Assembly: GCA_016188475.1 (NCBI GenBank)
Contig: JACPHT010000005.1
Coordinates: forward strand, 1 to 54,623
Reading direction: 5' to 3'
Length of the DNA: 54,623 nucleotides
Source of the DNA: Candidatus Uhrbacteria bacterium
Lineage (GTDB): Bacteria > Patescibacteriota > Patescibacteriia > UBA9934 > GWF2-40-263
The notes under the pieces are model-generated. The model saw nothing but the letters and a program-made list of their open reading frames with translations. It ran no database searches and had not been told where the DNA came from. Within the stretch, counting starts at the first letter, position 1; each line of letters starts with the position of its first letter. This document shows, piece by piece, positions 1 through 54,623 of this stretch. The position numbers were made by a program, and so were the translations under genes.

Positions 1-1074
1 AACCTCGAATGCGCCTTCAACATAGAGTGAGTCATCTGCTGTTGCATCCCCAGGAACTCCAGTATCACCAACTCGTGTGTATCCAGTCGCAGACAAACTC
101 AAGTTTCCATCTGAAGTTACATCATCGCCGTTAACTGCAAGGTCATCGGTAAGAGTGACAGCTCCAGTTACACCAAGAGTTCCTGCAAAGGTTCCATTTC
201 CAGAATCGTTCAATGTAAACGCGGCAACGCCGTTGTCTTGAACAATAAAATCACCAGAACTTGAAAGATTAACAACTGTATCGCCTGTTCCACTGTTCGT
301 AATTGTAAACGCTTCTACTCCGTCTTGAGTGATTGAAGTGCTTGTGTCAAGCGCAAGAGTGTCAGAGAGTTCAGTGAAGTCTAAACAGTCAACACATGAT
401 ATGTCTCCAACAGTTGCAGTGCCTGCAACATCAAGTGATGAATCAAAGTCAACTGCTCCGTCAACATACAAACCGCCATCGATTTCGGCAGTGCCTTCAA
501 CGAATAATGAATCGTCAGCAAGAGCGACAAGATTGTCCGGCACTGATCCTGTTCCAATTCTCTGACCTGACGTAACAGTCAAATCTGTTCCGACAGTGAC
601 ATCGCGGGTTGTTGAAACACCGCCTGTTAGAGAAACGTCATTCGAAGCATTAGCATCTGTTGTTATTGTTATCGCTGTTACAGAAGCAGAACCGAATGCA
701 AGTGAAGTCGCTGTTGTTGTTCCAAAACTTAGTGCGCCTGCCGCGTTTGCATCCACTCGCGAACTTGGATCAATCAACACGTTTCCACCGTCGGTTATAT
801 TTCCAGAGCTATCAATATCAAACGCGCCTGCGGCCGCTGAAACAGCTCCAGTAGAACCTGTGACATCAAAATTGGTTCCATCAATGTTATTTGCATCGAT
901 CGTAAGTGTACTATCAAAATAAGCTGTCCCATCAACCTCGAATGCGCCTTCAACATAGAGTGAGTCATCTGCTGTTGCATCCCCAGGAACTCCAGTATCA
1001 CCAACTCGTGTGTATCCAGTCGCAGACAAACTCAAGTTTCCATCTGAAGTTACATCATCGCCGTTAACTGCAAG
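1..1074. repeat. Intragenic direct repeats (1-141 = 934-1074; ~181-400 similar to ~1327-1545)
   Basis: Direct sequence comparison; offsets of 933 and 1146 nt are multiples of 3. Confidence 0.9.
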
Positions 1075-2361
1075 TACATCATCGCCGTTAACTGCAAGAT
1101 CGTCTGTAAGAGTGACAGCTCCAGTTACACCAAGAGTACCTGTGATAGACGCATTCCCTGTTGTTCCAGCATCAGTAATACTAAAGAGTGTGTTTGTTCC
1201 GTCTCTGAAAATAAATGATCCTGTATTTCCAACATCAATGTTCCAAGTTGTCGCTGTTGAAGTAAGATCACCACCATTTACAGCCAAGTCTCCTGTTAGA
1301 GTTGTGTTACCAGTGACTCCAAGCGTTCCTGCAAATGTTCCATTTCCAGAATCATTTACAGTAAATGCGGCAACACCGTTGTCTTGAACAATAAAGTCCC
1401 CTGTACTTGAAAGATTAACTATCGTGTTTCCTGTTCCACTGTTTGTAATGGTAAATACTTCTGCTGAATCTTGAGTAATTGAAGTGCTTGTGTCAAGCGC
1501 AAGAGTGTCAGAGAGTTCTGTGAAGTCTAAACAGTCAACACATGAAAGATCACTAACTGTCGCTGTTCCAACAAGATCAATCGCTCCATCAACGTATAAA
1601 TTACCTTCAATACCAGCGTCGCTTGCAACAAATAAATCATTCCCGCTTAAAGAAAAAGCAACATTTGCAATAGTTTCGGTCGCTGATGTTGAAGCACCAA
1701 CAACTAAATCATTATCAATAAATCCATCGCCCATTACTTCGATTTCATCTGCCACACGCAAATCTCCAACACCGCCAGAACCATATGAAAACGCTGTATC
1801 GGCACCCACAATCGCCGCTGCATCATCTTCATAAGAACCGTTAGTACCAACTTCCCAAAGTTGAATCACTGACAAATCAATTCCATCAAGCGTGTCCGCA
1901 TTCAATGCGTAAGGTGCTGCGACAAGTTGTTTGCGCGGAGTAAGTGTTTCACCGGCAATGATTACCTCAAGATATATTCCTGTGTTGTCCGCAAAAGTTG
2001 AATCAGAAATCGCCGCATAAGGAGATGCAATCGAAGTATCACCTAAATTTTCTGTGAACAATCCGTTTGTCAAAGTCACTGTTCGCGCGGTTGTTGAACC
2101 AGGAGTATTGCCATCGCATGTCGAAGACGAGTTTGACCAAATACAAGTTCCGCCAGACAAAGAAGAGTACAAGAAAAACTTCATCGAAGCAGATGAACTT
2201 GAAACCGGGACTCCGTTTGCGTCAAGAACACGTCCTTGGTAGGTAAGAATATTTGGCGGACTGGCAGCATGTACCGGAAGCACAACCCAACTTATAACCA
2301 TCGCAAGCATGGAGACGATGGTTATGATGCTGATCCGTTTATTTTGAATTTTGAGATTCAT
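1..2361 (-). CDS. Large secreted repeat-rich surface/fibre protein, 3' partial (>787 aa), not in the ORF track
   Basis: ATG at 2361, open frame to the window edge. MNLKIQNKRISIITIVSMLAMVISWVVLPVHA signal peptide, TYQGRVLDANG and TPRKQLVAAPYA motifs, T/G/D/S-rich beta repeats, repeated SCVDCLDFTELSDTLALD block. Confidence 0.85.
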   Translation of the reverse strand, partial: MNLKIQNKRISIITIVSMLAMVISWVVLPVHAASPPNILTYQGRVLDANGVPVSSSSASMKFFLYSSLSGGTCIWSNSSSTCDGNTPGSTTARTVTLTNGLFTENLGDTSIASPYAAISDSTFADNTGIYLEVIIAGETLTPRKQLVAAPYALNADTLDGIDLSVIQLWEVGTNGSYEDDAAAIVGADTAFSYGSGGVGDLRVADEIEVMGDGFIDNDLVVGASTSATETIANVAFSLSGNDLFVASDAGIEGNLYVDGAIDLVGTATVSDLSCVDCLDFTELSDTLALDTSTSITQDSAEVFTITNSGTGNTIVNLSSTGDFIVQDNGVAAFTVNDSGNGTFAGTLGVTGNTTLTGDLAVNGGDLTSTATTWNIDVGNTGSFIFRDGTNTLFSITDAGTTGNASITGTLGVTGAVTLTDDLAVNGDDVLAVNGDDVTSDGNLSLSATGYTRVGDTGVPGDATADDSLYVEGAFEVDGTAYFDSTLTIDANNIDGTNFDVTGSTGAVSAAAGAFDIDSSGNITDGGNVLIDPSSRVDANAAGALSFGTTTATSLAFGSASVTAITITTDANASNDVSLTGGVSTTRDVTVGTDLTVTSGQRIGTGSVPDNLVALADDSLFVEGTAEIDGGLYVDGAVDFDSSLDVAGTATVGDISCVDCLDFTELSDTLALDTSTSITQDGVEAFTITNSGTGDTVVNLSSSGDFIVQDNGVAAFTLNDSGNGTFAGTLGVTGAVTLTDDLAVNGDDVTSDGNLSLSATGYTRVGDTGVPGDATADDSLYVEGAFEV
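1051..1098. repeat. Exact 24-bp tandem duplication (LAVNGDDV x2)
   Basis: tacatcatcgccgttaactgcaag at 1051-1074 and 1075-1098. Confidence 0.9.
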
Positions 2362-5300
2362 ATGTTTCTGTATCAGTAGATGAATGCGGATGCATTTCTA
2401 CATCAACAGCAAAGTCTTGGGATCCTTTTGCGCCGCGCAAATCGATTGGACGCACTTGTGTTGACCGATATCCTGCTTTTTCAAACACAGCAAAGTATTC
2501 ACTCGGCCCGAGCAAGAACGCATAACGACCTTTGCTGTCTGTCATCTGTGTATCGAGAAGTTTGTTGTAGCGCGGCTCAAAAATTCTCGCAACAACGTTT
2601 GCAAGAGGACGTTTTGTTTCTGTGTCGTAAACAATTCCCCAACTCTTGGGTTTACGTGGTTTGGCAAGTCGTCGCGCAAGCAGATAAACCAGGATCTGCA
2701 CGAAAACCATCACGGCCGCAAGCACGGAGGGCCTGATGATAACGACAGCCACCGAAACAATCACGCCACTTATAGCGATGAAATGTTGTAGCAAGCGCAA
2801 CCGCCCTTGCCAAACCACACGTTTCGGTTTTTCAACTACTGTCACTTGAGCCGAATCAAGTGGAACATTAGGAGTGATTACAGCATCCTTTTCTGTCACC
2901 TCGATGAACTCACCGTGGTAGACGTCCAGGAATACGCCGTCATCCTTCACCCCATTAAGATATTCCGATGGAAATCGGAATCCGGCTTTTGTGACTGTTA
3001 GGCGATATGTTCCTGGTTGTACCAAGAAGAAGAATCGTCCTTGTTTGTCAGTCACACGGCTTTTAACAAGCCGTCCTTGACCAGGATTTGTCTTATCCTC
3101 TATTTGGAATAGACGAACCACAGCCAAATCAACCGGAGTTTTGGAAATGGCATAATAGACCGTGCCAAATCCTTTACGTTTGCGCCTCCAAAAAAGAAGA
3201 ATAGGCGCTGTGAAAAGATATTGAAGGAACGGAAGGAAATCGAATGCCACTGTCATAATGAGCAAACTGGCACCGGCTGTGACAGCAAGAACTGGCGTGG
3301 CAATTACTGTTGCGTTTTGAGCAACACGATTATCTCGAACTGTTTCAAGCGCTTGTTGTACTGTCTGTTTAACAGGCGTCTGAAATACATTTTCAATTTG
3401 CGCGGACAATTTTTCCGTTTCTGGTTTTGGAATCGCTGTCAAAACAATTTTCTTGTTGACAATATTATTATCAACAATAAATGTTTCTCCAGAATACGGT
3501 TTAAAACCCTTTGCTGATGTTTCCAAACGATATGATCCATCAAGAACATACCACCCATATGTTCCATTTGAATCTGTTGTTGTTGGATTGTACTGACTGT
3601 ATGGTGACCCATCCCATACAACCAACTTTCCATCAACGAGTTGTGAAAGAGTCAGACTAACTCCTTCAACTTTAGCTTCTTCACCATCGATGTCTTGTGT
3701 TGTGATGCCCCATGGCAACACATTCAAGAGGGAAGAAACACTTTCGTTTTTCCCGTCAGCATACTCAACCGCAATCTCCAGCTTATAGAGTTGCGCGAGT
3801 GCAGGCGTTATTATGTCCGCCATGTAAAGAGCGTCTCCACCTTGCTCATCTTCAAGGCGAAGTAGGTACATATCCGACCCAATAGAAGCCTGCAGGACCT
3901 CTACATTATCGGAAAGTTCGTCTTCTGAAATTTGCAGACGGATTTGCGTGCTTGGCAAAACATCGAACGTCCCTTTCTCACCCAAAGAAAGGGTAATGCT
4001 GCCATTTGCAACAACAATTATCACGTCCTCAATTTCAAGTGCCGCTTTGACAGCACCGAGAAAAGTTGGCGAGCTTCCCACCGGCTCTCCAGATGGAACC
4101 TCAATCGGTTCCTCCGAAGGCACTTCTGGCAGTGGCTCAGTACCTGGTTCTGGCTTGAGCTCGGGTTTTGATTCCGGCTCAGGCTTTGGAACAACAGGTG
4201 GCACCTCTTCTTCTAAAGCGGTTGGTGTACCTGATCCAACCGCTCCAGAAGCGAATTGCCCTGCAGCATCATAAGAGAACACTCCATAATAGTATGTGAG
4301 TCCATTTGTAAGATTGGTGCGTAGAAGACTTGTTGCAAGCGCGTTCAAAACTTGCGTGCACGATGAATCACTTGGTCCTGTCGGATATTTACTTTGACAC
4401 TCAAGAACTTTGATTCCAGCCAAGTCAGAGTCGTTTGGATTTGTCCAAGACAAAGATAATGATTTGTTCCCTGCTGTAATTGTCAATCCTGAAACATTTG
4501 CAGGTGCGAAATCCTGTGAAGTCGTAAACGTATTATCACCGGACAATACTGTGTTACTAGAACTATCAACTGAATCAACACGAAAGTGATACAGTTTCCC
4601 AGATTGAAGATTAGTCAAAATAACACTGTGATCTGTAACAAGTGAACTGCTACTCTTGGACGAATCATAACTTTCATTAAGTCCATATTCGACAACACTC
4701 GTGGAAGCCTCATTTGTGTTCCAAGTTACTCGCGCGCTTGATTGAGTAATGTCAACAACACTAATGTTTGAAATTATCGGAGCTGTTTGATCAAGAGTTG
4801 AAAACGATTGTGTGGAAGACGTTGCTTGATTGGAACTTAAATCCTTTGATCGAATGCGGAAGTAATAAGTCTTCCCTTCTTGCAAGCCTCCAAGTCCAAG
4901 CGAATGATTTACAACATAAGAAGCGTCAAAAGTTGTTCCTTCTTCAAAGGATTGAGTCAAGCCATAATCAATCGCACTGTCGGACGACTCATCAGTTGTC
5001 CAACTTACAACAGCCGCCTTGGCTGTCACTTGTGAAACAACAATGTTACTGATAACCGGAGCAGTTGTATCTCCCTGTGAACCGCCACCACCTCCATTAT
5101 TTCCGCCACCACCTCCAGGATTGGAAACACTTACGTTTACAGAGACTTGGTCTTGAGAACTGACCGGAAGCGCAATTGATCCAAAATCTCCAAAAGTTCC
5201 GCCGATTGTCACGAAGTATGTTCCAACACTTGATGGATTGGTTATGCGATTTGTTCCTGTTCCAGAACTTGTTGAGTTTGTTCCAATCTCTATTGCGACT

Positions 5301-5692
5301 TGGCTTGACGCGGCTATCGCGCCACTATCTCCGGCACAGATTGTGATTGTAAGAACATCACCAGCCATGACAACGGAGGCTTTTTCTGTTCCAGCGCAGT
5401 TTGCCGCTGTCGTAAGATCAACTCCGTCGTCTGAAATATCAACATCATCTTCAATAATCGAAGATGTGTTGAAAGACGCAGAAAATGAAAGAGTAATTGT
5501 TTGTCCTTCTGCTACACCAGATGAAGTTGTAAAGAGCACTTGGTGGTTCGAGCTTTGACTTGCCTGAAGCGTTGTCGGATAATCATTCGCGCTTGTGACA
5601 GTCGCGGCGTTTACTGAAGACACCAAAATCGTTGCCGTTAGAACAACGGAAACGGTTGCGATGCTCCAGATGTTGCGAACAAAATTTTGCAC
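2339..5692 (-). CDS. Large membrane-anchored surface protein with FN3/purple-acid-phosphatase-N-like domains and carboxypeptidase-regulatory-like beta-sandwiches
   Basis: 1117 aa; signal peptide; repeated DTTAPVISNI..V.WTTDE..YYFR FN3 units; PE-rich linker; TD..G.Y/F motifs; C-terminal TM helices. Confidence 0.8.
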   Translation of the reverse strand: MQNFVRNIWSIATVSVVLTATILVSSVNAATVTSANDYPTTLQASQSSNHQVLFTTSSGVAEGQTITLSFSASFNTSSIIEDDVDISDDGVDLTTAANCAGTEKASVVMAGDVLTITICAGDSGAIAASSQVAIEIGTNSTSSGTGTNRITNPSSVGTYFVTIGGTFGDFGSIALPVSSQDQVSVNVSVSNPGGGGGNNGGGGGSQGDTTAPVISNIVVSQVTAKAAVVSWTTDESSDSAIDYGLTQSFEEGTTFDASYVVNHSLGLGGLQEGKTYYFRIRSKDLSSNQATSSTQSFSTLDQTAPIISNISVVDITQSSARVTWNTNEASTSVVEYGLNESYDSSKSSSSLVTDHSVILTNLQSGKLYHFRVDSVDSSSNTVLSGDNTFTTSQDFAPANVSGLTITAGNKSLSLSWTNPNDSDLAGIKVLECQSKYPTGPSDSSCTQVLNALATSLLRTNLTNGLTYYYGVFSYDAAGQFASGAVGSGTPTALEEEVPPVVPKPEPESKPELKPEPGTEPLPEVPSEEPIEVPSGEPVGSSPTFLGAVKAALEIEDVIIVVANGSITLSLGEKGTFDVLPSTQIRLQISEDELSDNVEVLQASIGSDMYLLRLEDEQGGDALYMADIITPALAQLYKLEIAVEYADGKNESVSSLLNVLPWGITTQDIDGEEAKVEGVSLTLSQLVDGKLVVWDGSPYSQYNPTTTDSNGTYGWYVLDGSYRLETSAKGFKPYSGETFIVDNNIVNKKIVLTAIPKPETEKLSAQIENVFQTPVKQTVQQALETVRDNRVAQNATVIATPVLAVTAGASLLIMTVAFDFLPFLQYLFTAPILLFWRRKRKGFGTVYYAISKTPVDLAVVRLFQIEDKTNPGQGRLVKSRVTDKQGRFFFLVQPGTYRLTVTKAGFRFPSEYLNGVKDDGVFLDVYHGEFIEVTEKDAVITPNVPLDSAQVTVVEKPKRVVWQGRLRLLQHFIAISGVIVSVAVVIIRPSVLAAVMVFVQILVYLLARRLAKPRKPKSWGIVYDTETKRPLANVVARIFEPRYNKLLDTQMTDSKGRYAFLLGPSEYFAVFEKAGYRSTQVRPIDLRGAKGSQDFAVDVEMHPHSSTDTETYESQNSK

Positions 5693-5696
5693 ACAT

Positions 5697-6611
5697 TTAT
5701 TTCCTACGATGAGCCAATGAATAAATAAACAGAATCACTAATATTAGGAGAACATCAAGTGACATTATCTGCCATGGAAAATACCAGAATGAAACACTTG
5801 ATGTAATCGTTTGTTCAGACTGGCCATACTTCAACAACAATTCGGCAGTCATCGGACCAAAAGCTAATACTTTCATCTGATCTTTTGCGCTTTGATAATA
5901 ATTCTTAGTTTCCTCTGATCCAACGACATATGTTCTTGTTGAGTTTGGCAGAACTCGTCCTAATGATGGATTTGCGTCTAGCTTCGCAACAATTCTTCCA
6001 AAAATATCTTTCACTTGAATTATTCCTTTTGGCGAAACATGAACGTTTCCTTGATTCTGCAATCTGAAATCATATTTTCCATCAATCCGACTAGATAATC
6101 GTGCTGAATCTTTTCTAAAGTCCAAAAGTGAAAGTTTTTCTCTTGTATCGCCTTCGACTGTAAGCAAGATTAAAGCTGCGGTTTTTGCCTCAACCATTGC
6201 TCCATTATCGGCAACAAGTTCAGAAGGTGATTGTGAAACAGTAAGCGCGGCATAATATCCGCCAGACAAAACATCAGATGGAATAGAAACATCAAACGGT
6301 ATCTCTCCTTTTGTGTTTGCCGGAACTCTAACTTCAGTTGAAAAAAGTTGAATCCACTGCGCAAGCCCAGAATTATCATCTTCAAATGGAATAAACTTCG
6401 GCCCTTCCCCATTTTCTTGTGGTTCAAATTTTAAAACTCCAAGATAGTACGTCTGCTCAATATCTCTTGTGTTGATCACGGTAATTTTTTCGTGAAGAAC
6501 ATCTCCACGAGCGCCGCTAATTTCCAAAACTGACGGAACAACAGAAGCGGCTCCGACAGATATCGGGATCAATGCAAGAATGATTGAACTTATCAAAAGT
6601 CGAAATTTCAT
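5697..6611 (-). CDS. DUF916/WxL-interacting-like secreted protein with C-terminal TM anchor
   Basis: Signal peptide MKFRLL (start 6611); GGYYAAL, NQGNVH.P.G and VLPNSTR motifs; C-terminal PWQ + TM + basic tail. Confidence 0.65.
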   Translation of the reverse strand: MKFRLLISSIILALIPISVGAASVVPSVLEISGARGDVLHEKITVINTRDIEQTYYLGVLKFEPQENGEGPKFIPFEDDNSGLAQWIQLFSTEVRVPANTKGEIPFDVSIPSDVLSGGYYAALTVSQSPSELVADNGAMVEAKTAALILLTVEGDTREKLSLLDFRKDSARLSSRIDGKYDFRLQNQGNVHVSPKGIIQVKDIFGRIVAKLDANPSLGRVLPNSTRTYVVGSEETKNYYQSAKDQMKVLAFGPMTAELLLKYGQSEQTITSSVSFWYFPWQIMSLDVLLILVILFIYSLAHRRK

Positions 6612-6612
6612 A

Positions 6613-7521
6613 TCAGTAATTTCCGGAAGCAATGAATGTTGTTGTGTTGCTGTAAGTTAGCGCTGCCGTATTTGTTGTGGTTCCGGCTTTCAAAATAATG
6701 AAAGACCTGTCATCAAACGCAAATGTGCTTTTTGTAACAATATCTTGCGCTGTTGAAGTTATCGCAGTATCGGCTGTATCAAATGTACTTGTTAAAATTG
6801 TTGTGTCTGACGATCTTGCGCCATATTCTTCGGCTGTCGCTGTAACAGCCCCATCTGCGACATCGTCAAGTGACGCGGCTCCGTTTTGTAAATCTGTATT
6901 TTCTAAAATCTGAATGCTGTAACCGTTGTCATTATCAATCGTCACCTCAAAACCGATGAGCCCAGTTCCAACAGTTGTTGAACTAATGTTTTCAAGAGTA
7001 AGGATTGAACCATTAAGCTGATAAAGATAATCCTGGGTTCCGTCAATAACTGGAGAACTAGCTCCAACAGTAAGGCTGTCTAAAACAATACTACCAACGC
7101 CAACGGACGAAATTTTTCCAAATCCAACAATTTGACTTGCTCCAAGATCTTGAACAACAGCAACGTAGTCGTTTGCGGAAAGACCTGCTGTTGATGTCAT
7201 TGAAACAGTTGTTCCGGAAATCGATGTTATGGCTCGCTCATTGCTTGAATTTTGAATGTAAAGATCGAAGGAAATGATTTGATCGAAAATTCCAGCACGG
7301 TAACCGTTTGACACTTGATAGGAGGAGCTTGATGCAGTACCCCCAGGACCGATCAGGGAACTGTCACGCAAGGAGTAAGAGGCTGAACTTGAATTATCTG
7401 AACCTCCGGTTGAGATTGTGTCCCACCGAATTTCATAATTCGTGGAGGTCATTCCGGCAGAAGCAATGCTCGCCCATACAAAAAACCCCACAAGTGCAAA
7501 GGTGATGATTCGATTGAACAT
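6613..7521 (-). CDS. Secreted Ser/Thr-rich surface protein
   Basis: 302 aa; signal peptide; MTSTNYEI..GG..SSSASYSL N-terminus; ends YSNTTTFIASGNY. Confidence 0.7.
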   Translation of the reverse strand: MFNRIITFALVGFFVWASIASAGMTSTNYEIRWDTISTGGSDNSSSASYSLRDSSLIGPGGTASSSSYQVSNGYRAGIFDQIISFDLYIQNSSNERAITSISGTTVSMTSTAGLSANDYVAVVQDLGASQIVGFGKISSVGVGSIVLDSLTVGASSPVIDGTQDYLYQLNGSILTLENISSTTVGTGLIGFEVTIDNDNGYSIQILENTDLQNGAASLDDVADGAVTATAEEYGARSSDTTILTSTFDTADTAITSTAQDIVTKSTFAFDDRSFIILKAGTTTNTAALTYSNTTTFIASGNY

Positions 7522-7540
7522 ACATTTCCTTTACAAAAGT

Positions 7541-7595
7541 AGTATATCATGAATACAAAAAGTAGTCAAGCTGTCTTTTGGCTAAATTTAGCAAA
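7541..7595 (-). promoter_or_regulatory. Sigma70-type promoter of the surface operon with upstream palindromic motif
   Basis: Minus strand TTGACT-17 bp-(TGa)TATACT, preceded by TTTGCTAAATTTAGCCAA. Confidence 0.6.
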
Positions 7596-7622
7596 TAAAG
7601 AAAGATTTTGAGACACAAAAAC

Positions 7623-7677
7623 TGTGGATAAGTGCTATTTTTTTCTTCAAACTACCAAAAGTTGGAAATTATCCACC
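7623..7677. promoter_or_regulatory. DnaA boxes
   Basis: TGTGGATAA at 7623-7631 (perfect); TTATCCACC at 7669-7677. Confidence 0.55.
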
Positions 7678-8137
7678 ATTTACACCCGTTTGCATACACT
7701 AGTGTAAACAAAAAAGTTCGGATATCGTACTTTTTTAAAAAATTGAACAATTTAAGTGTTCATCTTAATTTTTCAGAAAAAAATCCTTCTAATAAACCTT
7801 TTACTAAACGTCTATTCGTCTGAAGTTATCCTACTTGGAGCACAACTATTTTTTACTTCCAAATATTTTCAAATTATTCCAATTTCCGTAAACAATCTTT
7901 CAATAGATTTCAACAGTCATGGTATTTATTAGTAAATTCTTTATGTTCCCTACTATTTTATAGAATACCATTCGGAATTTCTGCCTCTGTCTCTCTCGCT
8001 TTTTTACAGGAACTGGCTCACTCTTCCGAAGTTTGGGTGGTCTAAAATGTGAAGAAGTTCATATTTTAGACGTACCCTTCGGATCCCAACCTTAGTATAT
8101 AAATACAATATGCCAAGTAAAACTTGGCATATTGTAT

Positions 8138-8213
8138 TGGTGGACCGTTGGGGATTCGAACCCCAGGCCTTCGCAATGCGAATGCGACGCTCTACCAACT
8201 GAGCTAACGGCCC
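8138..8213 (-). tRNA. tRNA-Ala(CGC)
   Basis: GGGCCGTTAGCTCAGTTGGTAGAGCG..TT-CGC-AT..GGTTCGAATCCC..CCA. Confidence 0.95.
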
Positions 8214-8393
8214 ACGAGCGAGCGAAAAGGCCAGGTTGTTATGACCTGTCGTTGAAGTAAAAATGTTAAAGGGAAATATAATTTCACTTCTATTTTTAAT
8301 ACAACGACAAACCACTAGGTTGGTTTTTTCCGAACGAGGCCATTAACTCCTAACGCTCCAAAGCTTGGCGAAGGCACTAACGACCCGTATTTT

Positions 8394-8409
8394 TGTTTCA
8401 CGTGAAACA
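8394..8409. promoter_or_regulatory. parS centromere site
   Basis: TGTTTCACGTGAAACA, exact consensus palindrome, ~30 kb from oriC. Confidence 0.9.
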
Positions 8410-8439
8410 TTTCACTTGAAAACTATATTATAAAAATCT

Positions 8440-8515
8440 TGGTGTCCTCGGAGGGAATTGAACCCCCATCAACTGCTTAGGACGCAGTTGCTCTATCCAG
8501 TTGAGCTACGGGGAC
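8440..8515 (-). tRNA. tRNA-Arg(CCT)
   Basis: GTCCCCGTAGCTCAACTGGATAGAGC ACTGC-GTCCTAA-GCAGT ..GGTTCAATTCCC..CCA. Confidence 0.93.
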
Positions 8516-8622
8516 TCAACAACTTATGTGTCGTAAAATGAAATAGATATTAAATGTGCTATACTAATGACGCGAGCATAATACGTAAAAAATCAATCCT
8601 CGTCAAAATCTAAACATGCAAT

Positions 8623-9759
8623 ATGACTACTGAACAATTCTTAATTTTGATGGTAATAATCCTCGTAATCGTAATTGTTGTTCTTATTGCGAAACGAAAT
8701 CACCCAAACATCGACTCAGGAGATAAAATTTATAACCTTTTCAATGATCTGAGGAAGGAAATTCAGGAAACTACAAACACTCAACGTCGTGAAGTTCATG
8801 AAAAACTTGATGTAATGCACAACCGTCTTGTTCAAAACATGACAGATTCTTCATCAACTCTTCAAAAACATTTCCATGAAACAGCAAATATGTTTAAGGA
8901 CGTGAACGAGCGTTTATTCACTTTAGACAGTACAAACAAACAAATTCTCAACTATTCAGATCAACTAAAAAGTCTTGAAAACATTCTTAAAAATCCAAAA
9001 CAACGAGGAATACTTGGCGAGTATTGGCTTGAAACATTATTGGGACAGGTTTTAACAGTTGGACAATACAAAATGCAGTATCAACTTGGAATTGATGAAA
9101 CAACCGGACAAAAACTGATTCCTGATGCGGTAATTTTTGTAAAAGAAATGATAATTCCTATTGACGCAAAATTTTCGTTAGAAAATTATAACAGAATTGT
9201 GCAGGAAACTGATCCGATCAGACGTGATGAGCTTGAAAAACAGTTCAAATCAGATGTAAAGATAAGAATTGACGAAACTTCACGTTATATTCAGCCAGAA
9301 AAAGGGACAACCAACTTCGCGTTTATGTTTGTTCCAGCGGAAGGTGTTTATCATAATCTTATCAATGCTGATATTGGCGCAGTAAAGGTCAATTCTCGAA
9401 ATTTAATTGAATACGCATTTGAAAAAGGCGTTATGATCGTCTCACCAACTTCATTTTTTGCTTATTTGCAAACAGTGTTGCTTGGACTCAAAGCGCTCCA
9501 GATTGAAGAGTCTGTAAAAGAAATCCAAAAACACGCCGAACTTCTCATGCGCCATATGAAAGCATATGAAGAACATCACAATCGTGTTGGAAAACATCTT
9601 GAAACAACTGTTCGCGCATTCACAAGCTCGTCAAACGAACTCAAAAAGATAGATAAAGATATATTCCGAATAACAGAAGGAACAGCCGGGAAGCAACTTG
9701 ATATTCTTGAAATTGAATCAGGAACTGAAGGCGACGAAGTTGTTGAGCAGTCTGATTGA
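8623..9759 (+). CDS. rmuC: DNA recombination protein RmuC
   Basis: N-terminal TM, coiled coil, RGILGE, PDAVI, PIDAKF, FAFMFVPAEG, VSPTS motifs. Confidence 0.93.
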   Translation: MTTEQFLILMVIILVIVIVVLIAKRNHPNIDSGDKIYNLFNDLRKEIQETTNTQRREVHEKLDVMHNRLVQNMTDSSSTLQKHFHETANMFKDVNERLFTLDSTNKQILNYSDQLKSLENILKNPKQRGILGEYWLETLLGQVLTVGQYKMQYQLGIDETTGQKLIPDAVIFVKEMIIPIDAKFSLENYNRIVQETDPIRRDELEKQFKSDVKIRIDETSRYIQPEKGTTNFAFMFVPAEGVYHNLINADIGAVKVNSRNLIEYAFEKGVMIVSPTSFFAYLQTVLLGLKALQIEESVKEIQKHAELLMRHMKAYEEHHNRVGKHLETTVRAFTSSSNELKKIDKDIFRITEGTAGKQLDILEIESGTEGDEVVEQSD

Positions 9760-9830
9760 CATTCTTTATTTTTATATGTTAAATCAATTCGCCAAAGTGG
9801 CAAACTTAGTTAACGAAAGGAAAGGTAAAA

Positions 9831-10319
9831 ATGGACAGTATAAAAACGCTGGCGACTTTTCAGGGGGCTGTGTTGACGATTTTTTTGGGCGTGTCCGAAT
9901 CGACAATGACACTGAATGATCATGATGTGTCGACATTGAGCGTAATCGGCGCAATGTTCGCTATTGCCTCAATCTCGGCATTGATCGCGGCGATATTCAA
10001 ATCAAGACTTGCTCTCTACATCATGACCGCTTCCATAATCGCTTTTGCCACAGTATTCGGAACGTTTGCAACCTTCCCTACGGATATCATCGTTTTTGTG
10101 GCACTTTGGATCTGTTTCATGCGCACAGTAGATGAATCCAGACTTTTGCCGGTTTGGGTCTTACCACTCGCAATCACAGAAATACTTGGTATATTTCTGC
10201 CGCTTCGTCTCAATGAACCTGTCGGTTTCATTATCGGAATAGCGTGCGCAATAGCTCTTATTGGATGCGGTAACTTTCTCAACGATCAAAAAGCTCTCAA
10301 ACCCTCTTCTCCCGCATAA
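9831..10319 (+). CDS. Hypothetical membrane protein
   Basis: 162 aa, several hydrophobic helices, purine-rich SD-like sequence upstream. Confidence 0.7.
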   Translation: MDSIKTLATFQGAVLTIFLGVSESTMTLNDHDVSTLSVIGAMFAIASISALIAAIFKSRLALYIMTASIIAFATVFGTFATFPTDIIVFVALWICFMRTVDESRLLPVWVLPLAITEILGIFLPLRLNEPVGFIIGIACAIALIGCGNFLNDQKALKPSSPA

Positions 10320-10648
10320 CCATCGTGTTGTGCGGATTTTTTCTTTTCCAACATGACTTAACGCGGTCGTTCACATTCTATATTCGCTGACACTTGTTTT
10401 AATGAATGATTAATTTCAAATACCATTGATAGTAGCAGTTGTGCTATGTCGTAGGGAACAGCGGCGACAGTCCGATGGCCCGGAGACATGGCGCAACTGA
10501 TACTAATGCCCAATTAAGACATTTGATCATTTGACATTTGATATTTTCAGATACAGCGGTCAAGAACAGAGGATGTACACAACCAGCTCACAACTTGACT
10601 CTTTTCAACCATAATGTAAACTAACGCCGTTCTTAAACAAAACCAATT

Positions 10649-10671
10649 CCACGGCTAAAGCCGTGGGCTAC
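10649..10671 (-). repeat. GTAG-type REP-like palindrome
   Basis: Minus strand GTAGCCCACGGCTTTAGCCGTGG; near-identical copy at 32627-32649. Confidence 0.65.
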
Positions 10672-10731
10672 CAATCTCATCACTAAAGCCTGCGGCTACC
10701 AAAAACCCAAAACCTAAAACCTGATTATTCT

Positions 10732-11001
10732 ATGCCTATCCTAGAAAACGCCAAAAAAGCGCTTCGACAAAGCGTGAAACACGAAAAACGAAATCAGACT
10801 ATCAAAGCCGAGATTCACTCTTTGCGTGTTAAGCTTCGCAAAGCTGTCACATCAAAAAAAATCGATGAGGCAAAAGAGGTCGTCAAACTAATTGGAAAAA
10901 AGCTCGACAAAGCGCAATCAAAAAAGATTTTCAAAAAAAATACCGTGGCTCGATTAAAGTCACGAATGATGCAAAAAGTAAACGCGCTCAAGATTTCGTA
11001 A
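10732..11001 (+). CDS. rpsT: 30S ribosomal protein S20
   Basis: AKKALRQS..RN, LDKAQSKKIFKKNTVARLKSR. Confidence 0.95.
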   Translation: MPILENAKKALRQSVKHEKRNQTIKAEIHSLRVKLRKAVTSKKIDEAKEVVKLIGKKLDKAQSKKIFKKNTVARLKSRMMQKVNALKIS

Positions 11002-11968
11002 GTAAATGGTCTGTAACAAGATCAGTTGCAAGATCGGCCGAAATCCGGCCGGTTTTTATTTTCAAATCATATTCAAACAAAAGATCATGAGCTGTTTTCA
11101 AATCATTGAATGTAAAGAGTCGCGCTTGATCCAAAGATTTTTGCGCAACAAATGGATGAACACCAAGCTCTTCTGCAACTGTTTGCTTTGTTACACGCGG
11201 ATCTTGATCGAGCAGTGCGCGAGCTCCAAGCAAAATCCGAACCTGTCGTCCGAGCATTGTCAAAAGATAGTGATCGTCCGATCCTGCAGAACGTTCTTCT
11301 TCAAGTAAACGAATCGCGCGCGATGTTTGTTTTTTAGAAATCGCATCAATGAGCTCGAAAATCTTTCCTTCAAATGTTGCGTGCACAAGTTCATCAACCA
11401 TTTCTTTTGTGATGGTTTTGCCGTTACTGAAAGCAACTAGTTTTTCAATCTCATGCGACATTTGCCACAAGTCACTTCCAACTCTTTCAATAATCGCTGA
11501 AAGCGCGTCTGGTTCGATAAAACCTCCAAGTTTTTTCACGCGATCTGATATCCATGTTGTCAATGCAATACCAGAAAGAACAGGAAATGAATAAGTATGA
11601 ACTTCTGCCGTTTTTGAAAGTTCCTTTACCCAAGTTTTTTTCTCTGCAGCTTTTGCCTCGATTGCTTCCCAAAGAATAACAATACTCGATTCTGGCATGC
11701 GGCCAAATCCATCAAGCCAAATTTTTTCATCAGGTTTTTTCAAAAAAGAAAATAAACCGTTCACAAGCACCATTCGACGAGAACCTAAAAAAGGAAACGA
11801 GCACATTGATTGTAAAACATCTGACACTTCAAGTTTGTTTGAATCATCAGACGGAAAATCAACAATATTGTATCCTGTTGGATCAAATTTTTGTCGAAAC
11901 GCGTCTTTCAGTTGCCGAACTTTTTCCACAACGCGAAATGCGTCTTCACCGTAAACAAGAATGAGCAT
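10988..11968 (-). CDS. holA: DNA polymerase III delta subunit
   Basis: LILVYGED, SFPFLGSRRMV, EIEKL, HPFVAQK, DLKIKTG; adjacent to rpsT. Confidence 0.93.
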   Translation of the reverse strand: MLILVYGEDAFRVVEKVRQLKDAFRQKFDPTGYNIVDFPSDDSNKLEVSDVLQSMCSFPFLGSRRMVLVNGLFSFLKKPDEKIWLDGFGRMPESSIVILWEAIEAKAAEKKTWVKELSKTAEVHTYSFPVLSGIALTTWISDRVKKLGGFIEPDALSAIIERVGSDLWQMSHEIEKLVAFSNGKTITKEMVDELVHATFEGKIFELIDAISKKQTSRAIRLLEEERSAGSDDHYLLTMLGRQVRILLGARALLDQDPRVTKQTVAEELGVHPFVAQKSLDQARLFTFNDLKTAHDLLFEYDLKIKTGRISADLATDLVTDHLLTKS

Positions 11969-11969
11969 A

Positions 11970-14552
11970 TTATTTCATCTCTCCCCAATTTGGACCTACT
12001 TCAATTTCCACTATTAAAGGAACTTCAAATGACGAGACGCTTTCCATCATTTCTTTTACTCCACGCGCGACTTGATCCGCAACATCGCGATCAGCTTCAA
12101 AAACCAATTCATCGTGAACTTGCATAAGCATCGTTGCAGAAAGCTGGCTTTGTTTTAACCATCCGTCAACTGCTAACATTGCTTTTTTCATTATATCAGC
12201 CGCTGTTCCTTGAATTGGCATATTGATTGCCATTCGTTCAGCCGCGGCAATAAGCATTGGAACTCCTGAATTGATTTCTGGAAAATAGCGACGGCGACCA
12301 AACATTGTTTCAACAAATCCATCAACATGAGCTTTGGTTTTTGTTTCGTCAAGATAAATTTGAATTGCGTGATGAATTTCAAAATAACGATCAATAAAAA
12401 TTTTGGCTTCTGAAAACGATAAACCAGTTGAACGAGAAAGGGAATGGGGCCCCATGCCGTAAAGAATTCCAAAATTGATCGCTTTGGCGGCACGACGTTG
12501 TTCTTTTGTCACTTGATTTTCATCAATCTCCCAAATCTCAGAAGCTGTGCGTGTGTGAATGTCAGCACCTTGTTTGAAAGCTTCAATAAACGGCTTGTCT
12601 TTGGCAATTATAGCCGCGAGTCGAAGTTCAATCTGCGAATAATCAGCCGCGATCAAAACCTTTCCTTTCGGAGCAACAAACGCTCGACGAATTTCACGTC
12701 CAAGCTCGGTTTTGATCGGAATATTTTGCAAATTAGGTTCAGAAGACGAAAGACGACCGGTTGATGTTACGGTTTGATTATAAGTTGTGTGAACACGACC
12801 GTTTTTATCAACCAATTTTGGAAGCGCTTCAACGTAAGTTGATTGTAATTTCGCAAGTTCGCGGTGCTCGCTGATAAGTGGAATGATCTCGTGAGCGTCC
12901 CAAAGTTTTTCAAGTTCAGAAGCGGCAGTTGAATAACCAGTCTTTGTTTTTTTGATTCCTTTTGTTGGCAGTTTTAATTTTTCAAACAAAACTTCAGCAA
13001 GCTGGATTGGCGATTGAACATTAAAATCAACTTCAACGAATGAATGAATTTTTTTCTCAAGTTCTGACAGACGTTTTTCTAAATTTTTCGCAAAAATTTC
13101 AAGCGCTTTTGTATCAAGAAGGACTCCATGTTTTTCCATTTCAAACAAAATCGAAATAAGCGGCATTTCCATTTCTTCAAAAATCGAAAAAACATTTACG
13201 CTCTTTAATTTTTGTTCAAGTTGTTCAGCAAGTTTTGAAAACGTCGCAACTAATCGGCCAAGACGTTCATAATCTTTCTGCGTTGCGTACGAATTTGGCA
13301 ATTCCGGAGACAAATCTTGCGAACGCGAACCGGAATTCAATAGATATGTTGCGATCATAATATCGAATGATTGTTTAATAACCCAATCTGTTTGATGCAA
13401 CAAACGCTTGAGATTGTGTGTGATGACAACAGATTTTTCAAAGACTTTTTTTATTTCAACAAAATGTTTTTGAGCTGGATTTGGAACAACGATCGTTGTT
13501 TTTCCATCAGACACGGCGATCGCGGCTTGTGTTGAACCAAAAAGATCAGCTTGCTGTTCAGCAATAAAAATACCAAGCCGGCTGTTCATTTTATCCAAAA
13601 CTTTTTTGATCTCTGTCTCATCTCGCAAAATTTCGATCGCCCCCTGTTGGGCTTTCTGCTGTTTTTCCTGTTTCACTTCTCCAGCATGTTTCCTCAACAA
13701 CGTTCTAAACTCCAAACGCTGATACATCTCACGAACAGCATCCCAATCAGGCTCTTTTGTTTGCGCTGAAGAAAAACTAAAATCTGTTTTTACATTGCAA
13801 ACAACAGTAACCAATTCTCTCATTTCTTTCGCTTGCTCTTCTTTTCCTCGTAATTTTTTTGCAATTTTTTCTTCGATCTTTCCACTTTCAAGAGCAGAAA
13901 AAATTCCATTCAAAGTTTTATATGTTTTTAATAAATCTGTCGCTGTTTTCTCACCAATCCCGACAACTCCAGGCAAATTGTCAGACGGATCACCACGAAG
14001 CGCTTTGTAATCAATCAACTGTTCTGGTTTCAAACCATATCGTTCTTCAACAGCTTTTTCATCGTAAATTTTTGTTTCTGAAATTCCTTTTTGAAAAAAA
14101 ACAACCTTTGTGTGAGGTTTAACAAGCTGAAGCGAATCTAAATCTCCTGTAACAATCAACGTTTCAAAATTTTTTTTCTCTGCAGTGTTGGCAAGAGTTC
14201 CAATAATATCATCGGCTTCAAAACCTTTTGCTGAAATCGACGGAATGTAAAAAGTTTTCAAAATATCCTGAATGATCGGAATCTGATCATAAAGTTCTTG
14301 TTCTTTTTTTTCGCGCGTGGCTTTATATGCCTCGTATTTTTCGTGTCTGAATGTTTTACCAGGCAAATCCCACGCAACCGCCATGTAATCAGGTTTGAAC
14401 TGTTCGCGCATTTTTTCTAAAACCATTGAAAATCCATACGCGGCATTCACAACTAAACCGTCTTTTGTTGTAAGCGGTGGGATAGCGTGCCACGCCCGAT
14501 GAAGAAGGGCATTGCCATCAAGAACCAAAAACGTTTGCGCTTGCTTTGACAT
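11970..14552 (-). CDS. polA: DNA polymerase I
   Basis: 5'-3' exonuclease (LDGN, EADD, GDPSDN); ADYSQIELR, AKAINFGILYG, QVHDEL. Confidence 0.98.
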   Translation of the reverse strand: MSKQAQTFLVLDGNALLHRAWHAIPPLTTKDGLVVNAAYGFSMVLEKMREQFKPDYMAVAWDLPGKTFRHEKYEAYKATREKKEQELYDQIPIIQDILKTFYIPSISAKGFEADDIIGTLANTAEKKNFETLIVTGDLDSLQLVKPHTKVVFFQKGISETKIYDEKAVEERYGLKPEQLIDYKALRGDPSDNLPGVVGIGEKTATDLLKTYKTLNGIFSALESGKIEEKIAKKLRGKEEQAKEMRELVTVVCNVKTDFSFSSAQTKEPDWDAVREMYQRLEFRTLLRKHAGEVKQEKQQKAQQGAIEILRDETEIKKVLDKMNSRLGIFIAEQQADLFGSTQAAIAVSDGKTTIVVPNPAQKHFVEIKKVFEKSVVITHNLKRLLHQTDWVIKQSFDIMIATYLLNSGSRSQDLSPELPNSYATQKDYERLGRLVATFSKLAEQLEQKLKSVNVFSIFEEMEMPLISILFEMEKHGVLLDTKALEIFAKNLEKRLSELEKKIHSFVEVDFNVQSPIQLAEVLFEKLKLPTKGIKKTKTGYSTAASELEKLWDAHEIIPLISEHRELAKLQSTYVEALPKLVDKNGRVHTTYNQTVTSTGRLSSSEPNLQNIPIKTELGREIRRAFVAPKGKVLIAADYSQIELRLAAIIAKDKPFIEAFKQGADIHTRTASEIWEIDENQVTKEQRRAAKAINFGILYGMGPHSLSRSTGLSFSEAKIFIDRYFEIHHAIQIYLDETKTKAHVDGFVETMFGRRRYFPEINSGVPMLIAAAERMAINMPIQGTAADIMKKAMLAVDGWLKQSQLSATMLMQVHDELVFEADRDVADQVARGVKEMMESVSSFEVPLIVEIEVGPNWGEMK

Positions 14553-14561
14553 GATGCCAGT

Positions 14562-15323
14562 TTAGCATGGCTTCTCGGCTTTGTCCCAAATCAAGTCAAA
14601 AAGCGTTTCATAGCTTCTAGCAATATCGCCGGATGCCAAAATAATCATTGTATTTTCCTTTCGTGTTGTGATGAACGCAACGTTCCCAGCAAAAGTAATA
14701 ATGGTGGCAGGAAGAACAGTCCCGGCTGGAAGGAAACGAGACTCGCGCAATTCTTCTTTGTCTTTTTCAACTATCTTTTTTCCATCGCGACTTTTTGGTA
14801 TAAGTTGGCGACTCTTGATCCCACGTTTTATTCTTTCCGCAATCACTCGTTTCACAATGTAATGCTCTTTTACATAATCAAGAAGTCCAACCCCTGTTGT
14901 TATCAGACGATATTCTTTTACACCGGACTGAAAAAGTTGTTTCCACATTCGCTTGAATCCGTCTGTGCCTTCATAAATCGTAACCCCAGGTCCTTCTTCA
15001 ACTGTATCTTTGAGCAACTGAAGCAAAGGTATTGTTTTTAAAAATAATTTTCCTCGTTCTCTCATTACCATTTCAAGAGTGTCTGGTGGTTCTGCAATAT
15101 AAACTGTTGTTTTTTTCTCTTTACCCAAACGAAAAACTTCGTGGCGAACCAGTCGCTCTAAAATTGGATATAAAGTTGTGCGAGGTAATTCTGTACGTCT
15201 TGAAAGGCCAAGGACTGTTGAAGATCCAAGTTCAAGACCAGCCAAATATACTTTGACTTCTTTCTCGTCAAGTCCGTACGCGCCAAGTCCCTTTATGAGA
15301 TCCGGCGGATATTTCATACGCAT
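14562..15323 (-). CDS. TrmB-family HTH transcriptional regulator
   Basis: GLDEKEVKVYLAGLELG..LPRTTLY wHTH; YEGTDG; FDLIW C-terminus. Confidence 0.85.
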   Translation of the reverse strand: MRMKYPPDLIKGLGAYGLDEKEVKVYLAGLELGSSTVLGLSRRTELPRTTLYPILERLVRHEVFRLGKEKKTTVYIAEPPDTLEMVMRERGKLFLKTIPLLQLLKDTVEEGPGVTIYEGTDGFKRMWKQLFQSGVKEYRLITTGVGLLDYVKEHYIVKRVIAERIKRGIKSRQLIPKSRDGKKIVEKDKEELRESRFLPAGTVLPATIITFAGNVAFITTRKENTMIILASGDIARSYETLFDLIWDKAEKPC

Positions 15324-15447
15324 ACATAATCACAATAGATTGATTTTTCTAAAATAGGAAGTGTTGTCGAAAAATAGGACACATTCTATTGGAATATTTT
15401 CACTATAAATTACTCTGTCATTAGACAACAGAAAAAGGGGGTGCCCC

Positions 15448-15792
15448 GTGATCGCTTTGACCATGTTCAACCTTTCGATCCTGTACTTGTGCGCGCACTT
15501 CATTGGTGACTTTGCCTTCCAGAGTGCGTGGATGGCAATGGAGAAAGGGAAGAACGTCGAAGTGCTGATCTATCATAGCGCGACATACACAGCTCCGTTC
15601 GCGGCCTTGCTCGCACTGCTCGATGGTCGCTCACCACTGGTTCCAAGCGTTCTGTTCGCACTTGTTATCTTTGGAACGCATGTGCTGATCGACACGCTCT
15701 CGGCACGACTGAAGGTAATCAAGACAATCTGGGCTGACCAGTTGTGCCATTTCGCAGTGATTGCGCTTCTGCTCTTTGTCGGTTGGCTTTGA
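15448..15792 (+). CDS. DUF3307-family membrane protein
   Basis: AHFIGDFAFQ, H..Y, H..ID, DQ..H motifs. Confidence 0.85.
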   Translation: MIALTMFNLSILYLCAHFIGDFAFQSAWMAMEKGKNVEVLIYHSATYTAPFAALLALLDGRSPLVPSVLFALVIFGTHVLIDTLSARLKVIKTIWADQLCHFAVIALLLFVGWL

Positions 15793-15928
15793 ACCGACTC
15801 TAGCTCCCACACCATGCCCGCCAAAGCCTTGGCGACGGCGGGTCGGGAGCTTTTTCTTCAAAATAAAAAACCGCACTTTCGGAGTTTCCGATTATGCGGT
15901 AGTTGAGAGCATCAGAACGCGAGCATGA

Positions 15929-16975
15929 CTAGGCGATTGCTCTTGAAAAGTCGCCCGAGGTTGCGCGATCGATCATGGCGGTGAACGCAGTGTTGCCGGC
16001 CGCGTATCCCTCGATCGTTGTGATGTGCAGACGATTTGGTCCACCATTGTTCTGCCTTGCGGCAACGAAACCGGTCTCGACGTCGATTCTCTGCGGGGCC
16101 GGGTCAGTTTTCTGTATTTCGATCACTGACTGGCCGATGCACAGAGTGATCTGGAAACCTTTTTCGCTGGTCAGAGACACTACGGCCGGAACGAGCAACC
16201 GCTTGCCGTTCTTCACGGCAGTGACAATGATCGTCGTGCCGTCTTTATCGACTGGAAGGGAAAAGTCCTCGATCTTGTCGACTGACAGGCCTTTCACGAT
16301 CCACTTCGGACGCTCGCCAGTTTCGAACACCTGCGTGATCTGATCAGTATTGATCGCGAAGACCTGTTGGCCGTCCATCTGCGCAACGATCACGATATTT
16401 TTGCAAGCGATCCCGAAGGTCGGAATCCCTGCATTGATCGGAGTCATTATCTCGGTCAGCTGATCAGTTCCTTTGTTTCTGCTCGCGCACAAAGTACGCT
16501 CACCCTGGCGGGAAAGGAGCAGAAGTGTGGACGATTCAGAACTAAAGACGTTTCCGTCAGTATCGAATATGGCTTCACAGAAGTTTTCGTACGCCTTGTC
16601 GGTCAGCCTGTCGGTCCTGATTCCTGTGTCCCATGCAGAGACTATGACTCCGCTGTCCATAGCCGAGATGAATGAAGCGTAATTGTGGCCCGGAAGAAGC
16701 ATTTCGATTGCGTCTTCCTTTGTGATGACTCCAGAGATCGATGCGATGTCAGCTGCTGTACAGCCGATGAGAACTTCGGGATCTACGAAAATCAGGTGAG
16801 CATTCGTGCCGTCCTGACTTATTCCGAAGCAGATGATTCCTGCAGGAGGTAGCCCATTGGAAACCAACTGGCTGGTGAGCTCGGCGATCTGCTTCTGGGG
16901 GCCAACCGCGCTTTTGAGCGAGGTTATGCCCCCTTTTCCCCTGAAGTCGATCTGCCTCTCATGGATCTGTTTCAT
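15929..16975 (-). CDS. Hypothetical protein (beta-strand-rich)
   Basis: Long ORF; likely start MKQIHERQ at 16975 after AAGAAAGAGGG; GC-richer than core genes. Confidence 0.7.
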   Translation of the reverse strand: MKQIHERQIDFRGKGGITSLKSAVGPQKQIAELTSQLVSNGLPPAGIICFGISQDGTNAHLIFVDPEVLIGCTAADIASISGVITKEDAIEMLLPGHNYASFISAMDSGVIVSAWDTGIRTDRLTDKAYENFCEAIFDTDGNVFSSESSTLLLLSRQGERTLCASRNKGTDQLTEIMTPINAGIPTFGIACKNIVIVAQMDGQQVFAINTDQITQVFETGERPKWIVKGLSVDKIEDFSLPVDKDGTTIIVTAVKNGKRLLVPAVVSLTSEKGFQITLCIGQSVIEIQKTDPAPQRIDVETGFVAARQNNGGPNRLHITTIEGYAAGNTAFTAMIDRATSGDFSRAIA

Positions 16976-17093
16976 CGAACCCTCTTTCTTTTTTGCCCTG
17001 TTCGGGCCGTTTAGCTGTGCTTTACCTGAACATACAGGCAAGCAGGCGACCGATAGTGTGCCTGAAGAAAAAATAAGTGTCAACATGATAGGT

Positions 17094-17352
17094 CACTCAA
17101 GTGGCTTTTGTGGTCTACAAAAAAACCACAGAACAAATCTGAGGTTTTTTTGTGGGGCGACCACCGGGAATTGCCCGCGCCTCTCGCCTCTGCAGAGGCT
17201 CGGGCTGGGCACCGCCTCGCCACGGCGTCTGCTGACGCCGTATGGCTCCGGCGTTCAATTCCCGACAAAAGCCACTCAAGTGGCTTTTGTGGTCTACAAA
17301 AAAACCACAGAACAAATCTGAGGTTTTTTTGTGGGGCGACCACCGGGAATTG
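17094..17352. repeat. 80-bp direct repeat (17094-17173, 17273-17352) that includes the tRNA-His 3' end
   Basis: cactcaagtggc...ccaccgggaattg occurs twice, offset 179. Confidence 0.92.
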
Positions 17353-17407
17353 AACCCGGATCAGGAGAGCCACAATCTCCTGTGTTAACCGTTACACCAT
17401 GGCCGCC
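17332..17407 (-). tRNA. tRNA-His(GTG)
   Basis: G-1 GCGGCCATGGTGTAACGG..GGAGA-TTGTGGC-TCTCC..GGTTCAATTCCCG..CCA. Confidence 0.95.
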
Positions 17408-17419
17408 ATACTAAACAAG

Positions 17420-17496
17420 TGGTGGCCCGAGAGGGAATCGAACCCCCAACCTTGAGTTTAGAACACTCCTGCTCTATCCAGTTGAGCTATCGGGCC
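17420..17496 (-). tRNA. tRNA-Arg(TCT)
   Basis: GGCCCGATAGCTCAACTGGATAGAGC..GAGT-GTTCTAA-ACTC..GGTTCGATTCCC..CCA. Confidence 0.93.
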
Positions 17497-17596
17497 GCGC
17501 AGACAGTGTAATCTATCTTGCTTTTTTTGTTGAGTCAATAGACTTGACAAGCACAAAAAAATATGGAAAACTGCGATGTCAGAAAAGGAGGGCTTG

Positions 17597-17800
17597 ATGA
17601 GCCAAGTCACGGAAGGCACACTTTCAATCTCTTACGGTCATGGCGGAAGATTCTACTGCAAAACCAAGCGCAGAAAAGTCTTGCTCGGAAAATGTCTTGA
17701 CGATTATGTAAACATGAACGCACTTGAAAGAACAAAGGCCGCGTGCTGGAAATGCGGTCAGGGCCGCAAAGTGCGAACAAACTTTTCAATGGAAGGCTAA
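17597..17800 (+). CDS. Small 4-Cys basic protein (paralog A)
   Basis: SD AAGGAGG then ATG 17597; FYCK..KCLDDYV..CWKCGQGR. Confidence 0.75.
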   Translation: MSQVTEGTLSISYGHGGRFYCKTKRRKVLLGKCLDDYVNMNALERTKAACWKCGQGRKVRTNFSMEG

Positions 17801-18102
17801 TGGAAATGCCAGATATTGAAAGCGACTTCTATTGCAAGGGAAGACGAAGGAGGGTTCAGTACGACAAATGTCTAGATGACTACGTGGATGCTAACTTTTC
17901 AAGGGAGTCTGCCAACGACCTACGAAAAGTCATGGAGGACAGGACTAAGCTCTGTTTAATACATAAGAAAGCAAAAAAGTCTTCATGCTGGCGCTGTCCA
18001 CAAGGGCGTAGAATCAGAGAAGTATTTGCCGAAGAAGGCTTCGCTCTTCTGACCAGTATGACACTTGTGGACGTGCTTCGGATGTTGAGATCCTTCGACT
18101 AA
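17800..18102 (+). CDS. Small 4-Cys basic protein (paralog B)
   Basis: TAATG coupling to paralog A; FYCK..KCLDDYV..CWRCPQGR. Confidence 0.75.
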   Translation: MEMPDIESDFYCKGRRRRVQYDKCLDDYVDANFSRESANDLRKVMEDRTKLCLIHKKAKKSSCWRCPQGRRIREVFAEEGFALLTSMTLVDVLRMLRSFD

Positions 18103-18116
18103 TTCTCTGAGCGGCT

Positions 18117-19055
18117 TCACGATAAGTCGCTCGTTTTTTTATTTTGCCCATGAAACTTTTTGTGAACTTCTTTCATCTGCTTGTTTGTTATGTGAGTGTA
18201 AACTTGTGTTGTGGTAATTGATTCATGTCCAAGCATTGATTGAACAGATCTTATATCAGCGCCAGACAGTAATAAGTCTGTCGCGAAAGTGTGTCGCAGT
18301 GTATGTGGTGTAATTTTTTTTGTAATTCCTGCTTCTGTCGCATCTCGCTCAACAATTCTCTGAATAGACCGCGCAGTGATCGGCCCAGTACTTTTTCGTC
18401 CCGCTTTTGCGCGGTCATGAGACACAAACATAAACGAGGAAGTATCATGACGTTTAGCAAGATATAATTTCAAGGCTTCTTTTGCTGAATCAGACAAAAA
18501 AACAATCCGTGGCTTGTCGCCTTTGCCGCGAACAGTAAATTCATCGCGCTTCAAATTCACTTGTTCAATTTTCAAATTTGCAAGTTCGCTAACGCGCATT
18601 CCAGTTGCAAATAAAAGTTCCAAAATCGCAAAGTCACGCATACCAATAATTCCAATGGCTTTCTTTTTTGCGACTGAAAGCAAACGATTCAATTCTTCAG
18701 CTTCCAAAAATTCAACAGTTCGTTTTGATTGTTTGGCAAGTTCTATCTGTTCTGGAGGAAGTGAAGAAATATTCTGACGAACAAGATATTTCAAAAAAGA
18801 TCGAAGCGCGATGAGATGATAATTCTGCGTGCTTTTTTTCAAAGTCTCTCCTTCACGACCTTCTGTTAAACGATTTAACCAAAGACGATATCTGTGCACA
18901 GTCTCTCGACTAATTTTTTTTGCGATTGGACTCCCAGCCCATTTTGAAAATCGTTTCAAATAAAAATCATAATTACGAATCGTTCTTTGTGAACGTCCTC
19001 GCTCGACTTCAAGGTATTCAAGAAAATCCGTAATTAACGCATCAATCGACTTCAT
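18117..19055 (-). CDS. Tyrosine recombinase, XerC/XerD family
   Basis: SAM-like N-terminus; TGMRVSEL, GKGDKPR, HTLRHTFAT, LGH..TTQVYTH; likely start MKSID at 19055. Confidence 0.95.
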   Translation of the reverse strand: MKSIDALITDFLEYLEVERGRSQRTIRNYDFYLKRFSKWAGSPIAKKISRETVHRYRLWLNRLTEGREGETLKKSTQNYHLIALRSFLKYLVRQNISSLPPEQIELAKQSKRTVEFLEAEELNRLLSVAKKKAIGIIGMRDFAILELLFATGMRVSELANLKIEQVNLKRDEFTVRGKGDKPRIVFLSDSAKEALKLYLAKRHDTSSFMFVSHDRAKAGRKSTGPITARSIQRIVERDATEAGITKKITPHTLRHTFATDLLLSGADIRSVQSMLGHESITTTQVYTHITNKQMKEVHKKFHGQNKKTSDLS

Positions 19056-19188
19056 ATGACTTAATTGACTATGTTGACTTTCCTTCATTATACGACACTT
19101 TTATCCTTTCCTCATCTTAACCCTTTATGCTAGTATGTGTTTACTAAACTTCTCTAACTTCTTGCTTCTTTATCCTTGCTTCTAATTT

Positions 19189-19941
19189 ATGCCAAACTCA
19201 TTTTTTGATTCTCTCCCATCCAAAACCTCTTTTTGGATAGGCTTTGTTACAGCAATCCTTGTGCTCGGAACACTTGGATTTATTCTATTAGGAAATTGTG
19301 TGCTAAAAGGCTCATGTTCAATTGGATCATCAGAAAACAATAGCAAGGTTGCGGCGGATACCAACACTGACCCTACTGTTGCAGACAATGGAACAGAACC
19401 AACTCCGGAAGCTGTGCCTGTTGTGAGTGACGATGACCATATTCGCGGCGACAAAAATTCTCCAATCACAGTTGTCGAGTATTCGGATTTTGAATGCCCA
19501 TTCTGCGGTCGTTTCCATCCAACCATGCAACAAGTTATGACAGATTACAGCGGAAAGGTTCGGTGGATTTACAGACATTACCCGCTTTCTTTCCATCCAG
19601 ATGCTCTGCCAGCGGCAAATGCGGCAGAGTGTGCGTCTGAACAAAACAAATTTTGGGAGTACGCTGATAAATTGTTCGCAAACCAAGATTCACTTGGAGA
19701 CGATTTCTACAAACAAACAGCAACAGAACTTGGGCTAAATGTTAGCCAATGGCAAACTTGCTTTGACAACTCCAAGTACAGCGATAAAATTGAAACCCAA
19801 TATCAAGGAGGTGTGAGCTCTGGAGTGACTGGGACGCCTGGATCATTTATTATTGATCAAGATGGAAACGCTATTCCTATAAAAGGTGCGCTACCATATA
19901 GCTCTGTTTCAGCCGCGATTGACCAGTTGCTTGCAAAATAA
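19189..19941 (+). CDS. DsbA/BdbD-family thiol-disulfide oxidoreductase
   Basis: TM anchor; EYSDFECPFC; GVTGTP; GALP. Confidence 0.93.
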   Translation: MPNSFFDSLPSKTSFWIGFVTAILVLGTLGFILLGNCVLKGSCSIGSSENNSKVAADTNTDPTVADNGTEPTPEAVPVVSDDDHIRGDKNSPITVVEYSDFECPFCGRFHPTMQQVMTDYSGKVRWIYRHYPLSFHPDALPAANAAECASEQNKFWEYADKLFANQDSLGDDFYKQTATELGLNVSQWQTCFDNSKYSDKIETQYQGGVSSGVTGTPGSFIIDQDGNAIPIKGALPYSSVSAAIDQLLAK

Positions 19942-19961
19942 AAATGATAATAATAATAATA

Positions 19962-19990
19962 ATATTGCCTGAGCTAGTCGAAGGCAATAT
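19962..19990. repeat. REP/MITE core half-element
   Basis: atattgcctgagctagtcgaaggcaatat hairpin; same core as six other copies. Confidence 0.75.
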
Positions 19991-19993
19991 TTT

Positions 19994-21187
19994 TTATTCT
20001 TGCGTTTTATATCGAGCGAGCCAATTCACTCCAAGCGAAACAATAGCCGCGATAAAAAATGCAGAACCAATTGAAAAATTCATTGTGACTGGAATCAAAA
20101 TAATCAAAATCACAACCCTCCCAATTCCTATTGCCATTTCGCGGAGAACAGTGAATTCATCAATATAATGTCCGGAATCAGCCGCTTGTTGATAGCTCAT
20201 TGTGTCAAGCGGCATGCGCATCATAATTGAACCAAAACTGTGAAAAGTCGAAGCCGCAAAAACTCCTGTTATGGTTTGAACAAATCCTTTTGCAATCCAT
20301 CCAAGCGCATAAATCCACGAACCAAATTTCAGCATTTTCCGCGCTGTAAGACGATCAATTTGGCGGCCAACAATAAGTTCAACAATCATGCTGATAACAA
20401 CAATCACGGCTGTTGCAAAACCAACTTCCAAATAATTGCCTTGAAAAACGGAGAACAAAAAAATAGGCCACACAATTACGCCGACAATGTTTTCAGCGCC
20501 GAGCGCCGCCATTGAAAGCGTCATTGCAATGTATTTTTTTGAAAAAAGTTTTCGGAAACTTTCAAAATAACCAAACTCATAAGTTACTTTATATTTTGAA
20601 ACGAAAAAAAGTGGAATTATTGAAGCCGCAGTGAGTAATAATCCAACAAAAAAATTCATCTTATAACCAAAACGCGTCAAAATAAACGCGGCCGTAATAG
20701 GAGTCAGGATGCTGATTGCTTCCTGCAAACCATAATACATTCCAAGTTGTTTGCCTCTGTGATTTGCGTCTGAAAATTTTGCAAAATCAATGTGATACGG
20801 CGACCAGTAAAAAACTCCATCAAGCATAAGTCCTCCAATTCCGATTGCCATCAAAAAAAATGGGTTTATCGAACTTCCGTGATCCAAAAGAAAAAACATC
20901 CAATAAAAAATGATGAGTCCGATTGTTCCGAGCACCATACTCGCAACAAGTCCTGTCTGAGAAAAAATTTTTGCTGCTATAACGTAAAATGGAAGTTTGA
21001 ATGCAAAATTGATTGCAAACCAAGCAAGAACAAACGGAAGTGACAAGCCAAAAAATTCAAAAATGTAAATTGGAAGAAAAACTCCAACCATACTCGAACC
21101 AATAAATGCTATCATTCGGTTTGACGCAAGTGTTGGTAAAGCTGAAAGATGAGCAAAAGAACGTTTATGAGCCGATTGGATAGACAT
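19994..21187 (-). CDS. MFS transporter
   Basis: ~12 TM helices; GRQIDRLTARK motif. Confidence 0.85.
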   Translation of the reverse strand: MSIQSAHKRSFAHLSALPTLASNRMIAFIGSSMVGVFLPIYIFEFFGLSLPFVLAWFAINFAFKLPFYVIAAKIFSQTGLVASMVLGTIGLIIFYWMFFLLDHGSSINPFFLMAIGIGGLMLDGVFYWSPYHIDFAKFSDANHRGKQLGMYYGLQEAISILTPITAAFILTRFGYKMNFFVGLLLTAASIIPLFFVSKYKVTYEFGYFESFRKLFSKKYIAMTLSMAALGAENIVGVIVWPIFLFSVFQGNYLEVGFATAVIVVISMIVELIVGRQIDRLTARKMLKFGSWIYALGWIAKGFVQTITGVFAASTFHSFGSIMMRMPLDTMSYQQAADSGHYIDEFTVLREMAIGIGRVVILIILIPVTMNFSIGSAFFIAAIVSLGVNWLARYKTQE

Positions 21188-21315
21188 ATTGGAACATTAT
21201 ACACCGCCTTGACACTCCATTGTTTTTGAGATAAATTGCGTGCGTAATTCATTTCCACGACAGCTCGGTAAAGGAATGAGCGCCTTTTCTTGGCAGATCG
21301 TGTAATTAAATATCT

Positions 21316-21579
21316 ATGCTCAACATCAAAAAGAAGCAAAAAGTCATTGAGAAATTCCGCACACACGCCTCCGACACTGGTTCGCCACAAGTTCAGATCG
21401 CGATTTTGACATCCGAAATCGAAGAGCTCACAAAGCACATGCGAGATCACAAGAAAGATTTTTCTTCTCGACGCGGACTTATCAAAAAAGTGAATGAACG
21501 CCGACGCTTGCTCAAATATCTTGAGCGCGAAGACGAAAAAGCATTTTTGAAAATCAAAAAAGATTTAGATTTGAAATAA
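21316..21579 (+). CDS. rpsO: 30S ribosomal protein S15
   Basis: DTGSPQVQIAILT, HKKDFSSRRGL. Confidence 0.97.
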   Translation: MLNIKKKQKVIEKFRTHASDTGSPQVQIAILTSEIEELTKHMRDHKKDFSSRRGLIKKVNERRRLLKYLEREDEKAFLKIKKDLDLK

Positions 21580-21602
21580 TCCCGCTAATTTGGCGGGTTT
21601 TT
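21578..21602 (+). terminator. Intrinsic terminator-like hairpin after rpsO
   Basis: cccgcta-att-tggcggg followed by a T run. Confidence 0.55.
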
Positions 21603-21609
21603 AATACAT

Positions 21610-22233
21610 ATGTTCAAACACAAAGACCAACGTGTCGGCGTTTTTATCGACACTCAAAACATGTACTACAGCGCCAGACACCTTTTTCAACGAAAAGTTA
21701 ATTTCAAAAGCATTGTTGAAGACGCAGTCGCAGGTCGCCTCCTCATTCGCGCACTCGCTTACGTTGTTAAAACAAAAACAGCTGATGAGCAACCTTTCTT
21801 TGATGCTCTTCAAAAATCCGGAATCGAGACTCGCGAAAAAGATTTGATGGAATACGCATCCGGCCACAAAAAAGCAGATTGGGATGTCGGACTTGCGATT
21901 GATGTAGTTCACATGCTAGACATACTCGATGTTGTTGTGATCGTTTCAGGAGATGGAGATTATCTACCGCTTGTCGAACACATTCAAAGTCGTGGGCGCA
22001 TCGCTGAGGTTATGGCATTTGGTGAAACAACGTCGTCAAACTTGGTTAATTACGTTGATGACTATATTGATCTTTCTCAAAATAAAAAACGATATTTAAT
22101 CGGCCCGATCGTAAAATCAGATGGAAAGGATGAAATGGGTGAAGAAAAGGAAGAGGATGAAGAAGACGATTTCTTTATTGAACCGCCAAAAAATGATCAA
22201 GGAGATTCGAGAACGCGAAGACTAGAATTTTAA
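21610..22233 (+). CDS. NYN-domain (LabA/DUF88) protein
   Basis: VFIDTQN, KADWDVGLAID, VSGDGDY. Confidence 0.92.
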   Translation: MFKHKDQRVGVFIDTQNMYYSARHLFQRKVNFKSIVEDAVAGRLLIRALAYVVKTKTADEQPFFDALQKSGIETREKDLMEYASGHKKADWDVGLAIDVVHMLDILDVVVIVSGDGDYLPLVEHIQSRGRIAEVMAFGETTSSNLVNYVDDYIDLSQNKKRYLIGPIVKSDGKDEMGEEKEEDEEDDFFIEPPKNDQGDSRTRRLEF

Positions 22234-22243
22234 TTTTAAAAAT

Positions 22244-24454
22244 ATGGCACAAAAAAACCAGTTCCAAACAGAATGGGGAGGAAAGATATTAACGATCGAG
22301 GTTGGAAAATACGCAAGTCAAGCTGGAGGATCTTGCGTTGTCCAATATGGCGATACTGTAGTGCTTGCGGCGGCAACAATGAGCAATGAAACAAAAGAAA
22401 GCATGGGATTTTTCCCACTCACTGTTGAATTTGAAGAAAAACTTTATGCGGCTGGACGCATTAAAGGCAGTCGTTTTATTAAAAAAGAAGGTAGGCCAAC
22501 TGATGAGGCTGTTCTTTCAGCACGTTTTATTGATCGCGCAATCCGTCCGTTATTTGATGATCATATCCGAAATGAAGTTCAAGTTGTTGTTACAACACTT
22601 GCTTTTGATGGAGAAAACGACCCCGATGTTTTGGGACTGATTGGTGCAAGTTGTGCGCTTCATATTAGTGATATTCCATGGAACGGTCCGATCGGCTGTA
22701 TTCGTGTCGGACAAATCGAAGGGGAGTGGGTAATAAACCCAAGTTATACAGCACGAGATAAATCACTTCTTGACCTCGCAATCGCTGGAACAAAAGAAAA
22801 AATCATAATGGTCGAAGCTGGCGCAAATGAAGCGCCTGAAGAAACTGTTTTGGAAGGATTTTGGTTTGGACAAAAACATATTGACGCGCCAATCAAACTG
22901 ATCAAAGAAATTCAAGCTGTTGTTGGAAAAGAAAAACGAAATTTGATTATTGAAAAAACAGAAGAAGAAAAAGAAGTCGAAGCTATTGCTGTTCCATTTC
23001 TTGTTGATCAAATCAAAGAGTTATTTTTTGGAACTCCGAAAGCTACAAAAGCCGACCGCAATCAACAAAAACAAATCCTAAAAAATAATCTAAAATCATT
23101 CTTGATCGAAAAAAGTGTTAAACCGGAATTGATTCACATTGGAACAGATATGATACTTGAAATTCTTGAGCGTGAAGTCTCAAGATCAATTCTTGAAAAT
23201 AACAAACGTGTTGATGGACGATCAATCACGCAAATCCGACCGCTTGTGAGTGAAGTCGCTGTTCTTCCTCGTGTTCATGGCAGTGGACATTTTATGCGTG
23301 GAGAAACACAAGTGCTTACCGTTGTAACACTTGGAGCTCCAGGGGACCAACAAACTCTCGATGGAATGGAACTTGTTGGAACAAAACGATTTTTCCATCA
23401 CTACAATTTTCCTCCATATTCAGTCGGGGAAGTGAAGCCAATGCGTGGGCCATCTCGCCGCGATATTGGTCATGGAGCTCTAGCAGAAAAAGCTATTCAA
23501 CCAATGCTTCCTGACAAAGAAAAATTTCCATACACAATTCGTGCGGTTTCCGAAGTATTCGGCTCAAACGGATCAAGCTCAATGGGATCAACTTGCGGAA
23601 CAACTTTGGCGCTCATGGATGCTGGTGTTCCTATAAAGGCTCCGGTTGCTGGAATAGCGATGGGGCTTGCTACTGATGAAAAAGGAAAATGGAAAGTAAT
23701 AACTGACCTACAAGATTTGGAAGATGGAAAAGGTGGAATGGATTTCAAAATCGCTGGATCAAAAACCGGAATCACTGCGATTCAAATGGACACAAAAACA
23801 GATGGTCTAACTCGAGAAATTATTGAAACAACAATAAAACAAGCTCGCGAAGCCCGTTTGGAAGTGTTGGACGTTCTAACTTCTGCAATCGCAGAGCCTC
23901 GTCCAGATCTTTCGCCATTTGCTCCACGAATTATTGTCATGCACATCAGTCCGGAACTCATTGGAAGCGTTATTGGGCCAAGCGGTAAAACAATCAATGA
24001 AATTATCTCAACAACCAACGTTCAAGCAATTGACATCGAGGATGACGGACTTGTAATGATCACCTCAACTGATGCGCAAGGCGCGATAAAAGCGCAAAGT
24101 ATTATTGAACAACTCACTCGGCAAGTCGTTGTTGGAGAAATTTACAAAGGAAAAATAACACGCGTTATGGATTTTGGCGCGATTGTCGAATTTTTACCAA
24201 AGAAGGATGGAATGGTTCATGTAAGCAACATGGCACCGTGGCGTGTTGACAAAGTAAGTGATATTGTAAAAATGGGAGATGAAGTGAGTGTCAAAGTTAT
24301 GGACCTTACTCCTGACGGAAAAATCAGTCTTTCAATGAAAGATGCGCCAGGGAACATATATCCTGAAAGACCAGCTCATAGTGATCGTCCACAAGCTCCA
24401 TCACGCGATCGAGGTCCTCGCAAACCATTTAGACCGTTTAACAGAAATCCATGA
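22244..24454 (+). CDS. pnp: Polyribonucleotide nucleotidyltransferase
   Basis: Two RNase PH domains, SNGSSSMGS, MDFKIAG, KH and S1 domains. Confidence 0.98.
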   Translation: MAQKNQFQTEWGGKILTIEVGKYASQAGGSCVVQYGDTVVLAAATMSNETKESMGFFPLTVEFEEKLYAAGRIKGSRFIKKEGRPTDEAVLSARFIDRAIRPLFDDHIRNEVQVVVTTLAFDGENDPDVLGLIGASCALHISDIPWNGPIGCIRVGQIEGEWVINPSYTARDKSLLDLAIAGTKEKIIMVEAGANEAPEETVLEGFWFGQKHIDAPIKLIKEIQAVVGKEKRNLIIEKTEEEKEVEAIAVPFLVDQIKELFFGTPKATKADRNQQKQILKNNLKSFLIEKSVKPELIHIGTDMILEILEREVSRSILENNKRVDGRSITQIRPLVSEVAVLPRVHGSGHFMRGETQVLTVVTLGAPGDQQTLDGMELVGTKRFFHHYNFPPYSVGEVKPMRGPSRRDIGHGALAEKAIQPMLPDKEKFPYTIRAVSEVFGSNGSSSMGSTCGTTLALMDAGVPIKAPVAGIAMGLATDEKGKWKVITDLQDLEDGKGGMDFKIAGSKTGITAIQMDTKTDGLTREIIETTIKQAREARLEVLDVLTSAIAEPRPDLSPFAPRIIVMHISPELIGSVIGPSGKTINEIISTTNVQAIDIEDDGLVMITSTDAQGAIKAQSIIEQLTRQVVVGEIYKGKITRVMDFGAIVEFLPKKDGMVHVSNMAPWRVDKVSDIVKMGDEVSVKVMDLTPDGKISLSMKDAPGNIYPERPAHSDRPQAPSRDRGPRKPFRPFNRNP

Positions 24455-25707
24455 GCCAACAACTCCACATACAATTAACAAGATACCAAAAAACAACCCG
24501 CCGACCAAGGTGGGTTGTTTGGCTTCCGGCTCTATCTTTTCTTTTAATTTTTATATTTATCTATCAGATAACAACACTTTTTCTCACAAGAAACACTGTT
24601 TTTTCTGCTGCACCTGAAAATACTAAAATAGCAATCCAACTTTTGGTAAATGAAAAAACATTGCCAATTCTATCAAAAATCCTAAACACGGTTCCACTTA
24701 TTTCAAACAGAAGTTTCACACTGAAAGACATCCAACCTTTTGTTCATGGTGAAATTGGATGGTTTTTTCACGAAGATGGGGGCAGATCAATTGCGGTTCG
24801 ATCAAAAAAAAATGAACTTCCAACAAAACTTTTTGATGCAAACCAAATAATAGTTCAACAAATAAATTCTGATGTTTTTCTGCTAACAGACAAACTTCAA
24901 CCAATAGGCGGAATCAAATCAAAACATTCACTTGGAAACCTCATACCGTCATTTAAGCAAAAACTTGGAATGTTTTATGAGAAAGGGAAAAAGTCTGTCG
25001 TGATATCAGCGACAAAAGATGGAATCGTAATCCCTCTTTCAAATCAGGAAGCAATAAGCACATTTGATAGCAAAATAATCCAAGAAAATACATATATAGC
25101 ATTGAAACTTCCTCTTTTGGAAAAGGAAAATTTCGATATGTACCAAACTTTGTTTAAAGATCAGAATATCTTGCGATCTTTTTTTTCAACAGATGGGTTT
25201 TTGATGATGAAAGAAATCGAAAATCCAAAGTTTTTGCTTGTTTCAAAATCTGAGATGAACGATGAAGAAAAAATATCATTCTTACAAACAGAAATTGCGT
25301 TGAAAAATCCTTCAATAATCACTAAAAAACTTCCAGATAATACTCAAATGCAGGAATTTGTGTCAGATCCGAGTCTTGTATCGGTTGAACAAAAAATGAT
25401 CGAAGGTTTGGAATTCTACAAGGCGTCAACAAGTAATGAAGCTATTTTTGCAAGTAAAAAGGATGACTTAATAATTTCAAATAACGAGGAAATGATCAGA
25501 ATCTGGCTAAAAAATGAACAGAATAATAAAGTGTTAAAGATTTGTGACGCAAATGTCGCATTTTTATCTTTGAACGAATTTATTGAATCAAATTCGTTCA
25601 CGACCGAATTTTATAAAAACGATGTTTTAAGAACTCTCGCCGCAAATTTTAGGGTCGCATCTCTCGAAAAGAGCTGGAATTCAACAAAATTGAGGTTGTG
25701 TTTTTAA
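24451..25707 (+). CDS. Hypothetical protein with N-terminal membrane anchor
   Basis: 418 aa ORF overlapping the pnp stop (ATGA). Confidence 0.75.
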   Translation: MSQQLHIQLTRYQKTTRRPRWVVWLPALSFLLIFIFIYQITTLFLTRNTVFSAAPENTKIAIQLLVNEKTLPILSKILNTVPLISNRSFTLKDIQPFVHGEIGWFFHEDGGRSIAVRSKKNELPTKLFDANQIIVQQINSDVFLLTDKLQPIGGIKSKHSLGNLIPSFKQKLGMFYEKGKKSVVISATKDGIVIPLSNQEAISTFDSKIIQENTYIALKLPLLEKENFDMYQTLFKDQNILRSFFSTDGFLMMKEIENPKFLLVSKSEMNDEEKISFLQTEIALKNPSIITKKLPDNTQMQEFVSDPSLVSVEQKMIEGLEFYKASTSNEAIFASKKDDLIISNNEEMIRIWLKNEQNNKVLKICDANVAFLSLNEFIESNSFTTEFYKNDVLRTLAANFRVASLEKSWNSTKLRLCF

Positions 25708-25708
25708 C

Positions 25709-25859
25709 TGTGGATAACTTATCAATAAGTATATATTATTGTGGATAACTTTTTAAGTTTTTCAAACCATTTGAACACATCATTGTTTCAAAAAAACATT
25801 TTTTTGCTAAATTAAGCCAAACTTTGCTTATTGATAAAATTTATTTTTTCTGATATCAT
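25709..25859 (+). promoter_or_regulatory. Two perfect DnaA boxes, palindromic motif and sigma70 promoter
   Basis: TGTGGATAA at 25709 and 25740; TTTGCTAAATTAAGCCAA at 25803-25820; TTGATA-17 bp-(TGa)TATCAT. Confidence 0.6.
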
Positions 25860-25863
25860 ATAA

Positions 25864-26256
25864 GTGTGACCAAAATGGTCGCATCGTTCTTTATCTACAA
25901 TCTTGGGAGGTTTTCCGAAAGCTTTTTTGCAGGTGTCCCACGCTTGCTATCGCTATTCGGAAAACGTCTCACCGCTCTACTGTTCTGATAATAAAACAAA
26001 AACAGAACAGAAATAAATCTAGGTTAACTCGCAATAATATGAATTCATTCGAATTCATCGTGGGTAAAACCATGGAATGGTAGAGAGGTTGTGAACTTAG
26101 AGGAATAAATATGTGTTCACAGGGCGTCGAGTCGTACAGTTCAAATACTTGGACTTTACAGCCCGACGCCTATAGAACCGTATTTCCTCAATACTACGGG
26201 GCATAGCCGAAAAACACACTACATGTTACGCGGCTCACTGCCCTTCTTCTTTTTTT
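25864..26256 (+). ncRNA. Candidate large structured non-coding RNA, family unassigned
   Basis: No long ORF; about 10 stems with G-U pairs on the + strand; promoter directly upstream; closing stem followed by a U-tract. Confidence 0.6.
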
Positions 26257-26370
26257 AGGAATATCTTTATTGATTCACTTTTCAATCAACTCGACATTGT
26301 CTCCATTTCTTCATAACTCTTTGCACAGATTCTGATATACTGATAGAGTATTTAGACTCAAAGAAACAAT

Positions 26371-26745
26371 ATGAACAAAGACTTTTACAATAAAATGAAG
26401 CAAAAACTGATTGAAGAAAAACAGGGGCTCGAACTTGAATTGTCAAAATTTGCGCATCGAAATCCAAAAGCGGCTGAAACTGATTTCAGCACGGATTTCC
26501 AAAACTTGGGCGATAAAGAAGATGAAAACGCATCCGAAGTGGCACGCTTTTCTGATAACCTTTCCCTTGAAGAAGAATTGGAAAAAGCATTGCGAGATGT
26601 TGAAAGCGCTCTTGCGATGATTGAAAACGGGACGTACGGAAAATGTAAATACTGTGGTCAAGAAATTGATGAACGCAGACTTTCCGCTCGCCCAACTTCA
26701 ACTTCATGCATTCAGTGTAAAAAAACATTGACACAAGAAATGTGA
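26371..26745 (+). CDS. TraR/DksA C4 zinc-finger protein
   Basis: GTYGKCKYCGQEIDERRL.ARP...CIQC. Confidence 0.92.
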   Translation: MNKDFYNKMKQKLIEEKQGLELELSKFAHRNPKAAETDFSTDFQNLGDKEDENASEVARFSDNLSLEEELEKALRDVESALAMIENGTYGKCKYCGQEIDERRLSARPTSTSCIQCKKTLTQEM

Positions 26746-27215
26746 AGCCTCGCTTTTTTATCTATTTTATTTTGATTCCAAGCGCGCTTATTGTTTTTTT
26801 TGACGAATTAATAAAATCCGTCGCAATAAAAAATTTCCCTGAAGAATCTTATCTCGCTTCACCAAAATTCCTTGAATTCGCAATTCACAAAAACTACGGT
26901 CTTGCCTTCGATATTCCGTTTAGACTCGAATTTGTAATAATCATTTCTGTAATACTTGGAATTTTTTTGCTTAGAATCGTTTTGAAAAATATATTCTTAA
27001 AACCTCGTATCGCTTTTTCAGTAATTCTTATTCTTCTTGGCGCGTCTGGAAATTTCTATGATCGGATAGTTTATGGATTTACTGTTGATTACATTATATT
27101 GTTTGGAAAAAGCGCAATAAATTTTTCAGACCTTATTATTATTCTCGGTGTTCTTTCTCTGTTATTGCTTTCATCAAAAAAACATTTGACAAATAATGAA
27201 ACTGTGATAGAATAA
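26742..27215 (+). CDS. lspA: Lipoprotein signal peptidase II
   Basis: NYGLAF, GASGNFYDR, VDYI, NFSD. Confidence 0.9.
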   Translation: MKPRFFIYFILIPSALIVFFDELIKSVAIKNFPEESYLASPKFLEFAIHKNYGLAFDIPFRLEFVIIISVILGIFLLRIVLKNIFLKPRIAFSVILILLGASGNFYDRIVYGFTVDYIILFGKSAINFSDLIIILGVLSLLLLSSKKHLTNNETVIE

Positions 27216-27260
27216 TCATAGAAATCATAAACCTCCCGTGACCTGGGAGGTTTTTGTTTT

Positions 27261-28769
27261 ATGTTTCCAATAATATCTTCAGCAATTTACGGAGTTCGAG
27301 CGATTCCTGTTTCAATTGAAACAGATATTTCCGCTGGTCTTCCGCAATTCACAATCGTTGGTTTGCCAGACGCTTCTGTTCGCGAATCACGCGATAGAAT
27401 TCGTTCTGCCATAAAAAACAGCGGTCTCCATTTTCCAAGAGGTCGAGTCACTGTAAATCTCGCCCCAGCACATCTTCGCAAACAAGGCGCTCTTTATGAT
27501 TTACCTATCGCGCTTTCAATCCTGATTCAATCTGGAGAACTAAAGCTAAATACAATTGAACAGTCGGTATTGCTCGGCGAACTGGGACTTCATGGGGAAG
27601 TCAGAAGTGTGCAAGGAGTTCTTCCAACAGCAGTCATGGCAAACATGTTGGCTAAATATCTTTTATTTGTTCCGATCGATAACGCGAAGGAGGCGGCAAT
27701 AATCAGTAATATAAAAGTATTTGGAGTTGAAACATTTAAACAACTTCTAGCACATCTAAATGGCGATTCTTTGCTTGAGCCGTCGCTCCCAGAGCAACAA
27801 ATAGAACAACAGCATGAGATGTGTTTTTCTCAAATCTTCGGACAGTCTTTCGCAAAACGCGGGCTTGAAATCGCTGCCGCCGGCGGACACAACGTTCTGC
27901 TTCAAGGCCCGCCTGGAACTGGAAAAACGCTTCTTGCGCGAACTTTTCCTTCAATACTTCCAGCTCTTTCATACGAAGAAGCAATAGAAGTCGCAAGTAT
28001 CGCATCAATAGCGAACATTCCAAATAAAAACAATTTCCTTTCTTTTAACCGTCCATTTAGAAGCCCGCATCATTCATCTTCTGCTGTCTCACTTATAGGT
28101 GGTGGATCGTGGCCTGCTCCAGGGGAAGTAAGTTTAGCTCATCGCGGTGTTTTGTTTCTTGATGAGCTTCCAGAATTTCAACGTCATGTGCTTGAAAATT
28201 TAAGACAACCTCTTGAAGATGGAATTGTAACTGTCGCACGATCTGCTGGCGCATTTACATTCCCTGCTCGATTTCAACTTATTGCAACTCGTAATCCGTG
28301 TGCGTGTGGATTTATGAATGACCCAAAACGTGTTTGTGTTTGTTCAGCAAGGGAAATAGATAACTATCAAAAACGCCTTTCAGGTCCGCTTCTTGATCGG
28401 ATAGATATGGTAATCGATGTGCCGAATGTTAAACCAAAAGAAATGTCAGAAAGTCTGCAAGGAGAAACGTCAAAACAAATTCTTGTTCGTATTATATGTG
28501 CACGTAAAATACAAGAAGAACGTTTTTGTAAAACAACGATTAAACTCAATAACGAAATGCAATCATCAGATATTAAATCGTTTGCAAACATTTCTAAAAA
28601 AGCAAAAACGCTTCTTGATGAAGCGTTCTCTCATGGAATGATAAGTGCGCGAGGATATTTTCGTATTCAGAAAGTCGCACGCACAATCGCAGACCTTGCC
28701 CAGTCACAGACTGTTGAAGAAAATCATCTATCTGAAGCTTTGCAATTTCGTCTTTCTAAAAAAGAATAA
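27261..28769 (+). CDS. comM: YifB/ComM Mg-chelatase-like AAA+ ATPase
   Basis: VGLPDASVRESRDR, GPPGTGKT, RSPHH, LFLDELPEF, SGPLLDRID. Confidence 0.93.
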   Translation: MFPIISSAIYGVRAIPVSIETDISAGLPQFTIVGLPDASVRESRDRIRSAIKNSGLHFPRGRVTVNLAPAHLRKQGALYDLPIALSILIQSGELKLNTIEQSVLLGELGLHGEVRSVQGVLPTAVMANMLAKYLLFVPIDNAKEAAIISNIKVFGVETFKQLLAHLNGDSLLEPSLPEQQIEQQHEMCFSQIFGQSFAKRGLEIAAAGGHNVLLQGPPGTGKTLLARTFPSILPALSYEEAIEVASIASIANIPNKNNFLSFNRPFRSPHHSSSAVSLIGGGSWPAPGEVSLAHRGVLFLDELPEFQRHVLENLRQPLEDGIVTVARSAGAFTFPARFQLIATRNPCACGFMNDPKRVCVCSAREIDNYQKRLSGPLLDRIDMVIDVPNVKPKEMSESLQGETSKQILVRIICARKIQEERFCKTTIKLNNEMQSSDIKSFANISKKAKTLLDEAFSHGMISARGYFRIQKVARTIADLAQSQTVEENHLSEALQFRLSKKE

Positions 28770-28771
28770 AT

Positions 28772-29146
28772 TCAACGTGTCCAAAAATATATTCCAACTA
28801 AAATAATTAGCCACAGAACCGCTAGCCAATCAAGAAAACGCATACGACTCTGAAACTCCGCCCAGCTTGCCCAAGCTCCATGTTTCCACGACCAACGTCG
28901 TCCAAAAATTAAAAGAATAAACAAAACAACAATACCAATAATTGGAACGAACGAAAGTAAAAACCAAATATAAAGCCGAGCTCCAAGCGCCCATCCTTGT
29001 GTAAAAAACATCGCTCCAAGAGACGGACCTCGTAAATATCTAGACTTAAGTTGTTCGTCTGGTTCAAGTACGAGATGAAAACCGCAAGAACTGCATTGTT
29101 TATTCCAAAGTTCAACTTCCTGTTTGCATTGTTGGCATGTTTGCAT
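28772..29146 (-). CDS. Zinc-ribbon membrane protein
   Basis: CQQC..CSSCG N-terminus followed by TM helices. Confidence 0.75.
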   Translation of the reverse strand: MQTCQQCKQEVELWNKQCSSCGFHLVLEPDEQLKSRYLRGPSLGAMFFTQGWALGARLYIWFLLSFVPIIGIVVLFILLIFGRRWSWKHGAWASWAEFQSRMRFLDWLAVLWLIILVGIYFWTR

Positions 29147-29186
29147 ATTTTTCCATTTTCTATTCTGCTACTTTACTACTCTGCTA

Positions 29187-30422
29187 CTATCTTACATAAT
29201 CCAAAGGATTTTGGAATTTACCCTTCTTAATAACTTCAAAGTGCAAATGTGTTCCTGTTGATCTACCAGTTGTCCCAGTTCGTGCAAGCGCGTCTCCGGC
29301 TTTTACTACGTCTCCAACAGAAACAAAAAGTTTTGAGTGATGCGCATATCGGGTTACATATCCGTCACCATGATCAACTTCAACGGTGAGTCCATATCCT
29401 CCTCGCCATCCACTATAAATTACAACTCCGTCTCGAGCCGCATAACTATTAGTAGTGTAATCTCCGTCAATATCAACTCCTGTATGTCTCCAGCTAAAAT
29501 ATTGTGTAATCACACGCCAATCAGTTGGCCAAAGCCAATAACCTTCAACTGGTGGAGTTGATGAAGGAGGAACAAAGAGATTTGCAACAGATGAAGAACG
29601 TTTTGGCGCTTGAGAAATCGGTTCCCCGCCAGGAATCAAAAGTTCATCTCCAATTGAAAGACGGTCAGCACTAGCAAGTTTGTTTTGTTCAAGAATTTTT
29701 TCCGGCTCTACACCATAGCGTTGTGAAATTCTTGAAATAGTGTCGCCTGAACGAACGGTGTACAAAATACCGTTTGAAGGCAAGATCACAAGACTTTGTC
29801 CTGGTTGAATCGTACTTCTAAATGTAAGATTGTTCGACCAAAGAATAGTGCTGAGATTCAACCCAAACTTTTCAGAAATCTGACCAAGTGTATCTCCTTC
29901 TTGAACAACATATTTTTCGATATTGTCGCGTGTTGGAACAGAAGAAGCGGTACCAGCTCCTCCGGTTGTTGAAGTTACATACGACTGATCAAGATAGTTT
30001 AAATCTATATGCGCGCCAGCATCCAAAATAGTGTCATTTAGATAGGCGACGCTTGTTCCAGTTGAAATAATACTGTCGCTTGCGGTTACAACTTCAACAT
30101 CTTGCGAGTCGTCAACTGCGATAAGTGAATGCAAAATGCTTTTCTGCCCAAATGTTTGCGCGCGAACTTCGCGTGTGCTTATGTTTGCAAATACAACCGC
30201 AACAACCAAAACAACCATCATCGCATGAACTGTGTAACGATTGGTGATAATGCTTAAAAGCCTATGTTTTGTTGGACGCGCAACACGATAAATAAGATGT
30301 CGAATAAAAAAAGTGAATCGGTAAATTGGAATTCCAATCCATCGAATCAAAAAAAGCCCTATGATTGAAATTGGTTTGGTTATAATGCCAAACCCTGTTC
30401 CAGCGTAGCGCTTGAAGAGCAT
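29187..30422 (-). CDS. LysM + M23 peptidase
   Basis: Two LysM domains (YVVQEGDTL, YTVRSGDTI); HTGVD and HLHFE. Confidence 0.93.
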   Translation of the reverse strand: MLFKRYAGTGFGIITKPISIIGLFLIRWIGIPIYRFTFFIRHLIYRVARPTKHRLLSIITNRYTVHAMMVVLVVAVVFANISTREVRAQTFGQKSILHSLIAVDDSQDVEVVTASDSIISTGTSVAYLNDTILDAGAHIDLNYLDQSYVTSTTGGAGTASSVPTRDNIEKYVVQEGDTLGQISEKFGLNLSTILWSNNLTFRSTIQPGQSLVILPSNGILYTVRSGDTISRISQRYGVEPEKILEQNKLASADRLSIGDELLIPGGEPISQAPKRSSSVANLFVPPSSTPPVEGYWLWPTDWRVITQYFSWRHTGVDIDGDYTTNSYAARDGVVIYSGWRGGYGLTVEVDHGDGYVTRYAHHSKLFVSVGDVVKAGDALARTGTTGRSTGTHLHFEVIKKGKFQNPLDYVR

Positions 30423-30638
30423 GAGCCCGCGTAAAAAACCGAGAAGTCCGCGGACAACAAATTGTTTTATTTTGATTCGAATATATGTGTTATTAAACGC
30501 TTAAAATAATAACAAAAAATGATCGATCCGTCAATGAAACTTTGACAAAAAGCATTTTTTTTCCTAATATATCCGCGTTCATCTGTTTAATCCTTAATTC
30601 CACTTGCTACTTTGCAACTCTACTACTTTATTTTACAT

Positions 30639-32630
30639 ATGCCTATTACTTACTACGCAATTGGTGCAGGAATTCTGGCACTTCTCTATGGAGTCGCTTT
30701 AATTCAATGGATTCTTAAACGTCCGGCTGGCGAAGGTAAAATGAAAGGTATCGCGCTTGCAATTCAAGAAGGCGCGAACGCTTACATGTCGCGCCAGTAC
30801 AAAGTGATAGCTGGAATCGGCGCTGTTATTTTTCTCATATTAGGATTTGCACTGAACTGGACACTTGCGATTGGATTTTTGGTTGGTGCGATTCTTTCCG
30901 GTCTTGCTGGTATTATCGGTATGTCAGTTTCAGTTCGCGCAAACGTTCGAACAGCAGAGGCAGCAAAAAACGGGCTGTCTGCAGCAATGGATATTGCGGC
31001 TCGTGGTGGTTCAGTCACAGGGCTTTTTGTAGTTGGTCTTGCGCTTATTGGCGTTGCTGGATTTTACGCGATAACAGGTGATGTTCAAGCGCTTGTCGGA
31101 CTTGGATTCGGTGGATCACTTATCAGTGTGTTTGCGCGTTTGGGCGGTGGAATCTTCACAAAAGCCGCTGATGTTGGAGCTGACTTGGTTGGAAAAACAG
31201 AAGCTGGAATTCCTGAAGATGATCCAAGAAACCCTGGAGTGATAGCTGATAATGTCGGAGATAATGTTGGTGACTGCGCTGGAATGGCGGCTGATTTATT
31301 TGAAACATATGCTGTAACAACAGTCGCGACAATGCTTCTTGGTTCACTTTTATTTGAAGGAAATCAGACAATAGTTGTTTATCCTTTGGCTCTTGGAGCA
31401 ATTGCTATTGTTGCATCAATAATTGGAACGTTCTTCATCAAAATCAGCGCGGACAAAAAAATCATGAAAGCATTGTACAAAGGTTTGATTGTTGCCGGAG
31501 TTCTAGCCGCGATTGGTTTTTATCCTGTTACAACAAAAATGCTTTCTGGTGTTTCTGGAATTCAACCAATGAATGTTTATTTCAGCGCGATCGTCGGACT
31601 AATTGTCACAGCTCTCATGATTGTAATAACAGAATTTTATACAAGCACAGCGCACAAACCAGTTCAGGAACTTGCAAAAGCTTCTGAATCCGGACACGGA
31701 ACAAACATTATTGCTGGAATTGCGCTTTCAATGAAATCAACCGCATTACCAGTTCTTTCAATCGTGCTTGGTATATTGGTTTCATATCAATTCGCCGGCT
31801 TGTTCGGAATCGCGATTGCGGCAATGGCAATGTTGTCACTCACAGGAATCATTGTTGCGATGGATGCTTATGGACCAATCACAGACAATGCTGGCGGCAT
31901 TGCTGAAATGGCAGAGCTTCCAAAAGAAGTGCGTGACGTTACTGATCCACTTGACGCAGTTGGCAACACAACAAAAGCAGTTACAAAAGCTTACGCGATC
32001 GGATCTGCAGGTCTCGCAACACTTGTTTTGTTTGGTGATTATATTCACGCAATCAAAGCCGAGGGTGTTGATGTTGTATTTACTCTTGTTGACCCGCGAG
32101 TGATTGCGGGACTCTTTCTCGGCGGTCTTGTTACATATCTTTTTGGCGCAATGGCAATGGAAGCTGTTGGAAAAGCGGCCGGCGCTGTTGTTGAAGAAGT
32201 TCGCCGACAGTTCCGTGAGATTCCTGGAATCATGCAAGGCACTGCAAAACCTGAATATGGAAAAGCAGTTGATATCGTAACTCAATCAGCGCTTCGAAGA
32301 ATGATCGCTCCTGCTGTCTTGGCAGTTTTATCTCCGATTGTTGTTGGATTTTTGCTTGGACCTGAAGCGCTCGGAGGACTTTTGATCGGTTCAATTATCA
32401 CTGGACTCTTTGTCGCAATTTCAATGACAACAGGTGGTGGAGCTTGGGACAATGCAAAGAAATTTATTGAGGCTGGAAACTACGGCGGTAAAGGATCTGA
32501 CGCTCATAAAGCAGCCATAACTGGAGACACTGTTGGAGATCCATATAAAGACACAGCTGGCCCAGCAATCAATCCGATGATAAAAATTTTGAATATTGTA
32601 GCTTTGTTGATCGTAGCGTTGATTGTGTAG
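30639..32630 (+). CDS. hppA: Membrane H+-translocating pyrophosphatase (K+-independent type)
   Basis: [30 protein letters not shown]; GNTTKA lysine variant. Confidence 0.95.
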
Positions 32631-32649
32631 CCCACGGCTTTAGACGTGG
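32627..32649 (+). repeat. GTAG-type REP-like palindrome overlapping the hppA stop
   Basis: GTAGCCCACGGCTTTAGACGTGG. Confidence 0.6.
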
Positions 32650-32743
32650 CGAAGGAGTGATGAAGTGAGAAAGTAAAGAAAAGCAAAAAAATAAGCGACT
32701 TACTGCTAAATCTATCAAAAAGCGGTAAGTCGTTTTTTATTGA

Positions 32744-32872
32744 GAGATTGTTGCAATACTTCTATTCTTGCCTGAGCTTGTCGAAGGCTGTAGGCAAATA
32801 AGCCAAATTTTACCCATTCGACAGGCTCAGGGAATAAAATTTGGCTTTTGAACAGAGTTTTTCAACGGTCTC
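32744..32872. mobile_element. MITE/REP-doublet copy
   Basis: Imperfect TIR gagattgttgcaatact/agtttttcaacggtctc around cctgagcttgtcgaagg and ttcgacaggctcaggg cores. Confidence 0.75.
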
Positions 32873-32972
32873 TTTGTGCTTATTGACATAAAATAATACT
32901 TGTGTAAAATAGCCTGTTCATCGCGGATTTGCCGCTTTGGACTTGGTTTCACACAAATATGGAGGGATTTAT

Positions 32973-33707
32973 GTGAGAAGCGAAGGATTGCGAGGACATA
33001 TAGAAGATTGTGTACGTGACCTTGCCGGAAGGCTTGAATCAAGATATCCAAAAGGTTCAAGATCCTGCGCATTCATCAGACAACCAATCGCAGACTTCTG
33101 CGGTGTGGGATTGAAAACCGCCACAAGGTGGCTTCACAGCCCAGACTCTCTTCCAAACGGAACCCAGCTCATAAAGCTCATGTGTTATTTACAAATGATC
33201 GGCTACCGTGTAATTGAGTGGGAGAAAATCCCGGTTGCTCGCAGGAACTTTGCGGAACTTCTAGGATTCGGGATCCTTTCGGTAGAGCAAGCTCGCGTGA
33301 TAATCGGTTACTCCACAACAACCACAACTTATCAAGTCCTACTTGGCCACTACGGTACAAGCAAGGACAAAGATGGGATTATGTGGGAAACGTGGAAATC
33401 GAAAATGGGCGAGCTCGAGGGAGTGAAATCGGATGCTCTGCAAAAATATCGTCTTGATCTCTCAAGTGTAAAACAGCCGAGAACAGAAACTCAAGGACAG
33501 ATTCCTCAAGCAATCGCTCCAACTCGATTTACGGCGATATCCTATTTCATGGACGGCTTGAAAGCACTGCTTGAGGATAAATCTTTCATAAACACTGAAC
33601 TTGACTCTGCTGACGTTGCGCCGCTCAAAGAAACTATAAGCAGACTCCAACAAGTTTTGAGTGTTATACACTCGAAACTGAAAGGAGATGCTAATGACGA
33701 CGAATGA
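32973..33707 (+). CDS. Hypothetical protein with putative N-terminal HTH
   Basis: SD GGAGGG then GTG 32973; RQPIADFCGVGLKTATRWL is HTH-like; upstream TTGACA..TAAAAT. Confidence 0.7.
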   Translation: MRSEGLRGHIEDCVRDLAGRLESRYPKGSRSCAFIRQPIADFCGVGLKTATRWLHSPDSLPNGTQLIKLMCYLQMIGYRVIEWEKIPVARRNFAELLGFGILSVEQARVIIGYSTTTTTYQVLLGHYGTSKDKDGIMWETWKSKMGELEGVKSDALQKYRLDLSSVKQPRTETQGQIPQAIAPTRFTAISYFMDGLKALLEDKSFINTELDSADVAPLKETISRLQQVLSVIHSKLKGDANDDE

Positions 33708-33954
33708 GTACATAGCAACTGTCGAGAAGATCATTCAAAACGGCAAGCATGGACCTTACGCCGTAGCTCGGTGCGAAGAACTTGATTCAATCACTTTCTC
33801 GCTTGACAGAAAAGTCTGGAAAGAAGACGATCTTCCAGAGCCTGGAATGATCGTCGTGCTCTCGAAAGTCAGGAAAAAGCGTGCCGGGTGGCGCGCTTTG
33901 GTCGGGCGGCACATCACTCCGTCTGACAAAGCAACCAGCAGCAGCAAGGAGTAA
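33694..33954 (+). CDS. Small putative OB-fold-like protein
   Basis: SD AAGGAG; beta-rich (ATVEKII..GPYAVA..SITFSL..PGMIVVL..GWRA). Confidence 0.65.
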   Translation: MTTNEYIATVEKIIQNGKHGPYAVARCEELDSITFSLDRKVWKEDDLPEPGMIVVLSKVRKKRAGWRALVGRHITPSDKATSSSKE

Positions 33955-33957
33955 CAA

Positions 33958-34755
33958 GTGAAGGTTGTGGGGATTCGAAGAGTTCGTGTAACTGACCTGA
34001 AGATGAATCTGTTCGTACGAAAAGAGCTCAACACCGAACACGCGCTGTACTTGGGTCAGCTCATTGAGAGTGGTGTCAAGATGAAGGACATGATCGATGT
34101 AACTGACCGCGGTGGAGAGCAGAACGTCGTAGTCGAGGGCCGTCACCGAAAAGAGGGCTACGAACTCGCGCACGTGGAAGATATCGATGTTAGGGTTCTC
34201 GAATTCGAGTCCGAGGCTGAAATGATCGGCTACGCGTACCGAGCCAACACCGGCGGATCTCTTCCTCCGACGCCACAAGACACAGAGCACACAGTCATGT
34301 TGCTCATCGATAAGGGAGAGACAATCAAGCACATCGGTGAGCTTCTCGGACTTCCTGCTAGCATGGCGCGTATTTACGTCAAGTCAGTGAAATCCAAGAT
34401 AGCAAGACAGAACCTTATGAAAGCAACTGCCGCTGTCACAGAAGGCGGACTCACGGTTCAGCAGGCAGCTGAAAAGCACGGTGCGGATTTCGAAGATCTC
34501 AAAACCCATCTTTCTGGCAAGCGCAAACAGCGCAAGAATGGAGTCGCGGACATCCAGCGCTCTCTGACCTCCGCATACAAGTCCATGGGTTCCAGCAACG
34601 CAGCGATGATCAGAAGCCTCCTTGAAAAACTCGAGGACGGCGATGTGACACGCAAGCAGGTGACGGAAATTTTCAATCACCTCACAGCTCTTCAGAAGTC
34701 GGCCTTACGCTCTATTGAAGGATGGAGAAAGAGGTTCGAGGCAAAAAAAGCCTAA
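33958..34755 (+). CDS. ParB/Srx N-terminal domain protein with HTH
   Basis: NLFVR, VVEGRHR, AYRAN motifs; HTH-like TIKHIGELLGLP and LTVQQAAEKHG. Confidence 0.75.
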   Translation: MKVVGIRRVRVTDLKMNLFVRKELNTEHALYLGQLIESGVKMKDMIDVTDRGGEQNVVVEGRHRKEGYELAHVEDIDVRVLEFESEAEMIGYAYRANTGGSLPPTPQDTEHTVMLLIDKGETIKHIGELLGLPASMARIYVKSVKSKIARQNLMKATAAVTEGGLTVQQAAEKHGADFEDLKTHLSGKRKQRKNGVADIQRSLTSAYKSMGSSNAAMIRSLLEKLEDGDVTRKQVTEIFNHLTALQKSALRSIEGWRKRFEAKKA

Positions 34756-34876
34756 CAACCTCAACTTCTCAAATCACTCTTACAGCCACTTTGGCTGTTT
34801 TTTCATTGACAAAATAGTAGTTTGCTATTAGCCTTTAGCCGTTAGACAAGCCTTTAGCCATTAGCTTTTAGACATT

Positions 34877-36169
34877 ATGCCATCAATCAATATCGAGGAA
34901 AAAGAAAAAGCGACTATAAAAATAACCTTCACTGTTACTCAAGAAGAAGCCAGACCTTATCTTGAAGAAGCGGCTGAACGACTCTGCAAGCAAACTCCAA
35001 TCCCGGGTTTTCGCCCAGGAAAAGCGGGTTTTGAAATTGTAAAACAGCGTTTTGGTGAGATGAAAATTTTGGAAGAAGCGCTCGAACCTATTATCAGAAA
35101 ATCATTCGTTGAAGCGGTTCTTTCGCATAACATCGAAACTGTTGGCTCGCCAAAAATCGATGTTGAAAAATTAGCTCCAGGAAATGATATTGTTTTTATT
35201 GCTGAAGTTGCGCGAATGCCAAAAGCGCTCTCTCTTACTGATTACAAAAAACTAACTGTCACAGCAAAACCTGTCGAAATTACTGACAAAGAAATTGATC
35301 TTGCGATCCGTGATATTCAAAAAATGCAAACAAAAGAAGTTCGTTCGAAATCAGGATCTCAAATCAACGAAAAAAATAAAGTGGTTCTATCAATGAGCAT
35401 TAAAAAAGATGGTGTTGCGATCGATGGGGGACAGTCACCTAACCACGCTATCTATTTGTCCGAGGATTATTATATTCCCGGTCTTAAGGAACAATTGATC
35501 GGATTGAAAGAAGGAGACCAAAAAACATTCACACTTCCGTTTCCAAAAGAGCATGTTCAAAAAATGTTAGCGGGAAATAATGTTGATTTTGATATTACAA
35601 TCAAAGAAATTTATAACCTTGAACCTCCTGTAATTGATGACGTGTTTGCAAGTTCACTCGGAACGAAGGACCTAAATGAATTAAGAAAAAAAATCGACAA
35701 AAATTTAAGGGACGAAAAAGAGATTGAAGAACAGACTCGTCAAGAAAAAGAAATGTTTGACCTACTTGTAAAGAAATCTCAGTTTGAAGAAATCCCGGAT
35801 CTTCTTTTGAATGAAGAAATAAATAAAATGATTGATGAACTAAAGCGCAATGTTGAGTCTCAAGGTCTTGAATTTGAAACCTACATTTCAAATCTTAAAA
35901 AGACGCTTGCTCAGCTTAAAATTGATTTTACCCCGCAAGCGTTAACGAGAATCAAAGTTGCGATTGCTCTTCGCTTTGTTGCTGAAAAAGAAAATGTCGA
36001 AATAAAAGATGATGAAGTCGACGCGGAGCTTGATAGAATCGCTGGACATTACGAAGATCCTGAAATGAAAAAACGAGTTTATGAACCGTCATTTCGAGAA
36101 TACATTGAACGCGTGCTTATAAATCGAAAAACTATTAGTTTGCTTAAACAGCTCATGGTGAAAGTATGA
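34877..36169 (+). CDS. tig: Trigger factor
   Basis: IPGFRPGKA, YIPGLKEQLIG. Confidence 0.95.
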   Translation: MPSINIEEKEKATIKITFTVTQEEARPYLEEAAERLCKQTPIPGFRPGKAGFEIVKQRFGEMKILEEALEPIIRKSFVEAVLSHNIETVGSPKIDVEKLAPGNDIVFIAEVARMPKALSLTDYKKLTVTAKPVEITDKEIDLAIRDIQKMQTKEVRSKSGSQINEKNKVVLSMSIKKDGVAIDGGQSPNHAIYLSEDYYIPGLKEQLIGLKEGDQKTFTLPFPKEHVQKMLAGNNVDFDITIKEIYNLEPPVIDDVFASSLGTKDLNELRKKIDKNLRDEKEIEEQTRQEKEMFDLLVKKSQFEEIPDLLLNEEINKMIDELKRNVESQGLEFETYISNLKKTLAQLKIDFTPQALTRIKVAIALRFVAEKENVEIKDDEVDAELDRIAGHYEDPEMKKRVYEPSFREYIERVLINRKTISLLKQLMVKV

Positions 36170-36396
36170 TCCTGACAGTTTACGCAAAACCAAGCGCAAA
36201 AAAAAATTCAGTTGAATGGGTCGATGAAGATACAGTGAAAATTTCAGTTACTGCAAAACCTGAAAAAGGGAAGGCAAACGAAGCGATTTTAGAGCTTTTG
36301 TCTGAAGAACTCGATATAAGAAAAACAGCAATGGAAATTATTCGCGGAAAAACTACGCGAATCAAACAAATTGAAATTTTAGACAAGACATCATAA
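36166..36396 (+). CDS. DUF167/YggU-family protein
   Basis: VYAKPSAKK..PEKGKANEA..G.T.R.K. Confidence 0.88.
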   Translation: MILTVYAKPSAKKNSVEWVDEDTVKISVTAKPEKGKANEAILELLSEELDIRKTAMEIIRGKTTRIKQIEILDKTS

Positions 36397-36642
36397 AACT
36401 GGATCATTTCCACCTTTTGAAAAAGGATTGCACCGCAAAATTCGCTTCAAAGCCATCAAACCACCACGCAAAACACCATATTGATCTATGGCTTGATAAC
36501 CGTAATCTGAACAAGTTGGGTTAAACCGGCAAAAACCGTCTGGATAAAAATACCGAACGAATCCGTGATCAAAAGAAATCGTCTTTTGATATATCCTTAT
36601 AGTGAACAAAACAATTTCTTTGAAAAAAACACGCAAACTCAT
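36391..36642 (-). CDS. yidD: Membrane protein insertion efficiency factor
   Basis: CRFNPTCSDY, RILRCNPFSKGG.DPV. Confidence 0.93.
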   Translation of the reverse strand: MSLRVFFKEIVLFTIRIYQKTISFDHGFVRYFYPDGFCRFNPTCSDYGYQAIDQYGVLRGGLMALKRILRCNPFSKGGNDPVL

Positions 36643-36983
36643 AAAAGTATACGTGTTTTTTGTTTGAGAGTTTTAAAAATTTCTTCTTCAAAATCCTTGC
36701 TTTTTTTCCCAATCGCTTCTTTCTTTGGCATTAACACAACGTCAAACCCAGGACGAAAATTTTTGAGTTGTTTGAAAATTATCGCACTGATTTGTCTTCG
36801 CAAACGATTTCTAACAACGGCGCTTTTTGAAACTTTCGTACCAACAACAACAGCAAACCGAGAAACTAAAATATGATTTGGTCGATATTTGATATTAATA
36901 AGCAAACCAAAGACGCCTTTGCCTTTTGCAAAGAGCGTTTTGATATCTTTATCATTTCGAAGTCGATGCTCTTTTGAGAGCAT
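36639..36983 (-). CDS. rnpA: RNase P protein
   Basis: KVSKSAVVRNRLRR (RNR motif). Confidence 0.95.
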   Translation of the reverse strand: MLSKEHRLRNDKDIKTLFAKGKGVFGLLINIKYRPNHILVSRFAVVVGTKVSKSAVVRNRLRRQISAIIFKQLKNFRPGFDVVLMPKKEAIGKKSKDFEEEIFKTLKQKTRILL

Positions 36984-36988
36984 ACTTT

Positions 36989-37135
36989 TTATTTATCGCT
37001 AACACTCAAACGTTTTCGCCCTTTAGCGCGACGACGTTTAAGAACAGTTTGACCGGTGGATGTTTTCATGCGAGCACGAAATCCATGCACTTTAGAACGC
37101 TGACGTTTTTTTGGTTGATATGTGCGTTTTGGCAT
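36989..37135 (-). CDS. rpmH: 50S ribosomal protein L34 (not in the ORF track)
   Basis: Manual translation: [48 protein letters not shown]. Confidence 0.97.
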
Positions 37136-37166
37136 AGTGTGTTAAGTATAAATAAATACTAACATC

Positions 37167-37226
37167 ATATCCACAACAAATCAACCTATTTACCAACGTT
37201 TCAATAACTTGCCCACATGTGGACAA
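37167..37226. promoter_or_regulatory. Degenerate DnaA boxes upstream of dnaA
   Basis: ATATCCACA, TTGCCCACA, TGTGGACAA. Confidence 0.6.
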
Positions 37227-37246
37227 TTAGTTAAACTGTCAGCCGT

Positions 37247-38632
37247 ATGAACACCAACGAACTTTGGCAAGCAGTACTAGGTGAACTTGAGCTTTCACTT
37301 AGTAAGGCAAACTTCACAACATGGTTTAAACAAACCTTTATTTCTGAAGTTCGTGAAAACTCTGTAATTGTAGGAGTGCCAAATCTGTTCACAAAAGCTT
37401 GGCTTGAAAAAAAATACGCCAAGGAAATTCTTCAATCGCTTCAAGATCTCACAAATGGATCTGTAAAACAACTTACGTATCGAGTTGAAACCAGATCTCA
37501 AAATCCACAAATCGTTAATATTTCCAAACCAACACCGGAACCAAAAGTTCAATCTGAATCATATCAACCAAGAACAGAGTACGAACCGCAGGAAATTAGA
37601 ACTGGTGAGTTTTCTTTAAATAATAAATACTGTTTCTCCGCCTTTATAGTTGGAAAACAAAATGAGCTTGCTCACGCGGCAGCTCAAGCTGTTTGCGCTC
37701 AACCTGGAGGAGTTTATAATCCGCTCTTTATTTATGGCGGAGTAGGCCTTGGAAAAACCCATCTTTTGCAAGCTGTTGGAAACGAACTTATTAGAAAAAA
37801 CCCGGAAACACGCATTCTCTACGTAACGTGCGAGCGTTTTACAAATGATTTTATAACAGCTCTCAAAACCAACCGAATGGTCGAGTTTAAGAACAGATAT
37901 AGAACTGTGGATGTTTTGTTGGTAGACGATATTCAATTTATTACAGGAAAAGAGGGAACACAGGAGGAATTTTTCCACACTTTTAACCAACTTTATCAAA
38001 ACAATAAGCAAATTGTAATTTCTTCAGATCGACCACCAAAAGCTATTCCAGCACTTGAAAATAGGCTTGTTTCACGTTTTGAATGCGGAATGATGGCTGA
38101 CGTGGGTTCTCCTGACTTTGAAACACGTATTGCGATCCTTGAAACCAAATGTCGAGAGAAGTCTTATATGATGGAAAGAGAGATCTTGCATCATGTTGCA
38201 ACAGTAATTCAAACCAATGTTCGTGAGCTTGAAGGTGCGTTAAATAAAATTATTGCTTTTCACCAATTCAAAAACATTAAACCAACTGCTGAAAGTGTTA
38301 AACCAATACTTTCAAGTTTCCAACCTTCTAATACACGAAAATCAATCACTCCAAAACAACTTATCTTAACAGTAGCTGGATATTTTGACGTTCAAATTGA
38401 AGATCTGCTTGGGCAAAGTCGCCAAAAACGTCTGGCCTTTCCTAGGCAAATAATTATGTACATCATGCGAGAGGAAATGAAAGCGAGTTACCCATCAATC
38501 GGAACAGAGCTTGGCGGAAGAGATCACACAACAGCAATGCATGCGTATGAAAAAATCAGTGGGTGTCTTGAAACAGATGAAAAACTTCAACATGATTTGG
38601 AGCTGATTAAGCAGAAGTTATACGCAATTTAG
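37247..38632 (+). CDS. dnaA: Chromosomal replication initiator
   Basis: YNPLFIYGGVGLGKTHL, DDIQF, QEEFFHTFN, GGRDHTT. Confidence 0.99.
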   Translation: MNTNELWQAVLGELELSLSKANFTTWFKQTFISEVRENSVIVGVPNLFTKAWLEKKYAKEILQSLQDLTNGSVKQLTYRVETRSQNPQIVNISKPTPEPKVQSESYQPRTEYEPQEIRTGEFSLNNKYCFSAFIVGKQNELAHAAAQAVCAQPGGVYNPLFIYGGVGLGKTHLLQAVGNELIRKNPETRILYVTCERFTNDFITALKTNRMVEFKNRYRTVDVLLVDDIQFITGKEGTQEEFFHTFNQLYQNNKQIVISSDRPPKAIPALENRLVSRFECGMMADVGSPDFETRIAILETKCREKSYMMEREILHHVATVIQTNVRELEGALNKIIAFHQFKNIKPTAESVKPILSSFQPSNTRKSITPKQLILTVAGYFDVQIEDLLGQSRQKRLAFPRQIIMYIMREEMKASYPSIGTELGGRDHTTAMHAYEKISGCLETDEKLQHDLELIKQKLYAI

Positions 38633-38883
38633 TCACGTGTTTATATCTGTGTTATAACTCTGTTAATGGTTGAGGAAAAAAGGTAGATAAAAATATGAAT
38701 CAAAAATGTGTTCAAAGTTATCCTGACTTTAATCCTGTAGTTATTATATAGTCTGTCCCCTTTTAGAGTTTGATAAATTCTCTAAAATTAGAGATTAAAA
38801 TAACTTCTCCACTTCATCCACAACCCTTATTACTATTATTGATTCTTATTACTAAATAATTAATATAATAAACCGGTGAAGTT
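38633..38883. other. oriC (dnaA-dnaN intergenic region)
   Basis: Tandem boxes TTCTCCACT/TCATCCACA at 38805-38822, then ACCC, then TTA-TTA-CTA-TTA trios and an AT-rich tract. Confidence 0.8.
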
Positions 38884-40020
38884 ATGAAACTATCTTGTAC
38901 AAAAGAAAATCTTCATCAAGGATTGGGAATAACAAGTCATTTAATGACAAAAAATGTTAATCTCCCAATACTTCAAAACGTTTTAATGAAAGCAGAAGGA
39001 GGTTTTATTCGATTTACATCAACAAATTTAGAAATAGCAGTTCATTGTTCTGTTAGAGGGAAGGTTGAAGAAGTGGGAGAGAATACAATTCCAGCAAAAT
39101 TATTTTTTGATTACGTTTCTCTTCTTCCAAATGAAACAATTCACATCTCAACAAACAATGAAGTTGTAAATATTGAGTGTGGAAATTACAAAACAAAAAT
39201 AAACGGACTGTCAGCCTTTGAGTTTCCGCTCGTTCCAAAAGTTGAAGGTGAAACAACTTATCAAATTCCTATCGAAGATTTCAAAAAAGCTTTATCACAA
39301 GTATTATTTTCTGTTGCTTCAAACGAGTCACGACCAGAGCTAACAGGTGTGTTGATGAAGTTTTATAAATTCGAAGGGGAGGGGAGACTTAAAATAGCTT
39401 CAACCGATTCTTACAGACTTTCTGAAAAAATAATTCCTGTTATGAGTGAAATTATAGAGGAAAAACAAGTTGTGGTTCCAGCTAGGACACTTTCTGAAGT
39501 TAGTCGAATACTCTCGGTTTTCAAAGATGAAGTTGAACTTCCATCAACAATCACCCTTCAGCTTTCTCAAAATCAAGTTGTTTTTGTTTATGGTCCAGTC
39601 GAGCTTATATCAAGAGTAATTGATGAAAGTTATCCAGATTACGAACAAATTATTCCAAAACAGTTTCAAACAAAGGCTGTTTTGGACAGAGAAGACTTTA
39701 TGAAAGCTGTTAAAGCCGCCAGTTTGTTCTCAAAAAACGGGCTTTACGACGTTACTCTTCAGTTCGATCCTGCTGGTGGTTTGGTTGAGGTCCAATCCAC
39801 AGACGCGATTCGTGGGCAAAATTCAAGTTCTTGCCATGCAGATTTCGTTGGACAAAAAAATACAGTCACTGTAAATTATCGTTATCTTTTGGATGGACTT
39901 CAAGCTATTGACAACGAGCGCATAAATTTTGAGATGATTGATGCCTCAAACCCTTGTCTTCTCACTCCAGAAAGCAAGACAGAGGCTTACAGATATGTTC
40001 TGATGCCTATCAAGGCTTAG
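38884..40020 (+). CDS. dnaN: DNA polymerase III beta clamp
   Basis: LPILQNVL, TNLEI, SRPELTGV, TDSYRL, YPDY, VLMPIK. Confidence 0.97.
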   Translation: MKLSCTKENLHQGLGITSHLMTKNVNLPILQNVLMKAEGGFIRFTSTNLEIAVHCSVRGKVEEVGENTIPAKLFFDYVSLLPNETIHISTNNEVVNIECGNYKTKINGLSAFEFPLVPKVEGETTYQIPIEDFKKALSQVLFSVASNESRPELTGVLMKFYKFEGEGRLKIASTDSYRLSEKIIPVMSEIIEEKQVVVPARTLSEVSRILSVFKDEVELPSTITLQLSQNQVVFVYGPVELISRVIDESYPDYEQIIPKQFQTKAVLDREDFMKAVKAASLFSKNGLYDVTLQFDPAGGLVEVQSTDAIRGQNSSSCHADFVGQKNTVTVNYRYLLDGLQAIDNERINFEMIDASNPCLLTPESKTEAYRYVLMPIKA

Positions 40021-40034
40021 GTTTGACATCTGGT

Positions 40035-40158
40035 ATCTCTGCAAAACTCCCAATTATTGCCTGAGCCTGTCGAAGGCTGTGAATAAATGAGCCAAATTTT
40101 ACCCATTCGACAAGCTCAGGGAATGAAATTTGGCAACCAATTCGACTTTTGCAGAGAT
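40035..40158. mobile_element. MITE/REP-doublet copy
   Basis: TIR atctctgcaaaa/ttttgcagagat around the two inverted cores. Confidence 0.8.
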
Positions 40159-40199
40159 CCAATCTAACATTTAACATCTAATATCTAACATCCAAAATT

Positions 40200-41390
40200 A
40201 TGAAATCCAATAGTGCGATATTATGGGCAATCGCGATTGTGATCGTGATTCTAGGGATCGTGTACTTTTCAAAACCTGGTCCAGAAGCGCCAGCAACTCC
40301 AATGGAGGGAGAAGCCGCTTTTGAAATTCCAGATGGTCCAATTGTGCTCGGTGCGATGGATCCACTAACAGGAGAAGGTGCGGTTTACGGTATCCCTCTT
40401 CAGAACGCAACAATGCTTGCTGTGAACGAGATTAACGCGGCAGGCGGTGTAAAAGGTCATCAACTTCAACTTGTCTGGGAAGATTCAAAATGTAATCCTC
40501 AAGACGGCGGTGCGGCCGCGCAAAAACTGATTGAAGTTGATAAAGTTTCGTTCATTATCAGCGGAGATTGTTCTGGCGCGGCTCTTGCGGCGGCGACTTT
40601 AACAGAACCAGCTGGTGTTATGCTTTTTTCCGCAGCGGCATCAAGTCCTGATCTTTCAACAGCTGGGGATTTAGTGTTCCGATCTTACCCATCTGATGCA
40701 ATGGCAGGCCGTGTAATTGCTTCTTATGTTATAAAACAATTGTCTGTAAAAAAAGTTGCTGTTATTTCAGAACAGACTGATTATGCTCAAGGTCTGCGAG
40801 GATCTTTTACAACAGCTTCTAAAGAATTTGGCGCAGAAGTTGTAGGAGATGAAACATACAACACCGGAGACACAGATTTCCGCACACAAATTTTGAAACT
40901 GAAGTCAGTAAGTCCTGATTCGCTTTATGTTGTTCCTCAAACTCCAGTAACAGGTGTTCAGATATTAAAGCAATTAAAAGAAAGTGGATTTAAAGCAGTC
41001 ATATTGGTTTCTGATACGATGCTTGGTTCAGACACAATTTCACAAAACAAAGCTTTGTATGCTGATGTTTACTCACCAACACCAGAACTTGACGCGTCTC
41101 GTCCAGTTACCAAACGCTTTCTTGATAATTTTCAAGCGGCTTACGATCATGCTCCAGAATTTCCAGCTTATATGGCCGCGGCTTATGATCAAGTCTATAT
41201 GTTGAAAGACGCGTTTGAAAAGGTCGGAATAGATCAAAAAGCTGTTCGTGATTGGTTGTATGAAGTTGAAAATTGGCCAGGCGCGCTTGGAGACACTTCG
41301 TTTGATCAGTATGGTGACCCAATTATCGGTTATCACATCAAACACGTTGTAAATGGCGAACAACAAGATCTTGGTGCATATACACCGTAA
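40200..41390 (+). CDS. Branched-chain amino acid ABC transporter substrate-binding protein (LivK/LivJ-like)
   Basis: PLTGEGAVYG, EINAAGG, EDSKC, TDFRTQI. Confidence 0.9.
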   Translation: MKSNSAILWAIAIVIVILGIVYFSKPGPEAPATPMEGEAAFEIPDGPIVLGAMDPLTGEGAVYGIPLQNATMLAVNEINAAGGVKGHQLQLVWEDSKCNPQDGGAAAQKLIEVDKVSFIISGDCSGAALAAATLTEPAGVMLFSAAASSPDLSTAGDLVFRSYPSDAMAGRVIASYVIKQLSVKKVAVISEQTDYAQGLRGSFTTASKEFGAEVVGDETYNTGDTDFRTQILKLKSVSPDSLYVVPQTPVTGVQILKQLKESGFKAVILVSDTMLGSDTISQNKALYADVYSPTPELDASRPVTKRFLDNFQAAYDHAPEFPAYMAAAYDQVYMLKDAFEKVGIDQKAVRDWLYEVENWPGALGDTSFDQYGDPIIGYHIKHVVNGEQQDLGAYTP

Positions 41391-41398
41391 TAAAATAA

Positions 41399-41433
41399 AA
41401 AAGACCCGCGTTCGTTTACGGGTCTTTTGTTTT
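41399..41433 (+). terminator. Intrinsic terminator after the livK-like gene
   Basis: aaaagacccg..cgggtctttt followed by a T run. Confidence 0.6.
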
Positions 41434-41479
41434 TTACATAGAATAATCATGGTAAACCTGTCGTAAATTATTAAATTCA

Positions 41480-41650
41480 AAAAATTTATCTCCTGAGCCT
41501 GTCGAAGGAATAAATTTTAAGCTTTTCGTCGTTGGTGTTGTACGGTCTGGCTTTCAGCCAGGCATCGTCCAACCCGTCTCGGAGGTACGAAGCCAAGCAG
41601 TTGGCTTCTTTACTCCTCCTCGACTCCCTTCGACAAGCTCAGGGAATAAC
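41480..41650. repeat. MITE/REP cores in the livK-livH spacer
   Basis: cctgagcctgtcgaagg near 41492 and cccttcgacaagctcaggg near 41626. Confidence 0.7.
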
Positions 41651-41684
41651 AACGTTTCATAATTCACAACCCCATGACTTTCTT

Positions 41685-42554
41685 ATGTGGATCATAGCTC
41701 AAATTTTCATAAATGCCATTATCGCTGGATCTGTTTACGCGCTTGTTGCGTCAGGCCTTACTTTTATTTATGCAACAAGCCGCATTTTTCACCTAGCGCA
41801 TGGCGTAGTGATTTTGTTTGGAGCGTACATTTTTCATTTTGTTTGGGTTGAACAAGGTTTGTCTCCAGCGCTTGGTGTTTTATTTTCAATTCTTGGAAGT
41901 GTGGCAATTGGACTTCTTATGAACGAATTGGTTTACGAACAACAACGCAAACGTCATGCAAAACGTTTGGCATATCTGATCTCAACAATAGCGCTTCTAA
42001 TGCTCGGAACTTCATCCATCATTCTGATTTTCAACACAAGTTTAAAATCGTTCAATATTCAAACAACAGTTTATAGGTTTGATCAATTGAATATAACTTT
42101 GATGCAGATTATTTTAATTGTTATTTCGTGTTTTTTACTTTTGATACTTTCCGCAGTTGTAAAATATACTAAATTCGGAAAGGCAATGCGCGCGACTTCT
42201 GACAATGATGAGGTTGCATCAATCATGGGGATCAACACTCGCCAAATTCGTAGATTGTCTTTTGGAATCGGATCGTTGTTAGCCGCTGTTGCCGGAATTT
42301 TGATTGGACTTGAATTTAATATAGATCCAAATATGGGAGTCTATTTGGCAATCAAAGGATTTACAGCAATGGTGATCGGAGGAGTCGGTTCAATCGGTGG
42401 TGCTATTTTTGGTGCGTTTCTTGTTGGTTTTTTTGAACAGATTGCTGTTTGGTATTTTGGTGCTGGTTGGAAAAATTCAATTGCGTTTGTTTTACTTTTC
42501 TTTTTTTTACTTCTTCGACCACGAGGAATTTTTGGCCTAAAGCGATTTAGATAA
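41685..42554 (+). CDS. livH: Branched-chain amino acid ABC permease
   Basis: YALVASGLTFIY..FHLAHG, GKAMRA..GI; start revised to MWIIAQ. Confidence 0.88.
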   Translation: MWIIAQIFINAIIAGSVYALVASGLTFIYATSRIFHLAHGVVILFGAYIFHFVWVEQGLSPALGVLFSILGSVAIGLLMNELVYEQQRKRHAKRLAYLISTIALLMLGTSSIILIFNTSLKSFNIQTTVYRFDQLNITLMQIILIVISCFLLLILSAVVKYTKFGKAMRATSDNDEVASIMGINTRQIRRLSFGIGSLLAAVAGILIGLEFNIDPNMGVYLAIKGFTAMVIGGVGSIGGAIFGAFLVGFFEQIAVWYFGAGWKNSIAFVLLFFFLLLRPRGIFGLKRFR

Positions 42555-42557
42555 ATT

Positions 42558-43418
42558 ATGTTTGCGTTTTTGATTTATATTTTGACACTCATTTGCATTT
42601 ACTCGATTATCGTGATGTCTTTGAATTTAGCAATGGGATACACAGGTTTGGTTAACTTCGGCCACATTGGACTTTTAGGAGTTGGCGCGTACACGTCGGC
42701 TATTTTAACGACGAAATTTGATGTGTCGTTTATTTTTGCGATCACTTTCGCGGCTATTTTGTGTGCTCTTATTGGGGCTTTGCTTTCTATTCCAAGTCGA
42801 AAAATAAAAGATGATTATTTTGCGCTTCTCACACTTGGTTTTTTGTTTGTTTCTGGAGCTGTTTTTATAAATTGGACAGACATGACTCGCGGCACTCTTG
42901 GAATCAGAGGAATCGTGCGTCCTGAAGGATTTGCAGAACCAATCTCTTTTTTTGTGCTGACCTTTATTATGTCTCTTGTAACTTTTTTTATTCTAGAAAA
43001 AGTTACTAATTCACCTTTTGGTCGTGTGCTTGAAGCGATTCGAGATGATGAGCAAGTTGCTGAGAGTTTGGGAAAAAATATTGATCGCGCGAAAATGGTA
43101 GCAATGACACTTTCAGGATTTTTTGTTGGAATTGCAGGAGTTTTTATGGCGCATTTTATTCGTTTCATAAATCCTGCGAGTTTTTGGCTTGACCCACTTG
43201 TAATCTCTCTCGCCGCTGTTGTGATTGGGGGTCTCGCATCGCTTCGTGGATCAATTCTTGGTGTAATTTTAGTTTTTACAATTTCTGAATCGCTTAGATT
43301 TCTTTCACTTCCGTCAACAATGATTGGTCCAATGCGTGTTATTTTGTTTATGATTGTTTTACTTGTTGTGATTTTGTTTAGACCAAAAGGAATAATTGGG
43401 AGAGCCGATTTAGATTAG
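42558..43418 (+). CDS. livM: Branched-chain amino acid ABC permease
   Basis: GYTGLVNFGH, YFALLTLG, SPFGRVLEAIRDDE. Confidence 0.88.
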   Translation: MFAFLIYILTLICIYSIIVMSLNLAMGYTGLVNFGHIGLLGVGAYTSAILTTKFDVSFIFAITFAAILCALIGALLSIPSRKIKDDYFALLTLGFLFVSGAVFINWTDMTRGTLGIRGIVRPEGFAEPISFFVLTFIMSLVTFFILEKVTNSPFGRVLEAIRDDEQVAESLGKNIDRAKMVAMTLSGFFVGIAGVFMAHFIRFINPASFWLDPLVISLAAVVIGGLASLRGSILGVILVFTISESLRFLSLPSTMIGPMRVILFMIVLLVVILFRPKGIIGRADLD

Positions 43419-43511
43419 AGACCTATGCAAAACTCCCATAGCCAAATTTTACCCATTCGACAAGCTCAGGGAATAAAATTTGGCATTTAATTCGAGTTTT
43501 GCAGATGTCTC
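43418..43511. mobile_element. Short MITE copy (single core)
   Basis: TIR gagacctatgcaaaactc/gagttttgcagatgtctc. Confidence 0.8.
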
Positions 43512-43519
43512 ATTAACGT

Positions 43520-44263
43520 ATGCTTAAACTTCAAAACATTTCAAAATCATTTGGCGGAGTTCAAGCAGTCAAAAACTGCTCATTTGAGATTGAGAAAAAC
43601 AGTATCACAGCACTTGTGGGCCCAAATGGCGCTGGTAAAACAACCGTTTTCAATTTGGTTTCTGGTTTTTCAAATCCTGACAAAGGTGATATTTTTTTTG
43701 AAAATAAAAAACTCAATCATCTTCCAATTTGGAAACGGTCACGGCTTGGAATTTCACGAACATTTCAACTCTCAAGAATGTTCAGAAATTTAAGTATTGA
43801 GGATAATTTGTTGATCGCGCTTCGTGAAGACGATGATAAATTTCTCAAAATGTTTTTACGTGATGTTGAAGGAGACAAACAAGAAAAAAATCGCATCTAT
43901 GAAATAATGGATTTTGTTGGACTTAAAAAAGATCCGAAAACAATAGTAACAGATCTTTCATATGGTCAGCAAAAACTTTTTGATTTGTCCCGAGCGCTTC
44001 TTAACAGTCACGAATTTTTGATGCTTGACGAACCTGTCGCTGGAGTCAATCCGATTTTGCGAGACACATTCAAAAAACTCTTAAAAGAATTAAAAGCCAA
44101 AGGCGAAACAATTCTATTGATTGAGCACGATATGGATTTTGTACGCCACGTTGCGGACACTGTGATTGTGATGGATCAGGGAAGCGTTTTGGCAGAAGGC
44201 GATCCAGAATATATTTTTTCCGATAAAAAAGTTCTCGAAGCGTATCTTGGAACAACAGTATGA
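43520..44263 (+). CDS. livG: ABC ATPase
   Basis: GPNGAGKTT, RTFQ, LSYGQQK, LDEPVAG, IEHDM. Confidence 0.9.
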   Translation: MLKLQNISKSFGGVQAVKNCSFEIEKNSITALVGPNGAGKTTVFNLVSGFSNPDKGDIFFENKKLNHLPIWKRSRLGISRTFQLSRMFRNLSIEDNLLIALREDDDKFLKMFLRDVEGDKQEKNRIYEIMDFVGLKKDPKTIVTDLSYGQQKLFDLSRALLNSHEFLMLDEPVAGVNPILRDTFKKLLKELKAKGETILLIEHDMDFVRHVADTVIVMDQGSVLAEGDPEYIFSDKKVLEAYLGTTV

Positions 44264-44811
44264 CGCTTATTATTCCTAAACAACCTGACAAAATCACTTT
44301 ACGTGTTGATCATCTTTGGAATGGGGAGGTTTGTCAAAACGATCGTGTTTTTGCAGATATAGAAATTTCAGAACACCAAAACGGATTTAATGTTAAAGTT
44401 GAATCGCCTGTCTTGCATGATCAAAAAATTCCAATAGAAGCCGCGACTGGATCAAGAGTTGAAGGTCTCTGGAATTACGACGTTGTTGAATTATTTTTAG
44501 TTGGTCCTGGACATCGGTATTTAGAAATTGAACTTGGAGCAGGGGGGCATTTTCTTATTTTGGGTTTTGATCGCATTCGCCATTGCTCAAATGAATATAA
44601 AAATTTTCAACCAATTTTAAGTCATAAAAAAACTCTTGGAAAAACTTGGGTTTCAGAATTGATGATTCCGTGGAAAATTGTTCCTGAAAATCTGCGCGCA
44701 CTGAACGTTTTTATGATTGCATCTGGGCAATTTTTATCTTACAGTCCGCTTCCAGGCGATAAACCAGACTTTCATCAACCTGATTTTTATCCATATGCTT
44801 CTTCACATTGA
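44260..44811 (+). CDS. UPF0462/C4orf33-like (DOMON/CBM9-like fold) protein
   Basis: H.W.G, LWNYDVVELF, YLEIEL..G, PW, KPDFH motifs match my recollection of C4orf33. Confidence 0.7.
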   Translation: MTLIIPKQPDKITLRVDHLWNGEVCQNDRVFADIEISEHQNGFNVKVESPVLHDQKIPIEAATGSRVEGLWNYDVVELFLVGPGHRYLEIELGAGGHFLILGFDRIRHCSNEYKNFQPILSHKKTLGKTWVSELMIPWKIVPENLRALNVFMIASGQFLSYSPLPGDKPDFHQPDFYPYASSH

Positions 44812-45499
44812 AAATCTTTCAGCAGGTTACGGACAATTACGTGTTCTCAATAATGTCTCGCTTAGTGTTGGTGTCGGGGAGATGGTTGTTTTGATAGGCC
44901 CAAACGGCGCTGGAAAGTCAACCATTCTTAAATCAATTTTTGGTTTGACAACTAAAATGAATGGTCAAATTTTGTTTGACGCGCTAAATATAACATCACT
45001 TCCAACACACTCTTTAATAGAACAAGGAATTGGTTTTGTTCCACAAGGTCGTCTTATTTTTCCAACAATGACAGTTAAAGAAAATCTTGAGATCGGAGGG
45101 TATCTTATTGATCACAAAGAAACACTTCACAAAAGTTTGGATTACGTTTTTGGTCTTTTTTCTGTTTTGAAAGAAAAACAACAAGAGCTTGCTGGAAATT
45201 TATCAGGTGGACAACAACAGCAGTTGGCAATTGGACGTGCGCTTATGATGCGCCCTAAGCTTTTGATGCTTGATGAACCATCTTTGGGCTTATCACCAAA
45301 ACTAACTCAAGAAGTATTTCATATATTGCAAAAAATTCGAGAAGAAGGAACAACTCTCCTTATTGTTGAACAAAATGTTCGTTTGGCTCTTAGTTATGTT
45401 GATCGCGGGCATTTACTCTCTAATGGAAAAATTATTTTTTCTGGCACAGCAAAAGAGCTTGGAGATGAAAAGATAATGCACAACGCATATCTTTCTTAA
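44795..45499 (+). CDS. livF: ABC ATPase
   Basis: GPNGAGKST, VPQGR.IF, LSGGQQQ, LDEPSLGLSP, VEQN. Confidence 0.9.
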   Translation: MLLHIENLSAGYGQLRVLNNVSLSVGVGEMVVLIGPNGAGKSTILKSIFGLTTKMNGQILFDALNITSLPTHSLIEQGIGFVPQGRLIFPTMTVKENLEIGGYLIDHKETLHKSLDYVFGLFSVLKEKQQELAGNLSGGQQQQLAIGRALMMRPKLLMLDEPSLGLSPKLTQEVFHILQKIREEGTTLLIVEQNVRLALSYVDRGHLLSNGKIIFSGTAKELGDEKIMHNAYLS

Positions 45500-48417
45500 A
45501 AAAGATCCAAGTCGTTTTGAGGAATAAATAAATCAGACTCTGTTTGTGAATTTGAACTTGTAGGATTTATTGTAATAAGAACTCCCGAAGTTTGAGTTGT
45601 TGTTCCTTGTTTTGTTGTACCTTCCGCAAACAAAGCATAAGTTCCTGTTTGAGGAAGTGTCCAATCAAATGTTGAAAAAACTGTGTTTGGATTTGATTGC
45701 TGACCAATGAGTTGCCGTCCTTCAGAACCTGAAGGATCAACATAAACCCTGATTGAACTGTAATCGTCGGGTTTTTTTACAGAAACAACAATTGTATATT
45801 TTTCCGATGTTCGTTCAATTGTTTGTCCGTGTTTTGGATCAATAATTGTCAGAGAGTCTTCAGACGCGTCTTCTGAAACTTGAACACTAACAGAGTTTGA
45901 ACCTTGATTCTCTGCATCATCAAATGCGACACTTTTGAGTGAATGTGTTCCTCGTCCAATTGAATTTGGAAGTGTTGAATTGAATTTGTATGGAGAAGTT
46001 TCGTCTGATCCCAGATAAGCGCCATCAATATAAAATTCAATTCGCGAAATTTTTCTCGGTGCAGAAGCCAAAACTTCGATGCTTATTTGTCTTCCAATAA
46101 ATTGATTGTCTTGAGGAGACAAGATTTTTACAGAAGGAAAGTTTTCTGGAACATGAATATCGTCGTATTGCGTTGGAGGATCTGATTGAGTGATTTTCTT
46201 TCCAGTTTCTTGCTCTTTTTTTTCAATCCAGTTTTTAATACCAACCTCCCACGGCTCATAATATGGATCAGAGTTTGGGTCTTTTGGAGTATCTCCAGTA
46301 GGGTCTGCTCTGTCTATGTAATGAAGCAGTGAATGAAATTCGGCAAATGTTCTTTCTTCTTTTTGTGATGTCGGTGTGAATTCGGTTGCAAGTTTTCCAG
46401 ATATTTTGTCAATGACCACCGTTGATGCTGCAAGTTTTCCGTCCAAAACCGGCTTCCCAGTTGCTTTGATTATTGGCGGAGTGAAAGTTTCAATGTTTGT
46501 TTTTTCAAGCACTCGTTTCATAAACGCGTTCCATATCGGACCAGCCGCAGAAAAACCTCCTGCGCTTTTTGTCATTTCAGTGTTGTTATTGTTTCCAGCC
46601 CAAACTCCAACAGCAAGAGACGGGGTGTAACCCAAGAGCCAAGCGTCTCTGTTGTTATTTGTTGTTCCTGTTTTTGCAGCGACCGGTCTATCTCCAAGCT
46701 GGAGTGGACTATTTAGGCCAAACACTGCAGAGCGAGCGTTATTGTCCGACAAAACATTCGTAATAGTTCGCGCGATATTTTCATCCATCACTTTTTTTCC
46801 TTCTTTTTGTTTCCATTCTTCAAGAGTTTCGCCGTTTGCATCTTCTATTTTTAGAATTGAAACAGGTTCGAATTGTTTTCCTTCATTTGCAAACGCGGCA
46901 TAAGTGTTTACGTGCTCTAGAAGTTTTACCTCGCCCCCGCCAAGAACAAGAGAAAGACCAAAAGCGCTGTGATCTCCAAACGATGTGTAACCAAGGGAAG
47001 TCGCAAAATCAAGAGCGTTTTCAACCCCAACCATATACAACATTTTTACGGCCGGTATGTTAAGTGAGAGCTGGAGGGCGTCCCTTAGCCTAACAGGCCC
47101 TCGTTCTTTTAGGTCGTAATCGTGTGGTGTGTATGTTCCTGTGACAGTTGGAAAATCAGTTACAACATCCCACACAACAGTGTTTGGCGTGTATCCCATT
47201 TCAAAAGCCTTTGCGTATACAATAGGTTTGAAGCTTGAACCTGGCTGGCGAAGTCGTGTTGCAACATTGACTTGGCCATCAATTGTTTCATCAAAATAAT
47301 CCTTTGATCCAACCATGCTTAAGATTTGTCCGTTTTTTGGATCAATCGCTACAAGCGCGGCATTGCTGAATTTTAAACTCGGGCCTTTTTCATCAACATG
47401 TTTTTTAACCTCTTCTTCAGCAATTTTTTGGTAGTCGTAGTTTAGAGTTGTAATGACTTTTAATCCGCCAGCTTCTGCGACTTGTTGTCCGAATTTTTCC
47501 TCAAGTTGCTCTTTTACATAAAGCACAAAGTGAGGCGCTTCAATGTTTACTAGCTTGACCTTTAATGGTGTTGCTTCTTTTTTTGCTGATTTAAGTTGAT
47601 CTTCAGTAATAAAACCAAGATTTTTCATTTCATTAAGAATATAATCGCGCCGAGCAAGTAAACGGTCTGGGTTGTTGAGGTATGTTGTTGGGGCTTTTGG
47701 AAGAGCGGCAAGCGTCGCGGCTTCAGCAAGGGTGATCTCATTCACACTTTTTTTGAAAAGATTTTGAGACGCCGCTTCTATTCCATAATATGTTGATCCG
47801 TACGGAATTTCATTAAAATAAATTTGAAGGATTTCATCTTTTGTGTACCTTCGCTCAAGTTCAACAGAAAGCATCAACTCTTTTATTTTACGAGTGAATG
47901 TTTTTTCGTTCGAAAGTATCGCATTTTTCACAAGCTGTTGAGTAAGAGTGGAGCCACCAACGCGATTACCTCGCAGGTTTTCCAAAAATGCTCTAACGAT
48001 TCCTTTTATATCAAACCCGCTATGTTTACAAAAACTGCGGTCTTCTGCGGCTATTGTCGCTTGCAGCGCAAAAAGTGGGATCCCGTTTTTATTTGTCTCA
48101 AGATTTTTATCGTCTTTACAAAATCCTTCTTGAACTTTTTTCAACGTTCTATTTTCACTTCCAAAAATTTCATAAAGTAAATGTTCTCCTGTCCGGTCGT
48201 AAATTTTTGTTGTTTGAGAAATACTTCGCTCGGTCAAACTGTTTGGATTTGGCAATTGGCGGCTTGCGAAAGCCATTACACCCACAAGAATAAGCGACAG
48301 AGCAAAACCCAGCGCGATTGCAAGCAGAATCAAATTTTTTATGAGTTGTTTTCGAGAAGAACGCGATCTTGGTTTCCAACCTTGTGTGTTGTGTATATAT
48401 TGTGACATAACGGTCAT
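45496..48417 (-). CDS. Class A penicillin-binding protein with C-terminal Ig-like domains
   Basis: Transglycosylase ED..F..H.G, GGSTLTQQ, RKIKE; transpeptidase SSFK, SLN, KTG. Confidence 0.95.
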   Translation of the reverse strand: MTVMSQYIHNTQGWKPRSRSSRKQLIKNLILLAIALGFALSLILVGVMAFASRQLPNPNSLTERSISQTTKIYDRTGEHLLYEIFGSENRTLKKVQEGFCKDDKNLETNKNGIPLFALQATIAAEDRSFCKHSGFDIKGIVRAFLENLRGNRVGGSTLTQQLVKNAILSNEKTFTRKIKELMLSVELERRYTKDEILQIYFNEIPYGSTYYGIEAASQNLFKKSVNEITLAEAATLAALPKAPTTYLNNPDRLLARRDYILNEMKNLGFITEDQLKSAKKEATPLKVKLVNIEAPHFVLYVKEQLEEKFGQQVAEAGGLKVITTLNYDYQKIAEEEVKKHVDEKGPSLKFSNAALVAIDPKNGQILSMVGSKDYFDETIDGQVNVATRLRQPGSSFKPIVYAKAFEMGYTPNTVVWDVVTDFPTVTGTYTPHDYDLKERGPVRLRDALQLSLNIPAVKMLYMVGVENALDFATSLGYTSFGDHSAFGLSLVLGGGEVKLLEHVNTYAAFANEGKQFEPVSILKIEDANGETLEEWKQKEGKKVMDENIARTITNVLSDNNARSAVFGLNSPLQLGDRPVAAKTGTTNNNRDAWLLGYTPSLAVGVWAGNNNNTEMTKSAGGFSAAGPIWNAFMKRVLEKTNIETFTPPIIKATGKPVLDGKLAASTVVIDKISGKLATEFTPTSQKEERTFAEFHSLLHYIDRADPTGDTPKDPNSDPYYEPWEVGIKNWIEKKEQETGKKITQSDPPTQYDDIHVPENFPSVKILSPQDNQFIGRQISIEVLASAPRKISRIEFYIDGAYLGSDETSPYKFNSTLPNSIGRGTHSLKSVAFDDAENQGSNSVSVQVSEDASEDSLTIIDPKHGQTIERTSEKYTIVVSVKKPDDYSSIRVYVDPSGSEGRQLIGQQSNPNTVFSTFDWTLPQTGTYALFAEGTTKQGTTTQTSGVLITINPTSSNSQTESDLFIPQNDLDLF

Positions 48418-48564
48418 AGAATACCTGATTTTTAGGATAAATCAAAGACTTCGACAGTACACATAGATGTTACTTTTTCAACTTTTTTTGTTGATAAGTA
48501 TATTGACAAAAAGTCGTTTTTATGGTATCCTTCCGCCACTCCCAAGAACGCGGGAGTTTTTATT

Positions 48565-49188
48565 ATGTCGAATATACTTATCAAACAATTTATCGGAATG
48601 CTTGAGGAAGACGCGTTTTTCATGCGAACAGCGATGTATTGGATTTCTGATATCTTTGTGCCCATTCGAAAAATGTTGTTGTCGGCAAAACGTCACACTA
48701 TTGATGTTTCTTTGGCCGCATTCATTGCTATTATTGGAATATACGTCTTTTTTCCAACAATCGTTAACGCCGATATAGAAAAAGAACAAATTAATTTTGA
48801 TACACAAACCATTGGTCTTATTATTGAAGCAATGCAGAACGAAACTCGACCGTATGGTCGTTTGACTTTATCTCATGACGCGGCCCCGCGTCGAAGTTAT
48901 CGTGTTCCGATTACTGCATATACTTCAGAACCAGCACAGACTGATGATACTCCTTGTGTAACGGCTTCCGGACTTGATGTTTGCGAACGTGATATTGAAA
49001 ACGTTGTTGCCGCGAACTTTTTGCCGCTTGGAACCCGTGTTCGTATTCCAGAGTTATACGGCGACCGAGTTTTTTATGTTGAAGACCGAATGAACAAACG
49101 TTACAACTATAAAATGGATATTTGGATGAAAGAAAAATCAAATGCAAAAGTGTTTGGTGTCCAATACGCAACAATCGAAGTATTTTAA
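48565..49188 (+). CDS. 3D-domain (MltA-like) protein
   Basis: TAYTS..TDDTP..TASG, VAANFLPLGT, EDRM, MDIW. Confidence 0.88.
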   Translation: MSNILIKQFIGMLEEDAFFMRTAMYWISDIFVPIRKMLLSAKRHTIDVSLAAFIAIIGIYVFFPTIVNADIEKEQINFDTQTIGLIIEAMQNETRPYGRLTLSHDAAPRRSYRVPITAYTSEPAQTDDTPCVTASGLDVCERDIENVVAANFLPLGTRVRIPELYGDRVFYVEDRMNKRYNYKMDIWMKEKSNAKVFGVQYATIEVF

Positions 49189-49232
49189 CAAAAAACAGCC
49201 CGGCTAAAATCTGGGCTGTTTTAATTTTATTT

Positions 49233-49308
49233 TGGAGGCCACGGCCGGGGTTGAACCGGCGCATAGCGGTTTTGCAGACCGCCGCGTTAACCACTTCGCC
49301 ACGTGGCC
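49233..49308 (-). tRNA. tRNA-Cys(GCA)
   Basis: GGCCACGTGGCGAAGTGG..GCGGT-CTGCAAA-ACCGC..GGTTCAACCCCGG..TCCA. Confidence 0.95.
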
Positions 49309-49385
49309 ATAAACTCACTGTTCCGAAATGTATCAGAGTTTCTTTTCAAAATCAATGAAACTAGCTAAGATTAATTTTGAATTAT

Positions 49386-49931
49386 ATGAAAAATGGGACG
49401 CTGACAAGAATCATAGCGGAAAGTATGAGAGAGATAGTTTTCGGGTTTGAGGACTCTCTTGTTTCAACTCTTGGCACTCTCACTGGAATTGCGATTGGTT
49501 CTCGAAGTACTTACATCGTGATTCTTTCAGGTTTTGTTTTAATTGCGGCCGAAAGTATGTCAATGGCGGCCGGAAGTTATCTTTCATCAAAATCAGCTTC
49601 TGAAGCAGAGCAGTTGCTTCATGAGAAGGACGGTAAACCATACATTCACGACTCGCATCCTGTCAGGGCTGGAATTGTTATGGGTGTTTTGTATTTTATT
49701 GGTGGATTTGTTCCTCTTTTACCTTATTTTTTCATTTCCGTGTCAGAGGCGATAGTTATTTCAATTCCTCTCACCGCCACTTGTCTTTTTCTTCTTGGTG
49801 TTTGGTCTTCTGAATTTACAAAGCGCAATCCTTTCAAAAGTGGCGTTGAAATGACAGTAATTTCACTTGCCGCGGCGCTAATCGGTTATTTTATTGGTTG
49901 GATAGTAAGTATATATTTTGGCGCGGCATAG
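49386..49931 (+). CDS. VIT1/CCC1-family transporter
   Basis: REIVFGFEDSLV, SMAAGSYLS, GGFVPLLPY. Confidence 0.9.
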   Translation: MKNGTLTRIIAESMREIVFGFEDSLVSTLGTLTGIAIGSRSTYIVILSGFVLIAAESMSMAAGSYLSSKSASEAEQLLHEKDGKPYIHDSHPVRAGIVMGVLYFIGGFVPLLPYFFISVSEAIVISIPLTATCLFLLGVWSSEFTKRNPFKSGVEMTVISLAAALIGYFIGWIVSIYFGAA

Positions 49932-49974
49932 AAAGCTTGAATTTTTTTTGTTTTTTTGTTAGTCTCGCTTGGCT

Positions 49975-51180
49975 ATGGCAGAACGACAAATTTATCTCGA
50001 CAATGCCGCAACAACTCCTATTGATCCTCGCGTGTTCGAGGCGATGTTGCCGTACTTATCGGGAAAATACGGTAACCCATCAAGTTTCCATACACTTGGG
50101 AAACAGGCAAAAGATGATATGATCGAATCTCGAAGTCAGATCGCAGAGATATTAAACTCGCGTTCTGATGAAATTTTGTTTGCGTCCGGCGGAACAGAAT
50201 CTGACAATCTTGCCGTGCTTGGTTTTGCTCGTGCGAATCAAGCAAACGGGAAACATTTGATTACAACTGCGATTGAACATCATGCTGTTCTTGAAGCGAT
50301 GATTCAACTTGAAAAAAAAGAAGGATTTGAGATCACATATCTAAAACCAGACAGCGATGGTTTGGTGAGTGCGTCACAAGTTTCTGAAGCGCTTCGACCT
50401 GATACGATTCTTGTTTCAGTCATGTATGCAAATAATGAGATCGGAACCATCCAACCAATTAAAGAAATTGGAAATCTAGTTCAAAAATATCGTAAAGAAA
50501 AAAAACAGTCTTGGCCTGTTTTTCACACTGACGCTTGTCAGGCAAGCGGATTTTTAGATCTCGATGTTGAAAAATTACACGTGGATTTGTTAACACTCAA
50601 TGGTTCAAAAATGTACGGTCCAAAAGGTGTTGGGATTTTGTACATGAAACGCGGTATCAAATTGCAACCACTCCAATTTGGCGGTTCGCAAGAACGAGGT
50701 CTTCGTCCTGGTACAGAAAATGTTGCAGGAATAATTGGGATGGCAAAAGCTTTAACACTCGCGCAAAAAGACAAAGTCAATGAATCAAAACGGCTTGTTC
50801 AGCTTCGCGATAAACTAATCAATGGAATTTTGAAATCAATTCCAAAGACACGCTTGAATGGACATCTAACAACAAGACTACCAAATAATGTAAACATTTC
50901 GTTTTTGGATATTGAAGGTGAAGCGCTTGTGTTGTACCTTGATGCCGCAGGTATTTTTGCTTCAACAGGTTCAGCTTGTACAAGTGCTTCGCTTGAGCCT
51001 TCGCATGTTATTCTCGCGCTTGGAATGCCGTATGAAGTCGCGCATGGTTCAATTCGATTTACTCTTGGACATTATACGACAGATGAAGATATAGATTACG
51101 TTTTGAAAACACTTCCGCCTTTGGTTGAAAAATTGCGTTCGATAAGTCCTGTTCGAGTTGATGAAAAATACTATAGATGA
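49975..51180 (+). CDS. iscS: Cysteine desulfurase
   Basis: YLDNAATT, NNEIG, HTDACQ, K.YGPKG, STGSACTS. Confidence 0.95.
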   Translation: MAERQIYLDNAATTPIDPRVFEAMLPYLSGKYGNPSSFHTLGKQAKDDMIESRSQIAEILNSRSDEILFASGGTESDNLAVLGFARANQANGKHLITTAIEHHAVLEAMIQLEKKEGFEITYLKPDSDGLVSASQVSEALRPDTILVSVMYANNEIGTIQPIKEIGNLVQKYRKEKKQSWPVFHTDACQASGFLDLDVEKLHVDLLTLNGSKMYGPKGVGILYMKRGIKLQPLQFGGSQERGLRPGTENVAGIIGMAKALTLAQKDKVNESKRLVQLRDKLINGILKSIPKTRLNGHLTTRLPNNVNISFLDIEGEALVLYLDAAGIFASTGSACTSASLEPSHVILALGMPYEVAHGSIRFTLGHYTTDEDIDYVLKTLPPLVEKLRSISPVRVDEKYYR

Positions 51181-51305
51181 CCTCTGCAAAACTTCCGATT
51201 ATTGCCTGAGCCTGTCGAAGGCCGCGAATGAATGAGCCAATTTTACCCATTCGACAAGCTCAGGGAATAAAATTTGGTAATAAATTCGAGTTTTACAGAG
51301 TTCAT
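51177..51305. mobile_element. MITE/REP-doublet copy
   Basis: TIR atgacctctgcaaaact/agttttacagagttcat; contains the iscS stop codon. Confidence 0.8.
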
Positions 51306-51315
51306 TATAAATATT

Positions 51316-51957
51316 ATGTCTGATGTTACAAGCCGCGACAACAAACAATCATGGTTTTATTCCAACATTGTGAAGGATCATTTTTTTCATCCAAGAAATT
51401 TTATTGAAGATGGAGAAATAGATGAAAATCGATTCAACGCGATTGGAAAAGTCGGATCACCTGCATGTGGTGACGAACTTCGAGTTTGGATGAAAGTTGA
51501 TCCAAAAACAGAACGAATTTTGGAATTTCGTTGGAGAACATTTGGATGCGGAAGCGCGATTGCTTCAACCTCGATGGCTTCTGTTGTTGTGACTGAAAAC
51601 GGCGGAATGACACTTGATGAAGCTCGAAAACTTAAACCTCAAGACATAATTGATCGTCTTGGCGGTCTTCCACAAAGAAAAATTCATTGTTCTGTTTTGT
51701 GTGATAAGGCCTTGCGAGATGCGATCAATGATTATTATCGTAGGACACAGCAGTTTGATAAAATTATCGCGGAGGCATCGCGTGTAATTGATTCAGTTGC
51801 AAAAGTGACAGATCATGATATTGAAGAAGCTGTTCTTGAAGGCGCTCAAACACTTGAACAAGTTCAGCAAAAAACAAAAGTCGGAATTGGAAATCCAAGT
51901 TGTCTGCCGGCTGTTGAAGAACTTATAAGATTCTATAAAGAAAAATATTTTGGATAA
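51316..51957 (+). CDS. Fe-S scaffold IscU/NifU with a C-terminal BFD-like domain
   Basis: YS..VKDHF.HPRN, GSPACGD, GCGSAIAS, KIHCS. Confidence 0.9.
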   Translation: MSDVTSRDNKQSWFYSNIVKDHFFHPRNFIEDGEIDENRFNAIGKVGSPACGDELRVWMKVDPKTERILEFRWRTFGCGSAIASTSMASVVVTENGGMTLDEARKLKPQDIIDRLGGLPQRKIHCSVLCDKALRDAINDYYRRTQQFDKIIAEASRVIDSVAKVTDHDIEEAVLEGAQTLEQVQQKTKVGIGNPSCLPAVEELIRFYKEKYFG

Positions 51958-51969
51958 CATTTCAATCTT

Positions 51970-52236
51970 ATGAAACTACGAATCAAAGTCGATCCAGACC
52001 TTTGTATTGGCGCGGCATCGTGCGTGACAGTGTCTCCTGAAACATTTCAACTCAATGATGAAAATAAAGCCGTTGTTTTAGATCATTCTCAAGAACCAAA
52101 TGGCAGAACTTATGAGCGTTGGATTGAAGTAAATGACGATGAAAAGGAAAACATTTTTCTTGCCGCGCAATCTTGTCCAACACTCGCCATTTTTATTTTT
52201 GATGAAGAAGGGAAGCAATTATTTCCAGAGTTATGA
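51970..52236 (+). CDS. Ferredoxin (single cluster, 3Fe-4S-like)
   Basis: CIGAASC...CP.AI. Confidence 0.88.
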   Translation: MKLRIKVDPDLCIGAASCVTVSPETFQLNDENKAVVLDHSQEPNGRTYERWIEVNDDEKENIFLAAQSCPTLAIFIFDEEGKQLFPEL

Positions 52237-53432
52237 GTATGCGCTATGTCATAATTGGAGGTGGAATTGCTGGAACAACAGCGGCGGAAGAATTGAGAAA
52301 ACTCGATCCTTCATCTGAAATCACCATTGTCTCTGAAGAACAGCACCCGATTTATTCGCGGGTGCTCTTGCCTCATTACATAAAAGGAAAAATTCCGCGC
52401 GAGCGTGTTTTTTTGAAAAAAGAAAATTGGTATAGCGAGCAAAACATCGACTGGATGCCAGGAGTTTTGGCTGTTTATTTGGACACAAAAAATAAATTCG
52501 TCACACTTTCAAACGGTCGCGAGATTGAATACGACAAGATGTTAATTGCAACAGGTGGAGAACCAAGGACGATTTTTGAAAATTCACGCAATATTTCTTA
52601 TTTGCGATCTTTGAGCGACGCTGACAATTTTTTAGAACTTCTAAACAGTCGTGAAAATAATTGCAATGGAGAAGTTTTTGGAGGCGGGTTTATCGCGTGT
52701 GAATACATAAATCTGTTCGCTCATTTTAGTATTCCAACTCGTGTATCGCTTCGCGGTGATTTTTTTTGGTCAAAAATTTTAGATCGCGAACCAGCTGAAT
52801 TTGTAAATCAATATTTGGGAAAAAACGGAATCACATTAAGGAAAAATGTTTCGTTTAAGGATTCTTTTATTGAAGAAGAATTGAAAAATAAGAGTTCAAT
52901 TTTTGGAATCGGAATCGGAATTGAAACGGATTTTTCATGGCTGAAAGAATCTGGAGTTGAAATTAGTTCTGGGATTCGAGCGAATGAGTTTTTGGAGACA
53001 AACATTCCAGATGTTTATACAGCAGGAGACGTTGCAGAATTTTACGATGTGATCGTTGGCAGACATTTGAAAATGGGAAATTGGATGAGCGCAATGTCGC
53101 AAGGTCGTGTTGTTGCGCAAAACATGTTTGGAAATAAAATTGTTTTTGAGCTTGTTTCGTCTTATGCCACAAACATTCTGGGTCTAGAAGTGATTTTTAT
53201 TGGCGATGTTTCAAAAGAATCGGCCGATGAAGTGAGGATTATTGGTTCTATTGAAGAAGGCGGGATAACACAGCTGTTCGGTCGAAAAGGTCAGCTGGTT
53301 GGCGCTGTTTTGCTCAATAGAAATTCCGACCGTCAAATTATTACAGATTTTATAAAAAATAAGGGTTTATTGCCTGATAAAAATAGAGAATTATTGCCTG
53401 AGCTTGTCGAAGGCAGTAAAAAACGTGAATAA
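52233..53432 (+). CDS. FAD-dependent pyridine nucleotide-disulfide/ferredoxin reductase-like protein
   Basis: IIGGGIAG, ATGG, GGGFI, T..PDVYTAGD. Confidence 0.9.
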   Translation: MSMRYVIIGGGIAGTTAAEELRKLDPSSEITIVSEEQHPIYSRVLLPHYIKGKIPRERVFLKKENWYSEQNIDWMPGVLAVYLDTKNKFVTLSNGREIEYDKMLIATGGEPRTIFENSRNISYLRSLSDADNFLELLNSRENNCNGEVFGGGFIACEYINLFAHFSIPTRVSLRGDFFWSKILDREPAEFVNQYLGKNGITLRKNVSFKDSFIEEELKNKSSIFGIGIGIETDFSWLKESGVEISSGIRANEFLETNIPDVYTAGDVAEFYDVIVGRHLKMGNWMSAMSQGRVVAQNMFGNKIVFELVSSYATNILGLEVIFIGDVSKESADEVRIIGSIEEGGITQLFGRKGQLVGAVLLNRNSDRQIITDFIKNKGLLPDKNRELLPELVEGSKKRE

Positions 53433-53468
53433 TGAACGCCTTACTGCTTCGACAAGCTCAGCAAGTAA
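53391..53468. repeat. REP-doublet copy overlapping the reductase 3' end
   Basis: ttgcctgagcttgtcgaaggc and cttcgacaagctcag. Confidence 0.75.
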
Positions 53469-53515
53469 GTCGTTCACTCCATGATTTTGACTTCATTACT
53501 TTTTTCCAACATTGC

Positions 53516-53695
53516 TTGACATTTTGACCAAAACATGATATAAAGTGCCCTTCTTCTGTGTGCGGAAAACCGCGCATTGAGGAAACAAAACCAGTTATTT
53601 TAGGCGAGGAGGGTATCCCTTCTTGTTTTAGATAACTGTTAGTTCGTTTCTGGTTCATTGCAACCATTTGCGCGGTTAAGTACCGCACAGGAGGA
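53516..53695 (+). promoter_or_regulatory. Sigma70 promoter followed by a 145-nt hairpin leader
   Basis: TTGACA(53516)-17 bp-(TGa)TATAAA; nested stems 53551-53695. Confidence 0.6.
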
Positions 53696-53702
53696 TTTGA
53701 AA

Positions 53703-54623
53703 ATGGCTTCTTTTGCAGAGGAACTATCCAGAAAGCTCGCTGAAGAGGCGAGCGAAAACACGATGCACGACGCTGTCGAAGGTGCGATGAAGCGTGCGGC
53801 TGATAAGGGCGAATCCGGAAAGGATATCGCAAGGTCAGGACTTCAAGCTCTATTCAGTGATACGAGTCCTGTCATGCGAACTGCTCGCAGTTTGCGAGGG
53901 TTCGTTCCTCGAGCGGCCTATCCGGTTGTCGCAACAGTTGGCGCAACTGCGCTTGCAAAGTGGGCGGATAATTTTCTGCCAGGCGATACTCGTCCTGGAA
54001 TCAAGGAGGCGCGTTTCATTCTCAAGTACGTTGCGCCACACTTGGTCATCGGAGCTGCAGAAGCGTTCGGAGAAGTTGCGAGTCAGATCGATGAACATGT
54101 CGATAAGGTTCGCAGTGATTTCACCGTTTCTGATGCGCTTTGTGACAAGGAACTTGACTTCGTAGTCGAGGCAGATATGTTCCCGGATCGTATTTTCATT
54201 CCTGCTCGCGACAGCGACGGAAAGGTTCAGACAAATTCGGACGGAACACCTGTTGTTCTCGATCGGGACTACGCAATGGCACAACGTTTATGGGATCAGA
54301 CCCACAAGCCCGAAAAGAAGACGAGTGGCGGTGGTAAGAATCAGCCGCAGAGGACTGAAACAATTCCTGCGGCGCCGTTTCCGTGCCGGCTCGTGTCGCT
54401 TAAAGTTGCGCTTGCTCGGATTTCCTCTGGCTCCATGAACAAGGGTGACGTCGAGGCGATCCAGAAGATGCTCAAGAAGCCTGACAGCTGGGGCGCGAAG
54501 CTCTCGGCTCGGGCAAGAGATCTTCTTCTCGCTCTCTCGGTGACGCGATCCAAGAAAGGTCCGCTCGAGCAGTCGCTTGCGGAGGACTTTTTCAAGGACC
54601 TGCCGAACAAGGGCGATATTGCT
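53703..54623 (+). CDS. Hypothetical protein, 3' partial (>307 aa), not in the ORF track
   Basis: SD CAGGAGGA then ATG 53703; MASFAEELSRKLAEEASE... open to the window end; GC-richer. Confidence 0.8.
   Translation, partial: MASFAEELSRKLAEEASENTMHDAVEGAMKRAADKGESGKDIARSGLQALFSDTSPVMRTARSLRGFVPRAAYPVVATVGATALAKWADNFLPGDTRPGIKEARFILKYVAPHLVIGAAEAFGEVASQIDEHVDKVRSDFTVSDALCDKELDFVVEADMFPDRIFIPARDSDGKVQTNSDGTPVVLDRDYAMAQRLWDQTHKPEKKTSGGGKNQPQRTETIPAAPFPCRLVSLKVALARISSGSMNKGDVEAIQKMLKKPDSWGAKLSARARDLLLALSVTRSKKGPLEQSLAEDFFKDLPNKGDIA

Follow-up and report, generated by a model that had tools for sequence, protein, structure and literature searches.

Structured bacterial RNAs longer than 300 nt are, to our knowledge, rare, and those of known function are ribozymes or the cores of major ribonucleoproteins; large junctions with invariant sequence are typical of ribozymes and similar RNAs. 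OLE, the raiA motif, ROOL and GOLLD are orphan large structured bacterial ncRNAs. 6S RNA (SsrS; RF00013) has a rod-like fold in which the 5′ and 3′ ends are paired and a two-sided bubble lies at the center, and it binds the RNA polymerase holoenzyme and serves as template for product RNA. Protein-sponge sRNAs of the CrcZ type carry several A-rich motifs. Here we describe a locus in a Candidatus Uhrbacteria genome, positions 25864-26256 (+ strand) of a contiguous 54,623-nucleotide stretch of DNA (the window below), that we think probably encodes an undescribed structured ncRNA with its own promoter and terminator, and whose product would act in trans as the RNA of a ribonucleoprotein.

The window is contig C8 of an 893-kb, 10-contig genome (G000) that is 97.7% complete. 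A previous reading of the same DNA, made from its letters alone (the sequence-only reading), had described the tract as ORF-free, preceded by a promoter and strongly pairable on the + strand, and all three descriptions hold. Neither strand of 25864-26256 has an ORF longer than 40 amino acids; the promoter (Table 1) is a close match to consensus and its extended −10 element (block TGnTAttAT) is kept across the alignment of 25 family sequences; and the MFE of the + strand is −141.5 kcal/mol compared to −88.7 ± 5.2 for 100 dinucleotide shuffles (z = −10.3; 0 of 100 as good), while the − strand fold of the same tract reaches a z of only −3.9. The lack of ORFs, the promoter, this fold score and a terminal GC-rich hairpin with a U run together indicate that the tract is real, far beyond chance. 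It is non-coding. The RNAs of the three same-genus genomes are 77-84% identical, the indel runs within the genus are nearly all 1 nt long (6 of 6, 6 of 7 and 8 of 9 runs are not multiples of three), and the short ORFs within the RNA tract are not shared between the three genomes. The gene is present in a single copy in its own genome, and its length is ~390 nt in the window and ~330-400 nt in relatives; both ends of the transcript are inferred, the start near 25864 from the promoter spacing. The locus therefore has the features by which a free-standing structured ncRNA gene is generally recognized, namely a promoter, a terminator, no conserved ORF and a covarying structure (below).

Table 1. 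Features of the RNA locus and its immediate surroundings (positions in the window).
Feature	Position	Strand	Description or basis
418-aa protein (hyp418)	24451-25707	+	start overlaps the pnp stop (24451-24454); position conserved throughout the order
Promoter of the RNA	25831-25859	+	TTGATA −35, 17-nt spacer, TG-extended −10 TATCAT; 10 of 12 consensus positions
P0, 5′-terminal hairpin	25864-25884	+	MFE fold; different sequences, only in some relatives
Unpaired pyrimidine block	25884-25892	+	UCGUUCUUU; nearly invariant in family, order and class alignments
Pc, 5′ strand (closing helix of three-way junction)	25896-25903	+	pairs with 26086-26093; MFE fold and duplex test
P1 arm	25905-25970	+	25905-19/25956-70; inner hairpin 25929-33/25943-47; covariation
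P2 arm	25975-26085	+	helix 25975-84/26076-85 closes large asymmetric loop; family covariation
A-rich unpaired strand	25993-26007	+	nearly invariant; within P2 loop
P2b/P2c hairpin	26022-25/26068-71; 26027-31/26061-65; 26040-47/26051-58	+	inside P2 loop; covariation
Pc, 3′ strand	26086-26093	+	MFE fold and duplex test
P3 long arm	26100-26189	+	outer helices, core 26122-29/26164-71, inner helices to apical loop near 26145
P3 outer helices	26100-05/26184-89; 26109-13/26179-83; 26115-18/26175-78	+	nested
Intrinsic terminator	26199-26256	+	stem 26199-26209/26231-26243, U-rich tail 26244-26256; MFE fold
Extended −10-like promoter of dksA	26318-26339	+	TGaTATACT; read from sequence; separate from RNA

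The architecture of the RNA is conserved and consists of a 5′ pyrimidine block, a three-way junction (Pc, P1 and P2), a long irregular arm (P3) and the terminator. In the family alignment, which was built with MAFFT and is blind to structure, RNAalifold finds 51 pairs, 33 of them with compensatory changes. Among 50 counted pairs, 93.4% of the alignment cells are paired compared to 82.3% after shuffling (0 of 500 shuffles as high) and 39-52% when the partners are slid by 1-3 columns, 33 pairs changed on both sides, and the cells changed on both sides number 155 compared to 46.7 in the shuffles; the aligned sequences are kin, and these shuffle statistics therefore overstate independence. P1 accounts for 11 of the counted pairs, of which 7 changed on both sides, and its loop is conserved and C-rich (CCCCAC in most relatives). 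Pc encloses P1 and P2; its flanks pair better than shuffles in 39 sequences (mean z = −0.99), by sequence pairs that differ among genera. The P2 loop is highly asymmetric (~37 nt on one side vs 4 nt on the other). The segment 3′ of the 5′ strand of P2 is unpaired and nearly invariant in the family, order and class alignments, and two helix segments, ACU/GGU and GGUU/AACC, are invariant.

Fifteen of the 19 pairs of the P3 core changed on both sides, and in all 37 relatives the MFE fold joins the two flanks of this core, by 6 or more pairs in every relative but one (mean duplex z = −1.37). At the class level it is the structure of the P3 arm that is conserved and not its sequence. A sequence-only profile of the P3 core recovered just 4 of the 20 loci of the order and 1 of 34 from the class or phylum, and the 170 nt that lie 3′ of the core domain fold with z values of −2.4 to −9.0 relative to shuffles in all 23 class-level loci that were computed (of 28), as a long hairpin that in most loci has a terminator-like hairpin after it. 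In the class-level core itself, again in a structure-blind alignment, 87.8% of cells are paired compared to 77.2% after shuffling, and 15 of 19 pairs changed on both sides. A hairpin and T-run stand at the end of the RNA in most relatives. A simple terminator scan misses the terminator in the window, presumably because of its 21-nt loop; the same scan scores P0 together with a U-rich stretch (25864-25893) as terminator-like.

Many of the stems that had been drawn from the single sequence agree with this structure. Covariation supports the outer helix of P1, atgaattc/gaattcat, gggcgtcg/cgacgcct with its inner helices, and the terminator stem followed by its T-run. Others need adjustment: the inner hairpin of P1 covaries over a shorter span than the 25929-36/25940-47 first assigned to it, the hairpin 25864-84 is real but restricted to some lineages, and a helix does close the junction loop, but the one that covaries is 25975-84/26076-85 and not 25971-80/26080-89. 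The second closing helix, Pc, was not among the stems originally proposed. Three stems fall away. The pairing ctgttctg/cagaacag is lacking in one of the three same-genus genomes and overlaps P2, and the stretch is an unpaired A-rich strand in other genomes; tgtgaac/gttcaca and ccgta/tacgg (the latter absent already from the same-genus genome G002) are not conserved and compete with nested helices that recur in relatives. The proposed kissing-loop pseudoknot between GAGGAA and UUCCUC must also be given up. The two segments are indeed complementary, but they form the nested outermost extension of P3, which is present in the unconstrained MFE fold of the window, and the flanks pair in relatives. 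A second pseudoknot, between CCCACG of the P1 loop and CGUGGG (26060-65), was considered and rejected because CGUGGG varies in step with its P2b partner but the loop sequence does not change.

Is this a known RNA? At gathering thresholds the Rfam 15 matches in the window are five tRNAs and nothing else. Relaxing the limit to E ≤ 10 over 25650-26400 gives eight matches, with E values of 0.46-8.2 and scores far below gathering, and RNase P, tmRNA, SRP, 6S and T-box are not among them; across 20 homologous loci (E ≤ 5) no Rfam family recurs. This agrees with the sequence-only reading, which had seen no hallmarks of RNase P RNA, tmRNA, SRP RNA or a T-box at the locus. Two of these RNAs are found elsewhere in the genome. 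tmRNA (RF00023), an RNA with tRNA-like ends and a reading frame for the tag, is at C10:102752-103142 (140.9 bits), and ARAGORN finds none in the window. The genome's only RNase P RNA (RF00010) match is at C3:44542-45127 (L001; 63.4 bits, E = 1.8e-19, compared to a gathering score of 100); it takes up 586 nt against the 367 positions of the model and probably represents a diverged RNase P RNA rich in insertions. SRP RNA (RF00169, RF01854), marked by its domain IV motif, was not detected in the genome at E ≤ 10 or in 61 relatives. The M domain of its partner protein Ffh was seen in none of 31 relatives and in none of the 151 genomes that sample the phylum, and a search of the genome itself for an SRP54-type GTPase (Ffh or FtsY) turned up none, the best match having 18.5 bits. 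The SRP pathway thus appears to be missing from these genomes. Absence of SRP subunits is a trait of many CPR bacteria, as stated in a passage of one study (PMC8080830), and the locus is accordingly not taken to be an SRP RNA.

T-box leaders (RF00230), which precede aminoacyl-tRNA synthetase or amino-acid genes, have no match at E ≤ 10, and the genes downstream are dksA-like and lspA. Neither Hfq nor a Ro/TROVE domain was found in the genome (97.7% complete, above). A bacterial Y RNA was considered and rejected on the lack of a TROVE domain in the genome and of an Rfam match, and an Hfq-binding sponge like CrcZ was rejected because the genome has no detected Hfq and the RNA has a single A-rich block. 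The one CrcZ match, in one homologous locus, is weak (18.9 bits compared to a gathering score of 95; E = 0.24) and falls in a variable region near the terminator and not in the A-rich strand. A search of the literature on RNAs of Uhrbacteria, Patescibacteria and Parcubacteria, at the level of search results, returned no published description. Judged by these searches, the family and its fold match nothing described and it is a new RNA family, although its general kind, the orphan structured ncRNA, is familiar.

The RNA is conserved across a whole class of the ultra-small CPR/Patescibacteria. With BLAST it is detected in 25 of 61 genomes, a count that includes the window's own, and in 22 of 36 sampled genomes of the same family, and nhmmer homology spans its full length. 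A covariance model of the 5′ half (R1, 217 positions) matches 84 of 151 genomes of an order sample, exactly once in each. All seven families of the order carry the RNA: 60 of 65 genomes in f1, the window's family (records titled Candidatus Uhrbacteria), 2 of 2 in f2, 1 of 1 in f3, 8 of 64 in f4, 4 of 5 in f5, 5 of 9 in f6 and 3 of 4 in f7. A model of the core (R2, 141 positions) matches 54 of 151 genomes of a class sample, once per genome, and 50 of these lie outside the order (50 of 147 other class genomes). It matches 3 of 144 genomes from other classes of the phylum. When five class genomes without an R2 match were searched with filters off, one (G162) gave a match upstream of dksA with E = 4.4e-4, another (G172) a weak match (E = 0.052) and the other three nothing; because weak matches lie at the expected place in two of these five, the R1 and R2 counts are lower bounds.

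Among the three loci in other classes, L205 has dksA-lspA downstream. In L204 (G330) the core motifs are almost unchanged, and both L204 and L206 (G361), which are weak R2 matches, are followed by a convergent gene for a DinG-like helicase C-terminal domain (Helicase_C_2), a shared context that suggests a real, differently placed homologue in these lineages. A pattern scan of a collection of species genomes gave 62 loci, made up of 33 homologues (E ≤ 1e-51), full-length save one truncated locus, and 29 chance matches. The records of the 33 are titled Candidatus Uhrbacteria (17), Patescibacteria group (4), Parcubacteria group (1), "bacterium" (2) and "uncultured Gammaproteobacteria" (9), the last being third-party bins whose label is given as deposited. 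A strict pattern matched 10 of 401 phylum genomes, which says nothing about distribution, as a reversed-pattern control gave ~10 hits and the window's own copy was missed.

The order of genes around the RNA is pnp, a membrane-anchored gene of unassigned function (hyp418), the RNA, a dksA/yteA-like gene, lspA and comM. A gene with an NYN domain (PIN-like nuclease fold; 21610-22233, +) lies directly upstream of pnp, so two genes of RNA metabolism stand just upstream of the RNA locus. The hyp418 protein belongs to no Pfam family, and its sole NCBIfam row is insignificant (E = 0.059; 12.5 bits compared to a cut-off of 445). It is unlikely to be a partner of the RNA, since its basic N-terminus followed by one predicted membrane helix places most of the protein probably outside the cell. 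Two perfect copies of the DnaA-box consensus are present at 25709-25717 and 25740-25748 (−), 31 nt apart; they precede the RNA promoter by ~85-120 nt. Elsewhere in the window a perfect copy occurs only once, at 7623-7631, and copies with at most one mismatch number 24 in the window vs 13.1 expected. The pair may act in regulation or belong to an origin.

The position of the RNA raises the alternative that it is a cis-acting leader (a riboswitch or attenuator) of dksA-lspA, in which formation of the terminator at 26199-26256 would depend on a ligand or factor bound to the conserved 5′ domain; the sequence-only reading had suggested a long riboregulator of these genes. We regard such a role as unlikely. 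The arrangement speaks for it: all 26 family loci have dksA and lspA immediately after the RNA on its strand (the upstream hypothetical gene is undetected in one), all 20 order loci have lspA downstream and 19 of them dksA, most class loci and one locus of another class have the same gene order, and the RNA ends in a terminator. However, dksA usually has its own promoter. TGnTAnnnT occurs within the 90 nt upstream of dksA, past the RNA terminator, in 40 of 68 loci vs 10.2 expected, and within the family it is found in 23 of 25, mostly 30-40 nt before the ATG. Furthermore, in four loci (L173, L176 and L182 of family f14, and L181) convergent genes follow the RNA, or dksA lies on the opposite strand or is missing downstream, and one genome of the window's own order (G041, locus L144) has lspA after the RNA, with no sign of a dksA-like gene in between. 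Finally, ~110 nt of P3 arm stand between the conserved 5′ domain and the terminator, and no alternative partner for the terminator strands was seen to be conserved. A cis leader in general lies on the same strand as its genes, directly upstream and with no promoter between, and this locus differs in the last respect, and in some lineages in the others. The other possibility named in the sequence-only reading, a stand-alone large ncRNA, is the one borne out by the promoter, the terminator, the single copy, the covariation across order and class, and the lack of an Rfam family. Read-through of the terminator into dksA, or some cis effect, is possible, because in most lineages the RNA immediately precedes dksA-lspA and shares their strand.

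It is also improbable that the locus is a highly divergent version of a known housekeeping RNA. With RNase P RNA, tmRNA and SRP RNA dealt with above, 6S RNA is the only realistic candidate. In favor of it, the 6S model, which detects only 5 of 14 control genomes, finds no 6S RNA in the genome itself or in 101 class genomes; the new RNA has a single copy, wide conservation and a strong promoter, it adjoins a DksA-family gene, and its Pc and P2 helices, large loop and P2b/P2c hairpin loosely recall the closing stem, bubble and terminal stem of 6S RNA. Against this, the 6S model has no match in 25650-26400 or the 20 homologous loci even at the permissive thresholds, the RNA is about twice the usual 6S length, its 5′ and 3′ ends are not mutually paired, its loop is ~37 nt against 4 nt, and it has two extra conserved arms. 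The covarying structure is a three-way junction with a separate long arm and a terminator and not a rod. A new class of ribozyme, or of other catalytic or structural RNA, we consider highly improbable: its length of more than 300 nt, invariant unpaired junction blocks and invariant helix segments (above), and its retention in ~0.9 Mb genomes across the whole class would suit such a role, but there is no evident substrate or cleavage site and no repeat or mobile-element context.

We therefore return to a free-standing RNA that acts in trans. Its single copy, its fixed position across the class and its invariant unpaired blocks argue for an important, sequence-specific function, and since these blocks and the invariant helix segments look like recognition surfaces, we infer that the RNA acts with a protein partner, as the RNA component of a ribonucleoprotein. 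The invariant unpaired blocks would be the sites of contact with protein or RNA, and the variable helices would be spacers. Our preferred, and quite tentative, guess at its role is a regulator tied to the transcription machinery and somewhat like 6S RNA; its basis is the long-lasting DksA-family neighbor and the fact that no canonical 6S RNA is detectable in the class. Binding to PNPase, binding to the ribosome and catalysis are possible. In a broader and equally speculative form, the RNA may be an essential ribonucleoprotein RNA of a new class with a housekeeping role in much of the Patescibacteria, either as an RNA-polymerase- or ribosome-associated regulator working with the DksA-like factor or as a catalyst; if so, it has been retained in ~0.9 Mb genomes that have lost even SRP. 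Complements of four conserved unpaired blocks have few, scattered matches in the genome itself, and no antisense target is evident among them.

With a defined gene, a structure backed by covariation and two search models (R1 and R2), the function of this RNA is now directly testable, and adding the family to Rfam could improve the annotation of CPR genomes. Its class-wide conservation means that even the tiny genomes of Patescibacteria keep an important RNA.

How does the RNA compare to the described systems? Like T-box and riboswitch leaders, it is long and structured, stands 5′ of genes and closes with an intrinsic terminator, but it has no Rfam match, the genes after it are neither aminoacyl-tRNA synthetase nor metabolic genes, the next gene is served by a promoter of its own, and in some lineages the RNA stands alone. 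With sponges of the CrcZ type it shares an A-rich stretch, here invariant, unpaired and made of A-A-N repeats, which is a candidate protein-binding site, but it has one such stretch and not several, and Hfq was not found in its genome. Like 6S RNA it is a single-copy, widely conserved, promoter-driven and terminator-ended ncRNA beside a protein gene, with possible read-through, and it contains a helix-loop-helix element in genomes where no other 6S RNA is detectable; it departs from 6S RNA in its lack of a model match, its roughly twofold length, its unpaired ends, its very asymmetric loop and its additional P1 and P3 arms. OLE, the raiA motif, ROOL and GOLLD differ from it in that it has no Rfam match and a Patescibacteria host, and in that it occurs once per genome at a fixed chromosomal site between pnp and dksA and not in a mobile or phage context. 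It is like them in its size (more than 200-300 nt), its intricate covarying structure, its invariant junction nucleotides, its restriction to a lineage, and a function that is unassigned or only newly emerging.
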